Assembly: GCA_022340215.1 (NCBI GenBank)
Contig: JAJDOJ010000164.1
Coordinates: 290 to 64,289 of the forward strand
DNA from: Gammaproteobacteria bacterium
GTDB taxonomy: Bacteria; Pseudomonadota; Gammaproteobacteria; JAJDOJ01
DNA length: 64,000 nucleotides
Reading direction: 5' to 3'
Shown: piece by piece, positions 1-64,000 of the stretch
Layout of the letters: each line of letters starts with the position of its first letter
Position numbering within the stretch: position 1 is the first letter of the stretch
Position numbers and translations under genes: made by a program
The notes under the pieces: model-generated
Seen by the model: the letters and a program-made list of their open reading frames with translations, nothing else
Told to the model about the DNA's origin: nothing
Database searches by the model: none

Positions 1-1193
1 CCGGTATCGGGCCCTTCGATCCGGAGGATAACTGGGTCTGGGAGGACAGGGGTGGAGCCAGCATCCAGATCGCCTCGCCAGGCGTCCACACCCTGAACCT
101 GTGGATGCGTGAGTCCGGCATCTCCGTCGATCGCATCCTGCTGACCACCGACCCGTCCTTCATCCCCGGTCCGGGCCTGGCCGAGAGTCCTCGTGGCAGC
201 GCCTGCGGATCGGCGCCGACGGTGGAGATAACGTCTCCCGTTGCGGGAGATTTCCAGAGCAAGACGGACCTGTTCGTCACGACCCGGACCTGTCTCGAAG
301 GCGCTTCACATTCGGGCTGGGGAATCCGGGTGAGGGCTGACGGCGGACCCAGCGCCGGGGGATCGGAGGCCTTTGCCTATACCTCACCATGGTCGGTCAC
401 GCTGTTCGGGCTCGCCCTAGCGGAGCACGTGATCGACGCGGACGTCGTGGACGAATCCGGCAACCCTGTCGCCGGCAGCCAGACGCACGACCAGGTCAGC
501 CAGATCGGGATCGGCGACGGCTATCTCGCCATCGGCGACAGCGTTACCCTCGGCGTCGGGGATGACGACCCGAGCGACGACACCTCGCAGGACGGCAGGG
601 TCACCGGCGGCGGCTTCGCTCCGATCCTTAACGACCTGCTGAGCAGCCCCCCGACCAAGGGATATCCCCACCGTATCATCAATAATGGTGTAGGTGGTGA
701 AACCTCCGCAGGCGGGCTTCAGGAACTGCCGGGTGTGCTGAGCGCACACCCGGATGCGGACCGCGTCCTGATCATGTACGGCATGAATGACGCCCGCCCC
801 TGGCTACCCGTTCCCAGCGGTCTGGGGTTGTCACCCGGTGATGGCGGATATCCCGGCACCTACAAGGACAACATGCAGCAGATTGTTGACCTCGTGAACG
901 CCGACGGCCGTGAGGCAATGCTGGCCACGGTCAACATCGCTCTCGGTGACAGCACGAACACGACGCCGTATCCTGACCCCAACCTCGGAGCCCGCAGCGT
1001 CCTGATCCAGGAATACAATGATGTGGTGGACGAACTGGTAGCCGACAACGCGAACGGAATCAATGTGACACCACCGAACTTCTACAGCCATTTCGAGGTG
1101 AATCACCCGACAGAGTACTCGGACAATATCCACCCCAATGGCGCGGGGTACGACTCGATGGCCGATCTCTGGTTCAATGCATTGACACAATAA
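1..1193 (+). CDS. Secreted multidomain protein with a C-terminal SGNH/GDSL hydrolase domain. The 5' end is truncated by the window edge.
   Basis: The reading frame is open from base 3 with no stop, so the gene starts upstream of the window. SGNH blocks are present: AIGDSVTLG (GDS catalytic Ser), GMNDA (block III), DNIHPN (DxxH block V). Confidence 0.7.
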   Translation, partial: GIGPFDPEDNWVWEDRGGASIQIASPGVHTLNLWMRESGISVDRILLTTDPSFIPGPGLAESPRGSACGSAPTVEITSPVAGDFQSKTDLFVTTRTCLEGASHSGWGIRVRADGGPSAGGSEAFAYTSPWSVTLFGLALAEHVIDADVVDESGNPVAGSQTHDQVSQIGIGDGYLAIGDSVTLGVGDDDPSDDTSQDGRVTGGGFAPILNDLLSSPPTKGYPHRIINNGVGGETSAGGLQELPGVLSAHPDADRVLIMYGMNDARPWLPVPSGLGLSPGDGGYPGTYKDNMQQIVDLVNADGREAMLATVNIALGDSTNTTPYPDPNLGARSVLIQEYNDVVDELVADNANGINVTPPNFYSHFEVNHPTEYSDNIHPNGAGYDSMADLWFNALTQ

Positions 1194-1197
1194 CGGC

Positions 1198-1608
1198 ATG
1201 AAATCGCTCACACGGATTATCGCAGTGGCAACGCTCCTGGCCACACTGGTTTCGCCAGCCACCGCCGGTGACCTGCGCGACGAAGACCCGCAAACCTGGG
1301 AAAGGGCGGAGTCGGAGGTGTTCGTACCGCTGTTCGAGGCTTTACAAGCGGGTGACGTCTCGGCGATCAAGCGACTTCTGGATGCTGACTTGTTCGGACA
1401 GTACCACGTTCTGCTGGAGCGAAACTCGGCGTACCCACAGTACCTCAGAGACTACTACCGTGGCGCGACCTTCGAACTGCGAGGGATCGAGGACGAAGGC
1501 GACCGTTACACGGCAGATGTGGTCATCCAGTGGCCGGACGGCAGGCGCATCCCGGTTCGAATGAGCGCCAAATCCCTGAATGCGAAACCCCGCACCGGAC
1601 AGCGCTAG
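1198..1608 (+). CDS. Hypothetical exported protein, 136 aa, probably co-transcribed with the SGNH gene.
   Basis: N-terminal signal peptide MKSLTRIIAVATLLATLVSPATA. It starts 5 nt after the upstream stop. No recognizable domain. Confidence 0.55.
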   Translation: MKSLTRIIAVATLLATLVSPATAGDLRDEDPQTWERAESEVFVPLFEALQAGDVSAIKRLLDADLFGQYHVLLERNSAYPQYLRDYYRGATFELRGIEDEGDRYTADVVIQWPDGRRIPVRMSAKSLNAKPRTGQR

Positions 1609-1819
1609 ATCGCAACCTGAGCGCGCTACAAGACAAGAATACCCACTAACCTTCATGGATATTGACCATCCACCCCAGAAGATGAAAAACCACGGAAACT
1701 GGCTCGAAACGAACTGTGCGAACTCAATTTTCTGAAGCCGAACGAGCGTGACAAGAGATTCACGCCTGCAAGGGGCATCCGTCAAATCCCGGTACGCCCC
1801 ACCGTACACCCGAACCTGG

Positions 1820-3121
1820 CTACGAGTTGCCGAAAAACAACTGGTTCTGTTCTGCCCGGAGTTGGTCCACGAGACGCCCTTGCGGGACTTCCACGTCGTC
1901 GTACGTCACTGTGGTGTCTTTAGGAATATTCCGTTTCAACCTACATCCCTCTGCTAGCCCTATTGGCAGGAGTCTCTCCGCGGAACAGACATCCGCATTC
2001 TCCGCCTCTCCGTAGGTCATGTAGTATCCCATGCCGTCCAGTACCTGCCCTGCCTTGAGATCGATCTTGGCGGTCGTGACCACGTCGACGCAGGGACCTC
2101 CAGCAGGCATGATAGCGCCGTCATTAAACAATGCAGCGCGGGCTACGGTCGTCGGGACCTCGAAGTGGCATAGGTGATAGGGTGTATAGAAGCAATACAG
2201 CGGGCCTTCTCCCAGTTTGTACAGATTCAGATAGTGCTGCTGTTGCGGGTGATCGTGCGTTCCGAGGACAAACACCCCCGGGCCCGGTTCCGCCCTAACC
2301 ACGTAATCGACGATCCCCGTGCCTTCGATGAGGTCTTCGAGTGGATACCAGTTCACGGCCTCCTTGATCGGGGTGCCCGGCTCGACGGTCGGCCCGTGCA
2401 TGCCGCGTTTGGCCACGCGCATACCGGTCGCATTCGCCACGATGGCCTGCTCGAAAGAGATCTTGGTCCCGTCCGCGAACGAGGTCACCATATGGGCCTT
2501 TTGACCCCATTGCCTGGCAAATCCCTCCTGGGTCGTCGGATTACGGTACGGGTCCTGGAGGCCCTTGATGTTGCCGCATAGCACCGGTTTGACACCGATG
2601 CCCTGAACGAATCGATAGAGGTTCAGAATGACACCGGGCTGGTCACCATCGGCATTCGTGTAAACAACGCCAGCCTTGTCCGCATAGGTCTTCAGCAATG
2701 GCCCGATCGTACCGTCCAGTTCCGCGTTCATGATGACGACATGCTTGCCGTTCTCGATGGCCTCCATCACCACACGGGCACCGAACTCAACCGCCCCTGT
2801 CACCTCAATTAGCACCTCGATATGATCCGACCGGCAAAGAAGCATAGAATCGTCGGTTACGGCATAGGTCCCTTTCTCTATGGCCTCGTCCAGCGATGAG
2901 ACTGAATCCACGCACAGCGTGTCGTCTACATCCGCCTCCCGATAGGCCCTGATCGCACCCTCGACAGACCGATTGGAAATCGCGACCAAATCCATCCCAG
3001 GAGTATATTTCAGAATCTGTAACGCGATTCCCCTCCCCATGAAACCTGCACCTACCATCCCAACCCTGATGGGTCTATTCTCCGCCTCTCTCTGCTTCAG
3101 CGCTGTGTCCACAATAATCAT
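1820..3121 (-). CDS. NAD(P)-binding oxidoreductase with a C-terminal SAF domain (homoserine-dehydrogenase-like, COG4091 type). Last gene of the CDP-sugar operon.
   Basis: Rossmann motif VGMVGAGFMGRG at the N-terminus. 433 aa. Same orientation as the sugar-nucleotide genes upstream. Confidence 0.6.
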   Translation of the reverse strand: MIIVDTALKQREAENRPIRVGMVGAGFMGRGIALQILKYTPGMDLVAISNRSVEGAIRAYREADVDDTLCVDSVSSLDEAIEKGTYAVTDDSMLLCRSDHIEVLIEVTGAVEFGARVVMEAIENGKHVVIMNAELDGTIGPLLKTYADKAGVVYTNADGDQPGVILNLYRFVQGIGVKPVLCGNIKGLQDPYRNPTTQEGFARQWGQKAHMVTSFADGTKISFEQAIVANATGMRVAKRGMHGPTVEPGTPIKEAVNWYPLEDLIEGTGIVDYVVRAEPGPGVFVLGTHDHPQQQHYLNLYKLGEGPLYCFYTPYHLCHFEVPTTVARAALFNDGAIMPAGGPCVDVVTTAKIDLKAGQVLDGMGYYMTYGEAENADVCSAERLLPIGLAEGCRLKRNIPKDTTVTYDDVEVPQGRLVDQLRAEQNQLFFGNS

Positions 3122-3187
3122 GCACGCGACTCCAAAATCTGTCTGGATGGAATATCCCCTTGCGTAAGACCGGTCCGGGCGAGGTGA

Positions 3188-3718
3188 TTAACCCTCAAAG
3201 TCCGGCCAAGATGCATCTTTATCGGAGATAACGGAGACCGTGACCGGCCACTCGATTCCCAGGGCCGGGTCGTTGTAGCGCAAACCCTGTTCGGCACCAG
3301 GCGTATAGAACTCCGTCACCATATAATAGGCTTCGGTGTCGTCCTCCAAGGTCACGAATCCGTGAGCAAAGCCTTCAGGCACGAACAACATCCGATGGTT
3401 ATCCGCGGTAAGTTCTACACCTATCCAATCCTTAAATGTCGGGGAGTCTTCACGAAGATCGACGATGACGTCATAAAGGGACCCGCGCGTGCAACGTACC
3501 AGTTTCGACTCCTCGTGGGGACTGATCTGGTAATGCATGCCCCGCATTGTGCCCTTTTTTGTGCTCAGGGAAACGTTGGCCTGCGCGAGATCCGCCGACA
3601 AACCATGTTCCTGCATTTCCCGCTTGCACCAGGCTCTGGCGAAAAAACCTCTTTCATCCCCCAGTTCCTGGATATCGATGATAAAGGCACCCTTGAATTT
3701 GGTCTCGTCAAACTTCAT
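3188..3718 (-). CDS. RmlC-like cupin sugar-nucleotide 3,5-epimerase (dTDP-4-dehydrorhamnose 3,5-epimerase family)
   Basis: 176 aa. Start KFDETKFKGAFIIDIQELGDERGFF and motif MHYQ...VPEGFAHGF are typical of RmlC-family epimerases. Confidence 0.75.
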   Translation of the reverse strand: MKFDETKFKGAFIIDIQELGDERGFFARAWCKREMQEHGLSADLAQANVSLSTKKGTMRGMHYQISPHEESKLVRCTRGSLYDVIVDLREDSPTFKDWIGVELTADNHRMLFVPEGFAHGFVTLEDDTEAYYMVTEFYTPGAEQGLRYNDPALGIEWPVTVSVISDKDASWPDFEG

Positions 3719-3756
3719 GGCTTGTCGCTTTGTTCTATGTGTTTGGACCCGGCGCC

Positions 3757-4806
3757 TTAGGCGATCCAGCGCAATTCTTTGCCAAGAAGTTTTCTTTCTT
3801 GCAGACCGTTCAGAACCTTTAACCGCATGTATTGGGAGTTCCGGAAGTCCTGGTTGTCAAACCCCATACGCTCCAGTCCCTCTCTCAATTCCCGAATCGA
3901 TTGATCTAGCGGTACCTGAGGGAGGTGACCCGGGGCAAGCGACTTGTACAGACTGAAATCAACTCGATAGGAGCGCTTGTCCGGTTGGGCTTCCGTGTTG
4001 ATCTCCAGCTCCACATCCGGCATCTGCTCCTTTACGGCCTCCGCAAGATCTCGAACCTGGTAGTTCCACTCCGTCCTTCCAACGTTGACTGCCAGGAAAG
4101 CGCCGCCGTTCGATGCTTCACGGCTCACGGCCCAATTCATCGCGCGGCTCATGTCCTTGATGTCGATTAGCGGGCGCCACGGGGTGCCGTCACTGAGTAT
4201 CTTGATCTTCCTCGAAGCGACCGCGGCCGCTACAAAATCATTTAGAACCAGGTCCAGACGCAGGCGTTCGCTCATACCACAAGCCGTAGGAAACCGCAGA
4301 CTGGTGACAACGAAACTGTCTTCAGCCAGACCTTGAATGGATTTTTCCGTGTTTATCTTTGATCTCGCATAGGCGGTTAGTGGGTTTAACTCAGAATTTT
4401 CATCTCGCGCCTCACCCTCGGCGTAACCGTATACACTGCAGCTGGAAGCGAACACGTAGGACTTCACGCCCGCCTCTTTCGCCATCTCGGCAATCCGTAG
4501 GCTGGAACGGTAATTGACTTCGGCGGTTACGTTCTCGAACGCATTACCCATAGGATCGTTGGAGATAGCGGCCAGATGGACAACGCTGTCCACCCCTCGC
4601 AGGAACTGCAGTTCAATATCTCGAACGTCCCTGATGTACTGAACATCGATTCGGGTTTCCGGAAGCACTTCGGCCCCCGTAAGACAGTGACCAAAAAAAC
4701 CCGTGTCTACCCCCACTATCTTCACCCCCGGATAACCCGCCTTTAGCGTACGTACCAGCGTTGGACCGATGTACCCCATGTTTCCAGTAATTAAGATGTT
4801 CTGCAT
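3757..4806 (-). CDS. NAD-dependent nucleoside-diphosphate-sugar epimerase/dehydratase (extended SDR)
   Basis: N-terminal glycine-rich motif ITGNMGYIG, catalytic YARSK (YxxxK), 349 aa. Confidence 0.75.
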   Translation of the reverse strand: MQNILITGNMGYIGPTLVRTLKAGYPGVKIVGVDTGFFGHCLTGAEVLPETRIDVQYIRDVRDIELQFLRGVDSVVHLAAISNDPMGNAFENVTAEVNYRSSLRIAEMAKEAGVKSYVFASSCSVYGYAEGEARDENSELNPLTAYARSKINTEKSIQGLAEDSFVVTSLRFPTACGMSERLRLDLVLNDFVAAAVASRKIKILSDGTPWRPLIDIKDMSRAMNWAVSREASNGGAFLAVNVGRTEWNYQVRDLAEAVKEQMPDVELEINTEAQPDKRSYRVDFSLYKSLAPGHLPQVPLDQSIRELREGLERMGFDNQDFRNSQYMRLKVLNGLQERKLLGKELRWIA

Positions 4807-4935
4807 TTTTACTCGAGTAGTTCCCTAGAAATAATTGAAATATTCATAGTCACACTCAAGCAGAGCGTGCCCGTGCCGTGTTTCATTTTCCCTTGAACCG
4901 CTGGTATGGGGCAATTCAAGGAGATCTCAATACTC

Positions 4936-6156
4936 TCAGGTCAAGGTGGATAGATTACGGTCGATATAGTCGACAACGTAAGCGGAGAATGGGATTGAAC
5001 ACGTCCATCCCGGCGACACAGCATTCAACACATGGGTTGACTCACTATTTCCCTCCAACACGAAGTCCATTTCCAGTTTGCGTTTCTTCGTGTTGACCAA
5101 TTGTGCGCGAATGCCAGGCTTACCCCAATCCCTGAAATGCGACTCGGTAACTCCCGTTGCCAATTTCGTTGCCAGTGAAATCAGATGGTTGCGTGAATAC
5201 TTCCGGATCTCCGTCATCGCCAACCTGGAAAATTTGAATTCGGACGAGGTAAACAGCGATGCAGAACGCAAACCAATATCGACAACCTCACCTAAACTGA
5301 ACCCGTTGAACCCATTGTAATTCTCGCGCCAGAAAGCAGGGATAGCAGTAGGCCCGATTTTGGTTATTCCATCAACGGTAATAGTGAAATGGACGCCGAG
5401 GAACGGATATTCGAGATCCGGAACTGGGTAAATATGCGTCTTGTATGCCCCTTTCTGTTCATTAGATTTCAGGTAGATTCCTTTGAACGGCAAGATCGCA
5501 TAGTCCTCGGAGAAACCAAAATCGCGCGCCACCTTGTCGGCGTACAATCCAGCGGCATTCACTAGATGACCCACCACGTAATCGCCAGATTTGGTAAGTA
5601 TCTTCATTCCGTCTCGCCTGACATATCCAGCGCCGTATCGGAAGTCGATCCCTTCCCGTCTGGCATCCTGCTCCATGTGCTGGATCACCGTGAGTGGATC
5701 GGCGGATGATGTTGTCGGCGAATAAATAGCTCTGCGGTAGGTCTTGATTCGCGGTTCTATCCGCCGTGCCTCCTCCGCGCTCAGTTCCTCGAGCGCCACA
5801 CCATTGGTCGCTCCACGCCTCAATAGTTCATCCAGCAACCTGTCTTCCGACTCATTAGACGCGACGACAAGCTTGCCGCATTTGTTGAGAAATATCCCTT
5901 TATCGTCACAATACTCGGTGAGGGCCTGATTTCCGTCCCGAGTAAATCTGGCCTTCAGACTATCGGCCGTGTAGTAAAAGCCAGCATGCAGCACGCCGCT
6001 ATTCCGACCGCTGGCATGTTCGCCGCAGACGGTTTCCTTTTCCAGGAGGACAACACTGGAACCCGGATTCCGACGTTTTATCTCACGCGCTATGTTGATT
6101 CCGATGATGCCTGCGCCGATGACGAGGAAATCGGCTCGTTTTGCCTTGGTCACCAT
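4936..6156 (-). CDS. FAD-dependent oxidoreductase (DAO superfamily, L-2-hydroxyglutarate-oxidase-like)
   Basis: FAD fingerprint DFLVIGAGIIGINIA at the N-terminus. 406 aa. It sits inside the sugar operon. Confidence 0.65.
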   Translation of the reverse strand: MVTKAKRADFLVIGAGIIGINIAREIKRRNPGSSVVLLEKETVCGEHASGRNSGVLHAGFYYTADSLKARFTRDGNQALTEYCDDKGIFLNKCGKLVVASNESEDRLLDELLRRGATNGVALEELSAEEARRIEPRIKTYRRAIYSPTTSSADPLTVIQHMEQDARREGIDFRYGAGYVRRDGMKILTKSGDYVVGHLVNAAGLYADKVARDFGFSEDYAILPFKGIYLKSNEQKGAYKTHIYPVPDLEYPFLGVHFTITVDGITKIGPTAIPAFWRENYNGFNGFSLGEVVDIGLRSASLFTSSEFKFSRLAMTEIRKYSRNHLISLATKLATGVTESHFRDWGKPGIRAQLVNTKKRKLEMDFVLEGNSESTHVLNAVSPGWTCSIPFSAYVVDYIDRNLSTLT

Positions 6157-6929
6157 ATCTTCCAGGGAGCTTCACCACTATCCCAAATGCTTTCCAGGTG
6201 GTTCTTGTCTCTCAGCGTGTCCATGGGGTGCCAGAATCCATGATGTCGATATGCGCTGAGCTGATTGTCCGATACCAACGCGTCCAGTGGTTCCCTCTCC
6301 CAGACCGTGGAATCACCTTCGATGTAATCCGTTACCTTCGGCTCCAGGACGAAAAAACCTCCATTGATCCAAGCATTTTCTTCCTTCGGCTTCTCACGAA
6401 AATGCTTTATCACGTTCTGCCCTTCTGCGAGAGTAAAAGCTCCAAACCGACCGGTGGGTTGAACTGCGGTAAGGGTCGCTAGTCTACCCTGCTGCCTATG
6501 AAAGCTTACGGCCTCACTAATATTGATGTTTCCGACACCATCTCCATAGGTCAAACAGAATGTCTCGTCGCCAATGTAACCCCTCACCCTTTTTAAACGG
6601 CCGCCAGTCATGGTTGCCACCCCCGTGTCCACCAAAGTGACCTGCCACTTTTCAACCCCACTCTTGTGGATTTGTGTATCCTTACCCTCCCCGTCAAACG
6701 TGAAAGTCACGTCCGACCTGTGAAGCCAATAATTGGCGAAATACTCTTTGATAACATATCCCATGAATCCACAACAAATAACGAATTCACTAATACCATG
6801 GCAATAGTAAATTTTCATAATATGCCAGAGAATCGGCATCCCGCCCACTTCGACCATTGGTTTAGGCCGAATCGAAGTTTCTTCCGACAGCCGAGTGCCC
6901 AACCCACCGGCAAGTATCACTGCCTTCAT
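6150..6929 (-). CDS. rfbF: Glucose-1-phosphate cytidylyltransferase (CDP-glucose pyrophosphorylase). First gene of the operon.
   Basis: MKAVILAGGLGTRLSEETSIRPKPMVEVGGMPILWHIMKIY is the RfbF/DdhA signature. 259 aa. Confidence 0.85.
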   Translation of the reverse strand: MKAVILAGGLGTRLSEETSIRPKPMVEVGGMPILWHIMKIYYCHGISEFVICCGFMGYVIKEYFANYWLHRSDVTFTFDGEGKDTQIHKSGVEKWQVTLVDTGVATMTGGRLKRVRGYIGDETFCLTYGDGVGNINISEAVSFHRQQGRLATLTAVQPTGRFGAFTLAEGQNVIKHFREKPKEENAWINGGFFVLEPKVTDYIEGDSTVWEREPLDALVSDNQLSAYRHHGFWHPMDTLRDKNHLESIWDSGEAPWKIW

Positions 6930-8308
6930 TGCTTCTCCATACTTATCGGATAAACCTTGTTTGCGTCTTTGCGTTCCCTACGGCCGTCTTGGCATGGTTT
7001 CTGGCCCGGACAGACGGCAATCGCGCTAGATTGCGCCACCGGACAAGCACCGGGGCCACGCTGGTGTGGGAGGCGCAGATTTCAGCGCCTAACTCCGCGA
7101 TCCCGAATCGGCGCGCATGTCTTGCGCGTCAAAATAAATCTTCCATGATTTAAAGCACCCACTATAATGGCTAGCACTATTGGATTCAGGCATTTATCTT
7201 GTCCCCACTAGCCTCAAGGTACGAGAATCGGATAAGGAATCATTGCCGCCACACAATTCTATGCATGGTCTTAATTTATCGACACTGAATGCCAAGGATG
7301 TTTGTAGATTAGCGACCAGCGACCATCATGTACAAAAACGCAAATGATGATTACAACGACTTGCAGCAATATTCCATCATTGATGGATACGAAACTGCGC
7401 GGGAAATCTACTTTCGATATTCTTGATTGTCAAATGAGTGGGATCATTCGATCCATTATCGACATTCCCGTAGATGGTGTGGTCATGGGCGTCATATACC
7501 TCCCCCCCAGGTACCCGCCGATGGCTCTCACCAGCCGCCTGTCGCCTCGGAAGCCCAGCAAATCACCCATTCCAGTCGCTACATCAATTGGATGATCGAT
7601 TGTCGCTAGAATCCCGAATTGCCCTGAATCATGATGCGCGCCTTCAGTCAGCGGTTGCGAATCCGTCCCACCATCCACTTCATCTCCTCGACACAGCCAT
7701 CCGGCGCATCCCGGTTCGATGGGCACAGGCGCACAAACGGTGTTCGCGGCAGAAACTGTACGGAGCCAGTAACAGTAGCACACGTAGTCTCAATAGAAAA
7801 AATGCCCTTCCCTCCTGGTCGGCATCGAGCATACCTTTTTACGACCGAACCGTCCTCCTCACCAGAAACCGGCTTAGGAGAACTACGCAGGAATTGAAGC
7901 TGTCCCGGGGTATTCGATACGAGGGCGTCTGCGGCTCCTGATACGAAAAGGCCTCGGGAGATTACGACACGCCAGATGAACCGACTCATCTCTGCGGTTC
8001 GGCAAGTGTCGCGCTCAACACCGCGGCACGGCGCGTACCCCAGCAATCGGCCTCACCATATGCAATTCGTCGCCCGACCGGCCGGGATCCTCAAGTGGAA
8101 TCGGGATCGCGCTCGAACGTCGAGACCCGACCGCGGAACACTGTCACAAAGTGCTTATCCACCGCCCTGGAAACCAGGCCCTGAACAGCGGCAGCGGCCT
8201 GTTCTGCAAGAACTTATTTTTGCCTCCGTTTCGGCAACGTGAGTTCGAATGCGCAGGATCTTCCGAGACAAGTGCACCATGACCGCTCCGAACCACGACC
8301 ACGAACCT

Positions 8309-8956
8309 TCACGACCCGCTCTTCCAGGAATGCCCTTCCGCGCCAGCCTCACCCCAGAGTTCCTCGAGACGCTGGTCACGCCCGCAACGATAGCGGTAGT
8401 ACTTGTAACGGATTGGGTTCTTTTTGTAGTAGTCCTGATGGTAGTCCTCGGCGGGATAGAAAGTCGAGGCCTCCACGATCTCCGTGTGGATCTCGCGCCC
8501 GCCGAGCGCAGGCTCGGCCACTTCCTGGACGCTGCGCTCGGCCAACGCCTTCTGCTGCGCGTCGTGATAGAAGATCGCCGAACGGTATTGATTGCCGCTA
8601 TCACAGAACTGGCGATTCTTCACCGTCGGATCGATGTTATGCCAGAAGACCTCGAGGAGCTCCCGGTAACTGACCTTGTCCGGGTCATAGGTTACCTGTA
8701 CGGCCTCGGCGTGACCGGTCCCCCCCGCCGAGACCTGCTCGTACGTCGGGTCCTGCACATGTCCGCCGGTGTAACCGGATACCGTCTCGACCACGCCGTC
8801 GACCCGGTCGAAGGGTCCCTCCATGCACCAGAAGCATCCTCCTGCGAACGTGGCGACCTGGAATCTGGCCTCGTCGGCCTGGGCCGACGAGATCAGCGCG
8901 ATTGTACCCGCGAGCGTGATGCCGGCCAGGTGCCACATGGCTTGAATCTTTCTCAT
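8309..8956 (-). CDS. msrA: Peptide methionine-S-sulfoxide reductase MsrA with an N-terminal signal peptide
   Basis: GGCFWC active-site motif. Start reassigned to the internal ATG (MRKIQ...), which is preceded by GAGGA. Signal peptide MWHLAGITLAGTIALISSAQA. Confidence 0.85.
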   Translation of the reverse strand: MRKIQAMWHLAGITLAGTIALISSAQADEARFQVATFAGGCFWCMEGPFDRVDGVVETVSGYTGGHVQDPTYEQVSAGGTGHAEAVQVTYDPDKVSYRELLEVFWHNIDPTVKNRQFCDSGNQYRSAIFYHDAQQKALAERSVQEVAEPALGGREIHTEIVEASTFYPAEDYHQDYYKKNPIRYKYYRYRCGRDQRLEELWGEAGAEGHSWKSGS

Positions 8957-8985
8957 CTGGAATCCTCGTCTCACCGAATGGTGGT

Positions 8986-9504
8986 TCATTGCTCGAACAG
9001 CGCCCGGAACTCTCCGTAACCCTCTTTCTCCAGGTCCGCCACCGGAATGAACCGCAGCGACGCGGAGTTGATGCAGTAACGTAATCCGGTGGGCTGCGGG
9101 CCGTCGTCGAAGACGTGACCGAGGTGAGAGTCGGCCTGAGCGCTGCGAACCTCCTCGCGCACCATGAAAAAACTCCGGTCCTTCCTGATCACGATGTTCC
9201 CGCTCTCGAGCGGTCGGGTAAAACTTGGCCAGCCTGTGCCGGACTTGAATTTGTCGAGCGAACTGAACAGGGGTTCGCCGGAAACGATGTCCACGTAGAT
9301 CCCGGGTTCCTTATTGTCCCAGTATTCGTTGTCGAAGGGCCGCTCGGTGCCGTCATCCTGCGTCACCTTGTACTGCAGCGGCGTGAGTCTCTCGCTGAGA
9401 TCGCCCTTGTCAACCGGCTTCCCCTGCGAGCCGGCGATTACGACGATCGCTCCAACCGCCCCCAAAACGGCGATCAGTATTGCCGAAAGGATGCTTGGCT
9501 TCAT
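8986..9504 (-). CDS. msrB: Peptide methionine-R-sulfoxide reductase MsrB (SelR) with an N-terminal membrane anchor or signal
   Basis: GTGWPSF, HLGHVF and RYCINS motifs. N-terminal hydrophobic segment [22 protein letters not shown]. Located immediately upstream of msrA. Confidence 0.85.
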
Positions 9505-9685
9505 TGCATTTCACTCCTGGCCCCCGCGTTTCGGGGCATTACAAGATCGACTGTCAGACCATAAGACCGTAAAAACCCTCGGATCCTTGCAAACGCGCCG
9601 CACTCGGTCGTTGTTTCCGGGGAGCGGAGCTTCAGGGGCCGAAGATATGATCCTCACACCTCCTGTGGTCGGTGCGCGCCCCGGA

Positions 9686-10261
9686 TCAATCCCCGTGAAT
9701 CGTGATCCGGTAACGCCGGATGTCTCCGTTGGTGCGCACGATATCTCCAGATCGCAGGGAGAAATCGCCCGTTCGCCTGTCGCGGTAGTACAGTGCCAGG
9801 GTTTCCCGGATTACCGGGAAGGCGATCTTGTCCCAGGGGATGACCTCCTCCTCGAACAGTCTCACGTCCAGACTCTCTGCACCCGGACCGAACTCCAGAT
9901 CCTGCAGCGCGCCCCGGAAGATCAGATACACCTGGTTGATGTGCGGTAGATTGAAAATCGTGTACAGCCCTTTGAGCGTCACGTGCGCATTCGCCTCTTC
10001 TACGGTCTCGCGACAGGCGGCCTGCAGGGTTGTCTCGCCGTTCTCCATGAATCCCGCGGGCAAGGTCCACAGACCGTAGCGCGGCTCGATGGCGCGCCGG
10101 CACAGAAGAATCTTATCTTCCCACTCGGGGAGACAACCGGCCACGATCCGGGGATTCTGATAGTGGATGGCCCCGCATGCGCTACAGACGTGACGGGGTC
10201 GGTTGTCACCCTCTGGAACGATGAATTCGACTTCCGATGCGCAATTACTGCAGTACTTCAT
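9686..10261 (-). CDS. NUDIX hydrolase with an N-terminal zinc-ribbon
   Basis: Nudix box GFMENGETTLQAACRETVEEANA. Zn-ribbon CSNCAS...CSACG. The ORF extends to 10306, but MKYC at 10261 is the probable start. Confidence 0.7.
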   Translation of the reverse strand: MKYCSNCASEVEFIVPEGDNRPRHVCSACGAIHYQNPRIVAGCLPEWEDKILLCRRAIEPRYGLWTLPAGFMENGETTLQAACRETVEEANAHVTLKGLYTIFNLPHINQVYLIFRGALQDLEFGPGAESLDVRLFEEEVIPWDKIAFPVIRETLALYYRDRRTGDFSLRSGDIVRTNGDIRRYRITIHGD

Positions 10262-10509
10262 CGATGAGTCCATTGTGAAAATCGCGATTCTGGAATTTCT
10301 ACCCATTGGACCGACGCGTTACCGGCGGGTTCTCGAGGCCTGTTGCATATGGACAACAAGAGCCGAATCTGCGACGGGTTCGAGCGCAGGAACCGATCTC
10401 GACAACTCTGGAATAGACCCGGAGTCACACGCTAAAGCATAATGCCGCGCAGTCAACAACGAACACCCGCCGGGTAGTCATCCGACAAATTCACCGCTGG
10501 AGTTACGCC

Positions 10510-12108
10510 ATGCCGAAATTACCCGTACATTCGTTGCATCACGATTTCTACCTTGTCCTGTTTCTGCTCCTGATCAGCCAGGGAGTCTCTGCAGCAACCG
10601 GTAAACCCAATATCCTTGTCATCTTCGGTGATGATATCGGGATGTACAACATCGGCGCCTACCACCGGGGATTGCTCGGCGGAAAGACACCTAATCTCGA
10701 CCGCATCGCGGGGGAGGGCGCGATGTTCACGGACTACTACGCCCAGCAAAGTTGTACGGCAGGGCGAGCCGCGTTCATCACGGGTCAGCACCCCTACCGC
10801 ACCGGCATGCTGACCATCGGGATGCCGGGTGACACGCAGGGGATCCAGGCTAAGGACCCCACCATCGCCGACCTGCTGAAACCTCTCGGCTACAACACCG
10901 GACAGTTCGGCAAGAACCACCTGGGCGACCGCAACGAGTTCCTGCCCACGGTACACGGCTTCGACGAGTTCTACGGAAACCTCTACCACCTCAACGCCGA
11001 GGAGGAACCTGAAACCTATTTCTATCCGACCAACCCGGAGTTTCACAAGAAATTCGGCCCGCGCGGCGTACTCAAATGCGTATCTTCCACCAAGGTTGAC
11101 GACAGTGAAGATCCGCGTTTCGGCAAGGTCGGAGCACAGCAATGCGAGGACACCGGACCGCTATCCCGGGAACGCATGACGACCGTGGACGACGAGTTCA
11201 TGAAATCCGCGCTGGATTTCATCGACAGGTCCCATCGGGACGGCAAACCCTTTTTCGTATGGTTTAACTCCACCCGAACTCATGTCTGGACCCATCTCAA
11301 AGAGGATAGCGTGGGCAAGTCAGGCTACGGCCTCTACGCCGACGCGATGCTGGAGCACGACAAGCAGGTAGGTACCCTGCTCGACAAGCTCGACCAGCTC
11401 GGGATCGCGGACAACACCATCGTGGTCTACTCCAGCGACAACGGTGCGGAGGTGTTCACCTTCCCGGACGGTGGTTCGATCCCCTTCAAGGGAGAGAAAG
11501 GCACGACCTGGGAGGGCGGTATGCGCGTGCCCACGCTCGTTCGCTGGCCGGGGGTGGTGGAACCGGGCCGCGTGATCAACGACATCTTCAGCCACGAGGA
11601 CTGGCTTCCCACCCTGCTGGCTGCCGCCGGCGTTCCCGACGTGAAACAGCAGCTGTTGAAGGGCTATGAGGCGGGTGACAAGACCTTCAAGGTCCATCTC
11701 GACGGTTACAACCAGACCGGATTGCTGAGCGGCAAGGACGAAGGCGCCCGCAAGGAGATCTTCTACTTCGACGCCGGCGGACACATGAACGCGATCCGCT
11801 ACAAAGACTGGAAGATCAGCTTCACGATCATGGAGGGCTCCATCAACGAGGCCTATCGAAAGACGCCGAGCTGGCCGATCGTCACCAACCTGCGAATCGA
11901 CCCGTGGGAACGGGCGCCGTTCGAAGGCAGCGGCTACATTCGCTGGTATGCAGACCAGATGTGGATGTTCGTCCCCGCTCAGGCCGCGGCAACGAAGTTC
12001 CTGTCGACCTTCAAGGACTATCCGCAGAGCCAGAAGGTGGGATCTCTCAGTATCGACAACGCAATCGAGATGCTGGAGAACGCGCAGTCCAGCGCCGTGA
12101 GACAATAG
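10510..12108 (+). CDS. Arylsulfatase (type I sulfatase) with a signal peptide and a non-canonical C-T-A-G-R formylglycine motif
   Basis: 532 aa. Signal peptide present. Motif SCTAGRAAFITGQ is followed by the sulfatase metal/active-site regions (GKNHLGD, SDNG). Confidence 0.8.
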   Translation: MPKLPVHSLHHDFYLVLFLLLISQGVSAATGKPNILVIFGDDIGMYNIGAYHRGLLGGKTPNLDRIAGEGAMFTDYYAQQSCTAGRAAFITGQHPYRTGMLTIGMPGDTQGIQAKDPTIADLLKPLGYNTGQFGKNHLGDRNEFLPTVHGFDEFYGNLYHLNAEEEPETYFYPTNPEFHKKFGPRGVLKCVSSTKVDDSEDPRFGKVGAQQCEDTGPLSRERMTTVDDEFMKSALDFIDRSHRDGKPFFVWFNSTRTHVWTHLKEDSVGKSGYGLYADAMLEHDKQVGTLLDKLDQLGIADNTIVVYSSDNGAEVFTFPDGGSIPFKGEKGTTWEGGMRVPTLVRWPGVVEPGRVINDIFSHEDWLPTLLAAAGVPDVKQQLLKGYEAGDKTFKVHLDGYNQTGLLSGKDEGARKEIFYFDAGGHMNAIRYKDWKISFTIMEGSINEAYRKTPSWPIVTNLRIDPWERAPFEGSGYIRWYADQMWMFVPAQAAATKFLSTFKDYPQSQKVGSLSIDNAIEMLENAQSSAVRQ

Positions 12109-12154
12109 CCGTTACCAAACGGATCGGAAGGACCACGCGCGGCCCTCCCGATCC
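12108..12154 (+). terminator. Putative hairpin terminator after the arylsulfatase gene
   Basis: Imperfect inverted repeat cggatcggaagg...ccctcccgatccg directly after the stop. No clear T-tract. Confidence 0.25.
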
Positions 12155-12249
12155 GCTGCCGGCTCCGGACACGGCCTGCTATCATCCTGGCTGCGGAGTC
12201 GACACACTCGTTCCCCGGGGCCGAAACCGATAGCACGCCGCGCGCTCGG

Positions 12250-12824
12250 TCCGCGGGGCGTCATCCGTTCCACTGCCGGCGGCGAGATCGAGGACACGGG
12301 TCAGCTTACGAAGAAGCGCATGGAGACCGTCGACGACGAGACCTCGGACGCCGCCATCGACTTCATCGAGCGGCAGCACAATGTCGGCAGGTCCTGGTTC
12401 GTCTGGTGGAACGGGACCCGCATGCACTTCCGCACCCATGGTAGGCGATTTCTGCCAGAGGAAGGAAATCTTCTACTTCTCCGACGACGTTGACCTGACG
12501 GCCCTGCGTTACGAGGACTGGAAGGTCATCTTCATGGCGCAGAAGACCCCGGGGACCTTCCGGGTGTGGATGGAGCCCTTCACGCCGCTGCGCGTGCCGC
12601 TGATCGAGAACCTGCGCCGCGACCCCTACGAGCGCGCCACCATCACCTCGAACACCGACTACGACTGGCTGCTGGACCGGACGTACGTGCTGGTGCCCGC
12701 GCAGGCCTACCTGGGGCAGTTCCTGGAAACCTTCAGGGAATACCCGCCGCGCCAGAAGGCCGCCAGCTTCAGTCTGGACCAGGTGATGGAAAAACTGTCG
12801 GAAGGTCCCGGGGCGAGTCACTGA
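12250..12824 (+). pseudogene. Decayed arylsulfatase paralog (internally deleted and frameshifted, N-terminal catalytic half missing)
   Basis: One frame encodes EDTGQLTKKRMETVDDETSDAAIDFIERQHNVGRSWFVWWNGTRMHFRTH, aligning with residues around 215-265 of the upstream sulfatase. It then runs into a stop. A second frame (12381..12824) encodes KEIFYFSDDV...RYEDWKVIF...YVLVPAQAYLGQFLETFREYPPRQKAASFSLDQVMEKL, aligning with the C-terminal 130 aa of the intact sulfatase. Confidence 0.75.
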
Positions 12825-12903
12825 AACCCCGTAATCGCGCTTCCGCTCCTTACCCCGGACGCGCGCATCGCTCGTTTGCGAAGAGAAGACCCTCCGCTTC
12901 GCA

Positions 12904-12937
12904 GAGCCCGGTTGGCGACGAAACGACAACCGGGCTC
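12904..12937. terminator. Strong GC hairpin (11-bp perfect stem) downstream of the sulfatase pseudogene
   Basis: gagcccggttg-gcgacgaaacga-caaccgggctc. Confidence 0.3.
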
Positions 12938-13042
12938 TCAATCGCGGTGAGATTTTCTGGGGAAACCGTAGGGGCTGACGCCGGAGAACGACATCTGGCC
13001 GGGGTTGGAAACCTTGCCCGTGCGTAGATTGGAAGAATCGAG

Positions 13043-13073
13043 CCCACCCGCCCGTGTTTCTCGGGCGGGTGGT
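13043..13073 (-). terminator. Hairpin immediately downstream of the candidate 24-aa ORF
   Basis: cccacccgcccg-tgtttct-cgggcgggtgg (11/12-bp stem), 20 nt after the stop of the small ORF on the minus strand. Confidence 0.3.
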
Positions 13074-13093
13074 GTGTTACGGCGATTCAAGGC

Positions 13094-13168
13094 TCAGCGC
13101 CAGAGGATCCAGCCCAGGGTCAGGACCGGAATCAGCCAGAGCATGCCCAGTACGATCAGGGTGTCCAT
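13094..13168 (-). CDS. Candidate 24-aa single-helix membrane micro-protein
   Basis: ATG at 13168 is preceded by GAGGAG at a 6-nt spacing. It encodes MDTLIVLGMLWLIPVLTLGWILWR, one hydrophobic helix ending in R. A stable hairpin lies just downstream. The annotated 75-aa ORF in this frame is GC-rich upstream noise. Confidence 0.35.
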   Translation of the reverse strand: MDTLIVLGMLWLIPVLTLGWILWR

Positions 13169-13453
13169 CGGATCTCCTCGTATTGATCTGCGTTTTCCCG
13201 GATTCCAATGTAGGGAATGATTCCCTTGGATTCGTCGATGTCCCTCACACTCTGGGATACAGAATCGACGGCGGGCGACGAAACCTTGACGGCAGCCGCA
13301 CGTCACCGGATGCGAGACCACAAGGAGCCATCAAGGAACCCTGAACATATGCGCGGGACGGACACGCCGCGATGCGTTCAGAACGGGCGATGCAGCAGGC
13401 ATTTGTTCAGGATTCTCGGACCATACGTCGCTCCGGCACCGCTGAATCACGGA

Positions 13454-13705
13454 TCAGGCCAGTCGGCTGATATGGGCCTCGTAACGTGACAGTTCGTCCG
13501 GGTCGTTGATGTCGTAGATCGTGCGCTGCTCGCGCACCCTGGAATCGGGATAGAAGTGGCACATCCTGCGTTGCGCCTGTTCGGCATCGCCGAGACTGGA
13601 GAACTCGTCCGGGACCAGCTTGTAGATCATCGACTCGAGCACATCCACGATGAAATAGGACTTGACGGTCTTCAGCATTGCCTTCTCCTCCTGAGAATCA
13701 CTCAC
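13454..13705 (-). CDS. Hypothetical small acidic protein (83 aa)
   Basis: Clean ORF with coding-like composition. No recognizable motif. Confidence 0.45.
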   Translation of the reverse strand: MSDSQEEKAMLKTVKSYFIVDVLESMIYKLVPDEFSSLGDAEQAQRRMCHFYPDSRVREQRTIYDINDPDELSRYEAHISRLA

Positions 13706-13901
13706 TTCCCTTGACGCGAAAGCATCAGCGGCTTTCTTGCTGAATGGTATTAGCGGAATCCAGGCGGGATTGGGATGAATGACATCACAATTTCACCACC
13801 GCCACCCCTTCGGTCACGATAGGCCGTGAACGCCGTAACAGCCCTGCAGGGCTGGTTCTTATGCGCTCGATTGCGGACGTTTTTTCGCGCACCGACCATT
13901 C

Positions 13902-14429
13902 GTGGACTCCACAGTAATGTCGAAATCGACGCCGGATTCAGTGGCGCGCAATCGTAGCGGGACGAAACGAAAGGATTCGGACGATGAAGTCCATTCTGAC
14001 GCGGAGTGGGTGCAGAGCGATGTGCACGGGGAAAATGGCGGACCGGGCATCCGCCGCATCACCAAATCCAGCGATGGCTGGCAGATCATGGCCTCCGCTA
14101 AACCGACGCGGCGGTTACTCTTGAGATGCCACGAAGAACTCCTGGAACTGACGAAAACCGCAGCACCGATCGTAGTGGGCCGACAACTTGACTGCGATGT
14201 GGTTCTCGACGACTTGAATGTCTCCCGATCTCACGCCCGATTCGAGTATTGCAACGGCCGGTGTATGCTAACCGATCAGAGTCTCAACGGAACGTACGTC
14301 GATACGGACTTCGACGGCAGGGTCCACCTCGTGCAGTCGCGGATGTTCCTCTATGGCTACGGAATCGTCAGCCTGGGAAAACCGGTGCGCGCCGGCGACA
14401 GGATGCTGCTGCACTACTTCTGTAGCTGA
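13902..14429 (+). CDS. FHA-domain protein
   Basis: FHA signature GRQLDCDVVLDDLNVSRSHARFEY...LTDQSLNGTYVD. The N-terminal 70 aa are polar and disordered. The start may be an internal Met. Confidence 0.65.
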   Translation: MDSTVMSKSTPDSVARNRSGTKRKDSDDEVHSDAEWVQSDVHGENGGPGIRRITKSSDGWQIMASAKPTRRLLLRCHEELLELTKTAAPIVVGRQLDCDVVLDDLNVSRSHARFEYCNGRCMLTDQSLNGTYVDTDFDGRVHLVQSRMFLYGYGIVSLGKPVRAGDRMLLHYFCS

Positions 14430-14437
14430 CCCCTCCA

Positions 14438-15619
14438 TTATCCGCCACTGCGTATCATCTTGCGTATGCCGCGCACCGCCTGGCGGGTACGATGCTCGTT
14501 CTCGATCAGCCCGAAACGCACGTGGTCGTCTCCATACTGCCCGAAGCCAACTCCCGGGGACACGGCCACCTTTGCCTCGTTGAGCACCTTCTTAGAGAAC
14601 TCCAGCGAACCCATGTCCCGGTACGGTTCGGGGATCGGCGCCCAGACGAACATCGTCGCCTTCGGTCGCTCTACCGGCCAGCCGGCATTGTTGAGACCAT
14701 CGCACAGGACGTTGCGGCGCTCGCGATAGGTGCGCCGCACCTCATCAACGCAGTCCTGAGGGCCTTCCAGCGCGGAAATGGCGGCGACCTGGATCGGCGT
14801 GAACATTCCGTAGTCGAGATAGGACTTTATGCGTGCCAGCGCAGCGACCAACGTCTTGCAGCCGCACATGAAACCGACCCGCCAGCCCGGCATGTTGTAG
14901 CTCTTGGATAGCGAGTAGAACTCCACCGCAATATCGCGGGCCCCCGGCACCTGTAGAATCGAGGGGGCCCGGTATCCGTCGAAGACGATCTCGGCGTAGG
15001 CGATATCGTGAACCACCCAGATCTTGTGTTCGCGCGCGATCTCGACCACCCGCTCGAAAAACGCCAGGTCCACGCACTGCGTGGTCGGGTTGCTCGGGAA
15101 GTTCAGGATCAGCATCTTCGGCTTGGGCCAGGCGTCCTTGAGTGCCTTTTCCAGTTCCTCGTAGAAATCCGTCCCCTTCGTCATCGCGACGTAGATCACC
15201 TCGGCCCCGGCGATCACGCAACCATAGGGATGAATGGGATAGGCGGGATTGGGCACCACGACCGCGTCCCCCGGACCTAGCGTCGCCAGTGTCAGGTGCG
15301 CCAGGCCCTCCTTCGACCCGATTGTCACGATGGCCTCGGTCTCCGGATCCAGTTCGACACCAAAACTGCGCTCATACCAACCCGTAACCGCCTTACGCAG
15401 CCGCGGAATCCCGCGAGACATGGAGTATCGGTGCGTATCCTTGCGTCTCGCCGCCTCCACGAGCTTCTCCACGATGTGTGACGGCGTGGGTTGGTCCGGA
15501 TTGCCCATACCGAAGTCGATGATGTCTTCGCCCCGCGCTCGCGCCGCCGCCTTCAACTCGTTGACGATATTGAACACATAGGGGGGAAGACGTTTTATTC
15601 TGGGAAAATCCTCGATCAA
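14438..15619 (-). CDS. PLP-dependent class I/II aminotransferase (AlaA/AlaC-like)
   Basis: 393 aa. Contains [15 protein letters not shown] (PLP-lysine region) and has overall AlaA/AlaC-type architecture. Confidence 0.8.
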
Positions 15620-15798
15620 GGCGGCCTCTGGTTTCTGCGCGCCGGCGTCCCGGCAAAAGCCGTCAGTTTACACGAACCGTGTGTTCGGTTGAGCCCGTGG
15701 CGTCGGTAAATCCCGCTCGAAACTGCGCATGGTCGCAGCCCGGACCCTCGCGCCCGGATCGCTATAATGGTGTGCACCGAGCGAGCCCCGGAGCCCTT

Positions 15799-16185
15799 AT
15801 GCAGATCACCCTCGAGTCCGACGAGCGTCGTAATCTCATTCAGCGCTACGACACCGCGTCGGTGCAGATCAACGAGGTCGTTTACACCGCCAGCCTCCTC
15901 GTAACACCCGACGACCTGCAATCTGACTGGTCTGTGACCTCCATCGACGATCTCGCCGAAAGCCATGTCGATGCGATCGCCAGTCTGGCACCCGACCTAG
16001 TCATCGTAGGGACGGGGACGACGTTGCGGTTTCCGCGTCCGTTGATTCATGCGGGTTTCGCCGGTCGCGGGATCGGAGTTGAGTTCATGGACAATGCCGC
16101 GGCCTGCCGCACCTACAATGTGGTTGCGGCCGAGGGACGGCGGGTCGTGTGCGCCCTGATCATGCCGCCATCCCGAACGGATTGA
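15799..16185 (+). CDS. Mth938-like (DUF498) domain protein
   Basis: MQITLESDERRNLIQRYDTASVQINEV...DLVIVGTGTTLRFP...GIGVEFMDNAAACRTYNVVAAEGRRVVCALI is characteristic of the Mth938/DUF498 family. The ORF extends to 15679, but the family starts at MQI. Confidence 0.6.
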   Translation: MQITLESDERRNLIQRYDTASVQINEVVYTASLLVTPDDLQSDWSVTSIDDLAESHVDAIASLAPDLVIVGTGTTLRFPRPLIHAGFAGRGIGVEFMDNAAACRTYNVVAAEGRRVVCALIMPPSRTD

Positions 16186-16465
16186 ACCGGGCCGAGATCC
16201 GACTGCGGATACGTCCGGGGATTCAATGCCCGTCTGCCGCATGGTTCCGCGCACACGCCGAGAACCCGTGTGATCTATCATCCTGTATGGGCCCACGGCA
16301 TCGAAATCTCCATACACAGTGAAGGGACGGCGTCACCGATGGTCGGCTGATCTCAACCGTCTGATCCGGCGGGATGACCATGCCAGCGGGTTCACGCTAT
16401 GGGCATGACGTACCGGCCGAAGGGGTCACCGGCAGGAAACGCTTTTATCAGCGACACGTAGGACA

Positions 16466-18274
16466 TTGAGCCCCCAACCACTTGCGCATGCCCCGAATAC
16501 GGACCAGAACCGGCAAACCGAAGCTCCAGCGACCGTGAATCCAGAATCCTTTAGACTGCCACTCGCCTACTACCGTTCTCAGACACGCTATCCGCAGCTG
16601 TCCGATGCGGACTGGCCCCTGCCCGAACAGCTCGGTGAGGTCATCGAGGCCCTCGGCGGTGGTCAACAGGACCCACGCTTTGACACCGCCGCCCGTGCAC
16701 TGGATGTCACCCCCGAGGAACTCCGCGAGGCATCCCGGTTCTTCGTGAGACAGGTCCTGTTCGCACCGAAAGGGGACTTCTATCGCGTCCTCGGTGTGGA
16801 CCCCAGCGCCGGGGCTGAACAGATCAAGCAGCACCATCGCCTGCTGATGCGAATCTTCCAACCGGACCGCCGACACGCGCACGAGTGGGAAAGACACTTC
16901 GCCAATAGGATCCACGAGGCCTGGACGACCTTACGAGACCCAAAAATGCGACGGTCCTACGACCGCAAACTCGGACCCCGACGGATCCGGCCTCACACGG
17001 CCAATGCGCAGGCAGAGGCGGCACGAACACGAGCCAGGGACTTCGGACAGCCCAGGGATTCCCATGACCATTCGCCGAAGCCTGGCGAGATCCTCTACCG
17101 TAGCCGACTGTGGATCCGCAAACCCTCCGCGATCATCTGGAGCGCTATTCTCCTGATCGCGGTGAGCGCCGCCGGCCTTGCAATCTTTACATCACGCCAA
17201 GGCGTCCTCTCCTGGCAGGCTGGCGACCAACAGCCGGTATCCGCCAACCTCGCAGGAGTCGGATCCACTCCACCGACCGCGACCGGCGCGATCGATCTGG
17301 CGCAACGGCAGGACGATCTCGACGAGACGGGTCCCGACGCCGTCGCCACGGAGCCCACCCCGAAACTGTTGAAGTCCTCACCAGCCGGAAGCGTCAAGGC
17401 TGGTCTGGAAACGGACGACAGCCAACCCGCAGAACTCGCAACAATCCGACACGATGAAGAACAAGAGACGGTCGTTCCCGACCAGACAAGAGAAGCCACT
17501 CCGGATAGGATCGATATCGGGATCGACCGGATGATTGCCAGGGTGGAATCGCCGGTAGTGCCAGCGGAAACTCCGCCGTACCGGACCAACGTGGAATCGC
17601 CCGCAACGCCCGCGGAAGTCCGGCCACCCGAGGTCGCGTCCGATTCCCCCGCCCGGGAGGCGACACCACCCTCCCCCGCACAGCCGTCCAAGGCATCCGC
17701 AGCCGCGGTTACGCAATCGAGCGCACAGCCGTCGGCGACAGCCATGTTGAAACCCTCCCCGGCGCCTGCCGAGGCGGATGGAGACACCGAACAGACGATC
17801 TCCCGTTCACCGGCTACCCAGGCAGGGCGTCCGGAACAAACGGCCGGTGGCGCTGCGGCCCTTTCCACGACCAGCACGCTAGCCGACGACTATGGCGATA
17901 TCTCAAAGCTGGAACTCAACATGCTGCTGGCCCGCTTCCTTGCGGCCTACGAAAACGGAGATCTGAAACGGTTCACGCGAGTCTTCTCCCGCGATGTTAG
18001 CCTGAACGATGGCGAGGGCTACCGTGCACTGCTCAAGGCATACAAATCGCTGTTCAGAAATACCGAGGCCCGACGGATGGTGCTCAACGACATCAGCTGG
18101 ATTCCTCTCGACGATACCCATCTGAAGGGCTGGGCGCGGACCGATATCGAACTCTGGCCCACCGGTCAGGAGGGTTCCGAACTGTTCACCGGAAATATCG
18201 TCCTGGTGGTGGAAAAAAAGAGCGACAAGCTGCAAATCACACGATTCGACCACCACATGACATCGCAGCCATAG
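16466..18274 (+). CDS. Membrane-anchored J-like domain protein (QPD in place of HPD) with a Pro/Ala/Ser-rich linker and a C-terminal NTF2/SnoaL-like domain
   Basis: J-domain-like region DFYRVLGVDPSAGAEQIKQHHRLLMRIFQPDRRH...AWTTLRDPKMRRSYDRKL. TM helix IIWSAILLIAVSAAGLAIF. About 200 aa of low-complexity sequence. C-terminal LELNMLLARFLAAYENGDLKRFTRVFSRDVSLND...IVLVVEKKSDKLQITRF resembles the NTF2-like fold. Confidence 0.6.
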   Translation: MSPQPLAHAPNTDQNRQTEAPATVNPESFRLPLAYYRSQTRYPQLSDADWPLPEQLGEVIEALGGGQQDPRFDTAARALDVTPEELREASRFFVRQVLFAPKGDFYRVLGVDPSAGAEQIKQHHRLLMRIFQPDRRHAHEWERHFANRIHEAWTTLRDPKMRRSYDRKLGPRRIRPHTANAQAEAARTRARDFGQPRDSHDHSPKPGEILYRSRLWIRKPSAIIWSAILLIAVSAAGLAIFTSRQGVLSWQAGDQQPVSANLAGVGSTPPTATGAIDLAQRQDDLDETGPDAVATEPTPKLLKSSPAGSVKAGLETDDSQPAELATIRHDEEQETVVPDQTREATPDRIDIGIDRMIARVESPVVPAETPPYRTNVESPATPAEVRPPEVASDSPAREATPPSPAQPSKASAAAVTQSSAQPSATAMLKPSPAPAEADGDTEQTISRSPATQAGRPEQTAGGAAALSTTSTLADDYGDISKLELNMLLARFLAAYENGDLKRFTRVFSRDVSLNDGEGYRALLKAYKSLFRNTEARRMVLNDISWIPLDDTHLKGWARTDIELWPTGQEGSELFTGNIVLVVEKKSDKLQITRFDHHMTSQP

Positions 18275-18358
18275 TTTCAGGTACGAACCATCGAGCCACG
18301 TGGGACCCGGCACGGGAGCACACAGCATTCTGGGCCGAATCTGTAGCACGGCTGCGCG

Positions 18359-19189
18359 TTACAGGCGATTCGCCGATCCCTGTTCCCGGCCAAACAACCG
18401 ACGCAGCCAACCGCCGGCCCGGGCAGCTGTAGCAGACGAATCCTGGACCAGTCCTTCCGGGAACGGTACGGCGTCGGGAGGCGCGTCCTCGAGGATGGCC
18501 CCTGGGCGACCCACCACCATCCTGAGCGCCTCCTCCTCCCCGACCCGCTCGGCCGCCGCATCCCGTCCCTCGGCAAGAAGTGGCGCCCGGTTTCCGAGGT
18601 TGTGCGCATCGGTGGCGAGGACGTGTACGACACCTTCATCCAGCATGCGCTCCGACCAGCGGCGCACACGCCGTCCGAAGCGGCCCGTCAGGCTGCCTGC
18701 CGTGAGCTGCAGCCAGGCGCCGCCCCTGGCGGCGTGGATGAACAGCTCATAGTGGTCCTCGATCCAGCGCAACCTTTCCGGGTGGGTGATCAGCGGGACG
18801 TAACCGGCGGCGAGGACGTTGAAAACGGATTCCGCGAAACGCGGGGGGGCAACATGGTGAGGCGGCTCGAAAAGGAAATACCGGCTGCCATTCAGGGTCG
18901 GTATACGCCCGGCCCTCAACCCCTCCACCAGATCCGGCACGAGGTGCGTGTCGGCGCCGAAGGTCAGGCGCAGCGGAATCCCTGCCTCAGCTAGTCGCTC
19001 CCTGAATCGCGTCACGGCCCTGCGAATCCCCTGCGCATCGTTCTCGTAGACGCCCGGGTAGATGTGCGGGGTACAAGCCACCTGGGTGATTCCGTCTCCC
19101 ACCGCCACCCGGGCCATTTCCAGCGCCGTGTCAAGGTCCGAAGCGCCGTCGTCGATACCTGGTAACAGGTGGCAGTGAAGGTCTATCAT
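18359..19189 (-). CDS. PHP-family (CpsB/YwqE-type) manganese-dependent protein-tyrosine phosphatase
   Basis: MIDLHCHLLPGIDDGA N-terminal signature plus downstream His/Asp metal ligands (THPER, ATDAHN). The ORF extends to 19303, but homologs begin at MIDLH. Confidence 0.7.
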   Translation of the reverse strand: MIDLHCHLLPGIDDGASDLDTALEMARVAVGDGITQVACTPHIYPGVYENDAQGIRRAVTRFRERLAEAGIPLRLTFGADTHLVPDLVEGLRAGRIPTLNGSRYFLFEPPHHVAPPRFAESVFNVLAAGYVPLITHPERLRWIEDHYELFIHAARGGAWLQLTAGSLTGRFGRRVRRWSERMLDEGVVHVLATDAHNLGNRAPLLAEGRDAAAERVGEEEALRMVVGRPGAILEDAPPDAVPFPEGLVQDSSATAARAGGWLRRLFGREQGSANRL

Positions 19190-19455
19190 CGTTTGGGTTT
19201 CCCGCCGCTGCGTGGTAACAGGTTCGCTCCCTGGGTTACGATCATCGATCGAATGACGGCTACACCACCCCTGCTCCCGGACAGGATGCGATTCACGCCA
19301 CAACCGTAGTGGGATGAGTATAGAGGAACCGGCCCGGGCTGTACCGTTTCGAACGACCCTATCGTCACGGAACGCGGCGCAAATCCGGTGTCGGATGCGG
19401 TCCGATCCTCACCGATCCTGACCCGGACACTCATCGAGGAATGATAAGGTGCAGG

Positions 19456-19821
19456 TTATCTCGCCACGTACATCGATTCGGCGTTCGACAGTTTGATCCA
19501 CCCGATCGCGATCCGGTAGATCAGCCAGAGGTATGCCAGGGTCAGGACCAGGTAACCCACCAGAATAACCACGGTGACCGTTCCCAGCACCGTCCAAAGG
19601 ACGCTGTACCAGAAGGTGCGGATCTGCCAGCGATAGTGGGAATCGACCCAGCTATCTCTGACCTCGCCACGGGTCACATAGTTGATGATCACGCCGATCA
19701 ACATCGGGATACCCGTGACCAGCGCCACCGCCTGAAGGGCGTAGACGACATGCGCCAGCGTCCTCCCCGTCGCCGGGGACACATCGGTCACTTCGACCGT
19801 TTGCATTTCATTGTCGCTCAT
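19456..19821 (-). CDS. Small integral membrane protein (DUF4870-like)
   Basis: Two or three hydrophobic helices. Motif INYVTRGEVRDSWVDSHYRWQIRTFWYSVLW matches the conserved-loop pattern of that family. Confidence 0.55.
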   Translation of the reverse strand: MSDNEMQTVEVTDVSPATGRTLAHVVYALQAVALVTGIPMLIGVIINYVTRGEVRDSWVDSHYRWQIRTFWYSVLWTVLGTVTVVILVGYLVLTLAYLWLIYRIAIGWIKLSNAESMYVAR

Positions 19822-19921
19822 TAGAACTCCGAGGGTTCGGGTAGGGTTAAGGTCGCGGCTCCGTGGTGTGGGTGTCGGCCCGGGAAGCGCCGACGCACCC
19901 CGGCACCCTCACCGGCGGCCT

Positions 19922-20995
19922 TTAGGGGGTCTGTTCCAGTATCACACCGCTGCCCGGGGCCTGGTACAGGTCAATGCGATCAAGGTGCGGGATCACGTTG
20001 GCCAGCCGAGTGAAGATCCAGCGGGCGATACCCGCCGGGTCCGTCGAGCCAATGTCGTCGATCTCGTCCAGCCGCCGGTGGTCAAGGAGATCATACACGG
20101 GACCGAACAGCGCCTTGACGTCGCCATAGTCAACGGTCCAGCCCATGAGCGGATCCAGTTGGGTGGTCAGATAGAGCCGTACCCGATAGCTGTGCCCATG
20201 AAGCCGGCGGCGGGGATCCCGCGAAGGCGCGTTGCCAAGACGCAGTGCGCTCTCGAACCGGCGTTCCTTCCAGATCCGATGGTTCGTCCCGTCGAAGTGG
20301 CAACCCGCCGTGGTCGTTTCGTACACGGTGACACGGGACAGCGATGGCACGGGAGGTTTGATCCGTCCCCAGATCCAGGTTGCGATCAACTCACTGGTCG
20401 GGTTCTCGAGACCGGGAAGGTCGTTGAGACAGCCATGGTCGAGTTCACGGAAGAGTGCACCCCATTCCCGGTCCAGCGCGGCCTCCTCGAGCCGGCACTC
20501 CACCTCGTCCAGGGAATGGCGGGTCCGCAGGTCGACATCGAAACCGTGCCCGTGCATGCGCCCGCAGGGGTGTCCGGGCGGCACGTTCGGCAGGCGGTGG
20601 GCGGCCTCGAAACGGACACGTCGCCACGCATGAACCGCGCTTCCGGGTTTGTAATCGATGCCGGAAGTCGGAGCGCCTCGGACGCTGACCCGGACGATCC
20701 CCGGCACGTCGATCCGCCTGGAGATCCAGCGCGCCAGATTCTCGTCGGTGGGCGTATCGAGGCGTTCGTTGAGCAGGGAATAGTCCAGCGGTTCCACGCT
20801 GCGCACCAGGGACCTCTCAAGCGCGGCGGACTCGTCGCCCGGAAAGCGGCCCCAGCCCGACGGAAGGTTCGCCCGAACCCGCGACAGAAAACTGTGGCCG
20901 TGCAGCCCCCTCTCGGAGCGATCGAACGAAGTACCGTCCAGACGGCGTGCAGCCTCGAACGGTGCATGTGCGGTATACAGCAGGAATTCTTTCAC
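19922..20995 (-). CDS. 6-pyruvoyl-tetrahydropterin synthase / QueD-family protein with three tandem PTPS-like modules
   Basis: Three repeats carry the Zn/catalytic signature: FDRSE-RGLHGHSF, FEAAHRL...CGRMHGHGF, FESALRL...RRRLHGHSY. 357 aa, about three times a PTPS domain. Confidence 0.65.
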   Translation of the reverse strand: MKEFLLYTAHAPFEAARRLDGTSFDRSERGLHGHSFLSRVRANLPSGWGRFPGDESAALERSLVRSVEPLDYSLLNERLDTPTDENLARWISRRIDVPGIVRVSVRGAPTSGIDYKPGSAVHAWRRVRFEAAHRLPNVPPGHPCGRMHGHGFDVDLRTRHSLDEVECRLEEAALDREWGALFRELDHGCLNDLPGLENPTSELIATWIWGRIKPPVPSLSRVTVYETTTAGCHFDGTNHRIWKERRFESALRLGNAPSRDPRRRLHGHSYRVRLYLTTQLDPLMGWTVDYGDVKALFGPVYDLLDHRRLDEIDDIGSTDPAGIARWIFTRLANVIPHLDRIDLYQAPGSGVILEQTP

Positions 20996-21066
20996 GATTC
21001 GAAAGACTACATCAGATCGGCCGTTCTCCAGTACGCCCAGCCGGATGCCGCGCAGGCGCTATGAAT

Positions 21067-21657
21067 TCAGGTTGCGATCATGACCAGCGAGCCGACCGGG
21101 ATCAGGTCGTAAAGTTCGATGATGTCGTCGTTCTTCATTCGAACGCAGCCGATGGAGGCGGATTCCCCGATCAGGCCCTCCTCCAGCGTACCGTGAATGT
21201 AGACATAGCGCTCCAGCGTATCGACCCCCACACCCAGATTGAGACCGGGCTCGAGTCCCCGGAGTTGCAGTATCCTGCTGGTGACGGCGTCTTCGCGTCT
21301 GCCCTCGTGGGTGGAGATGATTTCCCCGATCTTCCCGGTGGGCTTTCTGCCCTTGAATATTGACGCCTTCGGTGTGCCGTCACCGATCTTCGCGACGATC
21401 CGGTGCGCGCCCATCGGCGTCTTGTAGCTTCCCTCCACGCTGCCGGTGCCGAAACGCGACGTGGATACCGCGTAATCCCGCACGACATCCCCGACCTCGA
21501 ACAGGAAAAGCCGCTGTTCGCCGATGGATACGAGCAGCACAAATTTCACCTGGGGCGTATCGAAACGATAGGTCAGGAGACGAACCAAACGCCGGTAGCG
21601 CCTGTCGGGCCTCGGGCGAGCCACAGCGATCGTACCGGTGTTTTCAATCATCTTCAC
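21067..21657 (-). CDS. L,D-transpeptidase (YkuD domain)
   Basis: Catalytic motif HGT...[11 protein letters not shown]. Confidence 0.75.
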
Positions 21658-23165
21658 GCATCGTTGTGGAGATCGATCCCCGCGTATTCCTTTTCGTGCC
21701 CCGACTTGGCGTCGTCGTTGCGCTGGGCCTCGAGATGTTCGAGATACCCGTCACTGATCCGGGTGACGTACTCTCCGGTGAATACCGAACAGTCGAACTG
21801 GGTAATGGAGGGATTCCCCTTGCGCACCGATATCACCAGGTCATCCAGTTCCTGATAGAGCAGCCGGTCCGCCCCGATGGCCTTGCGCACCTCTTCCTCG
21901 GAACGCCCGTGGGCAATGAGTTCACTGGCGGCGGGCATGTCGATCCCGTAGACGTTAGGGTAGCGGATTGGTGGAGATGCCGAGGCAAAATAGACCTTGC
22001 GAGCCCCAGCGTCCCTGGCCATTTGCACGATCTCCCTCGAGGTCGTACCACGCACGATCGAGTCGTCCACCAGTACGACGTTCTTGCCCTTAAACTCGAG
22101 ACCGATGGGGTTGAGCTTCTGGCGCACCGACTTCTTGCGCTGCTTCTGTCCTGGCATGATAAACGTCCTTCCGATGTAGCGGTTCTTTATGAATCCCTCA
22201 CGAAATTTCACACCCAGCCGGAAGGCCAGCTCCTGCGCCGCCGTACGGCTGGTATCGGGAATGGGAATCACCACATCGATATCGTGATTCGGCCATTCCT
22301 TCAACAGCTTCTTGCCCAGGCGTTTTCCCATCCGCATCCGCGCCTTGTGAACGGAGATGTCGTCGATAACCGAGTCCGGCCGGGAAAAATAGACGTGCTC
22401 AAATATACAGGGGACATGTTTCGGGTCTTCCGCGCATTGTGCCGTGTGGACCTCGAAGTCCGTATCGATGTAAATGGCCTCGCCTGGCAGGATGTCCCTG
22501 ACGAGTTCGAAGCCCAGCACGTCAAGCGCCACGCTCTCCGATGCAACGATGTACTCCGGCCCGGAACGTGTTTCGCGGCTACCGAAGACAACGGGCCGGA
22601 TTCCATTGGGGTCGCGAAACGCGAGTACCCCGTACCTGGCCATCATGGCAACGACGGCGTAGGCCCCGACGCAACGTCTGTGCACCTCGGATACCGCGGC
22701 GAACACCGCGTCCGAATCCAGTGACAGTCCGCCGCTTCGGGAAAGCTCCTGGGCGAAGACGTTGAGCAGGATCTCCGAGTCCGAGTCGGTATTGATGTGT
22801 CTGCGGTCCTGCCGGAAGAGTTCTCCCCTGAGATCCCCCGCGTTGGTGAGATTCCCGTTGTGCCCAAGCGAGATTCCGTAGGGAGAATTCACGTAGAACG
22901 GCTGGGATTCCGACGATGCGGAACTGCCCGCGGTCGGATATCGCAAATGACCGATTCCCATGTTTCCGGTCAGGCGCTGCATGTGCCTTTCCTGGAACAC
23001 GTCCCTGACCAATCCCTTGGCCTTGCGCAGATTGAGACGCTTCTGACCCTGATCGTAGGTCACGATACCCGCAGCATCCTGTCCTCGATGCTGCAGTATG
23101 GTCAAACCGTCATACAGGGCCTGATTGACCGGCTTGCGGCCGACTATACCGATGATACCGCACAT
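21654..23165 (-). CDS. purF: Amidophosphoribosyltransferase
   Basis: [10 protein letters not shown]-terminal Cys nucleophile. 503 aa with the PRTase domain. Confidence 0.9.
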
Positions 23166-23212
23166 AGGTTTTTAGTCCGGGTCGGAGGCAACGGGGATCG
23201 ACTGGCACCGCG

Positions 23213-23740
23213 TCAACGAAACGAAAAGTACTCGGCATACTTGTCCGGAAGACGCTCGATGACCCGGAACGCGATCGCCTCGAAATGATCGACGAGCGTG
23301 GAATCCTGCCACCATGGGGTCTCGGGAAACCGGGTAAGGCCTCCTGCCATCACGAGAACAACGACAATAATAACACCACGAACCACACCGAAGATTAATC
23401 CCAGCCCCCTGTCCGCCAGATTGAGCGAACCGCGCATCAGGTAGCGCCCGATCACATAGTTCAGGACCGCGCCGACGATCAGCGTGAGCACGACTATCAG
23501 CGTGAAAACGATCCCGACACGCAGATTCCTGACGGTAACCTGGGTCTCGCCCAGAGCGAGGTCGGCCTCGTCCATGGACGCCGGCAGCAAGGGCGCCAAT
23601 GCCCCTGAATAGGCGAATGCGAGCCACAGGGCGATGATCCAGGTCGCAAGCGCAATGAACTCCCGAACGAACCCTCGAAACACACTGACCAGCGCCGAGA
23701 GCGCGATGATCCCGACGATCCCCGCGTCAAGCCAGGACAT
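23213..23740 (-). CDS. cvpA: Colicin V production membrane protein CvpA
   Basis: Four-TM 175-aa protein located between dedD and purF, as in enterobacteria. Confidence 0.8.
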   Translation of the reverse strand: MSWLDAGIVGIIALSALVSVFRGFVREFIALATWIIALWLAFAYSGALAPLLPASMDEADLALGETQVTVRNLRVGIVFTLIVVLTLIVGAVLNYVIGRYLMRGSLNLADRGLGLIFGVVRGVIIVVVLVMAGGLTRFPETPWWQDSTLVDHFEAIAFRVIERLPDKYAEYFSFR

Positions 23741-23963
23741 TCAGCAGCCTGGCCAGGCGCCGCCAGGACCCGGTTGCGGGCACGGTAACGTCCACAGTTT
23801 CGGAAACACGCTCCAACGGGGCAAACTTGAACGAGTAAAACGCGCAGTGGCGCCGCCCCCTTACGCGGTACGTACTGTCTCTCCGGGTGGCTAGACAGGT
23901 TCCATTCGATACCCGCGACTCACCTCGCGCCACAATCTTTTCACTCATTCGTTCGGGAATCCT

Positions 23964-24635
23964 TTAGCGCTGAAGGACCACGATACCACTGAGTTTTTCC
24001 CTGGACTTCAAACGCGTGCGCGTCGTCATCGCCGCCGCCTTGTCCCTATCAGGTCCCACCTTGACGCGATACCGCCGGCTTGTCTCGCTCCCGACGGGTT
24101 CGATGAAGGCCCTGTACCCCGAAGCTTCCAATTTCGCCGCCAAGGTTTCAGCGTTCTTCCTGCTGCTGAAGCTGCCGACCTGCACCACCCAGCCGCGAGG
24201 GTTTGCATGCTCCGGTGCGACCGGCGGCGTCTTCTCGCTGGGTCCCGCGGTCGTGGACCCGGCGCCTGGCGCTTCGTTTGACGTGGCGCTGACCTCTGCC
24301 CTCTTTGCTGCATCTTCTGTCGGGGACTCGAGCGCTTTCGCCTGCTCAGAAATGCGTGGCGCATCACCGGTCACCGAAACAGCGTCTGCAGAGGCACCCT
24401 GACCAGACACCTGCGGTTCGACTGCTGGAGCCACGGGTGGGATCACGTCCCGTCGCGCATCCGACAGGGTGGGCAGGGAACGGGAAAAGGTGAACTCCGG
24501 CTCGGGCGGAATCTCCGCACCACCAGAGCGGCGCTCACGCCAGCCCGTACCGTCGAGTAGCACCGGTACGAAAATGACCGCCAGCGCGATGAGCACCACC
24601 GCGCCGATCAAGCGCTGTTTAAGGAGAATGTCCAT
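23964..24635 (-). CDS. dedD: SPOR-domain cell-division protein DedD
   Basis: N-terminal TM, low-complexity linker, C-terminal SPOR motif GWVVQVGSFSSRKNAETLAAKLEASGYRAF. Confidence 0.75.
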   Translation of the reverse strand: MDILLKQRLIGAVVLIALAVIFVPVLLDGTGWRERRSGGAEIPPEPEFTFSRSLPTLSDARRDVIPPVAPAVEPQVSGQGASADAVSVTGDAPRISEQAKALESPTEDAAKRAEVSATSNEAPGAGSTTAGPSEKTPPVAPEHANPRGWVVQVGSFSSRKNAETLAAKLEASGYRAFIEPVGSETSRRYRVKVGPDRDKAAAMTTRTRLKSREKLSGIVVLQR

Positions 24636-24724
24636 GGAACAGTCCGAGAGTCCCGCGCAGAATGACGCGATGCGTCAGTTTTTCCGGATACCGGTTATAT
24701 GGTAACTTGCAAGCCGTACCAGGC

Positions 24725-25990
24725 TCAATCCGCCAGTGCGGCCATGAGTTCTCCAACACCGAAGGCAGATCCGAAAACAACGACCCGGTCTTCGTCTCCA
24801 GCCCGCGCCATCGCGTCGGTGTACGCCCCGACGATGTCACGGTAGCATGTTACTTTCACACCCGTCACACGGGCGAGCAGAATTTCACGGATAGCTTCCG
24901 CCGCCAGCCCTCGGTCGCTGCCCAACGTCGCAACGAACCACTTGCCGAAACGGCCCCCGACCGCGTCGACGATGCCGGCCACGTCCTTGTCGGCGAGCAC
25001 GGTGAACACCGCCAGATCTGCACCGGGAACCGGGCGGGCGTCCAGATCCGCGGCGAGGCCCGCGGCGGCCGCGGGATTGTGGGCGATATCCGCCACCACA
25101 TTCCCTTCGGTCCCCAGGTGATCGAATCGCCCTGGCAAACGCACCGCGCGCAACCCCGCGTGGATTGCCCCCGGTTCAAGCGGAAACTCGTCCACCAGGG
25201 CGTCCAGCGCCATCAGGACCGCGGCGGCATTGTCCGTCTGCCGCGAGCCCCTCAATGCCGGATACGGAAGCCCCCTGCGCTCGGCATCGAGACCAATCAG
25301 ATTCCAGGTCTCGGCATCGCGGCGGACACCGAAGTCCCTGCCGGATACACGCAGATCGCAACGCATCCCGGCTGCGATCGATAGCAGGCTCTGCGGTGGC
25401 GCAGCGTCACCGCACACGACACGGATCCCCCGGCGCATGATACCCGCCTTCTCCCTGCCGATGGACTCCCGATCGTCCCCGAGCCATTCCTGGTGATCGA
25501 GATCCACACTGGCGATCACGGCGACGTCCGGGTCGACGACGTTGACCGCGTCGAGCCGTCCGCCCAGTCCGACCTCGAGGATCGCGACATCCAGTCGCGC
25601 GTCTTCGAACAACAGCAGCGCGGACAGGGTTCCAAACTCAAACTCACTCAGGCTCGTCCCATCACGTGCCTGATCTACCGCCCGGAAGGCACCAATCAGC
25701 GCCTCGTCCGATACTTCGCGGCCGGCGATCCGTATCCGTTCGTTGTAGCGAACCAGGTGAGGCGAGGTGTATGCACCGACCCGGTACCCACTCGAACGTA
25801 GGATGGCTTCAGCCAGAGCGACACAGGAACCCTTTCCATTGGTTCCGCCGACCGTGATGACGCGCCCGGCCGGGCGCGTCAGTCCCAGTCGGCCAGCCAC
25901 GGCCGCAACACGTGAAAGACCCAGATCGATCTTCCTGGGATGAAGCTGGCGCTGCCAGTCAAACCATTCCGATAGCGTTCGGGCCATCAC
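24725..25990 (-). CDS. folC: Bifunctional folylpolyglutamate synthase / dihydrofolate synthase
   Basis: P-loop VGGTNGKGS, 421 aa, sits between accD and dedD. Confidence 0.88.
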   Translation of the reverse strand: MMARTLSEWFDWQRQLHPRKIDLGLSRVAAVAGRLGLTRPAGRVITVGGTNGKGSCVALAEAILRSSGYRVGAYTSPHLVRYNERIRIAGREVSDEALIGAFRAVDQARDGTSLSEFEFGTLSALLLFEDARLDVAILEVGLGGRLDAVNVVDPDVAVIASVDLDHQEWLGDDRESIGREKAGIMRRGIRVVCGDAAPPQSLLSIAAGMRCDLRVSGRDFGVRRDAETWNLIGLDAERRGLPYPALRGSRQTDNAAAVLMALDALVDEFPLEPGAIHAGLRAVRLPGRFDHLGTEGNVVADIAHNPAAAAGLAADLDARPVPGADLAVFTVLADKDVAGIVDAVGGRFGKWFVATLGSDRGLAAEAIREILLARVTGVKVTCYRDIVGAYTDAMARAGDEDRVVVFGSAFGVGELMAALAD

Positions 25991-26045
25991 CGGCAGACTC
26001 CGCCGTCGTCAGGGGCGGCGATACAGCGTCGGCACGCGGGGCCCC

Positions 26046-26915
26046 TCAGATACCCTTGGCGACCGGTTGCCGCATCATCATCGTCACGAGATTGACCACC
26101 GTCTCGCGCATGTCCCTACGATCCACGATCATGTCGATCGCGCCGTGATCGAGCAGAAACTCGCTGCGCTGGAAGCCCGTTGGAAGCTTCTCGCGTACGG
26201 TCTGTTCGATGACGCGGGGACCGGCAAATCCGATCAGTGCATTGGGTTCGGCGATATGGATGTCACCCAGCATCGCCAGACTGGCGGACACCCCCCCCAT
26301 CGTCGGATCCGTCATCACGGAGATGAACGGCAGCTTCGCCCTCGACATTCTCGCCAGCGCAGCGCTGGTCTTGGCCATCTGTAACAATGAAATCAGGGCT
26401 TCCTGCATCCTTGCGCCCCCACTGGCGGTAAAGCACACCAGGGGCAGTCCGGTGACCATCGCCGCATTGACGGCGCGCACGAAACGCTCCCCCACGACCG
26501 AACCCATGGAGCCCCCCATGAATTTAAACTCGAAAGCGGCACTCACGAGCGGGACCCCCATGACCGCACCCTTGATGACGACGAGCGCGTCCTTTTCTTC
26601 CGTCGCCTTCTGCGCTGCGTGGAGCCGATCCTTGTACTTCCTGCTGTCCTTGAATTTAAGGATGTCGTGCGGTTCGATCTCTTGGCCGATCTCTTCCCGG
26701 GGTTCCTGATCGAGAAAGGTATCGAGCCGGCGCCTGGCCCCGATTCGCATGTGGCTGCCGCACTTCGGGCAGACCTCGATATTTCGTTCCAGTTCCGCCC
26801 GGTACAGGATCGCATCGCAGGTGCCGCACTTCTCCCACAGGCCTTCGGGGACCTTTCGCTTCGCGCTGCCATCCGTGCGAATCCGGGTCGGCATCAACTT
26901 TTCGAACCAGCTCAT
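26046..26915 (-). CDS. accD: Acetyl-CoA carboxylase carboxyltransferase beta subunit
   Basis: Zn-ribbon CGTC...CPKC at the N-terminus plus the carboxyltransferase domain. Confidence 0.9.
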
Positions 26916-27003
26916 AAACTGTTACCCATGGAAGGGAGAGGGGGGGGAAAGGGGAACTCGGGAAATCGACGTCGCGGCCGCGCCCACTATCTGCTGTCGC
27001 GAA

Positions 27004-27831
27004 TCAGGCAGCGTCCTCACCGGGAGAATTCGCGTCCATCGCCGCACGCATCGACGACAACAGACCACCGACATGCTCCCTGATCATTGCCGCATCACCG
27101 GCATTGGCCGCCACCAGATTCACGATCGCGCTGCCGACCACGACCGCATCCGCGATTCGTGCGACCTGCGCGGCGGTTTCCGGATCCTTGATGCCGAAAC
27201 CCACACCGATGGGCAGGTCCGACAGCTTGCGCACGATCTCCAATCTGCTTGCGACCGATGAGACATCCAGCGCGCTTGACCCCGTCACCCCCTTGAGAGA
27301 AACATAGTACACAAAGCCCGATGCGGCAGCGCATATTCGGGAGATCCGCCCCGAGTCGCTGGTGGGCGCAATGAGGAAAATCGGGTCGATCCGCCGGTCA
27401 TGCAACTCCACCAGCAGGTCGTGAGATTCCTCGGGCGGCAGATCAACCGTCAGCACACCATCGACTCCCGCATCGGCGGCCGATGCGGCAAGAGTCCCGT
27501 AGCCCATGACCTCGATCGGGTTGAGATACCCCATCAGCACGACCGGGGTCCGGTCGTCGCGCTGTCGGAAGTCCCTCACCATGGCCAGGACGTCGTTGAG
27601 ACTCATGTGATGCTTTAGTGCACGCTCGCACGCCGCCTGTATGACCGGGCCATCTGCCATCGGATCGGAGAAGGGCACGCCGAGTTCCAGGATGTCTGCC
27701 CCTGCATCGACCATCGCGTGCATGAGCGGTACGGTCACGCCAGGCTCCGGGTCCCCGGCGGTGATATAGGGAACCAGCGCGGTTCGCCCCCGCTGGGCGT
27801 TGCGGTCGAAGACGGCACCGATGCGGCTCAC
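27004..27831 (-). CDS. trpA: Tryptophan synthase alpha subunit
   Basis: [10 protein letters not shown]...[15 protein letters not shown]. Its start overlaps trpB by 4 nt. Confidence 0.9.
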
Positions 27832-29054
27832 AGTGCGATTCCCTCGATCCTGGCGATGGTGTTGATGTCCTTGTCGCCACGACCCGAGAGGTTGACGATA
27901 ATGATCTGGTCCTCACTCATCTGCGGGGCCAGCTTGCCCGCCCAGGCCAGGGCGTGGCTACTCTCCAGGGCCGGGATGATACCTTCGTCGCGAGTCAGGT
28001 CGTGGAATCCCGCCAGTGCTTCCGTATCCGTCACGGCAACGTACTCGACCCGCCCGATGTCCTTCAACCAGGCGTGTTCGGGGCCGACCCCGGGATAGTC
28101 GAGACCGGCCGAGATGGAGTGCGTCTCGATGATCTGACCGTCCCGGTCTTCCATCAGGTAGGTCCGGTTTCCGTGCAGGACGCCCGGCTGTCCGGCACAC
28201 AGCGGTGCGGAATGCCTGCCGGTATCGAGGCCCAGTCCGGCGGCCTCGACACCGACCATTCTCACGGCCTCGTCGTCCAGAAAGGGATAGAACAGACCAA
28301 TGGCGTTGGAACCGCCGCCGACACAGGCGACCAGCGCATCCGGAAACCGCCCCACCTGCTCCTGTATCTGCACGCGCGCCTCGCGTCCGATGACGGCCTG
28401 AAGGTCCCTCACCATCACCGGATACGGATGGGGCCCCGCCACCGTGCCGATGATATAGAACGTGTCGTCCACGTTGGTTACCCAGTCGCGCATTGCCTCG
28501 TTGAGCGCGTCTTTCAGGGTGCGTGACCCCGAGGTTACCCGCACGACCTCCGCACCCAGCAGACGCATGCGGTAGACATTGGGCGCCTGTCGTTCGATGT
28601 CCTCGGCCCCCATGTACACGACGCACTCGAGACCCAACCGCGCCGCCACCGTAGCAGTGGCCACGCCATGCTGGCCCGCCCCGGTCTCGGCGATGATCCG
28701 CTTCTTGCCCATTCGCAGGGCCAGTAACGCCTGACCGACCGTGTTGTTGACCTTGTGTGCGCCGGTGTGATTAAGGTCTTCGCGCTTCAGATAGATCTGC
28801 GCGCCGCCAAGCCTGCGACTCCATCGCGCGGCGTGGTAGAGCGGACTCGGTCTGCCGACGTAGTGCGTCAGATCGGCGTCCAGTTCGGCGACAAAACCCG
28901 CGTCCTGCCGGTATCGTTCCCAGGCCAGACGGAGTTCCTCGAGCGGCTCCATCAACGTCTCGGCAACGAAACGTCCGCCATAGATACCGAAATGACCTGT
29001 CGGATCCGGTAATTGCCCCTTCAAGGGGCGGGCACTATCAATCACGTTGTGCAT
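27828..29054 (-). CDS. trpB: Tryptophan synthase beta subunit
   Basis: [12 protein letters not shown]-lysine motif, 408 aa. Confidence 0.92.
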
Positions 29055-29682
29055 CGATTCGCTGTACCTCCCGGCAGAATGCCGCCATCTTCTCCGGATC
29101 CTTCATCCCTTTTCCGGATTCCACTCCGCTGCTTACGTCCACACCCCAGGGTACGGTTTCGTGTATCGCCGCTGCCACGTTGTCGGGGGACAATCCCCCG
29201 GCAAGGATCAGCACTTGCGACGAACGCCTCGGCCAGCTCGACCAGTCGAAGGTCTCACCTGAGCCACCCGCCGCGCCGCTGGCATGGCTGTCGAGCAGGA
29301 ATCCGCTCGCGTCCCGGTAGCGACCTGTGTATTCGTCGAAATCCACAGCATCGCGCATCGGCACCGCCTTGATGTAGGGTCTGCCGAAACTGCTGCAGAA
29401 TTCGGGGGATTCGGCGCCGTGGAACTGCAGCAGATCCAGCGGTACGGCCTCGAGCACCTTATCGACGGCCGCCTTGCCGGCATCGAGAAAGAGGCCGACC
29501 GTCGTCAGGAACGGCGGCGCCGAACGCACCAGCATCCAGGCCGTTTCCAGCGTCAGGTTGCGCGGGGACGGCGCATAGAATACCAGACCGATGGCGTCGG
29601 CTCCCAGGTACCCCGCAATCCTCACATCCTCTTCTCGGGTCATCCCGCAGATCTTTATCCGTGTGCGTCTGGATTCGTTCAT
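29038..29682 (-). CDS. trpF: N-(5'-phosphoribosyl)anthranilate isomerase
   Basis: TRIKICGMT start region. The ORF extends to 29895, but the family starts at [13 protein letters not shown]. It overlaps trpB. Confidence 0.8.
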
Positions 29683-29737
29683 CGTGCTATCGGATTCGTT
29701 CAGGTGACCCGCCCGGGGAGCGAACGCGGGTAGCGCC

Positions 29738-30520
29738 TCAGAAATGCAGGGGTGAATCGACAGTGGAAGGGAGCCCGAATTCGGGGTCGTAAATCGCGCG
29801 GATGAAATACAGACCGTCGGGTGGCGCCGTAACACCGCCCCGGGTCCGATCACGCATCTCCAGCAATTCCAGGACCCATTCCGGCCGTTGTTCACCGCGT
29901 CCGATTGTCATCAAAACACCGGCAATGTTGCGGACCATATGATGCAGAAAACCGTTTGCCTCCACGTCGATCGACACGAAGTCCGAATGCCTGGATACCG
30001 CTGTCTCGCTCACACACCGAACCGGGCTCTTCGCCTGACATTGAAGCGCGCGAAAGGTGGAGAAGTCGTGTTCCCCTTCCAGGTGTGCGGCAGCCTCACC
30101 CATCCGCACTTCATCCAGCGGATGGTGATGCCAGGTCACCTTGCCCTGGAGTATCGCGGGGCGGACCCATCGATTCAGGATCAGGTATCGGTAACGGCGC
30201 GACGTCGCGGAAAACCTCGCGTGAAAGGACTTGTCAACTGGCCTGACCCAGTTCACGGCAATGTCCGCAGGCAGATTCGCGTTCGAACCAAGGACCCAGG
30301 ACCGCACCGAGCGTTTCGATTCCGTATCGAAGTGTACCACCTGCTCCCTGGCGTGAACTCCGGTGTCCGTGCGACCCGCGCAGATCACTCTCACAGGATG
30401 ATTCGCAACGAAAGACAAGGCGTGTTCGACTTTCGACTGGATCGTTTGGACACCCTGGCGCTGCGCCTGCCAGCCGTGGTAGCCGGCACCGTCATATTCG
30501 ATCCCAGCCGCAATTCTCAC
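29738..30520 (-). CDS. truA: tRNA pseudouridine(38-40) synthase
   Basis: MRIAAGIEYDGAGYHGWQ...RTDTGVHA. Confidence 0.88.
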   Translation of the reverse strand: MRIAAGIEYDGAGYHGWQAQRQGVQTIQSKVEHALSFVANHPVRVICAGRTDTGVHAREQVVHFDTESKRSVRSWVLGSNANLPADIAVNWVRPVDKSFHARFSATSRRYRYLILNRWVRPAILQGKVTWHHHPLDEVRMGEAAAHLEGEHDFSTFRALQCQAKSPVRCVSETAVSRHSDFVSIDVEANGFLHHMVRNIAGVLMTIGRGEQRPEWVLELLEMRDRTRGGVTAPPDGLYFIRAIYDPEFGLPSTVDSPLHF

Positions 30521-30932
30521 CGGGAACTCACGAACCGCGTGCTGGTAAACAGCTCTCTGAGTGTCTCGGGCACGATCGGGGAAACGGGAACCTGAGGAGT
30601 CGAAATATTATGCTGCGGGGAAGTCGAAGTTAGGAGCACCCACATTGCATCGGTCGAACAGACGTTGCGGCCCGCGAAGCCCTTGAACCATCGCGACCCT
30701 GTCCGGATGAGGGATTTTGCCACAACCGGCCCCGGGGGGCACATTGCGGTATCGAGAGAGGAGACGGATCTCGCCGCTCGGAAATGGATGACGGTTGCCG
30801 TCGTCGGCGGGGTTTGTTGCGTGGTCCCAAACAGCGGTGGGGTCGGCGCCCGACGGTCTAGCGGCTCATGCCGGCGTGTCCCGCACCCGGTAGGGTGGTG
30901 CTTTCGCGGACCACCCTACCGTCTTGCAGCTG

Positions 30933-33899
30933 TCAGGCGATCTGCTTGAGTAGCGCTTCGGCCTCGTGGCGCTGATGATCGTCACCTTCACGGACAACCT
31001 CTTCGAGCGTACTCTTGGCCCCCTCGCCATCGCCCATGTCGATAAATGCCCGTGCAAGATCGAGCTTTGTAGCGACCGAGTCACCTTCGGGACCGGCACC
31101 CATGATCTCCGTCTCGAAATCCGCCGGATCGAACTGGGTAGTCTCCTGCGCCGGCCCCGTAGAAGAAAGGTTTTCTTCGAAATGCGCCGCCAGATCCTCG
31201 AGACCGCCCAGACCCTCGACGACTTCGGTCTCGACCTCATCCGGAGTGGTTTGCCCTTCGGGGGTCTCGCCGCCAAGATCGACGACGTTTTCGACCTCTG
31301 CAGTTTCGCCGCCCGGCAATCCGAGATCCTCTTCGAGATACTCCTCGAATTCCGCGGTTTCACCGGCGAAACTACCCGAAACACCGAGGTCCGCCGCGTC
31401 GCCGCCGTCGGTCGTCTCACCGAACTCGCCAGACACATTCAGTTCGGAGATCTCGAAGTCCAGGGTGGCCGCCTCGTCCAGTGAGGCATCCGCAGATACA
31501 CCCTTCGTTTCCGCGTCACCTAATCCGAAGTCCAGGCCGTCGAGATCGAAGTCGAGCGGCTTGTCATCGTCTTCTATCGACTCGACCTCTAGCGTCCCAT
31601 CGACGGGCATCTCCAGCATGTCCGTTTCGCCCTGTTCAGCGAACTCGGGCAATTGTTTGGAATCAACCTCCTCCGGCTGACCGGATTCGAACTCGTGCAC
31701 CCCGGTCTGGCCAGGCTCATCGGCAGACATGTCGAGATCCGTCGATTCAGGCTTGTCCTTGATAAAATCCGCGGCCTTCAGACCGCCCGTATCGACCCCT
31801 GCGAACAAGGTATGTTCCGGGCTGATCTCCTGGCCCATGGCCACGACACGATTCCAGAATTCTCCCTGGTTCTTGCCGGCTGCCGCCATTTCCTCGGCCG
31901 TCTCGACAAAGGCCTCCCGGTTGTCGTCCCGATAATAGGCCTCGGCAAGTTTTGCACGATAGATCTCAGCATCCGGGTCCTTCTCGATCGCATCCTTCAG
32001 CAGATCCTCAGCCTGCTGGAACAATCCGTAGGCCACATACACATCCGCCTCAGACACGGCTTCGTCTACCGCCTGCTCGTTGGTCTCCGTCCCCGGCTGT
32101 ATCGCCCCGGTATCGAGCAGACCCGCTCCGATCTGCCCTGTGACCATGACCTGGGCGGTTCTCTCGAAGGTGTCCGTTTCGGAGGCTTCCTGCGCGGCGC
32201 CCTCATCGGACGGGGTCTTACCACCCATGGTGGCCGCCTGTGCGGCCGCTCCATGCGCGGCTGCGCCAGCACCGGCAACCGCCGCGGCGGGCAACGTGTG
32301 CGCGCCGGTGGCAAACAGCTCGGACATGTCGTCGGACTCATCCACCTCTCGCCGGCGGCGACCGACCATCCAGAGTCCGATTAGCGCCAGAAGGACGGCA
32401 CCACCCCCCAGGCCGTAGAGGATTCTTTCATCCGCGAAGATCCGATCGAACAGTCCCGCGGGTGCCACCGGGGTCACTTCCTCCGTGGATACCTCGGGTA
32501 CGGAAACAGTGACGTCCGTCTCGGCAACCTCTACCCCTGCCTCGGGATCCAGGACCTGCGTCACCACTTCATCCATTACCGGTTCATCCATTACCGGATC
32601 TTCAGTCTCCATTTCGGCGGCAATCAGATCCTCATCGACCAGTGGCAGTTCGGTCTCCTCTCCGGTATCCGTATCCAGACCGGCCAGCACGTCGTCCTGA
32701 GGAACCGCTGCAATATCCTCTCCACTTTCGATCACTACACCTTCGGGGGTAACATCTTCCTGCACCAGGCGATCCTGCAGTACGGACAACTCATCGCTCT
32801 GCAGTGTGATGACGCGCTCTTGCTGGGAGACCATGGCTTCAAGCTCCGTCACGCGCGCCTTCAGCGCCTCGTTCTCGACCGCCCGTGATTTCGCGATCTC
32901 CCGGGCCAGTGCCGCGTCATTGCCGGCGCCGGCACCACTTGCCTCCTCGGTCTCGGATCCCGCCAGGATCTCAAGATTTCCGTCGGCGCGGGTTTCTGCA
33001 TCGCCGGTCGTCTTGACGTCGACCCTGGCCTGTTCGCCGCGCGCCTCGGGCAGTGCTTCCTGGGACTGTACCTGTCTGCCGGCGGCCCTCGCGTGGTACT
33101 CCCGCCAGAGTGCGTTCTGACTGGCCACTTCGGCCACGGCTTCCGGCTGGCTGACGGCGCCGGCTTCCGCGGCATCGGGAATCCGGAGCACCGCACCGGC
33201 TTTCAGATTGTGAATGCTGTTATTGGTAAACGCCTGGGGATTGGCGCGAAGCATCGCGATCATCATCTGCTGGGAACTGACGCGATTCGAGGGATTGACC
33301 TGCCTGACGATGCCGCTGAGCGTGTCACCACGTCGAACCCGATAGGTATCCTGCGAAGGGACACCAGCCGGGGTGGCCACCGAAGGTCGAGGGGGTGCAG
33401 GACTTGCCGAAGCGGCCCGGGGTGCGGGAGCGGGTTCGCGTACCGGCGCACTTTGACGCACCACCGGTGCCACGGGTGCAGCGGCTGCCCGCCGCTCCAT
33501 CAATACCGGCGGATCGAGGAGAATGGTGTACTCTCGAATCATGCGCCCGTTCGGCCACACGACCTCCACGAGGAAATTCAGAAACGGTTCGCGAATCGGT
33601 TCTCGTGAAATGACGTCGATGATCGCGCGGCCGTTGAGCAACGCGGGCTTGAACTGCAATTTCTGCAGCGCCGGTGGCCGCGCTATCCCGACACGCTCAA
33701 ACGCCTCGGGAGGGGCCAGTCCGACTGTGATATCTTCCAGTTCATCGGGGTGCACGGAAAGCATTGTGATTTCAGCCCGCAAGGGCTGATTCAGAGCACT
33801 GTCGACCTCGATCCCCCCGAGTCCCAGCGAGGTCGCCGCGCCTGGAAGGAACACAATGAGGGGGAGCATCCCCCAAACCAGCTTTTTCACGATTGTAGT
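30933..33899 (-). CDS. fimV: FimV-like peptidoglycan-binding pilus/polar-assembly protein
   Basis: LysM motif YRVRRGDTLSGIV. Highly acidic repeat region. Conserved FimV C-terminus LDLARAFIDMGDGEGAKSTLEEV. Probable GTG start at 33899 (GAGGA RBS, signal peptide MKKLVWGMLPLIVFLPGAATSLG). The ORF extends to 33956. Confidence 0.8.
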   Translation of the reverse strand, partial: TTIVKKLVWGMLPLIVFLPGAATSLGLGGIEVDSALNQPLRAEITMLSVHPDELEDITVGLAPPEAFERVGIARPPALQKLQFKPALLNGRAIIDVISREPIREPFLNFLVEVVWPNGRMIREYTILLDPPVLMERRAAAAPVAPVVRQSAPVREPAPAPRAASASPAPPRPSVATPAGVPSQDTYRVRRGDTLSGIVRQVNPSNRVSSQQMMIAMLRANPQAFTNNSIHNLKAGAVLRIPDAAEAGAVSQPEAVAEVASQNALWREYHARAAGRQVQSQEALPEARGEQARVDVKTTGDAETRADGNLEILAGSETEEASGAGAGNDAALAREIAKSRAVENEALKARVTELEAMVSQQERVITLQSDELSVLQDRLVQEDVTPEGVVIESGEDIAAVPQDDVLAGLDTDTGEETELPLVDEDLIAAEMETEDPVMDEPVMDEVVTQVLDPEAGVEVAETDVTVSVPEVSTEEVTPVAPAGLFDRIFADERILYGLGGGAVLLALIGLWMVGRRRREVDESDDMSELFATGAHTLPAAAVAGAGAAAHGAAAQAATMGGKTPSDEGAAQEASETDTFERTAQVMVTGQIGAGLLDTGAIQPGTETNEQAVDEAVSEADVYVAYGLFQQAEDLLKDAIEKDPDAEIYRAKLAEAYYRDDNREAFVETAEEMAAAGKNQGEFWNRVVAMGQEISPEHTLFAGVDTGGLKAADFIKDKPESTDLDMSADEPGQTGVHEFESGQPEEVDSKQLPEFAEQGETDMLEMPVDGTLEVESIEDDDKPLDFDLDGLDFGLGDAETKGVSADASLDEAATLDFEISELNVSGEFGETTDGGDAADLGVSGSFAGETAEFEEYLEEDLGLPGGETAEVENVVDLGGETPEGQTTPDEVETEVVEGLGGLEDLAAHFEENLSSTGPAQETTQFDPADFETEIMGAGPEGDSVATKLDLARAFIDMGDGEGAKSTLEEVVREGDDHQRHEAEALLKQIA

Positions 33900-34030
33900 C
33901 CTCGTTCGCTCGAAAAATTGCTCAGAAACCGACTGCGATAGATTGTTCCGCTGCAATCCGTGCGACGAAAACCGCGCCCGCGAAACCGCTGGGCCGAAAA
34001 TCCGTAGAAGCTTTTGGACGGTAACTGCTA

Positions 34031-35053
34031 TTAAAGATAGTCCGAAATCAGAATTTCAGCTATCTGTACGCTGTTCAGGGCCGCGCCCTTGCGCAGGTTA
34101 TCGCTCACGACCCAAAGATCCAGCCCGCGCGGGTGGGAGATATCCTCCCGAATCCGGCCGACATAGACCGCGTCCCTATCGGCAGCTTCGGTAGCGGCGG
34201 TGGGATAGCCACCGTCGCCGCGATCGTCGATCACCTCGACACCCGGCATGGCTTCGAGCAGTTGCCTGGCGCGTTCGGCGGTGATCCGCTCGCCGGTCTC
34301 CAGATGGACCGCCTCCGAGTGTCCGTAGTAGACCGGGACCCTCACTGTCGTCGAATTCACCTGTATCCGCTCGTCCCCAAAGATCTTGCGGGTCTCCCAA
34401 ACCATCTTCATCTCTTCCTTGGTATAGCCGTTATCCATGAATACGTCGATGTGCGGCAGTACGTTGAAAGCGATCTGTTTCGGATAGACCTGCGCCTGCG
34501 GGGGTCGCCCAGAAAGCAGGTCAACGGTCTGACGGGTCAGTTCCTCTATTGCCTCCTTACCGGTACCCGAGACCGCCTGGTAGGTGGCGACATTGATGCG
34601 TTCGATTCCGACAGCGTCGTAGATCGGCTTCAGTGCCACCAGCATCTGTATGGTCGAGCAGTTCGGATTGGCGACGATGCCGCGATTGGTGTAGTCGGCG
34701 ATCGCAGCGGGGTTGACCTCCGGTATGACCAGCGGGATGTCGTCGTCGTAGCGGAACTGCGAGGTGTTGTCGATGACGACGCACCCGGCGTCGGCAGCCT
34801 TCGGCGCGACGACTTCCGAGATCGAGGCCCCGGCGGAAAACAACCCGATGTCCGCCCGCTGGAAATCGAACGTATCGGCATCCAACACCGTGAGTTCCGT
34901 GTCCCCGAAACCGATCTTGCTGCCCGCAGAGCGGCTGCTCGCGAGGGGAAAGACCTCGTTTACCGGGAAATCGCGCTCGGCCAGAATGGACAGCATGACC
35001 TGCCCCACGGCGCCGGTACATCCCAGGACCGCCACATTGAATTTCTTGCTCAT
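34031..35053 (-). CDS. asd: Aspartate-semialdehyde dehydrogenase
   Basis: VAVLGCTGAVGQ...NCSTIQ. The ORF extends to 35065, and MSKKF is the probable start. Confidence 0.9.
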   Translation of the reverse strand: MSKKFNVAVLGCTGAVGQVMLSILAERDFPVNEVFPLASSRSAGSKIGFGDTELTVLDADTFDFQRADIGLFSAGASISEVVAPKAADAGCVVIDNTSQFRYDDDIPLVIPEVNPAAIADYTNRGIVANPNCSTIQMLVALKPIYDAVGIERINVATYQAVSGTGKEAIEELTRQTVDLLSGRPPQAQVYPKQIAFNVLPHIDVFMDNGYTKEEMKMVWETRKIFGDERIQVNSTTVRVPVYYGHSEAVHLETGERITAERARQLLEAMPGVEVIDDRGDGGYPTAATEAADRDAVYVGRIREDISHPRGLDLWVVSDNLRKGAALNSVQIAEILISDYL

Positions 35054-35083
35054 TTCCTTTACCACCCCAGAAAAATATCGCTG

Positions 35084-35256
35084 ACGGCCGAGCTCAGGCG
35101 ATTTCTGTCAAATGACATACCACCCTGCTTGTCTTTTCGTCCGTCCTCTGTGTTGCGACAACAGTGACATAGTTCGACTATGCGCCTGTTGTCGCGCCTT
35201 GATGACGAACGAAAATCGGGCGCGATCTGGTATGCCATTTTCCGGCAATCGCCTCA
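35084..35256. repeat. MITE-like element copy A (about 173 bp, imperfect terminal inverted repeats), located between asd and leuB
   Basis: 5' end ctcaggcgatttctgtcaaatgacatacca and 3' end tggtatgccattttccggcaatcgcctcagg are mutual inverted repeats (about 24 of 30 positions). It is homologous over its full length to 58066..58243, and its 3' end abuts the leuB stop. Confidence 0.55.
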
Positions 35257-36336
35257 GGCCACGAGGGCCGACACCACCGCATCCCCCATTGCCGAGGTCG
35301 ACACCACGGTTTCGTCCCCGGCGGCGATGTCCGCGGTTCGTAGCCCCCGGTCCAGCGCCTCGCCCACTGCGGCCTCGACGCGGTCCGCCAGGTCGGCCCG
35401 GTCCAGCGAGTACCTCAGCATCATGGCCACCGACAGGATGGTCGCCAGAGGATTCGCCCTACCGGTGCCCGCGATGTCGGGCGCGGAACCGTGAATCGGC
35501 TCGTACATGCCCCTGCCGGATGCATCCAGTGAGGCCGATGGCAACATACCGATGGAGCCTGTGAGCATCGCCGCGGCATCCGAGAGAATATCCCCGAACA
35601 TGTTACCCGTCACGATCACGTCGAACTGCTTTGGTGCCCGGACCAACTGCATCGCCGCGTTGTCCACGTACATGTGACTTAGCGACACTTCGGGGTATTC
35701 GCGTGCGACACGTGTAACGACCTCGCGCCAGAGTTCCGACACCTCCAGGACATTGGCCTTGTCGACCGAGCAGACCTTGCGACCGCGTTTCATCGCAACC
35801 CGGAACGCGGAATGCGCAATGCGCGCAACCTCCGATTCCCGGTACACGAGCGTATTGAATCCCTCCTGCTCCTCGTTTTCCAGGGTACGAATTCCCCTCG
35901 GATTACCGAAGTAGATCCCCCCGGTCAGTTCACGCACGATCATGATGTCCAGTCCACAGACGACCTCGTCTCGGAGCGTAGAGGCCGAGGCGAGTTGCGG
36001 ATACAGGACTGCGGGTCGCAGGTTGGAAAAAAGCGCAAGTTCCGAGCGGATACCCAGCAGGCCCCGTTCCGGTCGCAATTCGCGCGAGAGCCCCTCGTAC
36101 TGCGGTCCGCCGACCGCGCCCAGCAGCACCGCGTCGCTCGCCCTGGCGAGATTAAGGGTCTCCCGGGGCAAGGGGTCTCCGGCCACGTCGTAGGCCGCAC
36201 CACCGATCAGGGCTTCCTTGGTCTCGAGGGCGAGATCAAAACGCTCGACGAGCGCGTCCAGCACCTTCCGCGCTTCGGCGACCACCTCCGGGCCGATGCC
36301 GTCTCCCGGCAGCAAGAGCACTTTTCCAACCGTCAT
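35254..36336 (-). CDS. leuB: 3-isopropylmalate dehydrogenase
   Basis: [11 protein letters not shown]...; NAD-IMDH family. Start taken at MTVGKV. Confidence 0.9.
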
Positions 36337-37007
36337 GCGTCGCACCCTGAGCGTTCCTGCACCGCCGGCCCGTGGAACAGCCAGGGGGCCTCCGGGCTTC
36401 GTCGTACCTCGTATGCCCGAATCTCGTCCGCGTAGCGCAAGGTGAGTCCGATCTCGTCCAGTCCGTTGATCAGGCAGTGCCGCCTGAACGAGTCGACCTC
36501 GAATGGCAGCCGCTCGCCATCCGGGGTCTCGACGTTGAGTCGTTCCAGATCGACGGTCAGAGTGTAGCGGTCATTGCTTTCGACCGCCCGGAACAGCCGA
36601 TCAACGGCATCATCCGGCAGAACGACAGGCAGGAAGCCGTTCTTGAAGCTGTTGGTGTGGAAGATTTCGGCGAAACCCGGTGCAATCACGGCCCGGAACC
36701 CGAACTCGCTCAGGGCCCAGACCGCGTGTTCCCTCGAAGACCCGCAACCGAAGTTCTCGCGCGCCAGCAGTATGGTGGCGTCACGGAAGCGTTCCTGATT
36801 GAGGACGAAATCCGGGTTCGGTCGCCGCGCGGCGTGATCGTCTCCGGGTTCTCCCGGATCGAGGTATCGCCAGTGATCGAACAGATTCGGTCCGAACCCG
36901 GTTCGTTTGACGGACTTGAGATATTGCTTGGGTATGATGGCGTCGGTGTCGACATTGGGCCGGTCCAGCGGCGCCACGATCCCGGTCACGCGGATAAACG
37001 GTTCCAT
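36333..37007 (-). CDS. leuD: 3-isopropylmalate dehydratase small subunit
   Basis: [13 protein letters not shown] motif, 224 aa, overlaps leuB by 4 nt. Confidence 0.9.
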
Positions 37008-37095
37008 TTCGATGATCCCATTGGGCCGATCGGCCCGTGCTCAATAGTTAAGGAGTGCGGAAATTCATTGCCACGATCCCCGCGATCGTCGCACC

Positions 37096-38499
37096 TCAGA
37101 ATTCGCGAACATCCACAAAACGACCGGCGACCGCCGCCGCGGCTGCCATAGCCGGACTGACGAGGTGGGTACGCCCACCGTGTCCCTGACGTCCCTCGAA
37201 GTTGCGGTTCGAGGTCGAGGCGCAACGCTCCCCGGGTTCGAGACGATCGGCGTTCATCGCCAGGCACATCGAACATCCCGGTTCGCGCCACTCGAATCCC
37301 GCCGCCCTGAAGATCTCGTCCAGACCCTCCGACTCGGCCTGTTGCTTGACCAGGCCGGAACCCGGGACCACCATCGCCAGCCGGATGTCGCCGGACACCC
37401 TGCGGCCACGAAGCACATCCGCGGCCGCCCGCAGGTCCTCGATGCGGGAATTGGTGCAGGAACCGATGAATACCTTGTCCAGCGTGATATCGGTCACCGG
37501 GGTCCCCGCATCGAGTCCCATGTACTGCAACGCCCGGGCGATGTGTTCGGCCATGATCGGATCAGACTCTTCCGCCGGATCCGGCACCCTGGCGTCCACC
37601 GGTATCACCATTTCCGGGGAGGTGCCCCAGGTGACCTGCGGCTTGATATCGGCCGTATTGAGCGTGACGACCCGGTCGAAGGTCGCGTCCGGGTCACTGT
37701 GAAGTTGCTCCCACCAGGCGACGGCCTGATCCCAATCCCGGCCTTTAGGCGCCATCGGCCTTCCCCGGACGTAGTCGATTGTCTGGTCGTCGACCGCCAC
37801 CATCCCGGCGCGCGCCCCTGCCTCAATGGCCATATTGCACAGTGTCATGCGTCCCTCGACGGACAGCCCCCGAATCGCCGCACCGGCGAACTCCACGGCA
37901 TACCCCGTCCCGCCCGCGGTTCCGATCCGGCCGATGATCGCCAGGGCGATGTCCTTCGCCGTCAGGCCGGCGGTGGATTCGCCTTCGACCGAGACGAGCA
38001 TGGAACGGGATTTTTTCTGGATCAGACACTGTGTGGCGAGCACGTGCTCGACCTCCGAGGTCCCTATCCCGAAGGCCAGGGTGCCGAGGGCCCCGTGGGT
38101 CGAGGTATGCGAATCACCGCAGACCACAGTCATACCTGGCAGGGTCGCACCCTGCTCCGGGCCGATGACGTGGACAATTCCCTGGCGGATATCCGACATA
38201 CCGAACTGCCGGATTCCGAATTCGCGGCAATTGTCCTCCAGCGTCTCCACCTGAATCCTCGATACCGGCTCCCGGATCCCGCTGGCGCGATCGGTCGTCG
38301 GCACATTGTGGTCGGGTACCGCCAGGATCGAATCGACCCGCCAAGGCCGACGTCCCGCGAGCCGCAGTCCCTCGAAGGCCTGTGGGGAGGTCACCTCATG
38401 CACCAGGTGTCGGTCGATGTAGAGCAGCGCGATGCCGTCTTCGTCCATTCGCACCACGTGCGCATCCCAGAGTTTGTCGTAGAGTGTCTTGCCCGCCAC
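37096..38499 (-). CDS. leuC: 3-isopropylmalate dehydratase large subunit
   Basis: Aconitase-family motifs. GTG start at 38499 with AGGAGG 9 nt upstream, giving [16 protein letters not shown], which matches the LeuC N-terminus. Confidence 0.9.
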
Positions 38500-38508
38500 C
38501 TGATTCAC

Positions 38509-38648
38509 CTCCTGACGTTCTTCCCCGGAGCCGGTTTACCGATGGATGAGTCAACCTCTGCCCACCTCGCCACGATGGTATTACAATATTTTCGTATAAG
38601 ACTAATTTTTATTTTTTATATTTAACATTCCAATAAGGAATAACAGAG
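38509..38648. promoter_or_regulatory. AT-rich divergent promoter region between leuCDB and a LysR regulator gene
   Basis: About 70 bp of greater than 75% AT (tattttcgtataagactaatttttattttttatatttaacattcc) in an otherwise high-GC context, between divergent genes. Confidence 0.4.
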
Positions 38649-39524
38649 ATGGATCCCGCCACCCTGGAGGCCTTCATCGCGGTGGCCGAAGCAGGTTCGT
38701 TCACCGCGGCATCCGAGAGGCTCCACCTGACCCAACCGGCCGTCAGCAAACGCATTGCCCTGCTGGAGTCGGAGCTCGAATCGCGGCTGTTCGATCGGAT
38801 CGGCAGGCGCACCCGGTTGACAGAGGCCGGCCGCGCGCTCGTTCCGGGGGCCAGAAACATCCTTCGCGCGATCGACGATACCCGCCGCTCCATCGAAAAC
38901 CTCTCAGGCCGCATAGGCGGGCGCCTGTCGCTGGCGACCTCACACCACATCGGCCTCCACCATCTACCCAGTGTTCTCAGGGACTATACCGACCGGTACC
39001 CGGACGTTCGCCTCGAACCGACCTTTCTGGACTCCGAAGCCGCCTGCCAGTCGGTGAAAAGCGGTGCCTGCGAACTGGGCATCGTGACCCTGCCGCCGCG
39101 ACCGCTGCCTGCGCTGACGGAACGTATCATCTGGGACGACCCGCTGGCGCTCGTGGTCGCATCCGATTTCCCCCTCGCGAATCGCCACGGCCTGGCAATC
39201 CCCGATATGCTCGGCAGATTGCGCGGCGTACTGCCTTCGCAAGGGACCTTCACCCGGGCCGTGCTGTCCGCCGGACTGGAAAGCGTCGGCCTGTCCACCG
39301 AGGAGGTGCTGGAGACCAACAATCTGGAAACGATCAAGATGCTCGTAGCGGTCGGATTCGGCTGGAGTGTCCTGCCCGCGACGATGATCGACGACTCCCT
39401 GCGTGTCATCGACACCGATCCGGTCCACATGGTGCGCCGGCTCGGTGTGGTCGTTCACGGCAACCGGACGCTCGGCAATGCCGCGAGTGCGTTGCTGGAC
39501 CTGCTGGACGAGAAGCACCGGTAA
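38649..39524 (+). CDS. LysR-family transcriptional regulator (leuO-like position)
   Basis: N-terminal wHTH LEAFIAVAEAGSFTAASERLHLTQPAVSKRIALLE, 291 aa. Confidence 0.85.
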   Translation: MDPATLEAFIAVAEAGSFTAASERLHLTQPAVSKRIALLESELESRLFDRIGRRTRLTEAGRALVPGARNILRAIDDTRRSIENLSGRIGGRLSLATSHHIGLHHLPSVLRDYTDRYPDVRLEPTFLDSEAACQSVKSGACELGIVTLPPRPLPALTERIIWDDPLALVVASDFPLANRHGLAIPDMLGRLRGVLPSQGTFTRAVLSAGLESVGLSTEEVLETNNLETIKMLVAVGFGWSVLPATMIDDSLRVIDTDPVHMVRRLGVVVHGNRTLGNAASALLDLLDEKHR

Positions 39525-39580
39525 CGGAATCGTGACGACCGGTGGCGACGGACGGTATCGTCTCGGGGCAGGCCGATACG

Positions 39581-40615
39581 CTACGCCGCCGGTTCACGCG
39601 GGCCGACGGCGGCAAATCCCCGCAATGCCACGAACAGTCCGAGCAGTGCAACGCCCGCGGCCAGAAGGAACACCCATACCGGCTCCCAGTGCGCCCAGGC
39701 AATTCCGCTCGCGAGGCTGCCGATCGCACCGCCGGCACCGAAACTCACACTGGAGTACAGCGCCTGTCCGCGTCCCTGTGTCTTTCCCGGGAACAGGGAA
39801 TGGACCAGATGGATCGCAGCGGCATGGAGCAGACCGAAGCTCGCCGCATGCAGTGTCTGCGCCAGGACGAGAAACAGGATACTGTCGACCAGCGTGGCGA
39901 TCATGACCCAGCGCAAGACCGTGAGCGCCAGCGCTACGAGCAGGATGTTGGCGGCCCCGAATCGGACCAGCCAGCGGTGTACCGAGAAAAATACCCCCAC
40001 CTCCGCGGCCACACCGAGCGCCCACAGGATACCGATCGTCTCTTTGCTGTAACCGTGGTCTGCCAGGTAGATGCTGAAGAAGGTGTAGTACGGGCCGTGG
40101 CTGGCCTGGGCGAGCAGACAGGCGACGAGAAACGCCACGGTGCGGGGCTGTCGCAGGACATCGAGAAACTCGCCCGCGTCGCGGGTATCCCGCTGCGTGG
40201 CGTACTCGGACACGACCAGGGTGGTCAGCCAGATCGCGACGAGCAGGAAGAATACGACCGCCGGCAGCACCGACAAGCCCAGATCCTCCACCTTCAGCAG
40301 GATCGGCATCAGCAGAACCGCAACGATGAATCCCACCGACCCCCACAGCCGGATCCGGCTGTAGCGGTGTGCATCGCTGCGCAGGTGGTTCAGCGTAATC
40401 GCCTCGAACTGCGGCAGGGAGGCATTCCAGAAAAAGGCGTAGGCCGTGAGCGCGAGGTACATCGACAGGGGATCGGTGCGGAAGAGCAGGACCCCAAAGG
40501 CGGCCACGGAGAGCAGTGACGCGATGCGAATAAGGTCTATCCGCCGACCGGTATGGTCGGCGATCGGGCCCCAGACATTCGGGGCTACGATCTTGGTCGC
40601 CATGATCAGGGCCAT
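39581..40615 (-). CDS. MFS transporter. The conserved N-terminal TM1 lies upstream of the first canonical start codon.
   Basis: 12-TM MFS pattern. The in-frame region 40616..40756 encodes AYIRLSGFYFFYFASLGAFLPYWGLYLKDLGYSPERIGSV (the typical MFS N-terminus) but contains no ATG/GTG/TTG before the upstream TAG at 40757-40759. Confidence 0.7.
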   Translation of the reverse strand: MALIMATKIVAPNVWGPIADHTGRRIDLIRIASLLSVAAFGVLLFRTDPLSMYLALTAYAFFWNASLPQFEAITLNHLRSDAHRYSRIRLWGSVGFIVAVLLMPILLKVEDLGLSVLPAVVFFLLVAIWLTTLVVSEYATQRDTRDAGEFLDVLRQPRTVAFLVACLLAQASHGPYYTFFSIYLADHGYSKETIGILWALGVAAEVGVFFSVHRWLVRFGAANILLVALALTVLRWVMIATLVDSILFLVLAQTLHAASFGLLHAAAIHLVHSLFPGKTQGRGQALYSSVSFGAGGAIGSLASGIAWAHWEPVWVFLLAAGVALLGLFVALRGFAAVGPREPAA

Positions 40616-40786
40616 GACGCTGCCGATGCGCTCCGGCGAGTAGCCGAGGTCCTTCAGGTAGAGGCCCCAATACGGCAGGAATGCGCCCAGGCTCGCGAAA
40701 TAGAAGAAATAGAAACCCGAGAGGCGAATGTAGGCTGAGGCTTCGATACTGTCTCGCTAGCCGGACGATCACCGGCGTCTCGAGTG

Positions 40787-41884
40787 TCAAACTGCCGCAG
40801 GGATTGGGGTGATGCCGGGATCCACGTCGGCGTTCTGGGCACGATGACGAAGCATGTGATCCATCAGGACGATCGCCAGCATCGCCTCGGCGATGGGCGT
40901 GGCGCGGATTCCCACGCAGGGATCGTGTCGGCCGGTGGTGACCACCTCGACCGGTTGACCCTGTACATCGACCGAGCGGCCCGGTATCCGGATACTCGAG
41001 GTCGGCTTGAGCGCGATGCTCACGGTCACGTCCTGACCGCTGGAGATTCCGCCCAGCACACCGCCGGCATCGTTGCCGACAAAGCCCTGTGGCGTCATCT
41101 CGTCTCGATGCTCGGTCCCCTTCTGCTCCACGCAAGCGAATCCCGCGCCGATCTCGACACCCTTGACCGCGTTGATCCCCAGCATCGCGTGGGCGATGTC
41201 CGCGTCCAGGCGGTCGAACACCGGCTCACCCCAGCCTGGCGGCACCCCGGAGGCGACGACGTTCACCCGCGCGCCGATGGAGTTCCCCTCCTTTCGCAGG
41301 GCGTCCATGTAGCGTTCCAGCTCCGGCACCAGCTCCGCATCCGCCGAGAAGAACGGGTTGCGCTCCACCTCTTCCCAGTCGAAACTCGACGGCCTCAGCG
41401 GGCCGAGCTGGGCCAGATAGCCCCGGATCGTCACACCGAAACGCTGATGCAGATATTTCTTGGCGATCGCGCCGGCCGCGACTCGCATGGCGGTTTCCCT
41501 TGCCGAGGAGCGACCGCCGCCACGGTAATCCCGGAAACCGTATTTTCTGAAGTAGGTGTAGTCAGCGTGACCCGGCCGGAACTTCTCCGCAATCGCCGAA
41601 TAGTCCTTCGATCGCTGGTCCTGGTTGTAGATCACCAGACCGATAGGAACACCCGTGGTCACGCCCTCGAAGACACCGGAAAGGATCCGCACCTCGTCAG
41701 GCTCCCGACGTTGCGTGGTGTGGCGCGACTTGCCGGGTCGGCGGCGATCCAGTTCGACCTGGAGGTCGGCCTCGCAGAGCGTCATCCCGGGCGGACAGCC
41801 ATCCACGACGCAGCCGATCGCGGGGCCGTGGCTCTCACCGAAGGAGGTCACGGAGAACAGCTTGCCTATCGTGTTACCGGACAT
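40787..41884 (-). CDS. aroC: Chorismate synthase
   Basis: [20 protein letters not shown] start; 365 aa. The ORF extends to 41935. Confidence 0.9.
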
Positions 41885-41931
41885 GCGCGAATTGTAGCAG
41901 AGTCGTTTCGCGCACCTGTCCGCGCACGACC

Positions 41932-42852
41932 TCACCCCGCGGGCGAATCCGTCGGGGGAAGCTGTCCGGCTTCCAGCAGGACGACACCGTGACCACCGAA
42001 CTCGAACTCGAGCCAGGTAAACGGGAGACCAGGCAGGGATTCGACCAGGGCCCCCTCACGGTTCCCGACCTCCACGACCAGGATGCCCCCCGGATTGAGA
42101 TGTCCGCGGGCCTCGGCAACGATCCGGCGCACCAGGTCCAGGCCGTCCTCGCCACCATAGAGACCGTGTTCCGGTTCGTGGAGGAACTCCGCGGGTAGCG
42201 TCTGCATCTCCTCGAGATCGACATAGGGCGGATTGCTCACGATCAGGTCGTAGGTCTCGGCGGCCAGTGCGTCGAACAGGTCCGACCTGACGGCCCTTAC
42301 CCGATCTGCGACACCATGGCGGCGGATATTCGTTCGCGCCACCTCCAGCGCATCATCGGACAACTCGCCCAGGTCCACGCGCCCATCGGGAAAGGCATGG
42401 GCGCAGGCGATGCCGATACAACCGCTGCCGGCACAAAGGTCGAGCACGTGCCGCACTCGGTCGGTGTCGAGCCAGGGCCGGAACCGGTCCTCGATCAATT
42501 CGGCGATCGGAGAACGCGGCACGAGCACACGTTCATCGACGTAGTAACTTCGACCCGCGAACCACGCCTCATGGATCAGGTAGGCGAGCGGCTTGCGGGT
42601 TTCGATCCGCGTCCGCGCCAAGGTCCTGACGCGTTCAGCCGCGCCGGATTCAACCGGACGCGAGCCCTCCCAGGGATCCTGGACCGGATGGCGCCCGATG
42701 ACATGCGACACCAGCCAGGCCGCCTCGTCTCCCGCATCAACGGTCCCGTGTCCGTAAACCGCAGCTGCTGCGGTCAACAGCACCGTGACCTCCCGACAGA
42801 GCTCGTCCCGTGTCAATCTCGTTTCACCCCGATCTGGTTCGGCTGCGGACAC
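41932..42852 (-). CDS. prmB: Ribosomal protein L3 N5-glutamine methyltransferase (HemK/PrmB family)
   Basis: YGHGT...[26 protein letters not shown]...NPPY. The ORF runs to 43149 and overlaps the sco gene. The probable start is GTG at 42852 (33 aa before YGHGT, as in E. coli PrmB). Start uncertain. Confidence 0.75.
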
Positions 42853-42952
42853 ACCCGCCGAGTTGCTTTCGAATACACTCCGTTTGCATCGCTCCGGGTT
42901 CCGGCAGGCCTCAGGTGATCCCGGACGCGCGTTATGAAATAATATCCCCCCA

Positions 42953-43633
42953 GTGACCACAGAACCATCGAGACCTCCCCCCGTGAAATCCCACCGCCTG
43001 CCGCTCATGCTGCTGGCGGTAGTTGCGCTTGCGGCCGGCAGCACGGTCGGCTGGCTCCTGCAGGGCGACAGGCTCGGGGACCGGGAACCGCTGGCGCTGC
43101 AGGCCGGAACCTCCCTGCTGGGACATGCGCGTGCACTGCCGGCATTCACGTTAGTGGATCACAACGGCAATCCGTTCGACAACGACCGCCTGACAGGGAA
43201 ATGGACCTTCATTTTCTTCGGCTATACCCACTGCCCGGACATCTGTCCGACGACCTTGTCCACCCTGGCCCAGGTCGCGCAACAACTGGAAAACGACGAC
43301 GTCTCGAAGGACACGCAGTTCGTCTTCGTGTCCGTGGACCCCGACCGCGACACACCGCAGACCCTGGCTGAATACGTGGTCTACTTCAACCCGGATTTCA
43401 TCGGCGTGACCGGAGACGAGCAGGCGTTGGCGCAGCTTACCTCGTCGCTCGGGATACTCTATGCAAAGGTCGAAGACCCCTCGAACCCGGAAAATTATCT
43501 CGTCGACCATAGCGGATCGATCCTTCTCGTGGGCCCCGGGGGAGAATTGGCCGCTGTCTTCTCGGCACCGCACGACCCCGCCCTGCTCGCCACGGACCTT
43601 CGCAGCCTGTACAAGGCCTACGGAAGCTATTGA
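42953..43633 (+). CDS. SCO1/SenC-family copper chaperone (thioredoxin fold)
   Basis: CPDICP motif, N-terminal membrane anchor, 226 aa. Confidence 0.85.
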   Translation: MTTEPSRPPPVKSHRLPLMLLAVVALAAGSTVGWLLQGDRLGDREPLALQAGTSLLGHARALPAFTLVDHNGNPFDNDRLTGKWTFIFFGYTHCPDICPTTLSTLAQVAQQLENDDVSKDTQFVFVSVDPDRDTPQTLAEYVVYFNPDFIGVTGDEQALAQLTSSLGILYAKVEDPSNPENYLVDHSGSILLVGPGGELAAVFSAPHDPALLATDLRSLYKAYGSY

Positions 43634-44517
43634 TGCCGGACGCCCCGTCGCCCGTCGAGCGTATCAAGGCCTCTCTGTTCAGGATCCTCCCCCACCACCT
43701 GATCTCCCGAATCGTATTCCGGCTCACACGGGTCCGAACACCCTACGTGCACTACGCGATCCAGACATTCATCCACCACTTCGACGTCGACATGTCCGAG
43801 GCGGCCGAGCCCGATCCGAAATCCTACGCCACCTTCAACGACTTCTTCGTTCGCCAGCTGCGCCCCGGGGCGAGAACGATCGACGATGCCTCTGACGCAC
43901 TGGTCTGCCCGGCAGACGGAAGAATCAGCCAGATCGGCGAGTTGAACGGCGACGAAATCGTGCAGGCGAAGGCGCGATCCTTTTCCGCGTTGTCACTCCT
44001 CGGAGGATCGGCACAACGCTCGGCCCCGTTCGAGGGCGGAAGGTTCTGCACCATCTACCTGTCACCCCGCGACTACCATCGCGTCCACATGCCCTGCGCG
44101 GGGGCACTCAGCGAAATGGTGCATGTCCCGGGCCGATTGTTCACCGTGGCGCCCTTCGCGACGCGCACCGTCCCGGACCTGTTCGCGAGAAACGAACGCG
44201 TAGCGGCGCTGTTCCAGACAGACACCGGACCGATAGCCGTGGTTCTGGTCGGCGCCATCAACGTCGCCGCCGTCGAGACCGTCTGGGCCGGGCTCATCAC
44301 ACCCCCGAAGGGAAAGGAGATCCGGGTTACGCAATATCGCGACGTGCAATCGCCGCTTCACATCGGACGCGGAGAGGAAATGGGCCGCTTCAACATGGGC
44401 TCGACGGTCATCCTGCTGTTCCCCCCCGGGACCGTGGCCTGGGACGAGCGACTCGGTGAGGAGAGCCCGGTCCGGATGGGCGAGCGCATCGGGACTCTCT
44501 CCGGAGAGTCAGCCTGA
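43630..44517 (+). CDS. psd: Phosphatidylserine decarboxylase proenzyme
   Basis: C-terminal GSTV self-cleavage motif (FNMGSTVILLF), 295 aa. Overlaps the sco stop. Confidence 0.88.
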   Translation: MMPDAPSPVERIKASLFRILPHHLISRIVFRLTRVRTPYVHYAIQTFIHHFDVDMSEAAEPDPKSYATFNDFFVRQLRPGARTIDDASDALVCPADGRISQIGELNGDEIVQAKARSFSALSLLGGSAQRSAPFEGGRFCTIYLSPRDYHRVHMPCAGALSEMVHVPGRLFTVAPFATRTVPDLFARNERVAALFQTDTGPIAVVLVGAINVAAVETVWAGLITPPKGKEIRVTQYRDVQSPLHIGRGEEMGRFNMGSTVILLFPPGTVAWDERLGEESPVRMGERIGTLSGESA

Positions 44518-44570
44518 CACTGCTGGTTCACGAGGCGGTGGTTGCGGCAGGTACCACCCGTTCGAGCCCG

Positions 44571-45539
44571 CTACGCCCGAGGCCAGGGGAACGCGATCAC
44601 CTCGTCGATGTGCGTCGCCCCTGCTCTCGCCATGAGCAGGCGGTCGAGTCCCACGGCGACACCGGCGCATGGTGGCATTCCTGCCTCGAGCGCCTCGATG
44701 AGACGCCGATCCATCTCGACCGGAGGTTGCCCCGCCATGGATCGCCGTTTCGTATCCCCCCAGAAGCGCTCGGACTGCTCGGCGGCATCAGTCAGCTCGT
44801 GGAATCCGTTGCCCAGTTCCGTCGGCCCCAGGAAGACCTCGAAACGCTCCGCAACGCGTGGATCCCCGTCCCGTATCCGGGCCAGCGAGGCCTGCTCTGC
44901 GGGAAAGTCGAAGACGAAAGTCAGTCGGCCCGCCGGAAATCCCCGGGCGACCGCCTCGGAAAACAGTAGGTCCAGCCACTGTGAGGCAGTCAGGGATTCT
45001 ACCCGCCCCAGCCCGAGCCTCACGGCCCGGCTCGCCAAGGTTTCGGCGTCGGCAGTGTGCGGATCGATGCCGATCGCCTCACCGTAGGCATCCCGATAGG
45101 ACAGGCGCAGCGTATCCGCGACGATGGCCTCACCCAGCACGGACCTGAATAGTGACTCGACCTCGTCCATCAGGCGCCAGTGATCAATGCCGCTTCGATA
45201 CCACTCCAGCAGGGTGAATTCCGGGTTGTGCCAACGACCCGATTCAGCGCGGCGAAACGCCCGTCCGATCTGATAGATGTCCCCCAGGCCCGCGCACAGC
45301 AGACGCTTCATGGCAAATTCGGGGGAGGTTGGCAGAAAACGTACCGGCCGCTCCCCATCCTCGACCGCGAAACTCTCGATGTTGGGGTCGGTCGTCCCGG
45401 CCAGCGACAGCAGCGGCGTTTCCACCTCGAGGACGTTGCGCTCCGCGAAGAAGGCACGCACCTCTGCCAGCACTCGTGCCCTGAGCGCGATCCGCTCCGG
45501 CGTTGCCGCAGGACGCCAGTCTTCCTCACCCCTCTCCAC
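44571..45539 (-). CDS. epmA: EF-P--(R)-beta-lysine ligase (PoxA/GenX, truncated class II LysRS paralog)
   Basis: Class II aaRS motifs (FRRAESGRWHNPEFTLLEWY; GFPAGRLTFVFDFP; GVAVGLDRLLM). 322 aa. Located just downstream of efp. Confidence 0.88.
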   Translation of the reverse strand: MERGEEDWRPAATPERIALRARVLAEVRAFFAERNVLEVETPLLSLAGTTDPNIESFAVEDGERPVRFLPTSPEFAMKRLLCAGLGDIYQIGRAFRRAESGRWHNPEFTLLEWYRSGIDHWRLMDEVESLFRSVLGEAIVADTLRLSYRDAYGEAIGIDPHTADAETLASRAVRLGLGRVESLTASQWLDLLFSEAVARGFPAGRLTFVFDFPAEQASLARIRDGDPRVAERFEVFLGPTELGNGFHELTDAAEQSERFWGDTKRRSMAGQPPVEMDRRLIEALEAGMPPCAGVAVGLDRLLMARAGATHIDEVIAFPWPRA

Positions 45540-45543
45540 GAAG

Positions 45544-46110
45544 CTACTTGACCCGAGAGACGTACTCTCCGGTTCGTGTATCGATCTTCAGGACCTCCCC
45601 CTGCTCAATAAACAGCGGGACCTTTACCACGGCGCCGGTCTCCAGCGTGGCCGGCTTGGTTCCACCGGAGGCCGTGTCACCCCGGACACCCGGATCGGTC
45701 TCGACGATCGTCAATTCGACGAAATTGGGCGGCGACACCGAAATCGGGTCACCGTTGTACAGCGTTACCAGACAAACATCCTGGTCCTTCAGCCAACGGG
45801 CGGCGTCACCAATCGCCGTGGCACCCGCGGCCACCTGTTCGTAGGTCTCCGGATGCATGAAATGCCAAAGTTCGCCGTCGTTGTAGAGATACTGCAATTC
45901 GGTTTCCATGACGTCCGCCGCCTCGATGGATTCGCCGGACTTGAAGGTCCGGTCGATCACGCGACCGGTCTTCAGATTGCGGAACTTCACCCGATTGAAC
46001 GCCTGTCCCTTGCCTGGTTTGACGAACTCGTTTTCCAAGATGTTGTGTGGATCGCCGTCCAGCATCACCTTGAGACCGGACCGGAATTCATTGGTACTAT
46101 ACGTGGCCAT
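45544..46110 (-). CDS. efp: Elongation factor P
   Basis: [21 protein letters not shown]...[12 protein letters not shown], which includes the modified Lys in KPGKG. Confidence 0.92.
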
Positions 46111-46456
46111 GACACCCTCAATATTCAGTTATTCCATTCGCTGTCCACAAGGTCGGAGCCCCACCATATCGATTCCCGGGATGCGACATGGTCTGACTGA
46201 TATCGCCACAGCCGGGCGATAGGGGCGTTCGCCCCGGCGCGCAGGCACCCGGCGTTCCGGATTCCGCAATGAGCCGAAAACCTTCGCCCGACCGCGTCGC
46301 TGCGCCGGGCCCTGACTTGGACAAGCCGCCTATGATAGCCCTTGGGCGCATGACAGGACAGACGCCGCCGGTATCGGGCAAACGCCGTTCGAGGCCGAAA
46401 GCGGCAGCGTGCATCCGGCGTTCCGTTGGACCCGCACGGAGGTACGCGGCACACCA

Positions 46457-47455
46457 ATGAGGACTGAATTCTCGTCTCAAGGCCCGTCTGCATGGCGGAC
46501 ACGCGCCGAAATAATCACCGATCCCGCGGAGCTGATCGAACTGCTGGGTCTGGAAACCTCGTTGATCCCCGCTGCCAGACGCGCCGCGGAGCTGTTCGGA
46601 TTTCGCGTCACCCGAAGCTTCGCGTCACGGATGCGACGCGGTGATCCGCAAGACCCCCTGCTTCGCCAGGTCCTGCCGGTGACCGCGGAAACGTTGGACG
46701 GCCCTGCCGAGTTCGTCAGCGATCCGGTCGGCGATCTCGAGTCCCGCGCCGCTCCCGGTGTGCTGAACAAGTACCGGGGTCGTGCCCTGATGGTGGTCAC
46801 GGGCGCCTGCGGTACACATTGCCGCTACTGCTTCAGACGGCACTTTCCCTACCGGCACGAGATTCGCCCCGGAACGGCCGCCGCCCTGAGCTACCTGCGT
46901 GAAAACACCGGGATCGGGGAAATCATTCTCAGCGGTGGCGATCCGCTGACCCTCAGCGACAGACGCCTGTCCGGACTGGTTTCCGAACTCGAATCCATCC
47001 CACATATCAAGCGCCTGAGGCTGCATACGCGCCAGCCAGTATTCGAACCCGCCCGCGTCAACGATTCACTGCTGGCGTGGATAAGTTCGACAGGCCTTCG
47101 AGCGTTGGTCGTAATCCACGCCAATCACCCCAACGAGATCGACGGCGATGTCGCCGATGCGATGGGCAGATTGCACTCGACCGGCGCCGTACTGCTGAAT
47201 CAGTCAGTCCTGCTGCGTGGCGTGAACGACGACACCGAGACACTGGTCCGTCTGAGCGAGCGACTTTTCGAAGCCGGCGTCATGCCCTACTACCTGCACG
47301 TCCTCGACCGGGTCCAGGGTGCCGCGCATTTTCTCGTTCCCGATTCCTCGGCGCGCACTCTGCACCGCAGGTTGAGGGCATCGTTGCCGGGATACCTCGT
47401 TCCCAGACTGGCCCGGGAGGATCCCGGCAAGGCCTCGAAGACCCTGCTGGTCTGA
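46457..47455 (+). CDS. epmB: EF-P beta-lysylation protein EpmB (lysine 2,3-aminomutase-like radical SAM)
   Basis: CGTHCRYCFRR radical-SAM cluster motif. Divergent from efp. The ORF begins at 46409, and MRTEF at 46457 is the probable start. Confidence 0.85.
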   Translation: MRTEFSSQGPSAWRTRAEIITDPAELIELLGLETSLIPAARRAAELFGFRVTRSFASRMRRGDPQDPLLRQVLPVTAETLDGPAEFVSDPVGDLESRAAPGVLNKYRGRALMVVTGACGTHCRYCFRRHFPYRHEIRPGTAAALSYLRENTGIGEIILSGGDPLTLSDRRLSGLVSELESIPHIKRLRLHTRQPVFEPARVNDSLLAWISSTGLRALVVIHANHPNEIDGDVADAMGRLHSTGAVLLNQSVLLRGVNDDTETLVRLSERLFEAGVMPYYLHVLDRVQGAAHFLVPDSSARTLHRRLRASLPGYLVPRLAREDPGKASKTLLV

Positions 47456-47533
47456 ACAACCGGCGACTATGTCAGACGATTCCGGCGGTCACACAAGGGC
47501 TTTCCTAAACTACACTATGAGTTAGGTTCTACC

Positions 47534-49414
47534 ATGGCAGGCCCACCGCTACCCACTGGTATCCGGCAGAACAACGTTATGCAACTGAATACCCCGTTTC
47601 AAACCGCCCCCGGCAGCGATTCCCCGTTTGCCGAGCCGCGCAGGGTCAAGCGCTGGCTCAGAGAGCTGCCGCCCACCAACATAGGCGAATCCACGAGGCT
47701 TTTCTACGAGGGATTGAGGGACTCGAACCGCCTCGTGATCGCGCCGAAGAAACGCCTCGAGATCATGGAGTTGATGCGCTCGACCGCGAAACCGATCACC
47801 CGAAACCTGCAGAAGCATCTGCTTGCGCGCAGCTACCCACTCCCCACCAGGACCCGAAAGATCCTGCAGCTCAATCTTTCGATCCAGGAGGAGATGGCTA
47901 ATGGCTACAAGAGCGCAATCAACGATGCCGCCAACGGTAGGGGAAAACTCGATCCGCGCTCCCAGGTGCTGGCCGTTCAGCGTGCGATGCGCTACCTGCA
48001 GGCGCAGTTTCTCTCCTCGATGGAAAGCTATGTGGGCTACAACGAGGGCAACTGGCGGGACCTGTATGCGCTGTTCGCGTTCGCCGAACAGCGCGACCTG
48101 CTCGACAGGGCAGTCAAGGACGAAGAATACGAAACCCTGACTCGCGCCACCATCGAGGACGTGTTCAGACAAACGGTGCTTCTGGAACTCTCCAAACCAC
48201 AAAGCCTGCGCCAAGGCGAGGCGGCGAAACTTGCGACCTACTTCGAGCACACCGCTCGCAGCTGCGTGGTGCGACGGGGCCTGGCCCCCGATGCCGACGA
48301 CAACGCCTGCGTGATGGACCTCGACAGCGACGACCCCCCCGTGTGCGCGATCGCCTCGCAGATCGAAAGTTCACCGTACCTGCGCTTTCTGGATATCAGC
48401 GCGCTGATCGCGTCAATTCAGTCACAAATCCAGGGTGCCGATTCCAACGACGCCATGGGTGCACCACAGGTGACCCTGAGTCTCGATCTCTACCGCCGGC
48501 TCCACCAGCACCTCACAACCAGCATCTCGCGCCGATTCTCCCGCGGTCCGGGGAGATTCGAGACCGAGTCCCTGATCGTGATCGGTCTGCCAAACATTCA
48601 TCTGGCGCATCGTATCGATGCAGGGGCATTCGAGGAAACCGAGATCCCATACGAGCCCCAGAGCGTCGACCCCGTATCCGATGTCCTGTCGCCACCCGAC
48701 ACACTGTCGATCGACCTCAGCACCGAAGAACTGACCAAGCCCGGCCGATTCGAATTCCGGGCAAAGACCGAAACCGGCATGAGCAGCGGCAATGCCTGGG
48801 AGATCGTCGCCCGGGGGAACGTGATCGGTGAAAACAGTTTCAAGGCGACGCCCGGGGGAGAGGAAGTGCCTCTGCCGGATCGTAAGACGGATGAAATCTT
48901 TCACCGTTGGGGTGTCATCAACGTCAGCGCCGGCGGTTACCGGTTGAGGACGCAGGACACAGAGGCGAGCAACGCGCACGTCGGGGAGATCCTCGCAATG
49001 CGGTTTCCCCACGGCTCGAAGACACGCTGTCACGTCGGCGTTATCCGCTGGATGCAGGCGTACGGCTCCGGTGCCCTGGACATCGGGGTGCAGCTCATGG
49101 GTCCCAGGGTGCTACCGATCACGGTGGATTTCATCGACGTTTCGAGACGCACCTCGTCGGAACCCCGCGAAGGACTTGTCCTTCCCAGGGTTCAGGCTCT
49201 CAATCAGCCCTCCACCTTGGTGCTGCCGTACGGGGAATTCTCCGTCGGCGACAGGGTTATCGCGGCGATCGAGAACCGGGAGAATCGGTTGGAACTCACC
49301 GAACTCGTCGGACAGACCGGGTCATTCAGTCAGTTTCGATATTCCACCCTTTCCGAAACGGACGAATCGACGGACGACCAGGACAAGTTCGCGTCGCTCT
49401 GGTCGAAGCTCTGA
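47534..49414 (+). CDS. Large (626-aa) protein with an unassigned N-terminal region of about 450 aa and a C-terminal PilZ (c-di-GMP binding) domain
   Basis: PilZ signatures near the C-terminus: DRKTDEIFHRW (RxxxR-like) followed by VINVSAGGYRL ((D/N)xSxxG). No match recognized for the N-terminal region. Confidence 0.6.
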   Translation: MAGPPLPTGIRQNNVMQLNTPFQTAPGSDSPFAEPRRVKRWLRELPPTNIGESTRLFYEGLRDSNRLVIAPKKRLEIMELMRSTAKPITRNLQKHLLARSYPLPTRTRKILQLNLSIQEEMANGYKSAINDAANGRGKLDPRSQVLAVQRAMRYLQAQFLSSMESYVGYNEGNWRDLYALFAFAEQRDLLDRAVKDEEYETLTRATIEDVFRQTVLLELSKPQSLRQGEAAKLATYFEHTARSCVVRRGLAPDADDNACVMDLDSDDPPVCAIASQIESSPYLRFLDISALIASIQSQIQGADSNDAMGAPQVTLSLDLYRRLHQHLTTSISRRFSRGPGRFETESLIVIGLPNIHLAHRIDAGAFEETEIPYEPQSVDPVSDVLSPPDTLSIDLSTEELTKPGRFEFRAKTETGMSSGNAWEIVARGNVIGENSFKATPGGEEVPLPDRKTDEIFHRWGVINVSAGGYRLRTQDTEASNAHVGEILAMRFPHGSKTRCHVGVIRWMQAYGSGALDIGVQLMGPRVLPITVDFIDVSRRTSSEPREGLVLPRVQALNQPSTLVLPYGEFSVGDRVIAAIENRENRLELTELVGQTGSFSQFRYSTLSETDESTDDQDKFASLWSKL

Positions 49415-49435
49415 ATCCATGATCCTCCTGGTCCC

Positions 49436-51604
49436 GTGCACGCAGCATCAGGCCGCGAAGGCGTACTGACCGTGACGCCTCTCAAGACACGTTTTTCCCA
49501 ATACGACAGAGAGCTGAACGCCTTGCGCAACGAGAATAAACTGCAGGTGATCATCGTCGAGAGCGATCTGAACGACGCGGACAGGGTCATCAGTATGCTG
49601 AAGTCGGCCGGTTACGCCGTCAGGGCGTCCCGGGCGGAGTCGTTGGAGGAACTGAACGAGCAGCTGCGCAAGCGCTCCCCGCAACTCGTACTCTGCACAC
49701 TCGGACTCGAAGAGCTGAGTCTCGAAAACACCATTGCCGCCATCAGGGAAGCCGGCAAGAACATCCCCGTCATCGCGGTCGCTCCCGAAGGTGAGGCCAA
49801 CGACGTGGAGTGCATGCAAGCCGGCGCGCAGGACCTGGTCGACAATGACAACCGCGATCAGTTCGTCCTGGTCGTGGACCGCACCGTCAGGTGCCACAAT
49901 CTGTGGCGCCAGGTCAAGAAGCTCGAAGCCGCGATTGGCGAGTGCGAGCGCCGCAGCCGCGTGCTCCTCGACACCTCCCGGGACTCGATCAGCTACGTTC
50001 ACGAGGGCATGCATGTCTACGCGAACGAGTCCTATCTCGACTTCTTCGGATTCGAGAGCTTCGACGACATCGAGGGTATGCCGCTCGTCGACATGATCGC
50101 ACCGGAGGAACAGGCGCGTTTCAAGACAGCGTTGCGCGAATTCAGCGACAAGAGTCAGAAACCCATCGAAATCGACATCCGTTTGCAGAATGCCGCCGGG
50201 GAGCTTATCGACGGCATCATGGAATTCAGCCCGGCGACTGTCGATGGGGAACCGTGCACCCAGATTCTCATCCGTAACCAGGCCAACGCCCGCGAACTCC
50301 AGGACCAGCTCGCGCAAATGAGTCAGCGCGACGTCGCGACCGGGCTCTACAATCGCAAGCACTTCATGACGATGGTCGACGAGGCCATCCAGAACGCGAC
50401 GACGGGCCAGGGAAACAGTGCCCTGATCCAGATCGAGATCTCTAACATCCAGGACATCCGCAACCGGCTCGGGGTGGCTGCGACCGACATCGTCATCTCC
50501 GACATCGCCCGGGTCCTCGAGGACACGTGCGTGGAAGACGATGTTCCGGCCCGGTTCGCCGAAGAGACATTTTCGGTGCTGACGACCCACGATTGGGAAC
50601 AGACCAATCTACTGGATTGTATGACGCGTCTGGCGTCCGCGGTCGAGGGACACATCTCTGACGTCGAGGGAAAATCGGTGACCGCCGAGATCTCCCAGGG
50701 CGCCGTACAGATCGACGAGAACTCACCGGATTCCGATGAGCTGATCCAGCGCGCGGAAAAGATCCTCTCCGAATCCCGCAAACGCGAGGCCAACCGCTAC
50801 GACATCTACGTCCCCCATGAGGGGGAGATGTCCCAGAAACAGATCGACAAACTGTGGCACGAACGTCTGTTGAACGCCATGGTCGAAAGGCGGTTGTCGC
50901 TGGAATTCCAGCCCATCGTCAGTCTGCACGGCGACGAAGGGGAACGTTACGAGGTCTACGTTCGCCTGCGCGACGAGAACGGGGAGATTGTCCCGCCGAT
51001 GGATTTTCTCCCCAGTGCGGAACGCAGTGGGATCGCCTCCGACATCGACCGGTGGCTGATCCGGGCGGCGCTGGAAAAACTCTCGGCGATTCGCAAGGAA
51101 GGCCGGGACACAACGATGTTCATCAAGCTCAGCTCGGGTTCACTGCAGGACGAGGAACTTGTGATCTGGCTGGCGGAGATCGTCAGGGACACCCGGGTCC
51201 CTCCTGCCAGCGTCGTCTTCCAGATTTCCGAAAACGTCGTCACCGCGTATCTCAAGCAGGCGAAGGCGCTCGCCCGGCAGCTGCAGGAACTACACTGCAA
51301 ACTGACCATCGAGGAATTCGGGACCGGACTGAAGCCCTTTCAGTTGCTGAAACTGGTACCGGCCGACTACCTGAAGATCAGCGCCACGCTGATGGAAAAC
51401 ATCGCTCAGGACAACGAAAACCAGGAGGCCGTACACACCCTGAGCGACACGGCGCACTCCATGAACAAGGAAACCATCGCCCCGTACGTCGAGGACGCCG
51501 GGACGCTGTCCGTCCTATGGGGACTCGGGGTGAACTATATCCAGGGGAATTTCCTGCAGGAACCCGCGGAGTCGATGGACTACGACTTCTCAACAATGGG
51601 ATAG
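49436..51604 (+). CDS. FimX-like c-di-GMP signalling protein with degenerate REC, PAS, GGDEF and EAL domains
   Basis: REC lacks the phospho-acceptor Asp (LVLCTLGLEE). PAS region. The GGDEF site is replaced by RFAEETF. The EAL domain carries QPIV...EVYVRL and EEFGTGL, with substitutions at catalytic positions (N to K in IKLSS, DDFG to EEFG). Confidence 0.7.
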   Translation: MHAASGREGVLTVTPLKTRFSQYDRELNALRNENKLQVIIVESDLNDADRVISMLKSAGYAVRASRAESLEELNEQLRKRSPQLVLCTLGLEELSLENTIAAIREAGKNIPVIAVAPEGEANDVECMQAGAQDLVDNDNRDQFVLVVDRTVRCHNLWRQVKKLEAAIGECERRSRVLLDTSRDSISYVHEGMHVYANESYLDFFGFESFDDIEGMPLVDMIAPEEQARFKTALREFSDKSQKPIEIDIRLQNAAGELIDGIMEFSPATVDGEPCTQILIRNQANARELQDQLAQMSQRDVATGLYNRKHFMTMVDEAIQNATTGQGNSALIQIEISNIQDIRNRLGVAATDIVISDIARVLEDTCVEDDVPARFAEETFSVLTTHDWEQTNLLDCMTRLASAVEGHISDVEGKSVTAEISQGAVQIDENSPDSDELIQRAEKILSESRKREANRYDIYVPHEGEMSQKQIDKLWHERLLNAMVERRLSLEFQPIVSLHGDEGERYEVYVRLRDENGEIVPPMDFLPSAERSGIASDIDRWLIRAALEKLSAIRKEGRDTTMFIKLSSGSLQDEELVIWLAEIVRDTRVPPASVVFQISENVVTAYLKQAKALARQLQELHCKLTIEEFGTGLKPFQLLKLVPADYLKISATLMENIAQDNENQEAVHTLSDTAHSMNKETIAPYVEDAGTLSVLWGLGVNYIQGNFLQEPAESMDYDFSTMG

Positions 51605-51606
51605 GC

Positions 51607-51634
51607 GCGGCAAGGCGCAGAAGCAGCTTGCCGC
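51607..51634. terminator. Bidirectional hairpin terminator between the convergent fimX-like and htpX genes
   Basis: Perfect 8-bp inverted repeat gcggcaag-(12 nt)-cttgccgc, 3 nt after the fimX-like stop and 10 nt from the htpX stop. Confidence 0.4.
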
Positions 51635-51643
51635 GACCGGCAC

Positions 51644-52525
51644 TCACCCACGCTGCAGGGCCTCGATCCGCTCTTCCAGGGGGGGATGGCTCATGAACAG
51701 CTTCTTCAGGCCGTCACCGAGACCGCCGGCGATGCCGAACGCCGCCATCTCGCCCGGCAGATCGCGCGGTTGATGAACTCGCTGTAAGGCGCGCAGGGAG
51801 GCGATCATCTTGTCCCGACTGGCGAGGCTGGCCCCACCCGCATCTGCCTTGAACTCTCGCTGGCGGGAGAACCACATCGCGATGATCGTGGCGAGCAAGC
51901 CCAGCACGAGTTCGGCGACAATACTTCCGATCCAGTAACCCGGGCCGATACCATCCTCGATCCGGAACACCACGCGGTCCACGAGAATTCCCACGATGCG
52001 CGAGAAAAAGATCACGAAGGTATTCAGGATGCCCTGGAGCAACCCCATGGTCACCATGTCGCCGTTGGCCACGTGCGTCACCTCGTGCCCCAGTACGGCC
52101 TCCACCTCGCCTGCGTCCATACCGGCCAGCAATCCGGTGCTGACGGCCACCAGCGCTTCGTTCTTGTTCATCCCCGTGGCAAAAGCGTTGGGCTGATCGG
52201 AGTGGAACACACCGACCTCCGGCATGCCGATTCCGGCCTGCCCGGCCTGCCGCCTGACCGTCTCCACCAGCCACTGTTCGGTTGCATTCCTCGGGTGCTC
52301 GATGATCTGAACCCCCATCGATCTCTTGGCCATCCATTTCGAGGCGGCCAGGGAGATGAACGAACCGCCGAAGCCGATCAGCAGGGCCATGATCAGCAGG
52401 CCGTTCATCTGCCCGGCCATTCCCTGCTCGGCAAGCCAGGCGTCGATGCCGAGGACACGTGCCGATACGCTCAACACCGCGAGCACGCTGAAGTTCGCTA
52501 TCAGAAACAGTACGATTCGCTTGAT
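51644..52525 (-). CDS. htpX: Zn-dependent M48 protease HtpX
   Basis: HEVTH zinc motif. The N-terminus MIKRIVLFLIANFSVLAV matches HtpX. The ORF extends to 52654. Confidence 0.88.
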   Translation of the reverse strand: MKRIVLFLIANFSVLAVLSVSARVLGIDAWLAEQGMAGQMNGLLIMALLIGFGGSFISLAASKWMAKRSMGVQIIEHPRNATEQWLVETVRRQAGQAGIGMPEVGVFHSDQPNAFATGMNKNEALVAVSTGLLAGMDAGEVEAVLGHEVTHVANGDMVTMGLLQGILNTFVIFFSRIVGILVDRVVFRIEDGIGPGYWIGSIVAELVLGLLATIIAMWFSRQREFKADAGGASLASRDKMIASLRALQRVHQPRDLPGEMAAFGIAGGLGDGLKKLFMSHPPLEERIEALQRG

Positions 52526-52710
52526 CATCGCTTTATTACCTGCCTGCCTGTCGTCATTTTCGATCGTCTCGATCTCTCGGGAAGGTGCTTGCGGACCGCG
52601 GACCGGATACCATAGATTGCGACCACCGGATATCGAACCGGTTGCGACCCACAACCGGTTAAGATGGGGGCACCGCGCGCCGATTCAATACCGGCCAACC
52701 GTCGAATCCT

Positions 52711-54960
52711 TCATGTGACCTCCACCGCCGTCACCTTCTGGTATCCCCTCGGCAGCTTGCGTCCGCGCTTTCCCCGTTCAGCGCGGTATCCTTCCAATTC
52801 CGCGGGCTTGAGCAGCTTGTACTGCTTTCCCGCGTGCACGGCGAGCGACTCGCCCGGCGTCAGGACCACCATCTGCACCACCCGCTCGAGCCCTTCCTTC
52901 AGCCTGGCCAAAGGCATACCGACGATGCGGTTCCCCTTGCCCCTGGCCATCTCCGGCAGCGCCGCCACCTCCGTTACGAGCATGTGACCGTCCGAGGTGA
53001 TCGCTACGATGAAGGACTCGGCCGGATCCACGACGCGGACCGGCGGCATGACCTTCGTCCCCGCGGGGACAATCAGCAGGACCCTGCCCGCCTTGTTCCG
53101 GGTCACCATGTCCCCGAACCGGCAAACAAACCCGTAACCGGCGGCGGTGGACAGCAGGAATCGCGTTTCGGAATCCCCCATCATCACACCGACGAACGAT
53201 GCGCCGTCGGGCGGAGCGAGACGGCCACTCAACGGTTCGCCCTGCCCTCGGGCCGAAGGCAGGGTGTGAGCCGGCAGCGAATAGCATCGCCCGGTCGAAT
53301 CCAGGAAGACCGCCTGCCGGTTGGCACGCCCCTGCGAAGCGGCCCGGAACCCGTCACCCGACTTGTAGCTGAGCGCCCCGGGATCGACTTCGAGCCCCTT
53401 GGCCGCCCGCACCCAGCCCTTGCGCGACAGGACGACGGTAACCGGTTCTGAAGACACCAGTGCGGTTTCATCCATGGCCCGCGCCGTCTCCCGCGCCACG
53501 ACGGGGGAGCGCCGTTCGTCACCGTAGGTCTCCGCATCCGCGAGCAGCTCGTCCCGGACCAGGCGCTTCAGGCGCCGGCTCGATCCCAGGGTATTCTCCA
53601 GACCGTCGCGCTCGGCGGACAGATCGTCCTGTTCGGAGCGGATCTTCATCTCCTCGAGCCGCGCGAGGTGACGCAGTTTCAGCTCCAGGATTGCCTCGGC
53701 CTGCGCGTCGGTGAGTTCGAAGCGTTTCATCAGGACAGGCTTCGGCTCGTCCTCGCTGCGAATGATCGCGATCACCTCGTCGATGTTGAGGTAGGCGACC
53801 AGCAGACCCTCGAGGACGTGCAGGCGACTCCGAACCTTTTCCAGACGCCACTCGAGCCGCCTCCTCACGGTATCGGTACGAAAACCGAGCCATTCGCGCA
53901 GCACGGCGACGAGGCCCTTGACCTGCGGGCGGCCGTCGACACCGATGACGTTCACGTTCACCCGGTAGCTCCGTTCCAGGTCCGTGGTGGCGAACAGGTG
54001 GGACATCAGCGCCTCGCTGTCGGTCCGCCCGCCGCGCGGCGAGATCACCAGCCGGGTCGGATGCTCATGATCGGACTCGTCCCTCAGGTCCTCGACCATC
54101 GGCAGCTTCTTCGCCTGCATCTGCTGGGCGATCTGCTCGAGGACCCGCGCCCCGGAGACCTGATAGGGCAGCGCCGTCACGACGATGTCGCGATCCTCCC
54201 GTTCCCAGCACGCGCGCATGCGCACGTTGCCCTGTCCGGTGCGATACATCGAGATGATCTCGTCCCGTGCGGACACGATCTCGGCCCGGGTCGGGAAATC
54301 CGGTCCGTTCACGTGCTCGCACAGATCCTCCAGCGTCGCCTTCGAATCCTCGAGAAGACGAACACAGGCGGCGACGACCTCGCGCAGGTTGTGCGGCGGG
54401 ATATCGGTGGACATGCCGACCGCGATCCCGGTCGCCCCGTTCAGCAATACGTTGGGCAGCCGGGCGGGCAGAATCTTCGGTTCGTCCAGCGTGCCGTCGA
54501 AATTCGGGACCCAGTCGGCCGTCCCCTGCCCCAGTTCCTGTAGCAGGACCTTTGCGTAGTGCGACAGGCGGGACTCCGTATAGCGCATTGCGGCGAACGA
54601 CTTCGGGTCGTCCGCGGAGCCCCAGTTACCCTGCCCGTCGATCAGAGGGTAACGATAGGAAAAATCCTGCGCCATCAGCACCATGGCCTCGTAACAGGCG
54701 CTGTCCCCGTGGGGGTGGAATTTGCCGATCACGTCGCCGACGGTGCGCGCGGACTTCTTGTGTTTGGAGGCGGCCGACAGACCGAGCTCCGACATCGCAT
54801 ACACGATCCGCCGCTGCACCGGTTTGAGCCCGTCGCCCACATGCGGCAGGGCCCGGTCGAGGATGACGTACATGGAGTAGTCCAGATACGCCTTCTCGGT
54901 AAACACGCCGAGCGGCATGCGCTCGATGCCTTCGTAGTCCAGTTCCAGGTTTTCTGCCAT
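52711..54960 (-). CDS. parC: DNA topoisomerase IV subunit A
   Basis: 749 aa (ParC length, not GyrA). Carries the catalytic-Tyr region AAMRYTE. Adjacent to parE. Confidence 0.88.
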
Positions 54961-55011
54961 CGATCAGCTCATATTGACGTGCGTATCGACGCCGGAGGCG
55001 GCTCCGGCGCA

Positions 55012-56898
55012 CTACAGTTGCGCGATATCGCCCTTGCGCTCCAGCCAGCCGCGGCGGTCCGCGGCCCGCTTCTTGGCCAGCAACATGTCAAGCATCCCGG
55101 CGCTGTCGTCGCCGTCTTCGACCACCAGACGGACCAGACGGCGGCTCTCCGGCGCCATGGTGGACTCGCGAAGCTGCAGCGGATTCATCTCCCCGAGGCC
55201 CTTGAAGCGGGTGACCGTCACCTTACCTTTCCTGCGTTCCGCGGCGATCCGGTCGAGAACGCCGTCACGCTCGCTGTTGTCCAGGGCGTAGTAGACCGCC
55301 TTTCCGACGTCGATCCGATACAACGGTGGCATCGCAATGTAGACGTGGCCGGTCACTACCAGTGGCCTGAAGTGACGCAGAAACAGGGCGCTCAACAGCG
55401 TGGCGATGTGCAGCCCATCGGAATCCGCGTCGGCAAGGACGCAGATCTTCCCGTAGCGAAGGTCATCCAGTCTTCCGGAACCTGGATCGACGCCGATGGC
55501 CACTGAGATGTCGTGCACCTCCTGCGAGGCCAGCACGCGCTCGTGCTCGACCTCCCAGGTGTTGAGGATCTTACCGCGCAGCGGCATCACCGCCTGAAAC
55601 TCACGGTCTCGCGCCTGCTTCGCGGACCCGCCGGCCGAGTCCCCCTCGACCAGGAACAGCTCCGTGCGCGAGAGGTCCTGCAATGTACAGTCCGCAAGCT
55701 TTCCCGGCAGGGCGGGCCCTGCCGTCACCTTCTTGCGCACCACCTTCTTGCCGGCGCGCAGGCGTCTGCCCGCATGGCTGATCGCCTGGCGGGCGATCAG
55801 CTCTCCGGTTTCGGCGTGCTGATTGAGCCACAGGCTGAGCGCATCCTTGACTACCCCGGAGACGAAGGCCGCCGTCGCGCGCGACGACAGTCGCTCCTTG
55901 ATCTGCCCCGCGAACTGAGGCTCCAGCATCTTCACGGAGAGTACGTAACTCACCCCCTCCCAGACGTCATCCGGGGCGAGCTTGATCCCACGCGGCAGCA
56001 GGTTGCGGAATTCGCAGAACTCACGCACGGCCTCGGTGAGGCCGGACCGCAGCCCGTTGACATGGGTCCCGCCCTGTGTGGTCGGGACGAGATTCACGTA
56101 GCTCTCCGCCACCCCGTCGCCGCCTTCCGGGAGCCAGATGACGGCCCAGTCCACGGCCTCCTGATGGCCCTCGAAACTGCCGGTGAACGGGGCCGGCGGC
56201 AACAGCTCGTATCCGGCCACGGCCTCGGCGAGATAGGCCTCGATACCGTTCGCGTAGTTCCACTCCAGCGACTCGCCGGTGTTCTCGTCCGAGAACCGCA
56301 CCGTCAGTCCGGGACACAGCACCGCCTTGGCACGCAGCAGGTGCCGTAGTCGCGGGACCGAAAACGTCACGGTGTCGAAGTACCGTGGATTGGGCCAGAA
56401 GCGCAGCACGGTTCCCGTGTTGCGCTTGGCGGCATCGCCGACGACCTCCAGGTCAGAAACCTTATCGCCGTCGGCGAATGCCATGTTGAACTCCTTCCCG
56501 CCCCGGCGCACCCACACCTCCAGGTGCCGGGACAGCGCGTTCACGACCGAGACGCCGACACCGTGAAGCCCGCCTGAAAACCGGTAGTTGTCGCCGGAGA
56601 ACTTGCCACCGGCGTGCAGCGTCCCGAGGATGACCTCGACACCCGGCGCTTTCTTTTCCGGGTGGATGTCTACCGGCATGCCGCGGCCGTCATCGCTGAC
56701 CTGCAGGGAACCGTCCTTGTACAGCACCACTTCGATGGACCGGGCGAATCCGGCAATGGCCTCGTCAACGGAATTGTCGATGACCTCCTGCGCCATGTGG
56801 TTCGGACGGGTCGTGTCGGTGTACATGCCAGGGCGCTTGCGCACCGGATCGAGTCCACTGAGGACCTCGATGTCGGCAGCGTCGTAGGAAGGCGTCAT
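55012..56898 (-). CDS. parE: DNA topoisomerase IV subunit B
   Basis: GHKL ATPase and TOPRIM motifs. Start at MTPSYDAADIEVLSGLDPVRKRPGMYTD; the ORF extends to 57033. Confidence 0.88.
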   Translation of the reverse strand: MTPSYDAADIEVLSGLDPVRKRPGMYTDTTRPNHMAQEVIDNSVDEAIAGFARSIEVVLYKDGSLQVSDDGRGMPVDIHPEKKAPGVEVILGTLHAGGKFSGDNYRFSGGLHGVGVSVVNALSRHLEVWVRRGGKEFNMAFADGDKVSDLEVVGDAAKRNTGTVLRFWPNPRYFDTVTFSVPRLRHLLRAKAVLCPGLTVRFSDENTGESLEWNYANGIEAYLAEAVAGYELLPPAPFTGSFEGHQEAVDWAVIWLPEGGDGVAESYVNLVPTTQGGTHVNGLRSGLTEAVREFCEFRNLLPRGIKLAPDDVWEGVSYVLSVKMLEPQFAGQIKERLSSRATAAFVSGVVKDALSLWLNQHAETGELIARQAISHAGRRLRAGKKVVRKKVTAGPALPGKLADCTLQDLSRTELFLVEGDSAGGSAKQARDREFQAVMPLRGKILNTWEVEHERVLASQEVHDISVAIGVDPGSGRLDDLRYGKICVLADADSDGLHIATLLSALFLRHFRPLVVTGHVYIAMPPLYRIDVGKAVYYALDNSERDGVLDRIAAERRKGKVTVTRFKGLGEMNPLQLRESTMAPESRRLVRLVVEDGDDSAGMLDMLLAKKRAADRRGWLERKGDIAQL

Positions 56899-57105
56899 GG
56901 GGATCGTCTGAGTATCCAGGCTTGGGTTTCGCGCTATTCTAGTACCCTGCCCAACCTGAGTTCCACGGGTTTCAACGCATCGCAAAGGCACTGTTCGAAG
57001 CGACCGGGTTGACAGTCCCGCCACCCGTTTCATACTGTAACCTTGTCGCGCCGGTTCCTGCAGTGCCCCTTGCGCGTTACCTTTCGCACAATGCCGAGGT
57101 CAGCC

Positions 57106-57513
57106 ATGACAAACATGCGCCACGGATCCCTAGCCGCCTTCATGGCGTTGCTGTTCGCCGTCGCCCCCGCTGTGTCGATTGCCTCGGAAGAGGCACCGAC
57201 GTCCGATGAGCCGAAGCTGGGCTACCTCGATCGCCAGAAGACCGGAAGCGAGGACCCGTCGCTGGGTATGAAGGCATTCGACCTGTTCCTGTCACGCCCG
57301 ACCACCCTGGTGGCCTCGCTCGTCGGGACTGTCGGCTGGATCGCAGCCCTGCCCTTCACGGCCACCGGTCTGGCGACGACTAGTGTCGGCGATGCGCGCA
57401 AGGCGATGGTGGACTACCCCTTCAAATACACGTTTACTCGCCCGCTGGGCGATTTCAGCGAACGCCAGGAGCAGGTGGTAGAGACCCGGTATGCGCTCGA
57501 CGCAGGTGAGTGA
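57106..57513 (+). CDS. Hypothetical exported protein
   Basis: Signal peptide MTNMRHGSLAAFMALLFAVAPAVSIASEEA; no known domain. Confidence 0.5.
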   Translation: MTNMRHGSLAAFMALLFAVAPAVSIASEEAPTSDEPKLGYLDRQKTGSEDPSLGMKAFDLFLSRPTTLVASLVGTVGWIAALPFTATGLATTSVGDARKAMVDYPFKYTFTRPLGDFSERQEQVVETRYALDAGE

Positions 57514-57550
57514 GGCGCCACGACGTCCATGAATCCGAGACGGCGCTGAC

Positions 57551-58021
57551 ATGGGACCCATTCCGATCCGCAGTGATGTGACACGTATTGCGGACACCTT
57601 CCGTGAAGCCCTCGTGCGCCACCGCAGGAAACCCCTGCTCAGAGCCGCCATGGCGGCATGCGCGCTCGTGGCGGTTTCCGACGGCAGGGTTCGATTCAGC
57701 GAGCGCGTCAGACTGGACCAGATTCTCGACGCCGTCGACAAGCTCAGGATCTTCAACCCCCACGAGGGGGTCGATCTGTTCGACGGGCACGTCGAGGAGA
57801 TTCTGAAGTCTCCCCAAAATGGGCGGGAGAAGGCGCTTCGGGCAATCGCCGCGGTCTCGGACGACCCCGAGTCTGCCACCCTGCTCGCGCGAATCTGTCT
57901 CGCCGTCGGCCAGGCCGGAGGTGGGGAGGCACTGCCGAAAAAGATCGAAATCGTCAAGCTGTGCAATTGTCTGGGCATCGATCCCGCCACGCTTAATGCC
58001 GATCTGCGATACCTGGACTAG
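57551..58021 (+). CDS. TerB-family (tellurite-resistance TerB-like) protein
   Basis: TerB-like helical pattern LLRAAMAACALVAVSDGRVRFSERVRLDQIL...ATLLARICLAVGQAGG. Confidence 0.55.
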   Translation: MGPIPIRSDVTRIADTFREALVRHRRKPLLRAAMAACALVAVSDGRVRFSERVRLDQILDAVDKLRIFNPHEGVDLFDGHVEEILKSPQNGREKALRAIAAVSDDPESATLLARICLAVGQAGGGEALPKKIEIVKLCNCLGIDPATLNADLRYLD

Positions 58022-58065
58022 CAGACCGCGTTTCCGCTGACTCGATTGAAACCTCGGTGACAACT

Positions 58066-58243
58066 TAGGCGATTTCTGTCAAATATACCCGTCGCGGACA
58101 GGTTTTCACGAGAAAGTGTGTGTCATATTCGTTTCGTGGCAAGGCGCGATGACGCGTAATAGCCGCTCTATTGCAAGGAATCGCAACGCCGCCAACGAAA
58201 ATCCGGCGCATTCTGGTATGCCATTTTCCGGCAATCGTCTTAG
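58066..58243. repeat. MITE-like element copy B (about 178 bp)
   Basis: It shares the 5' end aggcgatttctgtcaaat, an internal gtgtcatattcg block, and the 3' end cgaaaatccggcgcattctggtatgccattttccggcaatcg with copy A at 35084..35256. Both copies are in the same orientation. Confidence 0.55.
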
Positions 58244-58846
58244 CGAAGTGCCCCTCCAGGCGGGTCGGCTGAAGGGACAGCGGCTCACCAGAACGAGGTG
58301 AGCCGCCGCATCCAGCGACAGTCCTGATGGGCGACTGTCCGCCACTTACCTATTCAGGCGGTCGGGATCCCTTTCTGACCCTTGTCAACCGGTCTTCAGA
58401 AACTCGGAGCATTGCGTGGACATGCTTCATCGCTTCAAAGGCGACAGCGACGTAAAGCACATCAGCCTTTCCATGAGCCCAGCCGCAGTTTGCATCGCGG
58501 TTGATCGCCCGCCGTTCATCGATGAAGCGCCAACCAACAGCATGCGGCTCCTCTCGATGACAACAAGTGGACGGGCCTTTGAGGTGTCGCGGCGTTGCTC
58601 CGGTCTGGCCGATCTGGTGTAGATGCGTGAGAAACGACAGCACTTCCTGCCCTTCGCTCCCCAGGTCGACTACCCGGGTCCACCGATTCCCGAAGCACTC
58701 AATGAGGCGGCGTGAATCCGCTCGTCATGACGAGTGAGTCGTATCCCTTCGATTTCGGCCAGGACTCTTTGATGTGCTGTGTTGGAGCGTCGTTTCAAAA
58801 GAGTCTCTACCCGGAAAATTCGATCAAACTCTCGGGAAGATTCGCC

Positions 58847-59100
58847 ATGAGCAAAGTGGGCTTCATTGATTTGGGCGTCATGGGCAGACCCATGGCCGGC
58901 CGGCTGATCGCCGGTGGCCATACGCTGTTCGTTCACTCCAGAAGTGGCGCCTCGCAAGTCATCCTGAACAAGGGCGCCGTCGAATGTGGCAATGGTAAGG
59001 AGGTGGCGGAACACGCCGACGCGATCATCACCATGTTGCCAGACACACCGAAAGTTGCAGTGGTTCTGTTTGGCGGGCGGCATGTGCCTCGAGATATCGA
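58847..59100 (+). pseudogene. N-terminal fragment of a 3-hydroxyisobutyrate / 2-hydroxy-3-oxopropionate reductase family dehydrogenase (GarR/MmsB-like)
   Basis: MSKVGFIDLGVMGRPMAGRLIAGGHTLFVHSRS...ADAIITMLPDTPKV matches the NAD-binding N-terminus of that family. Homology is lost after about 75 aa, and the rest of the gene is absent. Confidence 0.55.
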
Positions 59101-59312
59101 TAGCCCGGCAACGCACGGCTTGAAGTTCGGCAGCACGGTCCATATATTAGACTAATCTAATGTTATTGGGTCTACGAATTTTCGGTTATACAAGGACACC
59201 GTGCCGGTTGCGACATACGGTCCGGCCGGGAGGCATCCGCCGCCCGGCTAAATTCTCAAAACACCTTTGCCGCAATCACGGTTCCCTTTCCGACAGCCAG
59301 GACGAAAAACAG

Positions 59313-60176
59313 ATGAGCGAATCTCCCTATATCACGAATGTCACCCGGGAATCGTTCCCGAGAACGGTGCTACGGAAGTCCCGTGAAGTACCGGTACTGG
59401 TGGATTTCTGGGCGGACTGGTGTGGCCCCTGCCACATGCTGACGCCGGTCCTCGCCAGCCTCGTGGAAAAATACCAGGGCGAATTCCTGCTGGCCAAGGT
59501 CAACAGCGATGAACAGCAGGAACTCGCAGTGCAGTACGGGGTACGCAGCCTGCCCACCGTCAAGGTGTTCCGCAACGGCGAGGTCGTGGACGAGTTCATG
59601 GGCGCGCAACCGGAATCCGTGGTCCGCGAGATCATCGAGCGGCACATCCAACGCGAGTCGGACAAGGTTTTTCTCGCGGCCCGCGCCGCCCTGGAAGCCG
59701 GCGACAAGCGACAGGGGCTGACCCTGCTGGAACAGGCCGCCGGTATGGCCCCGGACAACGCTGAGATCCGCATCGAATGGGCACGTGTCCTGCTCGAAAG
59801 CGGTGACCCCGACGGCGCGTCGGCATTGCTAGATCAACTCGGTCCCGCCGACCGCGACCTGCCGGGTGCCAGAAGGCTGCTCGCGCAGATGGAATTTGCG
59901 CGCAGCGCCGCCGACACACCGGATGCAGGAGAGCTGGCTGCCCGTGTGTCGGCGGCCCCGGAGGATCTCGCGGCACGCTACGGTCTCGGCGCGCACCTTA
60001 TCCTGAAGGGCGATTTCGAGGGCGGCATGGACCAGTTTTTCGAGATTATGCGGCGTGACCGGGCATTCAGCGACGACGCCGGGCGCAAGGCCCTGCTGTC
60101 GGTGTTCGACCTGCTCGGAGAAGGTGACGAACGCGTCAAGCGCTTCCGGTCGAAGATGTTCGCCATTTTGCACTAA
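59313..60176 (+). CDS. cnoX: Thioredoxin-domain co-chaperone with C-terminal TPR-like repeats (YbbN/CnoX family)
   Basis: WCGPC thioredoxin motif followed by a helical TPR-like C-terminal half. The ORF begins at 59160, and MSESPYITNV is the probable start. Confidence 0.75.
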   Translation: MSESPYITNVTRESFPRTVLRKSREVPVLVDFWADWCGPCHMLTPVLASLVEKYQGEFLLAKVNSDEQQELAVQYGVRSLPTVKVFRNGEVVDEFMGAQPESVVREIIERHIQRESDKVFLAARAALEAGDKRQGLTLLEQAAGMAPDNAEIRIEWARVLLESGDPDGASALLDQLGPADRDLPGARRLLAQMEFARSAADTPDAGELAARVSAAPEDLAARYGLGAHLILKGDFEGGMDQFFEIMRRDRAFSDDAGRKALLSVFDLLGEGDERVKRFRSKMFAILH

Positions 60177-60296
60177 CGGAACTGATCTCAAAGGGTAGGC
60201 ATTCCAATGGGGTTTGCCCAGGATCTGAGGTCCTGGAGGCGAAGACAAGGTGGCGGTAAGCGATCAGCGCATGGGGTCTGGTCTTGCATGATAGCA

Positions 60297-60465
60297 TTTG
60301 GCTGCGAATCACCCGCCCCACCGTCGCCGAGCGCAGACCAAAAGGATCGGCAATCGCGCGGTAGCTGTAGACGCCAGTGGCATACGCCGCAACAATGGCG
60401 GCATTGCGCTCGCAGTGCTTGGCGGCTACCGCCTCCAGCGGAGCCGAGGGCCTTCTGCGTTGGGT
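60297..60465 (-). pseudogene. C-terminal fragment (DnaA-like HTH) of a RAYT/IS200-like Y1 transposase-family protein
   Basis: RRRPSAPLEAVAAKHCERNAAIVAAYATGVYSYRAIADPFGLRSATVGRVIRS aligns with the C-terminus of the longer fragment at 63072..63647 (RRPVSRPLTWYFDKHRDRDTAIFEALNSGGYNMREISEHGGLPYSRIGRIV). There is no start, and the stop is lost. Confidence 0.55.
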
Positions 60466-60481
60466 CCTTGAGACATTCAAC

Positions 60482-60544
60482 ACGTAGCGGTCTTGCCATG
60501 GAGGCAGTCTACTCGAGCCACAGTCACGGGACAAGACCTGACCC
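60482..60544. repeat. REP-like 63-bp hairpin repeat, copy 1
   Basis: Identical to 63678..63740: acGTAGcggtcttgcc...ggacaagacctgaccc. It has a GTAG head and a stem ggtcttgcc/ggacaagacc. It sits exactly at the truncation point of ackA. Confidence 0.6.
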
Positions 60545-60547
60545 TCA

Positions 60548-60838
60548 GACTGACCCCACACGGTGCCCGATCGCGGCCAGCTCATTGATATCGTCCATCA
60601 CGTCCGACTCACGCATCGCCTGCCGGATCAGCCCGAACGCAGCATGATGGACCGCGACCGTCTGTTCGTAGACGCGCTTTTGCTGTACGCCCTGTGTGTC
60701 GAGCCAGCCGTGTTTCAGCCGGCTCCCGCTCTCGCCGATACGGTCGAGCACGCCCGAAGTCAGCACACACCGGGCGTCCATCTCGAACAGCTCGTATTTT
60801 ACCGACGAGCTACCGCAGTTAATCACCAGGATATTCAT
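60548..60838 (-). pseudogene. ackA: Acetate kinase, N-terminal 95 codons only (3' end truncated at the REP-like repeat)
   Basis: MNILVINCGSSSVKYELF...AAIGHRV matches the AckA N-terminus. Homology ends at about 60552, and translation runs into the repeat and stops at 60545. AckA is normally about 400 aa. Confidence 0.7.
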
Positions 60839-60842
60839 TCGG

Positions 60843-62957
60843 TCAATCTTTCTGCGCCTGGATCGCGGTGATCGCGACCGTGCTCACGATGTCCGGCACG
60901 GTACATCCGCGGCTGAGGTCGTTCACCGGCTTGTTCAGGCCCTGCAATACCGGGCCGATCGCCAGCGTATTCGCGAAGCGCTGCACCGCCTTGTAGGTGT
61001 TGTTGCCGGTGTTCAGGTCCGGGAAGATACACACGGTCGCCCTGCCGGCGACTTCGTTCGTGCCCGCATCGCCACCCTTCACCTTGGTTTTCGCCACCGA
61101 CGCATCCACTGCGGCGTCGTACTGGATCGGTCCGGCGATTTTCAGGTCCGGTCGCTGCCGCCGGACGATCCCGGTGGCCTCGCGTACCTTGACCACCGCC
61201 GCACCCTTGCCGGATTCGCCGGTGGAATAGGACAGCATCGCAATGCGCGGTTCGACACCGAACTTCATCGCCGTGTCCGCCGAATTGATCGCGATATCCG
61301 CGAGCTGCTCCGCGTTTGGGTTCGGATTGATCGCGCAATCGCCGAACACCAGTACCCGGTCCTGCAGGCACATGAAGAACACGCTGGACACGATCCGGGC
61401 GCCGGGTTTGGTCTTGATGGTTTCGAACGACGGCCGGATGGTGTGCTGCGTGGTGTGCACGGAGCCGGACACCATTCCGTCGGCGAGACCGTGATACACC
61501 ATCATCGTGCCGAAGTAGCTGACATCGGCCATCGCATCGCAGGCCATTTCCTTCGAGATACCCTTGTGCCTGCGCAGGTCGTAATAGGTCTGTGCGAACT
61601 GCTGGCGCAGTTCGGATTGCAGCGGGTCGATGATGTCGACGACGCCATCCAGGTGCAGACCGAGTTCGTCGATTTTGGCGCGGATTTCATCCGGGTTGCC
61701 GAGCAGCGTGATTTTCGCGACATCTCGCAACACCAGAATTTCGGTGGCGAGCAGAATGCGCGGTTCGGTGCCTTCGGGCAACACGATATGCCGGCGCTGC
61801 ACGCGCGCCTTGCGGATGAGTTCGTACTCGAACATCAGCGGCGTGACCCGTGTCGACTGTGTGGTACTGATGCGTTGCAGCAACTTATCGGCTTCGATGC
61901 CGGCCTCGACGATGCCCAGCGCGAGCGCGAGCTTGCGTTCATTACCGGCGCTCAGGCTCGCGGTCACCGCGTTGACGTTCATCGCGGTATTGAATGTGTC
62001 GGTCGATACGCTCAGCACCGCAACCGACACGTTGCCGAGTCCGTCGATCAGCCTCATGATTTCCTTCGCGGGCATCTGGTTGCCGGTCAGCAGCAGTCCA
62101 GCGATCTGCGGATACACGCGCGACGGAAACGACATCAGGCTGCCGAGGATAATATCGGAGCGGTCGCCCGACGTGATGATCAGGCTGTTCGCCTCGATGT
62201 AATTCAGAAAATCCGGCAGCAGCATTGACGCGACCTTGTAGTTGTGCACCTCGCGCTTCAGCGCATCCGGTCCGCAGTACAGGCATTCGGCTTCGAGCGC
62301 GTTCGCGATGTCCCACATCGTGGGCTTGCCAAGCGAGGGGTTTTCAGCGAGCACATACAGCGGCGCGGCCATGCCCAGTGAGCGCTCAACCGCGTACCTG
62401 ACCTGCTCAACCTGCGCCGCATCCACTCTGCTCAGCACGGCAGCAAGAATGTCGCAATCGCGTTCTTCGAGTAAATGAATGAACGCCCTGGCCGCATCGA
62501 CGATCTGCTCCGCGTCGCGCAGATAACCTTTCACGACCGGCATCACATAACAGCCCAGGTTGTTGGCCACGTCCGCGTTGAAGTCGAATTCGAGCGCAGC
62601 GTCGACACCGCTGAAGTCGGTGCCCAGGCAGACAATGTGATCACAATGCACTTGCAGGGATTTGAATTTTTCCAGGATGACCTTGAGCAGGTCATCCTGG
62701 CGATCCCGGGTGATGTAGTCCCTGGCCTGTTCGTGACTGCAACCGAACATCATTTCGAACGGTTGACTCAACGAATAACGCGCAGTCATCAGCTCGATGA
62801 TCGGATCGCCTGAGTGCTCACTGCGAATGACGGGACGGAAAAAGCCCAGACGATTGGTCTGTGTAGACAGCAGTTCCATCAGCCCGAGCGCGACCACGGA
62901 CTTGCCACTTTTCGCTTCCGCGCCGGCCACGTAAATATTCTGTGTCATTGTTCTCAA
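60843..62957 (-). CDS. pta: Phosphate acetyltransferase (long form with N-terminal DRTGG/P-loop-like domain)
   Basis: 704 aa. The C-terminal PTA_PTB domain ends ...GLNKPVNDLSRGCTVPDIVSTVAITAIQAQ. It lies immediately upstream of the ackA remnant. Confidence 0.88.
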   Translation of the reverse strand: MRTMTQNIYVAGAEAKSGKSVVALGLMELLSTQTNRLGFFRPVIRSEHSGDPIIELMTARYSLSQPFEMMFGCSHEQARDYITRDRQDDLLKVILEKFKSLQVHCDHIVCLGTDFSGVDAALEFDFNADVANNLGCYVMPVVKGYLRDAEQIVDAARAFIHLLEERDCDILAAVLSRVDAAQVEQVRYAVERSLGMAAPLYVLAENPSLGKPTMWDIANALEAECLYCGPDALKREVHNYKVASMLLPDFLNYIEANSLIITSGDRSDIILGSLMSFPSRVYPQIAGLLLTGNQMPAKEIMRLIDGLGNVSVAVLSVSTDTFNTAMNVNAVTASLSAGNERKLALALGIVEAGIEADKLLQRISTTQSTRVTPLMFEYELIRKARVQRRHIVLPEGTEPRILLATEILVLRDVAKITLLGNPDEIRAKIDELGLHLDGVVDIIDPLQSELRQQFAQTYYDLRRHKGISKEMACDAMADVSYFGTMMVYHGLADGMVSGSVHTTQHTIRPSFETIKTKPGARIVSSVFFMCLQDRVLVFGDCAINPNPNAEQLADIAINSADTAMKFGVEPRIAMLSYSTGESGKGAAVVKVREATGIVRRQRPDLKIAGPIQYDAAVDASVAKTKVKGGDAGTNEVAGRATVCIFPDLNTGNNTYKAVQRFANTLAIGPVLQGLNKPVNDLSRGCTVPDIVSTVAITAIQAQKD

Positions 62958-63071
62958 TACTCTTGAGTCGGATTCGCCGCCCGGAATATCCAGGCCGGTC
63001 GGCAGTGTCTACACCCCCGTCATCAGGCTCTGATGGAATCAGGCGGTACCTATCGTGCAGCACAAACAGGG

Positions 63072-63647
63072 TCAGGTCTTGTCTCGTGCCTTTTCAGGTA
63101 GATTCACAATTCTGCCGATCCTGGAATAAGGTAATCCACCATGCTCGCTAATCTCTCGCATATTGTAGCCTCCACTATTCAAGGCTTCGAAAATCGCAGT
63201 ATCGCGATCTCGGTGTTTGTCGAAATACCAAGTCAACGGCCGGGACACGGGCCGTCGTTGCGTCTTGGGGATTTCACTCAAGCGTCGGTCTGCGTCTATT
63301 TTGCGCTGCATCGTATCCACAAATGCATCTGAATCCAGATAGATTTGATTCTTGAGTTCTTGCCAGGGGAAAGGCCGATTCTTTCCGTCGGCGACAAACC
63401 GTCGGTACGCGGTCTGTGCCTGTTGCTTGCGTTCGGCGAACGCGGCCAGTATCCAGTCGATCTCCAGCCAATTGGGCACCACGGTCATTCCTACCGTAAC
63501 CCGATAGTTGCTCCAGGGCCAATCCCGTGCCGTGCGTACCATGCGGGCGCGAACGGGATTGAGAACGATGTAGCGAGATAACTCCAACAGATGATCGTCT
63601 TTTTGTACCAAGATGGCCTTGTATCGGCATTGATAGACGTGTCCTAC
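63072..63647 (-). pseudogene. 5'-truncated RAYT/IS200-like Y1 transposase-family gene (catalytic HuH N-terminal part missing; C-terminal DnaA-type HTH retained)
   Basis: It begins immediately after an in-frame TAG with GHVYQCRYKAILVQKDDHLLELSRYIVLNPVRARMV...WPWSNY (conserved core of the family). No start codon. The REP-like repeat lies 30 nt upstream. Confidence 0.65.
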
Positions 63648-63677
63648 CTACCCGATAAGGGCTCCAGCAAACTCTAT

Positions 63678-63740
63678 ACGTAGCGGTCTTGCCATGGAGG
63701 CAGTCTACTCGAGCCACAGTCACGGGACAAGACCTGACCC
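63678..63740. repeat. REP-like 63-bp hairpin repeat, copy 2
   Basis: Exact copy of 60482..60544 in the same orientation. Confidence 0.6.
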
Positions 63741-63812
63741 CCGCTTGCATACAGGAACGCGACCCGTTATCGCTAAGATGCCCGCGGTAACCCGACGATC
63801 TGGCGGCGCAAC

Positions 63813-64000
63813 TACTTCGCGAAGGTCCCAACGAGTTCCGCTTGGGCTATGACATGACCCTGCATTGCCGCTTCGATTCTGGCTTTGGTCGGCGTTTTCA
63901 TCTCCTCGAGCTCGAGGTCCAGCGCATAAAGCTTATGGAAATAGCGGTGTCGTCCGATGGGTGGGCAAGGGCCTCCGTATCCGGCACGTTTCCAGTCGTT
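63813..64000 (-). CDS. YbhB/YbcL (PEBP, Raf-kinase-inhibitor-like) family protein, C-terminal part (the gene continues beyond the window)
   Basis: The reverse translation ends ...GYGGPCPPIGRHRYFHKLYALDLEL...AMQGHVIAQAELVGTFAK*, which is the conserved PEBP C-terminus. Confidence 0.6.

What the first reader, a model, noticed from the sequence alone, without database searches (positions are those of the whole stretch)
1820..6929. CDP-sugar operon with unusual tailoring enzymes and no CDP-glucose 4,6-dehydratase/dehydrase pair
The operon starts with a clear glucose-1-phosphate cytidylyltransferase (rfbF). The canonical partners rfbG/ddhB (4,6-dehydratase) and rfbH/ddhC are absent. Instead it is followed by an LhgO-like FAD oxidoreductase, an extended-SDR epimerase/dehydratase, an RmlC-like 3,5-epimerase and a SAF-domain NAD(P) oxidoreductase. 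That enzyme set does not map onto the textbook 3,6-dideoxyhexose routes and may make a different CDP-activated sugar. No glycosyltransferase, Wzx or Wzy is nearby, and the operon is bounded by an AT-richer gene-free gap. This suggests a horizontally acquired precursor module.
Basis: partly seen in the sequence, partly recalled or inferred. Interest (0 to 1): 0.5.

Follow-up and report, generated by a model that had tools for sequence, protein, structure and literature searches.

The report
CDP-sugar operon with 2-hydroxyglutarate recycling
This horizontally acquired five-gene operon probably makes an unusual CDP-linked sugar by oxidising CDP-glucose at C4 without removing the 6-hydroxyl, has its own enzyme to recycle the co-substrate, and has the same gene content as the Coxiella cluster whose two key enzymes are still unidentified.

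Summary
Five co-oriented genes on the minus strand at 1820-6929 encode RfbF, an LhgO-like flavoenzyme, an extended SDR, an RmlC-like epimerase and a DXR-II-like (DRL/SAF) oxidoreductase. GC is 53% against 62% for the housekeeping genes around them.

The SDR is not a 4,6-dehydratase: its motif is SSCSVYG, with no Asp/Glu pair. Its nearest characterised relative, by sequence and by fold, is C. jejuni Cj1427. That enzyme oxidises C4 of a sugar nucleotide and reduces alpha-ketoglutarate to L-2-hydroxyglutarate.

In 80 species that carry this SDR, RmlC lies within 6 kb in 67 and RfbF in 64. An L-2-hydroxyglutarate oxidase gene abuts the SDR in 29. These oxidases come from three lineages, and nearly all of those checked keep all six substrate-binding residues. 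True Cj1427 orthologues also recruit LhgO, in 6 of 47 loci.

The DRL-like protein has lost two of the three phosphonate anchors of DXR-II, so it is DLO1-like. Other variants carry ordinary reductases in a similar position.

Best reading: CDP-glucose, then CDP-4-keto-glucose (LhgO regenerates alpha-ketoglutarate), then 3,5-epimerisation, then an NAD(P)H-dependent finishing step.

The annotated Coxiella burnetii cluster CBU_1834-1838 has the same gene content. The finishing step may therefore be the ring contraction that gives dihydrohydroxystreptose. None of this has been tested biochemically.

The parts
6150..6929 (-). rfbF: glucose-1-phosphate cytidylyltransferase (259 aa). Makes CDP-D-glucose. 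First gene of the operon.
   Evidence: TIGR02623 equivalog, 432 bits against a cut-off of 300, aligned 1-259 to 1-255/255. The alignment supports the ATG at 6929 rather than JGI's shorter call. An RfbF homologue lies within 6 kb of the SDR in 64 of 80 species loci.
4936..6156 (-). LhgO-like FAD enzyme (406 aa). Inferred L-2-hydroxyglutarate oxidase/dehydrogenase that regenerates alpha-ketoglutarate for the SDR. Its start overlaps the rfbF stop by 7 nt.
   Evidence: NF008726, 310 bits against 299. Best PDB hit is Drosophila L2HGDH 8w75, E 1e-54. All six 2-OG-binding residues of dmL2HGDH (S88, H92, Y289, L299, H302, R393; PMC10726252) are conserved. An LhgO-like gene lies within 500 nt of the SDR in 29 of 80 species, from three lineages.
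3757..4806 (-). Extended SDR (349 aa). Inferred CDP-glucose C4-dehydrogenase that releases CDP-4-keto-glucose without 4,6-dehydration, with alpha-ketoglutarate as the oxidant of its bound NADH (Cj1427-like).
   Evidence: Pfam Epimerase; no dehydratase equivalog. Best PDB match by profile is Cj1427 6vo6, 106 bits against 77 for the next. Cj1427 is also the top Foldseek hit of the AF2 model (pLDDT 83). Motifs [FY]ASSCS[VMI]YG, YA[KR]SK, G.S.R.RLDLVLND and PDKRSY are near-invariant in the 70 called family members; the last two are shared with Cj1427. Identity is 60-80% across many phyla.
3188..3718 (-). RmlC-like NDP-4-keto-hexose 3,5-epimerase (176 aa).
   Evidence: TIGR01221, 189 bits against 156; PF00908, E 2.5e-68. 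The conserved RGMHYQ, KLVR, YYMV and SDKDA motifs align with those of solved RmlCs. Lies within 6 kb of the SDR in 67 of 80 loci.
1820..3121 (-). DXR-II-like (DRL/DLO1-type) NAD(P)-dependent oxidoreductase with a C-terminal SAF domain (433 aa). Inferred terminal NAD(P)H-dependent step: either 4-keto reduction or reductive ring contraction.
   Evidence: PF21135 DRL_cat, E 1.7e-55. Brucella DRL 3upl, E 5e-72. K191, G121 and H250 are kept, but K193->L, T229->I and R320->T. It is the only remaining reductase candidate in the operon. It follows RmlC in 34 of 80 loci, and three further homologues checked lie beside SDR and RmlC genes.
6930..8248 (.). Gene-free, lower-GC (53.7%) upstream region. Presumed promoter region and island boundary.
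   Evidence: No Pfam hit for its ORFs, no Rfam family, no JGI gene call. One sigma-70-like site on the minus strand at 7433-7405 (10/12 matches), but the number of such sites is no higher than in shuffles.

Best explanation
The operon is a non-dehydrating CDP-4-ketohexose pathway.

(1) RfbF makes CDP-D-glucose. This rests on an equivalog-level match.

(2) The SDR oxidises C4 and releases CDP-4-keto-D-glucose with the 6-OH intact. By analogy with Cj1427, its tightly bound NADH is re-oxidised by alpha-ketoglutarate, which gives L-2-hydroxyglutarate. This step is inferred.

(3) The LhgO-like flavoenzyme oxidises L-2-hydroxyglutarate back to alpha-ketoglutarate and passes the electrons to quinone or O2. 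The co-substrate then acts catalytically, the oxidation is pulled forward, and L-2-HG does not accumulate. This is inferred from the active-site residues and from recurrent gene adjacency.

(4) The RmlC-like enzyme epimerises C3 and/or C5 of the 4-keto sugar. This is inferred from family membership and catalytic residues.

(5) The DXR-II-like (DLO1-type) enzyme finishes the sugar with NAD(P)H. It either reduces C4 to give a CDP-L-hexose, or performs a DXR-style alpha-ketol rearrangement plus reduction. The second route would contract the ring to the branched sugar 3-C-hydroxymethyl-L-lyxose (dihydrohydroxystreptose).

The module was acquired horizontally. In this genome it has no adjacent glycosyltransferase.
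For: The SDR lacks the dehydratase Asp/Glu pair; the motif SSCS[VMI]YG is present in 64 of the 70 called family members. It gives no dehydratase profile hit.

Cj1427 is its best solved relative, by profile (106 bits against 77) and by fold (ranks 1-4). The two share the G.S.R.RLDL..ND and PDKR.Y motifs. Cj1427 is documented as a ping-pong C4-dehydrogenase that reduces alpha-KG to L-2-HG, and it is followed by a cupin epimerase and a reductase (PMC10680097).

Operon logic agrees. RmlC-type epimerases, and the C-methyltransferases in variant loci, need a free 4-keto sugar. RfbF-SDR-RmlC is the conserved core (64-67 of 80 loci), and 47 of the 80 loci have no flavoenzyme gene nearby. The SDR must therefore make the ketone itself.

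LhgO-like genes lie within 500 nt of the SDR in 29 of 80 species. They come from three lineages: the window type, canonical LhgO (535 bits) and the short Bp3253 type. All 25 full-length ones that lie within 6 kb and could be checked keep the six 2-OG-binding residues.

As an independent control, genuine Cj1427 orthologues (55-69% identity) have an LhgO-like gene nearby in 6 of 47 loci of at least 5 kb.

The cultured strain Deinococcus ficus CC-FR2-10 carries the same five genes in the same order on plasmid pDFI2. PGAP names the second one lhgO, and GT4 genes lie beside the operon.

The DRL gene follows RmlC (directly in most loci) in 34 of 80 loci. In other variants ordinary SDR reductases lie downstream of RmlC instead.

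Gene overlaps indicate translational coupling.
Against: Identity between the SDR and Cj1427 is only 28%. Foldseek separates Cj1427 from TunA and the GalE-like epimerases by only about one order of magnitude in E-value.

No residue is known to mark alpha-KG use, so the ping-pong mechanism cannot be read from the sequence.

Most loci (47 of 80) lack an adjacent LhgO, so it is dispensable or supplied from elsewhere in the genome.

The window LhgO only just passes its equivalog cut-off (310 against 299).

The flavoenzyme in the analogous Coxiella cluster is annotated as an amine or protoporphyrinogen oxidase, not as LhgO.

The RmlC model was trained on 6-deoxy substrates.

There are no biochemical data for any of the five proteins.
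Confidence: 0.6

Rival explanations
1. The SDR is a divergent CDP-glucose 4,6-dehydratase. The operon then makes a CDP-6-deoxy-L-hexose by a rhamnose-like route (dehydratase, 3,5-epimerase, reductase), and LhgO is a metabolic passenger.
For: The gene order mirrors RmlA-B-C-D. RmlC scores as an equivalog of the 6-deoxy enzyme. Sister variants carry TylC3-type C-methyltransferases, which are typical of deoxysugar pathways. The SDR matches Pfam GDP_Man_Dehyd (E 2.6e-15) and weakly matches TIGR01181 (44 bits).
Against: The positions of the catalytic Asp/Glu (STDEVYG in RmlB/DesIV) are Cys-Ser in 64 of the 70 called family members. No CDP-glucose 4,6-dehydratase model is hit at E<=1e-3, and TIGR01181 scores 44 against a cut-off of 365. 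The nearest solved relatives are non-dehydrating enzymes. A passenger would not be recruited three separate times next to the SDR, nor be translationally coupled to its neighbours.
Confidence: 0.1
2. The flavoenzyme itself is the sugar-nucleotide oxidase. It would oxidise a ring hydroxyl of CDP-glucose directly. The SDR would be an epimerase or reductase, as in an oxidase/reductase pair such as DprE1/DprE2.
For: The analogous Coxiella cluster carries a differently annotated FAD oxidase (CBU_1835, 'amine oxidase') next to its SDR. Cross et al. call the missing first step a 'C-4 oxidase'. Two Chloroflexi-type loci have a PQQ-type GSDH gene in the same place.
Against: The six residues that bind 2-oxoglutarate, including the Arg that pairs with its C5 carboxylate, are conserved in all three LhgO lineages found beside the SDR. 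One of these lineages is canonical LhgO, at 535 bits. In 47 of 80 loci RfbF-SDR-RmlC is kept with no flavoenzyme nearby.
Confidence: 0.12
3. The SDR is an ordinary epimerase that retains its cofactor (C4 or C2 epimerase acting on CDP-glucose). The genes would be a loose collection rather than one pathway.
For: The SSxSVYG motif and overall fold are GalE-like, and many Foldseek hits are 4-epimerases. CDP-tyvelose 2-epimerase-type enzymes act on CDP-glucose (from my own knowledge).
Against: An epimerase releases no keto sugar, which would leave RmlC (67 of 80 loci) and the C-methyltransferases without a substrate. The same gene order recurs across Pseudomonadota, Bacteroidota, Planctomycetota, Nitrospirota, Deinococcota and Chloroflexota.
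Confidence: 0.08

Closest known systems
Campylobacter jejuni GDP-heptose modification pathway (Cj1427 C4-dehydrogenase, Cj1430 C3/C5-epimerase, Cj1428 C4-reductase)
   Same: A non-dehydrating C4 oxidation by an extended SDR, then a cupin epimerase, then an NAD(P)H-dependent finishing enzyme. Cj1427 is the closest solved relative of the window SDR. Alpha-KG and L-2-HG are its co-substrate pair.
   Different: The nucleotide and sugar differ: CDP-glucose rather than GDP-heptose. Identity is only 28%. This operon has a dedicated LhgO gene, which the reviewed C. jejuni pathway does not mention. The last enzyme is DXR-II-like rather than an SDR reductase.
Coxiella burnetii cbu1834-cbu1838 cluster and the proposed dihydrohydroxystreptose (DHHS) pathway
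   Same: By annotation the gene content matches one for one: nucleotidylyltransferase (CBU_1834), FAD oxidase (CBU_1835), 'homoserine dehydrogenase NAD-binding domain' protein of 418 aa (CBU_1836; C. burnetii is listed as having a DLO1 member), 346-aa NAD-dependent epimerase/dehydratase (CBU_1837) and RmlC (CBU_1838). The proposed route is C4 oxidation that keeps the 6-OH, then 3,5-epimerisation, then ring contraction.
   Different: Coxiella uses an RmlA-type (TDP) transferase, and its flavoenzyme is annotated as an amine/protoporphyrinogen oxidase. I could not obtain the Coxiella sequences, so orthology with the window proteins is untested.
DXR-II / DRL of Brucella abortus (alternative DXP reductoisomerase) and the uncharacterised DLO1/DLO2 clades
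   Same: Same three-domain architecture. E 5e-72 to 3upl. K191, G121, H250 and much of the catalytic-domain sequence are kept.
   Different: Two of the three phosph(on)ate anchors are replaced by hydrophobic residues (K193->L, T229->I), and R320->T. Residue 229 is Ile, as in DLO1. The genomic context is nucleotide-sugar synthesis, not isoprenoid synthesis.
dTDP-L-rhamnose pathway (RmlA-D) and dTDP-dihydrostreptose synthesis (StrD/E/M/L)
   Same: Activation, 4-keto formation, 3,5-epimerisation and NAD(P)H-dependent finishing. The RmlC is at equivalog level.
   Different: There is no 4,6-dehydratase, so C6 keeps its hydroxyl. The nucleotide is CDP. The finishing enzyme is not RmlD-like.
CDP-3,6-dideoxyhexose pathway (RfbF/DdhA, RfbG/DdhB, RfbH/DdhC, DdhD)
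   Same: It shares only the first enzyme, RfbF.
   Different: There is no 4,6-dehydratase, no PMP-dependent E1 and no E3 reductase.

Membership tests
Glucose-1-phosphate cytidylyltransferase (RfbF, TIGR02623) | Full-length match above the equivalog cut-off | tested here: met
   432 bits against 300, covering 1-259 of the protein and 1-255/255 of the model.
NDP-hexose 4,6-dehydratases (RfbG/DdhB, RmlB, GMD) | Acid/base pair (Asp-Glu, or Asp-Lys in the CDP enzymes) right after the catalytic Ser/Thr in the S-T-D-E-x-Y-G motif (the motif is from my own knowledge of RmlB and DesIV) | tested here: not met
   The motif is SSCSVYG in the window protein and [FY]ASSCS[VMI]YG in 64 of the 70 called family members.
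NDP-hexose 4,6-dehydratases (RfbG/DdhB, RmlB, GMD) | Profile match near a curated cut-off | tested here: not met
   TIGR01181 scores 43.7 against 365. No CDP-glucose 4,6-dehydratase model appears at E<=1e-3.
Cj1427-type ping-pong sugar-nucleotide C4-dehydrogenase | Closest characterised relative by sequence and by structure | tested here: met
   6vo6 is the top hit by phmmer (E 5e-21) and by profile (106 bits against 77), and Foldseek ranks it 1-4. Identity is only 28%, so this shows resemblance, not orthology.
Cj1427-type ping-pong sugar-nucleotide C4-dehydrogenase | Tightly bound NADH re-oxidised by alpha-ketoglutarate, giving L-2-hydroxyglutarate | not testable with these tools
   Indirect support only. 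LhgO genes abut the SDR in 29 of 80 species, and lie near true Cj1427 orthologues in 6 of 47 loci.
Cj1427-type ping-pong sugar-nucleotide C4-dehydrogenase | Works ahead of a cupin C3/C5 epimerase and an NAD(P)H-dependent enzyme in the same cluster | tested here: met
   RmlC lies within 6 kb in 67 of 80 loci. A DRL or an SDR reductase lies downstream of it.
L-2-hydroxyglutarate oxidase/dehydrogenase (LhgO/L2HGDH) | NF008726 equivalog cut-off | tested here: met
   310.4 against 299, which is marginal. The D. ficus orthologue-in-context is named lhgO by PGAP.
L-2-hydroxyglutarate oxidase/dehydrogenase (LhgO/L2HGDH) | The six residues that bind 2-OG/L-2-HG in dmL2HGDH (S88, H92, Y289, L299, H302, R393) | tested here: met
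   All six are conserved in the window protein. They are also conserved in all 25 full-length LhgO-like neighbours within 6 kb of the SDR in the 80 loci, and in the six LhgO-like genes found near Cj1427 orthologues. A fragment (L007) keeps the four positions it covers. L060, 3 kb away, has two changes.
dTDP-4-dehydrorhamnose 3,5-epimerase family (RmlC) | Equivalog score, plus the catalytic His base and Tyr acid | tested here: met
   TIGR01221 scores 189 against 156. The RGMHYQ His and the YYMV Tyr align with those of solved RmlCs. The roles of His and Tyr are taken from PMC9095892.
DXR-II (DRL) DXP reductoisomerase | Substrate/fosmidomycin anchors Lys191, Lys193 and Thr229, plus Arg320 | tested here: not met
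   K191 is kept, but K193->L, T229->I and R320->T (alignment; residue roles from PMC3847144).
DLO1 clade of DXR-II-like oxidoreductases (function unknown) | DRL fold with a hydrophobic residue (Leu/Ile/Val) at position 229 | tested here: met
   Ile at position 229 (criterion). No phylogenetic placement was done.
Coxiella-type DHHS biosynthesis module | Sequence-level orthology of the SDR and DRL to CBU_1837 and CBU_1836 | not tested
   Only annotations and lengths were available.

The most novel reading that the evidence does not exclude
The operon makes CDP-dihydrohydroxystreptose (3-C-hydroxymethyl-L-lyxofuranose) or a close branched-chain relative.

On this reading the Cj1427-like SDR is the 'C-4 oxidase', and the DLO1-type DXR-II-like enzyme is the ring-contracting 'DHHS synthase'. 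Cross et al. (2022) state that both activities are still unidentified for the Coxiella burnetii O-antigen.

The chemistry fits. DXR moves the substituent of the carbinol carbon onto the ketone carbon and reduces the resulting aldehyde. Applied to an NDP-4-keto-L-hexose (C4 ketone, C3 carbinol, C2 migrating), this gives exactly a 3-C-hydroxymethyl-pentofuranose.

If this is right, three things follow:
- DHHS is not unique to Coxiella but is encoded in hundreds of environmental species.
- The DLO1 family gets its first function.
- LhgO is the physiological partner of alpha-KG-dependent sugar-nucleotide dehydrogenases.
Probability: 0.4. Interest if true: 0.85.

Novelty: new variant of a known kind. 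Interest (0 to 1): 0.7.

Why it matters
Three open questions become directly testable with soluble, clonable enzymes from cultured hosts (Deinococcus ficus pDFI2, Hydrogenophaga pseudoflava).

(1) How do alpha-ketoglutarate-dependent 'ping-pong' sugar-nucleotide dehydrogenases such as Cj1427 avoid consuming alpha-KG and accumulating L-2-HG? Here the answer appears to be encoded in the operon itself.

(2) What do the DLO1 relatives of DXR-II do? They have been uncharacterised since 2013.

(3) Which enzymes supply the two missing steps of dihydrohydroxystreptose synthesis in the Q-fever agent? DHHS is a marker of virulent phase I lipopolysaccharide.

The module also points to a widespread and so far undescribed class of CDP-activated hexoses that keep the 6-hydroxyl, or branched sugars, in environmental polysaccharides.

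Tried and rejected
- Canonical CDP-3,6-dideoxyhexose or CDP-6-deoxy routes. Rejected: no dehydratase residues and no profile hit.
- DRL as a true DXP reductoisomerase. Rejected: the phosphate anchors are lost and the context is sugar synthesis.
- Mobile-element or RNA features in the 6930-8248 gap. Nothing found. The promoter and terminator scan gave no more sites than shuffles.
- The Cj1427 primary papers (PMC7509852, PMC7500870, PMC8240034) and the DRL structure paper (PMC3346137). None is held, so residue-level criteria for alpha-KG use or DRL metal binding could not be taken from them.
- Fetching the Coxiella sequences. Not possible.
- Identifying PDB 7pvi, the second-best RmlC hit (211 aa), which might be tagged CBU1838, through a single-sequence AF2 model of RmlC. 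This failed (pLDDT 32), so I claim nothing about 7pvi.
- Locating the Streptomyces griseus DLO1 gene relative to the str cluster. The genome paper is not held.
- Pfam scan of ten further window ORFs to locate the CpsB/CapC hit. It was not among them.

Full report
WHAT IS THERE

Profile searches identify them as follows.
- Glucose-1-phosphate cytidylyltransferase: TIGR02623, 432 bits against a cut-off of 300.
- An LhgO-like DAO-family flavoenzyme: NF008726, 310 against 299.
- An extended SDR with no specific family. Its best score is 72 bits to GalE against a cut-off of 262, it scores 44 bits to dTDP-glucose dehydratase against 365, and it does not hit any CDP-glucose dehydratase model.
- An RmlC: TIGR01221, 189 against 156.
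- A protein with the DRL catalytic domain (PF21135, E 1.7e-55), a homoserine-dehydrogenase-type NAD domain and a SAF domain.

rfbF and the flavoenzyme gene overlap by 7 nt. The other gaps are 129, 38 and 66 nt.

The window matches a Gammaproteobacteria MAG contig; the same genes also occur on JGI metagenome 3300037398. The rest of the window is housekeeping: msrAB, sulfatase, leuBCD, asd, trpABF, parCE.

The operon has 53.0% GC against 61.8% elsewhere. Each of its genes lies 2.4 to 5.8 sd below the mean GC of 33 other genes. In other genomes the same module has the GC of its host. The window copy therefore looks recently acquired.

The 1.3-kb upstream gap carries nothing recognisable. Only 1.8 kb lies between the last gene and the window edge, and the JGI contig ends near the same place. 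Absence of glycosyltransferases is therefore shown on one side only.

THE SDR IS NOT A DEHYDRATASE AND RESEMBLES Cj1427

The family is very conserved: 60-80% identity across Pseudomonadota, Bacteroidota, Planctomycetota, Nitrospirota, Desulfobacterota, Acidobacteriota, Verrucomicrobiota and others, with at least 599 species hits.

Where 4,6-dehydratases have S-T-D-E-V-Y-G, the called family members have [FY]ASSCS[VMI]YG, followed by YA[KR]SK. The acid/base pair needed for dehydration is therefore missing.

The best solved relative is C. jejuni Cj1427 (6vo6/6vo8):
- phmmer E 5e-21;
- family profile 106 bits, against 77 for the next hit;
- Foldseek ranks 1-4 for an AF2 model with pLDDT 83.

The two families share the unusual motifs G-x-S-x-R-x-R-L-D-L-x-x-N-D and P-D-K-R-x-Y.

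Cj1427 oxidises C4 of GDP-heptose without dehydration. It holds NADH tightly, and alpha-ketoglutarate re-oxidises that NADH and is reduced to L-2-hydroxyglutarate. A cupin C3/C5 epimerase and an NADPH reductase follow it (PMC10680097).

Identity to Cj1427 is only 28%. I treat this as 'works like', not as membership.

WHY AN LhgO GENE SITS IN A SUGAR OPERON

I fetched 80 species-level loci around the SDR and mapped the five window proteins onto them.
- RmlC lies within 6 kb in 67 loci.
- RfbF lies within 6 kb in 64.
- DRL lies within 6 kb in 34.
- An LhgO-like gene lies within 500 nt of the SDR in 29 loci, and within 6 kb in 33.

These flavoenzymes belong to three lineages:
- the window type, 57-77% identical to the window protein (16 loci);
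- a short form of 365-380 aa resembling Bp3253/3dme (15 loci);
- canonical LhgO (2 loci; 535 bits in Crenothrix).

The crystal-structure paper on Drosophila L2HGDH defines six residues that bind 2-oxoglutarate: S88, H92, Y289, L299, H302 and R393. All six are conserved in the window protein and in all 25 full-length neighbours that lie within 6 kb of the SDR. A fragment (L007) keeps the four positions it covers. The one exception, L060, lies 3 kb away and has two changes.

Repeated, non-orthologous recruitment of an L-2-HG oxidase next to one SDR family is hard to explain unless that SDR produces L-2-HG.

As an independent control I collected loci around genuine Cj1427 orthologues (55-69% identity). 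Six of the 47 loci of at least 5 kb carry an LhgO-like gene with all six residues. Two of these genes lie immediately upstream, and one scores 332 bits to NF008726.

In 47 of the 80 SDR loci RfbF-SDR-RmlC is kept without any flavoenzyme nearby. The SDR, not the flavoenzyme, must therefore make the ketone, and LhgO is a helper.

THE REST OF THE PATHWAY

The RmlC keeps the catalytic His and Tyr motifs. It needs a 4-keto sugar as substrate.

The enzyme downstream of RmlC varies among the 80 loci:
- the DRL-like protein (34 loci, including this window);
- a TylC3-type C-methyltransferase together with a DUF4910 protein and an SDR or classical SDR reductase (about 27 loci);
- a 332-aa SDR in Alphaproteobacteria.

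This places the DRL-like protein at the terminal NAD(P)H-dependent step.

DRL homologues are 74-85% identical across phyla. Three further contexts I checked all have SDR and RmlC genes just upstream of the DRL gene: contiguous in Hydrogenophaga pseudoflava, and with a GSDH and a GT2 or unannotated gene interspersed in an Anaerolineae contig and in one other contig.

In other genomes the module sits among Wzm/Wzt transporters, GT2 and GT4 glycosyltransferases and initiating transferases.

Deinococcus ficus plasmid pDFI2 carries the same five genes in the same order, with 4-nt overlaps. PGAP annotates them as rfbF, lhgO, SDR family oxidoreductase, rfbC and SAF domain-containing protein, and GT4 genes lie next to them.

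WHAT THE DRL-LIKE ENZYME MAY DO

It matches Brucella DRL (DXR-II) at E 5e-72.

Of the residues that anchor fosmidomycin or the substrate phosphate, only K191 is kept. K193 is Leu and T229 is Ile. R320 is Thr. G121, H250 and most of the catalytic-domain sequence are kept.

Carretero-Paulet et al. (PMC3847144) separate true DXR-II from two uncharacterised clades, DLO1 and DLO2. DLO1 has Leu, Ile or Val at position 229. The window protein is therefore DLO1-like, not DXR-II.

The minimal reading is a 4-ketoreductase that gives a CDP-L-hexose. After a 3,5-epimerisation of the rhamnose type, that would be CDP-L-mannose or CDP-L-talose.

THE COXIELLA CONNECTION

Cross et al. (PMC9095892) propose that dihydrohydroxystreptose (DHHS) of the Coxiella O-antigen is made in three steps. 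The first is a C-4 oxidation of NDP-glucose that keeps the 6-OH. The second is a 3,5-epimerisation by CBU1838; they showed this activity and argue from its lower rate on the 6-deoxy substrate that its native substrate keeps the 6-hydroxyl. The third is a ring-contracting synthase. They state that the first and third activities are unidentified.

Published tables annotate the neighbourhood as follows:
- CBU_1834: rmlA.
- CBU_1835: amine/protoporphyrinogen oxidase, 459 aa.
[quoted passage not shown] - CBU_1838: rfbC.

The 2013 DXR-II paper lists all five C. burnetii genomes as carrying one DLO1 member (NP_820815.1). By annotation and length this is very probably CBU_1836.

The Coxiella cluster thus has the same five kinds of gene as the window operon.

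DXR chemistry moves the substituent of the carbinol carbon onto the ketone carbon and then reduces the aldehyde. Applied to an NDP-4-keto-L-hexose, this would give 3-C-hydroxymethyl-L-lyxofuranose, which is DHHS. That is my own chemical inference.

I could not obtain the Coxiella sequences, so orthology is untested. The Coxiella flavoenzyme is also annotated differently from LhgO.

VERDICT

The best-supported mechanism is a Cj1427-like, alpha-KG-coupled C4 oxidation with a dedicated LhgO recycler, then epimerisation, then a finishing step by a DLO1-type enzyme. I put confidence in this at about 0.6 overall. It is higher for 'the SDR releases a 4-keto sugar' and lower for the identity of the final product.

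Nothing in the held literature links CDP-glucose with 2-hydroxyglutarate.

I rate it a new variant of a known kind of pathway. The testable upside is substantial: the DHHS synthase, the function of DLO1, and the physiological partner of ping-pong sugar dehydrogenases.

Noticed in passing
L169:3349-5127 and L170:3252-5096 (Anaerolineae-type contigs): A gene of about 600 aa for a PQQ-type glucose/sorbosone dehydrogenase (PF07995 GSDH) lies between the SDR and RmlC. This is next to the SDR, as the LhgO gene is in other genomes. It could be an alternative redox partner.
   Followed up: no
About 19 of the 80 loci, e.g. L040:15828-16628; also L170:9241-10041: A second nucleotidyltransferase of 266 aa (PF00483, not RfbF-like) often lies just downstream of the DRL gene or in the same cluster. 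This suggests that a second activated sugar, or a re-activation step, is linked to the module.
   Followed up: no
About 27 of the 80 loci, e.g. L045:2668-3912 and L044:6878-8209: A sister variant of the module lacks the DRL gene. Instead it has a TylC3-type C-methyltransferase between the SDR and RmlC, a DUF4910/DUF2172/HTH_47 protein after RmlC, and an SDR reductase. It would make a C-methyl hexose that keeps the 6-OH.
   Followed up: partly
window 1-105 and beyond; L001:16343-16389: Two independent assemblies end within a few hundred bases of each other, just past the GDSL-lipase gene that lies 1.8 kb from the operon: the contig behind this window and the JGI contig. A repeat or mobile element may lie there, and any glycosyltransferases on that side would be unseen.
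   Followed up: no
Literature (PMC3847144, table in section 5): Streptomyces griseus NBRC 13350, the streptomycin (streptose) producer, appears in the part of the two-column table that seems to belong to DLO1 (YP_001827426.1). From memory its str cluster includes an oxidoreductase, StrU, and S. glaucescens has strQ (CDP-glucose synthase), strP and strX. I could not check whether the DLO1 gene lies in the str cluster.
   Followed up: partly
PDB 7pvi/7pwb versus window 3188-3718: The second-best solved match of the window RmlC is a 211-aa chain (157 bits). Its length equals CBU1838 (189 aa) plus a 22-residue tag. Its identity is unverified, and the paper lists other PDB codes.
   Followed up: partly
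L168 (Hydrogenophaga pseudoflava CP037867, 3233092-3248387): In this cultured strain the SDR-RmlC-DRL-GT2-RfbF module has IS66-family transposase genes about 2 kb upstream, beyond a two-component sensor/regulator pair. This fits the apparent mobility of the module.
   Followed up: no
Window; not located (one of the 46 ORFs in alignment A2): One ORF outside the operon matches CpsB/CapC (PF19567, E 2e-52), a capsule-synthesis tyrosine phosphatase family. It is the only polysaccharide-related hit among the 25 families listed for the rest of the window. It was not among the ten ORFs rescanned.
   Followed up: partly
L171:6359-7444 (Deinococcus ficus pDFI2): The Deinococcus SDR and LhgO are each only 36-37% identical to the window proteins, while RfbF, RmlC and DRL are 60-66% identical. 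The SDR and its LhgO partner may diverge or be replaced together.
   Followed up: no

Follow-up and report, generated by a model that had tools for sequence, protein, structure and literature searches.

DjlA, a type III J protein of E. coli, is a precedent for a membrane J protein that affects capsule production. Its overproduction induces colanic acid via Rcs, an effect that depends on DnaK, on the membrane location of the protein and on an intact HPD tripeptide (PMC11709261). DjlA has no sizeable periplasmic domain, and its gene lies outside capsule operons. On the export side, Wzx/Wzy modules combine a CpsB/Wzb phosphatase, the OPX protein Wza and the BY-kinase Wzc (PCP-2a). Active questions are the cycling of Wzc through its oligomeric and phosphorylation states and the coupling of assembly in the periplasm to events in the cytoplasm. 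Full-text literature searches and recent OPX papers gave no J-domain component of Wzc/OPX systems. Here we describe a so far uncharacterised family of J-domain proteins, on which we found no literature, whose genes follow wzc, together with a divergent member in which the HPD tripeptide has become QPD. This member lies outside any Wzx/Wzy export operon in the 64 kb of DNA that we analysed (the window), which sets it apart from the family loci.

The window protein consists of a helical pre-J region, a J domain, a single transmembrane (TM) helix, a low-complexity linker and a C-terminal NTF2-like domain (Table 1). Its longest open reading frame starts at a TTG codon. However, the true start is likely the GTG at 16535, giving 579 aa, a start preferred by the NCBI annotation and by the alignment of the family: the N-terminus of the family aligns to about residue 21 of the 602-aa reading frame, and the 579-aa form is called by NCBI (MCG6869346.1) and by JGI. 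The residue numbers of the preliminary description may therefore be 23 too high. A scan for promoters and terminators around the gene gave nothing above shuffled expectation.

Table 1 Features of the window protein and its neighbours. Coordinates are those of the window; residues are numbered on the 602-aa reading frame.
Feature	Position	Strand	Details and basis
DUF498 (Mth938-like) protein, upstream neighbour	15679..16185	+	Pfam PF04430, 102.9 bits
J-TM-linker-NTF2 protein, longest ORF	16466..18274	+	602 aa, TTG start; ORF list
Pre-J region, helical, family-specific	16535..16774	+	residues 24-103; conserved alignment columns
J domain	16775..16963	+	residues 104-166; Pfam PF00226
Gln132 codon CAA, replacing His of HPD	16859..16861	+	tripeptide Q132-P133-D134; window reads QPDR
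Transmembrane helix, single	17126..17194	+	residues about 221-243; Kyte-Doolittle
Ala/Pro/Thr/Ser-rich low-complexity linker	17195..17905	+	composition; unalignable in family alignments
NTF2/SnoaL-like domain	17906..18271	+	residues about 481-602; AF2, Foldseek, conservation
CpsB/CapC-type PHP phosphotyrosine phosphatase, convergent neighbour	18359..19303	-	314-aa longest ORF; Pfam PF19567, 178 bits

We observed a complete J domain in the N-terminal half of the protein, as the preliminary description had proposed. The Pfam DnaJ profile matched over its full length (positions 1-63 of 63; 46.3 bits against a cutoff of 27.8, E 4.7e-12), and profile matches of this region in the PDB were J domains. 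The AF2 model of the J domain has a pLDDT of 86-98 throughout and contains the hairpin of helix II, loop and helix III of the J fold. It superimposes in Foldseek on solved J domains, for example on the DnaJ J domain of 5nro_B, taken from a complex with DnaK, with an rmsd of 1.6 A over 62 columns and a TMt of 0.89. The preceding pre-J region ends in a motif conserved in the family alignment, LREA.RFFV.QVLFAP. The AF2 block reached a pLDDT of 84-98 over model residues 1-150, and the pre-J region had no counterpart among solved structures by Foldseek or by sequence in a PDB profile search.

The window protein shares its J domain, in fold and in sequence, with DnaJ and CbpA (types I and II), but it has no G/F region, zinc finger or C-terminal client-binding domains and it is membrane-anchored. 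The DnaJ equivalog models all scored far below their cutoffs on it (for example, 40.5 versus 377 bits). The likeness to DjlA includes single-pass anchoring in the inner membrane, a presumed cytoplasmic J domain, the absence of a classical substrate-binding domain and a functional tie to capsule. The order of parts is nevertheless the opposite: DjlA starts with its TM segment, continues with a TerB-like domain and ends in the J domain (PMC11709261), whereas in the window protein the J domain precedes the TM helix. In addition, the window protein carries a pre-J region, a long tether, probably periplasmic, and an NTF2-like domain. Pfam found no TerB match in the window protein. We rejected orthology to DjlA on topology and on the score of the NCBIfam DjlA model (NF006948), which gave 12.1 bits against a cutoff of 162, with the J-domain edge alone matching. 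The preliminary description was thus right to set this architecture apart from DjlA.

The hydrophobic segment is the only one in the protein, with a 19-residue Kyte-Doolittle maximum of 2.47, and 108 of 122 family members likewise have one TM segment. Of the 15 residues that precede it four are K/R, against one of the 15 that follow, consistent with an N-in/C-out topology. Across the family, this positive-inside signal is weak (2.3 K/R before the TM versus 1.7 after), so the proposed topology rests mainly on the J domain having to face the cytoplasm. The linker that follows would then be a periplasmic tether. It is rich in Ala (16%), Pro (13%), Thr (10%) and Ser (10%) over residues 250-480, and its length varies across the family.

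For the C-terminal domain, modelling clearly predicts an NTF2-like fold. The AF2 model of residues 470-602 (pLDDT 93.5, pTM 0.85) shows helices H12-28, H31-36 and H50-62 together with long strands, which form the alpha+beta cone, with three helices on a curved antiparallel sheet, of the NTF2/SnoaL superfamily (SnoaL_2, DUF4440, LinA, scytalone dehydratase and ketosteroid isomerase). Foldseek gave 595 matches in the PDB at E<=0.001. The top ones were NTF2-like, with an E of 4.5e-9 and TM scores of 0.75-0.80 to proteins of the SnoaL/LinA/scytalone-dehydratase type. The Pfam SnoaL-type profiles themselves stayed below threshold on the window protein (SnoaL_2, 16.5 bits versus 27; SnoaL_3, 14.1 versus 22), and a few family members have weak matches to SnoaL_2, DUF4440, SnoaL_3 or SnoaL_4. 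In contrast to the superfamily at large, to which it is only 9-18% identical, the domain is membrane-tethered and presumably periplasmic. R536 and G576 are invariant in the family, and Y495, G498, W545 and I591 nearly so. The domain is more likely to serve in binding than to act as an enzyme.

The window protein is a member of a large family, found mostly in Lysobacterales. Homologues were gathered with a linker-free alignment, since linker words probably dominated the full-length search; a profile search then recovered 1,614 representatives at E<=1e-30. Taken from the GTG start, the window protein matches the family profile with 317 bits (E 2.9e-89) over profile positions 5-482, and it has all of the family's parts, from the pre-J motif through the J domain, the one TM and the linker to the NTF2-like C-terminus. 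A scan of metagenomes with its N-terminal region gave 199 pattern matches and 0 relatives.

The family gene has a fixed genomic setting. The BY-kinase gene wzc lay directly upstream of it in all 72 loci (72/72), in the same direction. Co-directional genes upstream also encoded Wza (69/69) and CpsB (49/66), and a TPR gene lay downstream in 55 of 58. The typical gene order is therefore cpsB-wza-wzc-J-TPR, an operon of Wzx/Wzy-type exopolysaccharide clusters. The gap between wzc and the J gene was -4 nt, an overlap, in 32 of 73 loci and fell between -20 and +30 nt in 92%. By this order and spacing, the family gene is an integral, usually translationally coupled part of polysaccharide-export operons. 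The link to wzc and to these operons is the main functional clue, and the preliminary description did not contain it.

The window copy has a different neighbourhood. It does not lie directly downstream of wzc in a cpsB-wza-wzc-J-TPR operon, and the genes around it are housekeeping genes. We found no homologues of Wza, Wzc or the TPR protein at E<=1e-3 in the 64-kb window; these could lie elsewhere in the genome. Of the other genes of the canonical operon, the window retains only the convergent cpsB, which is called as 276 aa (18359-19189) in other assemblies (L005/L088) and whose product is 60% identical to the operon CpsB of family locus L004. The DUF498 gene upstream is syntenic only in the window's own clade (L001-L003, L005, L088) and absent from all 80 family loci, and on this distribution it is not part of the family operon. 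The sequence has diverged as well. The window clade differs from the family consensus (>=80%) at 20-23 of 77 positions, and median identity to the family is 31%, versus 40% within the family. Judged by neighbourhood and divergence, the window gene is a divergent, relocated ("orphan") copy of the family. A second, canonical copy could lie elsewhere in the genome, outside the window.

Next to this relocation stands the change in the J domain. The HPD tripeptide that marks J-domain proteins reads QPD in the window protein, and the HPDR of the family reads QPDR, as the preliminary description had noted. The nearest relative (P0002) is 87% identical in amino acids and keeps HPD; over the 5' block that contains the J domain, its locus is 97.6% identical to the window in nucleotides. 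At the codon in question it has CAC (His) where the window has CAA, a single third-position transversion. The derived, window-specific changes in the J domain are H132Q and N150H. In other J domains, H-to-Q at the HPD histidine abolishes Hsp70 stimulation (PMC1906734), and DjlA H233Q is inactive (PMC11709261), in agreement with the preliminary description, which named this a classic loss-of-function change. By analogy with this established J-domain biochemistry, H132Q should abolish DnaK stimulation by the window protein, which is therefore most likely uncoupled from DnaK.

We consider it probable that the window protein is an orphan, relocated family member that has become a DnaK-uncoupled derivative, either decaying or kept for a periplasmic role independent of the J domain. 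According to this scenario, the gene would have left the operon in the window's clade, with cpsB alone staying near, and its sequence would have drifted. The CAC-to-CAA change would then have arisen in the window's own population and turned HPD into QPD. The gene in this clade is more than a dead pseudogene, because the reading frame is intact over 602 codons and dN/dS between the Q and the H lineage is about 0.35 in the C-terminal domain, on 59 substitutions.

That purifying selection on the C-terminal domain, together with the intact reading frame, would also fit a second explanation, in which H132Q is tolerated or irrelevant. Having left the operon, the protein could have taken on a DnaK-free role as an anchor with a periplasmic NTF2-like domain, perhaps with CpsB, so that the substitution would be neutral and no decay would be under way. 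Synteny with cpsB is kept, QPD is the consensus in three assemblies, and several departures from the family consensus (W130I, L131F, P39Q and others) are clade-wide, common to the HPD lineage and older than H132Q. However, the sister lineage keeps HPD and there are few non-synonymous changes in the J domain, which argues that this domain had not obviously been released from constraint beforehand. The J-domain counts between the two lineages (3 non-synonymous versus 4 synonymous) are too small to speak on constraint. We regard this explanation as plausible but unlikely.

The preliminary description had read QPD as built into the architecture, either as the mark of a non-canonical interaction with DnaK or as an old J-domain fossil put to new use as an anchor in the cytoplasm. 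The J domain is well formed apart from QPD, which is truly there, but the reading is refuted at the level of the family and we hold it to be very improbable: QPD is not conserved in the orthologs. HPD was found in 229 of 229 other family members examined, in a census that took in the best 150 of about 1,600 family representatives, and in 73 of 73 evaluable genome loci by a pattern census with manual inspection of two exceptions. The closest relative is one base away at this codon. In an alignment of 122 family sequences, P133, D134 and R135 never vary and H132 is conserved at 99%, a pattern that marks the family's J domain as a working one.

A sequencing or assembly error, conceivable for a single-base change (CAC to CAA) in a metagenome-assembled genome, is extremely unlikely and was rejected, since three assemblies of separate origin share the codon, namely the NCBI MAG, JGI sample 3300037398 (contig L088; 8 mismatches to the window in 18,653 nt) and Logan SRR12659820 (contig L005; 2 mismatches in 4,141 nt, none inside the gene), which at 2-8 SNPs apart elsewhere are not copies of one file. 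Together, the comparisons with relatives and among assemblies indicate that QPD is real and arose recently, by a change of one base that is confined to a single environmental population.

For the canonical family, gene order and domain logic suggest a possible mechanism. The protein would consist of a cytoplasmic pre-J region and HPD J domain, one TM and, in the periplasm, a disordered tether rich in Ala and Pro followed by the NTF2-like domain, and it would be co-produced with Wzc. The periplasmic NTF2-like module might dock it to Wzc, Wza, the TPR protein or the polymer, and the cytoplasmic J domain would recruit DnaK-ATP and trigger hydrolysis. DnaK could then work on the machine from its cytoplasmic side, where the Wzc kinase domain, with its oligomer cycle, is the most plausible target. 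This would resemble the way in which membrane-bound DjlA directs DnaK to the Rcs components that control capsule synthesis. At the BY-kinase ring, DnaK might remodel the Wzc oligomer in the phosphorylation cycle or serve as a substrate for tyrosine phosphorylation; in B. subtilis, a BY-kinase phosphorylates DnaK (PMC4835898). We put forward only tentatively that the family serves the Wzc/Wza export machine as a dedicated Hsp70 co-chaperone encoded in the same operon. Its NTF2-like domain would sense or dock to the periplasmic assembly, and its J domain would bring DnaK to the BY-kinase ring.

QPD alone matters little, as a private and recent point change in a gene that was already outside its functional neighbourhood. 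The family is worth attention: its members fall into roughly 1,600 sequence clusters, and nearly all genomes that we examined have the gene at the wzc stop codon, overlapping it or close to it. That the operon encodes an Hsp70 recruiter whose periplasmic domain resembles a sensor is a concrete hypothesis, open to genetic tests in Arenimonas, Luteimonas and Tahibacter, which can be cultured. It would carry the precedent of DjlA, in which a membrane J protein affects capsule, beyond overexpression to a component built into the operon. If the co-chaperone reading is true, Lysobacterales and some Hyphomicrobiales would depend on Hsp70 for capsule export, and nature would have provided, in the orphan QPD allele, a separation-of-function variant that is informative on the role of the protein without DnaK.

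The N-terminal part of the window protein had been described as a J domain, and profile and fold both agree. The Pfam DnaJ model matches residues 104-166 over its full length (profile positions 1-63 of 63; E 4.7e-12; 46.3 bits, with the curated cutoff at 27.8), and several NCBIfam DnaJ models match this stretch alone, far under their whole-protein cutoffs. The structure predicted for residues 24-250 has high confidence up to and including the J domain, and the J part superposes on solved J domains, such as that of E. coli DnaJ in complex with DnaK (5nro_B; rmsd 1.6 Å, TMt 0.89). As first noted, the loop between helices II and III reads Q132-P133-D134. Profile and fold place the protein among the J-domain proteins, even though the defining HPD is missing. 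Because the NCBI and JGI gene calls use a GTG start, and the family N-terminus typically aligns to about residue 21 in a 122-sequence family alignment, the 579-aa form seems more likely than the 602-aa form; the residue numbering, counted from the TTG, may therefore be off by 23.

We observed one strongly hydrophobic segment (residues ~221-243; Kyte-Doolittle 19-mer maximum 2.47) followed by the Pro/Ala/Thr/Ser-rich linker that had been reported (residues 250-480: Ala 16%, Pro 13%, Thr 10%, Ser 10%). The NTF2/SnoaL-like assignment of the C-terminal domain holds by fold and fails by the Pfam threshold (SnoaL, 16.5 bits against 27). An AlphaFold2 model of residues 470-602, with the family alignment as input, reached a mean pLDDT of 93.5 and a pTM of 0.85. 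Foldseek returned 595 PDB matches at E<=0.001, headed by SnoaL/LinA/scytalone-dehydratase-type members of the NTF2-like group (E 4.5e-9, TM 0.75-0.80, 9-18% identity). The membrane segment and proline-rich linker of the family profile (positions ~159-351) weakly match ZipA (E 1.2e-6) and VirB10 (E 2.3e-3) in the PDB, most likely through the common composition of a membrane anchor with a Pro-rich tether and not through homology. Nearest in concept is DjlA, the membrane-localised type III J-protein tied to capsule in E. coli; the window protein is not a DjlA, since score, domain order and middle domain all fail, as the preliminary description had anticipated from the architecture.

An initial search recovered the protein's own entry (MCG6869346.1, 'MAG: DnaJ domain-containing protein, Gammaproteobacteria bacterium'), its nearest relative P0002 at 87% identity and three distant relatives, all four relatives carrying HPD. 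With a linker-free alignment as query we obtained 120 further proteins, every one above 200 bits, and a profile run exhaustively against 1.84 billion cluster representatives gave 1,614 at E<=1e-30. Family members are 390-700 aa long (median ~490). Common to them is a helical pre-J region that closes with the motif LxEAAxFFxQQVLFAPGxDSYRVLGV; neither fold search nor sequence found a counterpart of this region among solved structures. The family J domain reads RWLHPDRN, a single membrane segment is present in 108 of 122 members, and an Ala/Pro-rich linker of variable length leads to the NTF2-like domain, where R536 and G576 never vary and Y495, G498, W545 and I591 hardly do. Scanning one genome per GTDB species gave 80 loci, the majority in Lysobacterales (Arenimonas, Luteimonas, Tahibacter, Rhodanobacteraceae, Coralloluteibacterium), a minority in Hyphomicrobiales (Bauldia, Amorphus, Microbaculum, Prosthecomicrobium, Bradyrhizobium sp. 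ORS 111) and isolated ones in Immundisolibacter and Thiobacillus MAGs.

Conservation of QPD in orthologs had been named as a point to check, and canonical HPD in them as grounds for refuting the reading; the orthologs do carry canonical HPD: 229/229 other retrievable members covering the J domain and 73/73 evaluable genes of reference genomes. Among those retrievable members, QPD is confined to the window protein and its identical copies. P133, D134 and R135 are invariant across the 122 sequences, and H132 is kept in all but the window sequence. Codon 132 is CAC in P0002, whose locus shares 97.6% DNA identity with the window over the 5' 2.9 kb, J domain included, and H132Q reads as a single, recent, third-position transversion. 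Taken alone, the QPD finding is ordinary.

The neighbourhood of the family genes was surveyed with neighbours first seen in two metagenomic contigs as probes, counting loci with enough flanking sequence (see table). Of 73 loci, 32 have a 4-nt overlap between the wzc stop and the J start and 8 have a 1-nt overlap; the gap lies within -20 to +30 nt in 92%. In the complete genome of Arenimonas daejeonensis the order is ManC, a WecA-like GT4, CpsB, Wza (EpsE-like), Wzc, the J-protein, the TPR protein (weakly PrsT-like), a Wzy-type polymerase and a TviB-like dehydrogenase, which is a Wzx/Wzy-dependent exopolysaccharide cluster. Wza in these operons is short (240-263 aa, Poly_export and SLBB only) and resembles class-3 OPX proteins, which have no outer-membrane pore domain. 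Full-text literature searches, including recent short-OPX papers, found no description of a J-domain component in short-OPX/polysaccharide export systems. Across the 80 reference-genome loci the cpsB-wza-wzc-J-TPR core is strictly conserved, and it is apparently undescribed so far.

Features of the window and of the family operon
Feature	Position	Strand	Remark
J-TM-linker-NTF2 ORF	16466..18274	+	602 aa, TTG start
Start in NCBI and JGI calls	16535	+	GTG, 579 aa
Q132 codon	16859-16861	+	CAA; helix II-III loop
Lower-divergence segment	14879-17755		2.4% from sister
Higher-divergence segment	17751-19435		9.1% from sister, includes cpsB
Divergence switch	~17751-17755		in J-gene linker
Low-GC stretch	~1820-6929	-	GC 51-55%
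Sulfatase gene	10510-12108	+	complete
Sulfatase-like ORF	12381-12824	+	147 aa (JGI call: 128 aa)
Small FHA protein	13902-14429	+	175 aa, FHA 49.2 bits
PTPS/QueD-like protein	19922-20995	-	357 aa
Wzc-type BY-kinase/co-polymerase	directly upstream of J gene	same as J	72/72 loci
Short Wza-type OPX	before Wzc	same as J	69/69 loci
CpsB/CapC PHP phosphotyrosine phosphatase	before Wza	same as J	49/66 loci
TPR protein	directly downstream of J gene	same as J	55/58 loci
cpsB-wza-wzc-J-TPR core, A. daejeonensis (L054)	5820-12382

By sequence the window protein belongs to this Wzc-linked family, but it departs from the family in both gene context and HPD. No Wza, Wzc or TPR homologue was detected in the 64-kb window at E<=1e-3. 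The J gene is flanked by a DUF498 gene and a convergent cpsB, whose product is 60% identical to an operon-type CpsB. The wider neighbourhood is housekeeping: to one side lie genes for an aminotransferase and a small FHA protein, to the other QueD, YkuD, purF, cvpA, dedD, folC, accD and trpA. The FHA gene lies two genes upstream of the J gene and is syntenic in the JGI contig. The HPD-bearing sister lineage shares the orphan arrangement, so relocation preceded the H-to-Q change. The clade also stands apart in sequence. Median identity to the family is 31%, where family members reach 40% with one another, and the best match outside the clade is 38%. Of the 77 conserved positions of the >=80% consensus, the clade differs at 20-23, among them W130I, L131F, P39Q and V149I. 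Relative to the sister, the window lineage adds H132Q and N150H at conserved J-domain positions. When the two lineages are compared, the C-terminal domain gives a dN/dS of ~0.35 on 59 substitutions, and the J domain has 3 non-synonymous and 4 synonymous changes, too few to judge selection. Values of dS are 0.02-0.09 towards the 5' end of the gene but 0.37 for the C-terminal domain. The change in divergence falls together with a 37-aa indel in the linker of the sister, suggesting that a recombination breakpoint lies within the J gene.

Elsewhere in the window, three Pfam PTPS stretches and matches to QueD suggest that one protein is a 6-carboxytetrahydropterin synthase with an internal duplication (tandem fusion). 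The low-GC stretch, set against a GC of ~60-64% in the rest, holds sugar-nucleotide genes (DRL-type oxidoreductase, RmlC epimerase, NAD-dependent epimerase/dehydratase, FAD oxidoreductase, nucleotidyl transferase) and may be a horizontally acquired glycan-modification island. The ORF following the complete sulfatase gene matches aryl-sulfatases in their C-terminal region only and may be a remnant of a second, truncated sulfatase.

The HPD histidine is needed for J-domain action on Hsp70, and H33Q renders DnaJ and many chimeric J domains non-functional (PMC1906734). The H233Q variant of DjlA fails both to activate Rcs and to loosen the contact between IgaA and RcsD (PMC11709261). His-to-Gln is a loss-of-function change in other J domains, as had been stated, and by analogy the window protein has probably lost DnaK stimulation. 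Taken together, operon loss, changes at conserved sites and H132Q suggest that the protein is a derivative uncoupled from DnaK, an overall picture that we favour by a modest degree; the protein would be either decaying or kept for a J-independent role. That H132Q is tolerated or irrelevant, the clade having gained a new function without need for DnaK, seems unlikely. The earlier idea of QPD as a built-in non-canonical DnaK mode or J-domain fossil is refuted at the family level by the HPD census and is very improbable. A sequencing or assembly error is scarcely credible and is contradicted by three concordant assemblies: QPD recurs in the NCBI MAG, a 25-kb JGI contig (L088; 8 mismatches in 18,653 nt) and a Logan contig (L005, from SRR12659820; 2 mismatches in 4,141 nt, none within the gene).

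For the family, an N-in/C-out topology is likely, because a signal peptide is absent, the J domain has to reach DnaK in the cytoplasm, and a positive-inside bias is seen in the window protein (4 K/R in the 15 residues before the helix, 1 in the 15 after). The J-protein would be produced together with Wzc. Its NTF2-like domain, tethered in the periplasm, would dock either to the polymer or to the periplasmic portion of the export machinery, and its J domain would recruit DnaK to the cytoplasmic face, most plausibly to the Wzc kinase ring. The effect of membrane-anchored DjlA on capsule synthesis requires DnaK and membrane localisation (PMC11709261). A second possible logic for pairing a BY-kinase with DnaK is DnaK phosphorylation, as documented in B. 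subtilis (PMC4835898). The specific DnaK-to-Wzc model is tentative, at somewhat under an even chance. Confidence is high that the protein belongs to the family, that QPD is private to its lineage and that the family is linked to the operon, and the operon-encoded J-protein family is a worthwhile lead.

Follow-up and report, generated by a model that had tools for sequence, protein, structure and literature searches.

Correia (NEMIS) elements are bounded by the 26-bp ends known as Correia repeats, and both Correia and RUP elements duplicate a TA dinucleotide when they insert; duplication of TA is also the normal behaviour of bacterial elements of the IS630 family. Tc4 and Tc5 of the Tc1/mariner group, which are eukaryotic fold-back elements, use CTNAG as their target and duplicate TNA, whilst elements of the IS200/IS605 and REP types make no target-site duplications at all. 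[quoted passage not shown] Duplications of 3 bp are typical of the PIF/Harbinger-IS5 superfamily, C/TNA/G being reported for one group of it, NuwaII (PMC4482050), and the IS5 elements of the IS1031 group recognise three nucleotides (PMC2516522).

It is against this background that two look-alike stretches in the window (by which is meant here the whole 64-kb stretch of DNA analysed) have been considered. These had been picked out in an earlier note and read there as two copies of a MITE, and they do exist: both lie on the plus strand and have exact ends in common, while pairwise alignment finds their interiors similar only in part. The left 18-mer AGGCGATTTCTGTCAAAT and the right 25-mer CTGGTATGCCATTTTCCGGCAATCG each occur exactly at these two places only, with 0 matches expected in shuffled sequence. 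What had to be changed is the limits, which are tighter than those first given, namely 35097..35253 for copy A (originally 35084-35256) and 58068..58239 for copy B (originally 58066..58243).

It is highly likely that copies A and B are both members of a MITE family, in other words of a group of non-autonomous DNA transposons. The elements are small and non-coding, they have terminal inverted repeats and a target duplication, they occur at many unrelated loci, and for copy A there is an empty site in relatives. In common with the bacterial MITEs covered by the review already cited (PMC10969869), they fall in the range of 100-250 bp, lack coding capacity, end in terminal inverted repeats and duplicate a short AT-rich target; also shared are the presence of dozens to hundreds of intergenic copies, the long hairpin in the transcript, the subfamilies of different length, and the nested or tandem insertions (PMC10969869). 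Nevertheless, this is not a member of the Correia/NEMIS group, from which it differs in having unrelated ends, a 3-bp TNA duplication and a host that is Chromatiales-like rather than Neisseria. The terminal-repeat strings gave no published match in a literature search, while blastn of copy A against plasmid and phage collections returned either nothing or only chance matches of 20-40 nt; given that Rfam also yielded no match, the family is, as far as such sequence comparisons go, apparently a previously undescribed one, albeit of an ordinary kind.

Insertion of copy A between leuB and asd

Copy A (35097..35253, plus strand) is complete, has a length of 157 bp and belongs to the main subfamily; nhmmer matches it from end to end with an E-value of 1e-52. 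Its left terminal inverted repeat, GGCGATTTCTGTCAAATGACATACCAC (35097..35123, plus strand), was located by a fuzzy repeat search and has one mismatch to the left-end consensus of the family; its right terminal inverted repeat, which reads GGCGATTGCCGGAAAATGGCATACCAG on the minus strand (35227..35253), has no mismatches to the right-end consensus. These repeats are 27 bp long, and left and right match one another at 21 of the 27 positions, so that for copy A the proposal that the two ends are inverted repeats of one another (originally put at about 24 of 30 nt) holds good. Immediately outside the repeats are two copies of the triplet TCA, at 35094..35096 and at 35254..35256 (both given as on the plus strand), the second of which corresponds to TGA on the minus strand and is, from the end of the open reading frame, the stop codon of leuB. 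It had already been pointed out that copy A ends at this stop codon; the codon can now be recognised as the duplicated target triplet itself.

The neighbouring genes are both on the minus strand. Upstream of the element is leuB, encoding 3-isopropylmalate dehydrogenase (35254..36345), for which the evidence is the open reading frame together with an Iso_dh Pfam match on orthologous gene calls, and downstream is asd, encoding aspartate-semialdehyde dehydrogenase (34031..35053), for which the Pfam domains Semialdhyde_dh and Semialdhyde_dhC were found on an identical product, the homologues also being named Asd. The gene order is leuC-leuD-leuB-asd-fimV, with copy A placed between the stop of leuB and the start of asd. 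Judged from the similarity of its Asd, the organism itself is an uncultured gammaproteobacterium with affinities to Chromatiales and Ectothiorhodospiraceae.

Evidence for insertion comes from close relatives in which the element is missing. In two of these (SRR22808092, locus L022, and JGI 3300025568, locus L023) Asd is 97% identical and the flanking DNA is 96.8-98.2% identical at the nucleotide level to the window, and yet copy A is absent; a third, locus L024 of MAG059, is likewise without copy A at leuB-asd. The leuB-asd spacer in these three is 34-38 bp long and contains a single TGA (minus strand) at the point of insertion, whereas the element is present in one further contig (L021) that is identical to the window at leuB-asd; a population carrying the element is that of JGI 3300037398. 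Aligned on the minus strand, the relatives read …GGCCTGA/GCTC… (the oblique stroke marking the insertion point) where the window and L021 read …GGCCTGA[157 bp]TGAGCTC…, so that the extra block in the window is exactly the 157-bp element plus one TGA. This shows that copy A entered a leuB-asd spacer of about 37 bp at CTGAG (minus strand), after the split from relatives that are still 97-98% identical. Since the triplet used as target was the leuB stop codon, and this was regenerated, neither leuB nor asd was damaged. The case provides a clean example of a precise insertion in which a stop codon serves as target triplet, while the presence or absence of copy A is a marker that separates lineages 97-98% identical in their DNA. 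Copy A is also 96-97.5% identical to copies of the family at unrelated loci, which as a matter of sequence identity indicates that the family is, in all appearance, recently active.

As a separate observation, elements of this kind lie within operons, leuB-asd for instance, and leave them undisrupted.

Copies of the family and their target sites

The number and distribution of further copies were approached through several searches of differing stringency. When one genome per species was scanned for exact matches to a 20-mer from the right end, 20 stretches were returned, of which 17 belong to one metagenome-assembled genome, that of JAYENI01 ('Pseudomonadota bacterium MAG059', GCA_034722015.1). 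The other three (in Binatia, Kineothrix and Bacteroidetes) were set aside as chance matches, the rest of the element being missing from them. Fuzzy searching revealed more diverged copies and solo ends in the MAG059 DNA as well, so the number of loci there is at least 17. A degenerate terminal-repeat pattern matched at least 120 stretches in JGI metagenome contigs, and the same pattern gave 0 matches in the viral contigs scanned. Within the 64-kb window itself, a profile built from 92 family members recovers just copies A and B.

Among the matches listed, which came from about 0.77 Mb of collected DNA, the complete copies number 107 and occupy 105 distinct sites. Most of these listed copies (92 of the 107) are 150-160 bp long; a 235-bp subfamily, which has a further 80 bp close to the right arm, occupies 8-9 sites among the matches listed, and there are a few shorter derivatives with internal deletions among the listed copies. 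Mean pairwise identity among the listed copies is 81%, and two large subfamilies can be distinguished. The canonical element is a near-perfect palindrome of 155-159 bp that contains no gene, with 27-bp terminal inverted repeats that read GGCGATTTCTGTCAAATGACATACCAG on the left and, as the complement of the right end, the same string as was given above for copy A; the end columns are mostly conserved at 90% or more across the 92 copies. The hosts are related uncultured gammaproteobacteria of sulfur type, in which the family occupies over a hundred sites.

With these numbers available, the possibility can be dealt with that the two stretches are remnants of a duplicated gene, or result from a segmental duplication within the genome or from mere chance similarity. 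The observations that might encourage such an explanation are that the window contains two copies only and that their interiors are unlike. However, the ends common to the two would be expected 0 times by chance, the 105 listed sites have unrelated flanks, no reading frame is conserved, and in close relatives the site is precisely empty; the probability of this explanation is accordingly negligible, copy number and empty site having already refuted it. The earlier note had named as points that would tell against its MITE proposal the existence of two copies only, with flanking synteny marking them as remnants of a duplicated gene, or a failure to recover terminal repeats or a target duplication. 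What has been found is more than two copies, with both the terminal repeats and the duplication recovered, and the proposal stands on many dispersed copies with exact ends, on the TNA duplication and on the clean empty site.

The duplication is best seen from the flanks taken together. At 73 of the 105 listed sites the 3-bp flanks on the two sides are identical, the identical triplets being TAA (42 sites), TTA (25), TCA (2) and TGA (2) among the sites listed. The middle base of the triplet agrees as a direct and not as an inverted repeat (A/A 42, T/T 25, discordant 7; Fisher p 5e-13), which implies that the TNA triplet is a duplicated target and not part of the inverted repeat. Over the listed sites, the flank profile has C at 66 of 103, T at 96 of 103, then W, then A at 96 of 103, followed by G or A at 79 of 103; the insertion target is thereby shown to be Y-TWA-R, short, palindromic and AT-rich, with the central TNA duplicated. 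At the remaining 32 of the 105 listed sites the triplets differ, which decay and nested or tandem insertions would be expected to bring about. At L018:5897-5899, elements arranged head-to-tail have one TNA in common; tandem elements arise because the sequence …GCC-TNA-GGC… re-creates the preferred target, and the family thus also supplies an example of tandem arrays formed through a target that the element re-creates itself.

It is at this point that REPINs need to be considered, in which REP palindromes occur in pairs and are mobilised by a REP-associated tyrosine transposase (RAYT) of the Y1/HUH type, encoded in single copy. The resemblance is a real one, REP and REPIN sequences also being palindromic, intergenic and abundant and capable of forming hairpins in DNA or RNA, so that build, location and high copy number are alike in the two cases; moreover, at one locus (L016) a solo right end lies roughly 200 bp upstream of a Y1_Tnp (IS200-like) gene. 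However, REPINs are built from REP units of 20-40 bp, whereas the present elements have long, imperfect terminal inverted repeats (27 bp) of the type found in DDE transposons, together with a TNA duplication, and the 3-bp duplication with its co-varying middle base is present at most of the sites listed. The association with Y1_Tnp, for its part, concerns just one truncated copy, whereas the ends number more than 130. Taken as a whole, a REPIN-like origin is therefore most improbable, and the Y1_Tnp gene of L016 was rejected as a RAYT-type mobiliser owing to the target duplications.

As regards the setting of the elements, insertions within genes are rare: 7 of 66 reconstructed empty sites fall in gene-like open reading frames, compared with 51% of the 1,320 positions that were drawn at random from this DNA as a control (p 3e-11). 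This avoidance of genes is the outcome of selection against genic insertions. Tandem, convergent and divergent settings relative to the flanking genes are all found, and in the tandem settings no bias of orientation relative to those genes was detected (11 same, 7 opposite, p 0.48, for what is a small sample with crude gene calls).

Copy B, a recombinant of two repeat families

Copy B turned out to be a less simple object than copy A. Read base by base, it is 172 bp long (58068..58239, plus strand) and is flanked by the triplet TTA on the left (58065..58067) and again on the right (58240..58242), the context on the plus strand being C-TTA-G. It lies 44 bp downstream of a TerB-like gene (57551..58021, plus strand), for which the Pfam TerB match has an E-value of 1e-5 and a score of 26.3 bits against a cut-off of 24.4. 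At its left end (58068..58084, plus strand) it has the terminus of the family to which copy A belongs, here called family 1, but the terminal repeat is retained over no more than its first 17 nt, which match copy A exactly. At its right end (58197..58239, plus strand) it has the family-1 right arm, which shares 90% identity with that of copy A, and within this the right terminal repeat (58213-58239) has one mismatch to the right-end consensus. The program nhmmer matches copy B to the family profile at model positions 1-23 and 112-156 only.

What lies between (58085..58196, plus strand) comes from a second repeat family, whose own terminal repeat is ATACCCGTCGCGGACAGGTTTTC. This core is 94-97% identical to three other loci (L078:5163-5272, L045:2243-2352 and L075:1528-1637), the flanks of which are unrelated, and the second family has inverted ends of its own, which read ATACCCGTCGCGGACAGGTTTTC … GAAACCTGTCCGTGACGGGTAT. 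Copy B is thus made up of 17 nt of family-1 left end, about 110 nt of family 2 and about 43 nt of family-1 right arm, with the joints falling at the short common strings ATACC and ACGAA; another, different chimera of families 1 and 2 is present at L078:3824-4083. These data show copy B to be a recombinant, in which family-1 termini enclose sequence from a second, partly homologous family and the parts are joined at microhomologies, and it can be taken as an example of recombination between two MITE families. It follows that the earlier description of copy B as a second copy was right as regards its family ends but not in treating it as a simple copy, since the core is from elsewhere, and that the extended inverted repeat proposed for its two ends does not hold, the left repeat running for 17 nt only. 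As a hairpin, copy B does not fold better than shuffled sequences (z -0.9).

A clean empty site for copy B was not recovered with three close TerB homologues. Exact TerB matches all carry copy B; the closest relative without it (L150, TerB 92% identical) is non-homologous from 10 bp before the element; and relatives with 89%-identical TerB have a different neighbour. Five independent assemblies of the lineage contain copy B, and in four of them the contig stops 15-50 nt inside it. Breaks at sites of the family in short-read assemblies of these sediment-dwelling gammaproteobacteria, of which the four contigs ending in copy B are the case in point, are explained by the existence of a dispersed MITE family.

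Mobilising enzyme and hairpin

Several length variants and a chimera have the same ends, which implies that the family is mobilised in trans. The transposase would then be supplied by an insertion sequence, and would be a cut-and-paste DDE enzyme making 3-nt staggered cuts at Y-TWA-R and so duplicating TNA. As to which enzyme this might be, the 3-bp TNA duplication inside C-TNA-G/R is like that of certain groups of IS5 (IS1031, IS427 and ISL2), of PIF/Harbinger and of the Tourist MITEs, and judged from the target-site duplication alone a member of the IS5 / PIF-Harbinger superfamily would be the somewhat favoured candidate. The superfamily is probable rather than established, because Tc4 and Tc5 also use CTNAG/TNA; target, TNA duplication and strongly palindromic body are all points of likeness to these two. 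No IS630-type gene was found in the loci examined.

An autonomous partner with matching ends, which the earlier note had suggested looking for, did not emerge from about 0.8 Mb of collected loci. Searching this DNA with fuzzy ends gave no inverted end pair 260-4000 bp apart, relaxing the ends to 13-mers gave no candidate at 600-3000 bp in the same collected loci, and all-against-all blastn gave no long repeat common to the loci (although it should be remembered that metagenome-assembled genomes usually lose IS copies). Thus, unlike IS5-family insertion sequences, the family has no transposase gene linked to its ends in the DNA examined. Solo ends with at least 300 bp of inward sequence proved to be truncated copies beside ordinary genes (htpG, lon, murA, acnA and others), and one solo end (L091) adjoins an IS4-like gene that lies outside a complete copy.

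One 1.6-kb candidate for the parent element, with TTA on both sides (L096:1844-3446), was rejected, as it consists of a truncated copy, an accumulation of unrelated IS fragments (of IS5, ISL3 and IS66-like kinds), and a separate complete copy. The IS5-family remnant at this locus (with DUF4096 and DDE_Tnp_1_2), the only one seen, comes from the same communities and ends in …GACAAACTC followed by TAA, a TNA site. The ends of the MITE family, with their GG start and TGTC..AAA motif, loosely resemble GAGTTTGTCTAAAC, the end of this remnant, but its terminal repeats differ from those of the MITE family.

The palindromic character of the element is most evident when it is folded. Copy A forms one 157-nt hairpin on the plus strand (-79.9 kcal/mol, z -7.6 against shuffles) and one long hairpin on the minus strand (-86.0 kcal/mol, z -8.2 against shuffles). 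When the copy A fold was mapped onto the 92-copy alignment (90 of them distinct), 86.8% of cells in the hairpin were paired, as against 32-41% when the 3' partners were slid by 1-3 columns, although taking the structure from one member favours this measure. Changes on both sides occur in 24 of 62 pairs and involve 209 cells, as against 43-64 cells in the slid controls, and 0 of 500 shuffles reach the observed values. Examples are the pairs 68-102 (AU 61, GC 22) and 81-86 (UA 44, CG 34), and, inside the terminal repeats, 18-148 (GC 41, CG 9, AU 7). RNAalifold on the MAFFT alignment recovers 13 pairs only, which is why the fold of copy A was used as the structure. The two arms of the element thus co-evolve, with the reservation that the structure is that of one member and that there are few subfamilies; as the copies fall into a few subfamilies, the number of independent co-variation events is small, and the co-variation may stem from a few founding events of subfamilies together with the requirement that the two ends suit a single transposase.

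Results of this type are also what might be put forward in favour of a family of small structured RNAs, or of RNA hairpins with a cis-regulatory role such as terminators or RNase-processing sites, selected for their fold and not spread by transposition, since either strand of copy A gives a fold much superior to those of shuffled sequences and the arm pairing and both-side changes exceed the slid controls. However, no Rfam match was obtained, either for the whole window at the gathering score or for 35000-35350 at E<=1; no sigma-70-like promoter was found in or beside copy A; and no intrinsic terminator (hairpin plus U-run) was found on either strand at 34900-35400 or 57900-58500. There is neither the orientation bias (p 0.48 in the small sample described above) nor any clear strand preference at the RNA level (422 G-U cells versus 281 A-C cells in the plus-strand structure), the two strands fold equally well, and the target-site duplications and the precise empty site point to arrival by insertion. 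A small-RNA family, which had been raised as an alternative from the start, can therefore be given very little credence. The further suggestion that copy A contributes the terminator of leuB likewise finds no support, as there is no U-tract after the hairpin, and relatives lacking the element make do with the short spacer of 34-38 bp. By analogy with Correia and ERIC, what could happen is that a leuB-asd co-transcript would gain a perfect-looking 157-nt hairpin between the two genes, and that this could be a substrate for RNase III or a roadblock for the polymerase.

A rather different possibility is that the palindrome itself, and not just the ends bound by the transposase, is under selection, as a co-opted site of dsRNA processing or insulation, or that the elements move through a DNA-hairpin intermediate by means of a transposase of unexpected type; the co-variation of the arms and the position within operons would fit. 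This seems unlikely, though less so than either the small-RNA or the REPIN explanation; were the transposase indeed of an unexpected type, the absence of an ordinary parent IS in the roughly 0.8 Mb would be explained. A new question would be opened only if the hairpin has a function or the mobilising enzyme is unusual. On the preferred reading, that of a MITE family mobilised in trans, the element is of a familiar sort.

There remains the matter of the small open reading frames. The earlier note had called them spurious, while observing that those of the two copies share a 10-residue peptide, and this peptide is confirmed in the translations of both. The frame, on the other hand, is not conserved: 51 of the 92 copies lack the start codon of the through-reading ORF and a further 22 have the frame closed, on which grounds an encoded micro-protein was rejected. 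The peptide is incidental to the conservation of the right end, and spurious ORF calls arising from that end should be masked.

A second repeat family and its recombination with family 1

The core of copy B (window 58085..58196), the chimeric element whose termini belong to family 1, consists of sequence from a second repeat, family 2, which is about 165 bp long and has inverted ends of its own (ATACCCGTCGCGGACAGGTTTTC … GAAACCTGTCCGTGACGGGTAT). Family 2 also stands alone at three unrelated loci (L078:5113-5350; L045:2160-2400, minus strand; L075:1446-1690, minus strand), and it has a segment, CAAGGCGCGA…, in common with family 1, although the orientation of this segment is inverted between the two. 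Copy B is not the only chimera of these families, since L078:3824-4083 joins a reversed family-1 element to the leftmost 40 nt of family 2; the two families have therefore recombined more than once.

Longer, shorter and abutting forms of family 1

A 235-bp subfamily of family 1 differs in that an additional segment of about 80 bp, capable of forming a hairpin by itself (…CTTGGGCACCGGTCTTGGGCTTCCTGCCCAAG…), replaces AAAAT near the right arm. Because this subfamily occupies 8-9 different sites (L046:387-621, L047:724-959, L051:2367-2602, L052:398-635, L086:124-358, L109:10231-10465, L138:522-756 and L142:1915-2150, together with a 224-bp member at L049:422-645), it must have been mobilised once the insert had been acquired. 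At the other extreme are a 20-bp remnant (L010:11-36), TAA-GGCGATTTCTGTCAATCGCC-TAA, in which both ends are joined with the duplication still on either side, and a 105-bp derivative formed by internal deletion (L126:4774-4878); these miniatures may have arisen by deletion or as scars of excision repair. Family-1 elements also occur head-to-tail, with one TNA triplet common to both neighbours (L018:5740-6048; L019:4439-4443), an arrangement that fits a junction, …GCC-TNA-GGC…, in which the preferred target is formed anew.

Transposase genes near family-1 ends

A cluster of broken insertion sequences at L096:800-3300 includes two IS5-family pieces, one with DUF4096 (821-1120, minus strand) and one with DDE_Tnp_1_2 (2916-3263), as well as ISL3-like and IS66-like fragments. 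Family 1 is represented at this locus by one truncated copy (position 1844) and one complete copy (3300-3446). The AT-rich IS5-family piece terminates in GACAAACTC followed by TAA. Elsewhere, some 200 bp separate a solo family-1 right end of 35 nt (L016:2028-2063) from a downstream gene (L016:2249-3253) for a Y1_Tnp (IS200-like) protein of 334 aa with a C-terminal helix-turn-helix, but this pairing was seen only once and is therefore probably coincidental.

Surroundings of copy B

Four independent short-read contigs (L026, L027, L028 and L029), with an identical TerB-like gene, have 3' ends that fall 15-50 nt inside copy B, the matching part of the window being 58068-58115; the repeat is thus a point at which assemblies of the window's lineage break. 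The interval that leads from copy B to the thioredoxin/TPR gene (window 59160..60176), window 58250..59160, contains nothing but a short NAD_binding_2 fragment (58712..59155, a gene call in L025) and has no homology to the corresponding one in L150, the relative with a 92% identical TerB; the region seems to be variable and in decay.

An unrelated repeat of 63-68 nt (ACGTAGCGGTCTTGCCATGGAGGCAGTCTACTCGAGCCACAGTCACGGGACAAGACCTGACCC), which had no match in Rfam, is present in two copies in the window (60477..60544 and 63673..63740; 97-100% identical to each other), with a partial inverted match at 63068..63091, and holds an internal inverted repeat, GGTCTTG…CAAGACC.

Follow-up and report, generated by a model that had tools for sequence, protein, structure and literature searches.

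A probable fimW-fimX operon encoding two non-catalytic c-di-GMP receptors in an uncultured gammaproteobacterium

The two adjacent genes described here very probably constitute an orthologous fimW-fimX operon, the products of which would be a pair of c-di-GMP receptors without catalytic activity that promote the polar assembly of type IV pili (T4P). The system is a known one: it was described in 2019 in Pseudomonas aeruginosa, where FimW (PA4958) and FimX (PA4959) are encoded by neighbouring genes, and the FimW proteins have their own Pfam models with thousands of members. The original prediction for this DNA had read the pair as adjacent, probably co-transcribed and presumably non-catalytic c-di-GMP receptors tied to T4P control, which agrees with the present analysis. 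Its further suggestion of a distinct signalling or pilus-control module is not supported, since the upstream gene falls in the curated FimW family and the pair corresponds to PA4958/PA4959.

Both open reading frames are located on the forward strand of the window, i.e., the whole 64-kb stretch of DNA that was analysed (Table 1). The first one (47534-49414) encodes 626 aa from its first ATG. The likely start of fimW, however, is M16, which agrees with the public gene call and with every homolog, and which shortens the predicted protein to 611 aa. Thus, the 626-aa frame and the 21-nt gap originally reported are indeed present, but the protein is probably smaller and the gap hinges on the start of fimX: it measures 21 nt if translation begins at 49436 and would measure 57 nt from the alternative GTG, which is preceded by GAAGG. 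The strings quoted in the prediction (RFAEETF, EVYVRL, IKLSS, EEFGTG, RKTDEIFHRW, and INVSAGG) were all found in the translations. A terminator scan revealed no terminator-like site in the intergenic gap, and the counts in the promoter and terminator scans were not above those in shuffled sequences. The two genes are probably co-transcribed.

Judged by its profile matches, the upstream gene is a member of the FimW family. Three JGI metagenomes contain a record of exactly this 611-aa sequence, which matches FimW_N (PF27104) and FimW_C (PF27125) with E ≤ 1e-5, the two models together accounting for the full length. Both models were also found in every one of its homologs, which are 98-25% identical, and a profile search yielded 5,604 cluster representatives. 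In older Pfam and NCBIfam releases, from which the FimW models are absent, the 626-aa protein gave only sub-threshold matches to PilZ and TIGR02266, and a sequence search against the PDB gave no match. The N-terminal region of ~450 aa, in which the original prediction had recognized no match, is where FimW_N matches; a fold search with the N-terminal domain returned generic helical-repeat matches only. Members from the Pseudomonadales are distant, with identities of 25% for the protein of Marinobacter zhejiangensis (full-length, E=4e-56) and 23% for that of an Azotimanducaceae MAG. What ties the protein to PA4958 itself is the naming of the Pfam families, its synteny with a verified orthologue of FimX, and published work, rather than a pairwise alignment.

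The C-terminal half of FimW contains an atypical, split PilZ domain, in which the motifs are kept family-wide around a disordered insertion of 57-154 aa. Its best fold matches are the two-domain PilZ proteins MrkH, MotI, VCA0042, and YcgR, and it combines the β-barrel fold with both c-di-GMP-binding motifs. R333 and R337 of the RxxxR motif are invariant in all 276 family sequences, and, in the AF2 model, this motif forms a low-confidence loop immediately ahead of strand 344-350, as in canonical PilZ domains. In the [D/N]xSxxG motif, G468 is invariant, N or D is present at position 463 in 275 of the 276 sequences, and S465 is found in 97%. The spacing between RxxxR and the barrel has a median of 103 aa (n=276). 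In the second β domain, L550 and P551 are conserved. Because the ligand motifs are separated by the insertion, generic PilZ models miss the FimW proteins: the Pfam PilZ model (PF07238) scores 15.4 bits on the C terminus, which is below the gathering threshold of 22.5, and of 15 relatives, four were matched with E ≤ 0.1 and none over the threshold. Hence, the earlier assignment of the C terminus to PilZ holds for fold and motifs but not for the Pfam score. The segment RKTDEIFHRW, then put forward as a PilZ motif, falls in the insertion and was rejected as the RxxxR element, as its R-x7-R spacing is wrong and its alignment columns are mostly gapped and unconserved family-wide; the invariant RxxxR is RRFSR. 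Within the insertion, a W[DE]hh motif is present in 64 of the 276 sequences vs. 9.8 ± 2.8 in shuffled ones. It is enriched but confined to one clade and was, therefore, rejected as a family-wide docking motif. R333, R337, N463, S465, and G468 are precise candidate ligand residues for mutagenesis.

Table 1. Coordinates in the window of the fimW and fimX orthologues, their domains and motifs, and the fimV context gene.
Feature	Position	Strand	Basis or remark
fimV	30933..33956	-	Pfam FimV_N E=3.2e-39 and C-terminal TPR; context gene, unlinked to the pair
fimW orthologue	47579..49414	+	611 aa from M16; 626 aa with upstream ATG 47534
FimW N-terminal all-helical domain (residues ~20-300)	47591..48433	+
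RxxxR motif RRFSR of split PilZ (residues 333-337)	48530..48544	+	Translation verified
Variable, mostly disordered insertion between PilZ strands 1 and 2 (residues 352-455)	48587..48898	+	pLDDT <50 at 373-451
Clade-specific NAWEIVARGNV motif inside the insertion	48791-48823	+
PilZ β-barrel (residues 456-533)	48899..49132	+
[D/N]xSxxG motif NVSAGG (residues 463-468)	48920-48937	+	On PilZ barrel
Second C-terminal β domain of FimW (residues 545-605)	49166..49348	+	AF2 strands, pLDDT 74-89
fimX orthologue	49436..51604	+	722 aa; alternative start GTG 49472
Pseudo-receiver REC without phospho-acceptor	49547..49843	+	Alignment to E. coli CheY and CheB
PAS domain	50000..50248	+	Pfam PAS_3, PAS_9, PAS_4
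Degenerate GGDEF domain	50324..50797	+	Pfam GGDEF E=4.3e-21
GGDEF site AEETF	50558-50572	+
Degenerate EAL domain, predicted c-di-GMP-binding site	50861..51565	+	Alignment to E. coli PdeL
EAL motifs (start positions)	EVY 50951; IKLSS 51122; FQISE 51218; IEEFGTG 51308; LKISA 51371; APYVED 51479	+

The gene order is widely conserved. A fimW gene directly upstream of fimX was found in the window, in Marinobacter, and in 15 of 20 reference-genome loci, each from a species-level genome, and this adjacency is retained even where protein identity has dropped to 23-36%. The genome contigs were scanned with one peptide pattern, and the genomes covered in this way were all MAGs. The pair is embedded in a common arrangement, in which epmA-efp and epmB precede fimW-fimX and htpX or serB, followed by parC, comes next; this arrangement includes the loci of Marinobacter and the Azotimanducaceae MAG. 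Thus, the pair and its neighbourhood are kept far outside Pseudomonas, in uncultured Gammaproteobacteria of the sulfur-cycle type, which supports a shared function. FimW-family genes without an adjoining fimX also exist: in loci L007 and L008, the gene is located between hslU and xerC-DUF484-dapF-lysA, whilst L017 and L019 contain tandem fimW paralogues.

It is possible, though less likely than not, that the two receptors work as one physically coupled unit and not as parallel effectors, with FimW docking on FimX, PilB, or FimV via its helical N-domain or its insertion. The adjacency at such low identity, the short intergenic gap devoid of a terminator-like site, the polar localization of both proteins in P. 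aeruginosa, and the clade-specific conservation of W[DE]hh would fit such a unit. However, a review from 2024 states that no evidence exists for FimW interacting functionally with either FimX or PilB, FimW-family genes occur without a neighbouring fimX in the four loci mentioned, and W[DE]hh is found in less than a quarter of the family. Moreover, the synteny is in part plain vertical inheritance, as the order is conserved within a block of unrelated housekeeping genes (epmB, htpX, and parC). Still more tentatively, the adjacency across several gammaproteobacterial orders may reflect a direct physical or a hierarchical coupling of the receptors, e.g., by polar docking of FimW on FimX or PilB, and the insertion that splits the PilZ domain could be gated by c-di-GMP and become ordered upon ligand binding.

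The preferred reading, i.e., an operon for two catalytically inactive receptors, further depends on the second protein. Its Pfam architecture is REC (38-136), PAS (189-271), GGDEF (297-454), and EAL (476-710), and its best match in the PDB is FimX of P. aeruginosa (4J40, E=2.9e-85 over GGDEF-EAL), with RbdA and further EAL proteins far behind; the isolated EAL domain matches 3HV9 and 3HV8 (E ~2e-62). The FimX hallmark architecture recognized earlier is, thus, borne out, and so are the substitutions noted in its domains. In the alignment of REC with E. coli CheY and CheB, D12 and D13 are replaced by E and S, the phospho-acceptor D57 by T (in LVLCTLG, 49685-49705), T87 by A, and K109 by N. D57 is absent from all 12 FimX orthologues compared, which have T, K, S, or R instead. 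The GGDEF site, quoted as part of RFAEETF in the original prediction, reads AEETF, the segment parfaeetfsvl being aligned with larfgdsifaal of P. aeruginosa FimX; therefore, the protein has no cyclase site. Retention of all catalytic residues in the EAL domain had been named as a finding that would contradict a receptor role. Compared with active E. coli PdeL, five of the ten catalytic and metal-binding residues are replaced: the replacements are N200 by K, E232 by Q, D262 and D263 by E and E, D285 by S, and E319 by P, whilst E141, E235, K283, and Q339 are kept. On its architecture and nearest similarity, the receiver domain lacking the Asp, and the degenerate GGDEF and EAL domains, the 722-aa protein is an orthologue of FimX.

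These residues also bear on the option of an enzyme paired with an effector, in which the 722-aa protein would be bifunctional or an active phosphodiesterase for c-di-GMP. FimX of P. aeruginosa was reported to bind c-di-GMP by means of its EAL domain and to interact with PilB, and to have no cyclase activity and weak phosphodiesterase activity. Besides this weak activity, the retained Glu of EAL, Arg of EVYVR, Lys of LKIS, second Glu of ExxE, and Gln of QG, as well as the conservative DD to EE change, could be taken to indicate an enzyme. Nevertheless, with the metal-binding Asn changed to Lys, the first Glu of ExxE to Gln, the Asp of KxD to Ser, and the Glu of EGVE to Pro, in a pattern close to that of the receptor FimX of P. 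aeruginosa, and with AEETF at the GGDEF site, an enzyme appears highly improbable.

As for the pilus itself, fimV was located 13.6 kb upstream of the pair, close to the ~14 kb given before, amid the housekeeping genes asd-leuB-leuC. FimV is a polar T4P and peptidoglycan-binding hub. Since pilB, pilZ, and other core pilus genes were not found within the 64-kb window, we infer the T4P role in the source organism from the orthologues. A role unrelated to pili, as a FimW-family paralogue, is very unlikely for the upstream protein: the size of the family, the members in the hslU/xerC context and in tandem, and the lack of adjoining core pilus genes in the window would be compatible with such a paralogue, but the copy in the window occupies the fimX-linked position common to Marinobacter, other Pseudomonadales, and PA4958/PA4959.

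For the two receptors, a mechanism may be proposed that takes its steps from the P. aeruginosa literature and its components from what was established here, i.e., FimW membership, FimX orthology, the degeneracy of REC, GGDEF, and EAL, the PilZ fold and motifs, and the adjacency. When the c-di-GMP concentration rises, e.g., upon surface contact, the ligand would be bound by the split PilZ domain of FimW, presumably contacted by RRFSR on the flexible loop and by NVSAGG on the barrel. Ligand-bound FimW would then dimerise, accumulate at the poles, and stimulate pilus assembly. FimX, in turn, would bind c-di-GMP with its degenerate EAL domain, by EVY and the retained Arg and Gln, localize to the leading pole, and activate the extension ATPase PilB, while its REC domain may serve as a phosphorylation-independent module for localization or interaction. 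Co-transcription and conserved adjacency suggest that both receptors act in the same pathway, and, possibly, they read different concentrations of c-di-GMP. Published work describes P. aeruginosa FimW as a c-di-GMP effector that dimerises when it binds its ligand, relocates to the cell poles, and promotes the assembly of T4P. The phenotypes of fimW mutants conflict between publications, with either wild-type-like twitching or no visible pili. The primary paper on FimW is that of Laventie and co-workers in Cell Host Microbe in 2019.

Compared with known systems, the upstream protein resembles P. aeruginosa FimW in the combination of FimW_N and FimW_C, its place upstream of fimX, its size of ~600 aa, and the C-terminal PilZ-type module with conserved RxxxR and [D/N]xSxxG motifs; the locus differs in the flanking gene, which is htpX and not serB in the window. 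The comparative value of the locus lies in the conserved adjacency of two proteins and in a split PilZ domain defined with exact residues. In YcgR-type two-domain PilZ proteins, RxxxR and DxSxxG are ~20-30 residues apart. FimW shares these motifs with YcgR, MotI/DgrA, PlzD (VCA0042), and MrkH, but its motifs are ~125 residues apart around the disordered insertion, a helical domain of ~300 aa lies ahead of them, and its sequence similarity is under the Pfam PilZ threshold.

The FimX protein shares with P. aeruginosa FimX (4J40, 3HV8, 3HV9, and 4AFY) the architecture, the absent phospho-acceptor Asp, the degenerate GGDEF site, and a C-terminal MDYDFS. In the EAL domain of the latter, these sites are likewise degenerate (N to H, E to Q, DD to SQ, and E to P), whereas the proteins differ in AEETF vs. 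GDSIF, EVY vs. EVL, Lys vs. His for the Asn, EE vs. SQ for DD, and KIS vs. KID. The FimX-PilZ-PilB system of Xanthomonas (4F48, 4FOU, and 7LKQ) similarly has a degenerate GGDEF-EAL receptor that controls PilB-driven extension, with a related EAL domain (E ~1e-35); yet, the FimX described here is clearly nearer to that of Pseudomonas (290 bits) than to that of Xanthomonas (200 bits for 7LKQ and 131 for the isolated EAL domain in 4FOJ). In Xanthomonas, FimX is partnered by a small PilZ protein with a single domain, which does not bind c-di-GMP and is distinct from FimW. The contrast originally drawn with this small protein was misplaced, as FimW is an effector in its own right that comes in addition to PilZ and is no substitute for it.

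Both open reading frames of the predicted pair, along with all peptide strings that the original prediction quoted from them, were found in the window, separated by 21 nt, and no terminator-like site was found between them. They are preceded by psd, epmA, efp and epmB and followed by htpX, parC and parE, while fimV, said to lie 14 kb away, was located 13.6 kb upstream. The start sites of both genes are uncertain. Homologs and the public gene call start fimW at its second Met, M16 (position 47579 rather than 47534; 611 aa); residue numbers used here count from the first ATG. For fimX, a GTG at 49472, with GAAGG 9 nt upstream of it, competes with 49436 and would widen the intergenic gap to 57 nt.

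Positions of the features discussed, in the window and in the encoded proteins
Feature	Window position	Strand	Residues	Remark
fimW ORF	47534-49414	+		626 aa from first ATG
fimX ORF	49436-51604	+		722 aa
fimV	30933-33956	-		Pfam FimV_N, E=3.2e-39
FimX REC			38-136	Pfam
FimX PAS			189-271	Pfam
FimX GGDEF			297-454	Pfam, E=4e-21
FimX EAL			476-710	Pfam, E=3e-58
FimX C-terminal MDYDFS-type motif	51575-51592
FimW helical N-domain				model, confident
FimW loop			332-340	model, low confidence
FimW strand			344-350	model
FimW disordered stretch			373-451	model
FimW beta-barrel			456-533	model
FimW second beta domain			545-605	model
FimW split PilZ motif span	48530-48937		333-468
FimW NAWEIVARGNV	48791-48823		420-430
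Sugar-nucleotide enzyme genes	3188-6929			lower GC
PTPS-like ORF	19922-20995	-		357 aa

The downstream protein had been described as FimX-like, with degenerate REC, GGDEF and EAL domains. Its top match among solved structures is P. aeruginosa FimX (4J40, E=2.9e-85 over GGDEF-EAL); taken by itself, the EAL domain hits 3HV9 and 3HV8 at ~2e-62. In both cases, RbdA, Xanthomonas FimX, LapD and active phosphodiesterases score well below. When the REC domain was aligned with CheY and CheB of E. coli MG1655, CheY residues D12 D13, T87 and K109 were found to be replaced by E S, A and N, respectively, and the phospho-acceptor D57 by T, as predicted; this Asp is also absent in all 12 FimX orthologues compared. 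The GGDEF site reads AEETF (GDSIF in P. aeruginosa FimX). Alignment with PdeL, a proven phosphodiesterase of E. coli, revealed that the EAL domain does not keep all catalytic residues: E141, E235, K283 and Q339 are present in both FimX proteins, but N200 is replaced by K (H in P. aeruginosa), E232 by Q (Q), D262 D263 by E E (S Q), D285 by S (retained as D in P. aeruginosa) and E319 by P (P). The structure match and the degeneracy of the three domains bear out the earlier description and identify the protein as a FimX orthologue. [quoted passage not shown]

EAL degeneracy is uneven among FimX orthologues: in some, the metal-binding Asn, the first ExxE Glu or the first DD Asp survives, and the one in reference-genome locus L014 retains the EGVE Glu. 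The motif at the extreme C-terminus is found in P. aeruginosa FimX and in all FimX orthologues of the reference-genome loci (L001-L021).

The upstream protein gave no match in the PDB by sequence, and against local Pfam/NCBIfam models only sub-threshold matches to PilZ (15.4 bits, cutoff 22.5; residues 459-522) and TIGR02266. A homology search, however, yielded relatives of ~585-613 aa with 98% down to 25% identity, all of which carry the precomputed Pfam families PF27125 and PF27104, named FimW_C and FimW_N in the gene tables. Three JGI metagenomes contain the exact 611-aa protein, with the same 722-aa REC/PAS/GGDEF/EAL gene beginning 21 nt downstream, and this recorded protein itself matches both families. 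Thus, the ~450-aa N-terminal region, previously thought to match nothing, is the FimW_N domain. In P. aeruginosa, FimW and FimX are encoded by PA4958 and PA4959. [quoted passage not shown] Studies disagree on the fimW phenotypes. The family matches together with this literature place the pair as the known FimW-FimX pair; the upstream protein is identified as a FimW orthologue via Pfam families, fimX-linked synteny and literature.

A PilZ domain had been proposed for the C-terminus of this protein, which holds by fold but not by Pfam threshold. The threshold was reached by none of 15 FimW-family members, and only four gave a PilZ match at E<=0.1 (best 0.014). In an AlphaFold2 model (pLDDT 74, pTM 0.74), the fold matches were VCA0042/PlzD (10.2), BcsA (9.8 and 9.1), MotI, PlzA and the YcgR PilZ domain (9.0 each), PP4397 (8.9), PA0012 (8.7), MrkH (7.9) and PA4608 (7.7). 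According to this model, the C-terminal part is PilZ by fold. The matches of the N-domain, all to designed helical repeats, 14-3-3 or TPR-like proteins, are uninformative.

Across 276 aligned family sequences, there is no variation at R333 and R337 (RRFSR, an RxxxR motif) or at G468 (NVSAGG); 275 of them have N or D at position 463, and S465 is 97% conserved. As in canonical PilZ domains, the RxxxR lies in the model on a flexible loop right before the first strand. In canonical domains, RxxxR and [D/N]xSxxG are ~20-30 aa apart, whereas in the FimW family this PilZ is split, with 57-154 residues (median 103), mostly a disordered insertion, between them. Because of this insertion, generic PilZ profiles miss the family, and the generic model matches FimW only from profile position 25 onward. 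RKTDEIFHRW, originally put forward as a PilZ motif, was rejected as RxxxR: its spacing is R-x7-R, its columns are gapped in most of the 276 sequences, and only W459 is moderately conserved.

Also within the insertion, ~35 residues ahead of the barrel, is a W[D/E]-hydrophobic-hydrophobic motif (in NAWEIVARGNV). It occurs in 64 of the 276 sequences, versus 9.8+/-2.8 in shuffles; the window's clade keeps it but the family as a whole does not, and it may serve for docking in this lineage.

A FimW-family profile retrieved 5,604 representatives of 50%-identity clusters at E<=1e-3, 2,613 of them at E<=1e-30. Among 20 species-representative genomes, all of uncultured Gammaproteobacteria (Ectothiorhodospiraceae, Chromatiales, Thiotrichales, Azotimanducaceae and others), 15 have fimW followed by a FimX orthologue, usually in the setting epmA-efp / epmB-fimW-fimX / htpX-parC. 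In an Azotimanducaceae MAG and in Marinobacter zhejiangensis, a serB-like gene and then parC lie downstream of the pair; the Marinobacter FimW is 25% identical to that of the window over its full length (E=4e-56). Membership of the FimW family extends beyond the orthologues linked to fimX. FimW-like genes not beside fimX lie between hslU and xerC-DUF484-dapF-lysA in loci L007 (7917-9845) and L008 (8007-9842), and tandem distant paralogues, also away from fimX, in L017 (6774-10493), where a retropepsin-like aspartyl protease gene follows, and L019 (7953-11795).

Elsewhere in the window, a segment of lower GC (0.51-0.56 vs ~0.61-0.64 in the rest) encodes dTDP-4-dehydrorhamnose 3,5-epimerase, NAD-dependent epimerase/dehydratase, FAD oxidoreductase and nucleotidyl transferase, a content typical of a surface-polysaccharide cluster; it may have been acquired horizontally. 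The PTPS-like ORF looks like a PTPS that was duplicated or fused: three separate parts of it match the model for 6-pyruvoyl-tetrahydropterin synthase (PTPS/QueD). On the plus strand, a 417-aa ORF that overlaps it drew no Pfam match and is probably spurious.

The analysis establishes that the upstream protein belongs to the FimW family and has a PilZ fold with invariant motifs, that FimX is degenerate in the manner of a receptor, and that the adjacency of the genes is conserved. By analogy with P. aeruginosa, both proteins would bind c-di-GMP, and polar recruitment and a stimulation of PilB-driven pilus extension would be expected. The original observation was real and largely accurate, and it was right to read the two proteins as a pair of c-di-GMP receptors for the control of pili. 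The pair is, however, not a distinct module but the orthologue of the described, Pfam-curated FimW-FimX system.
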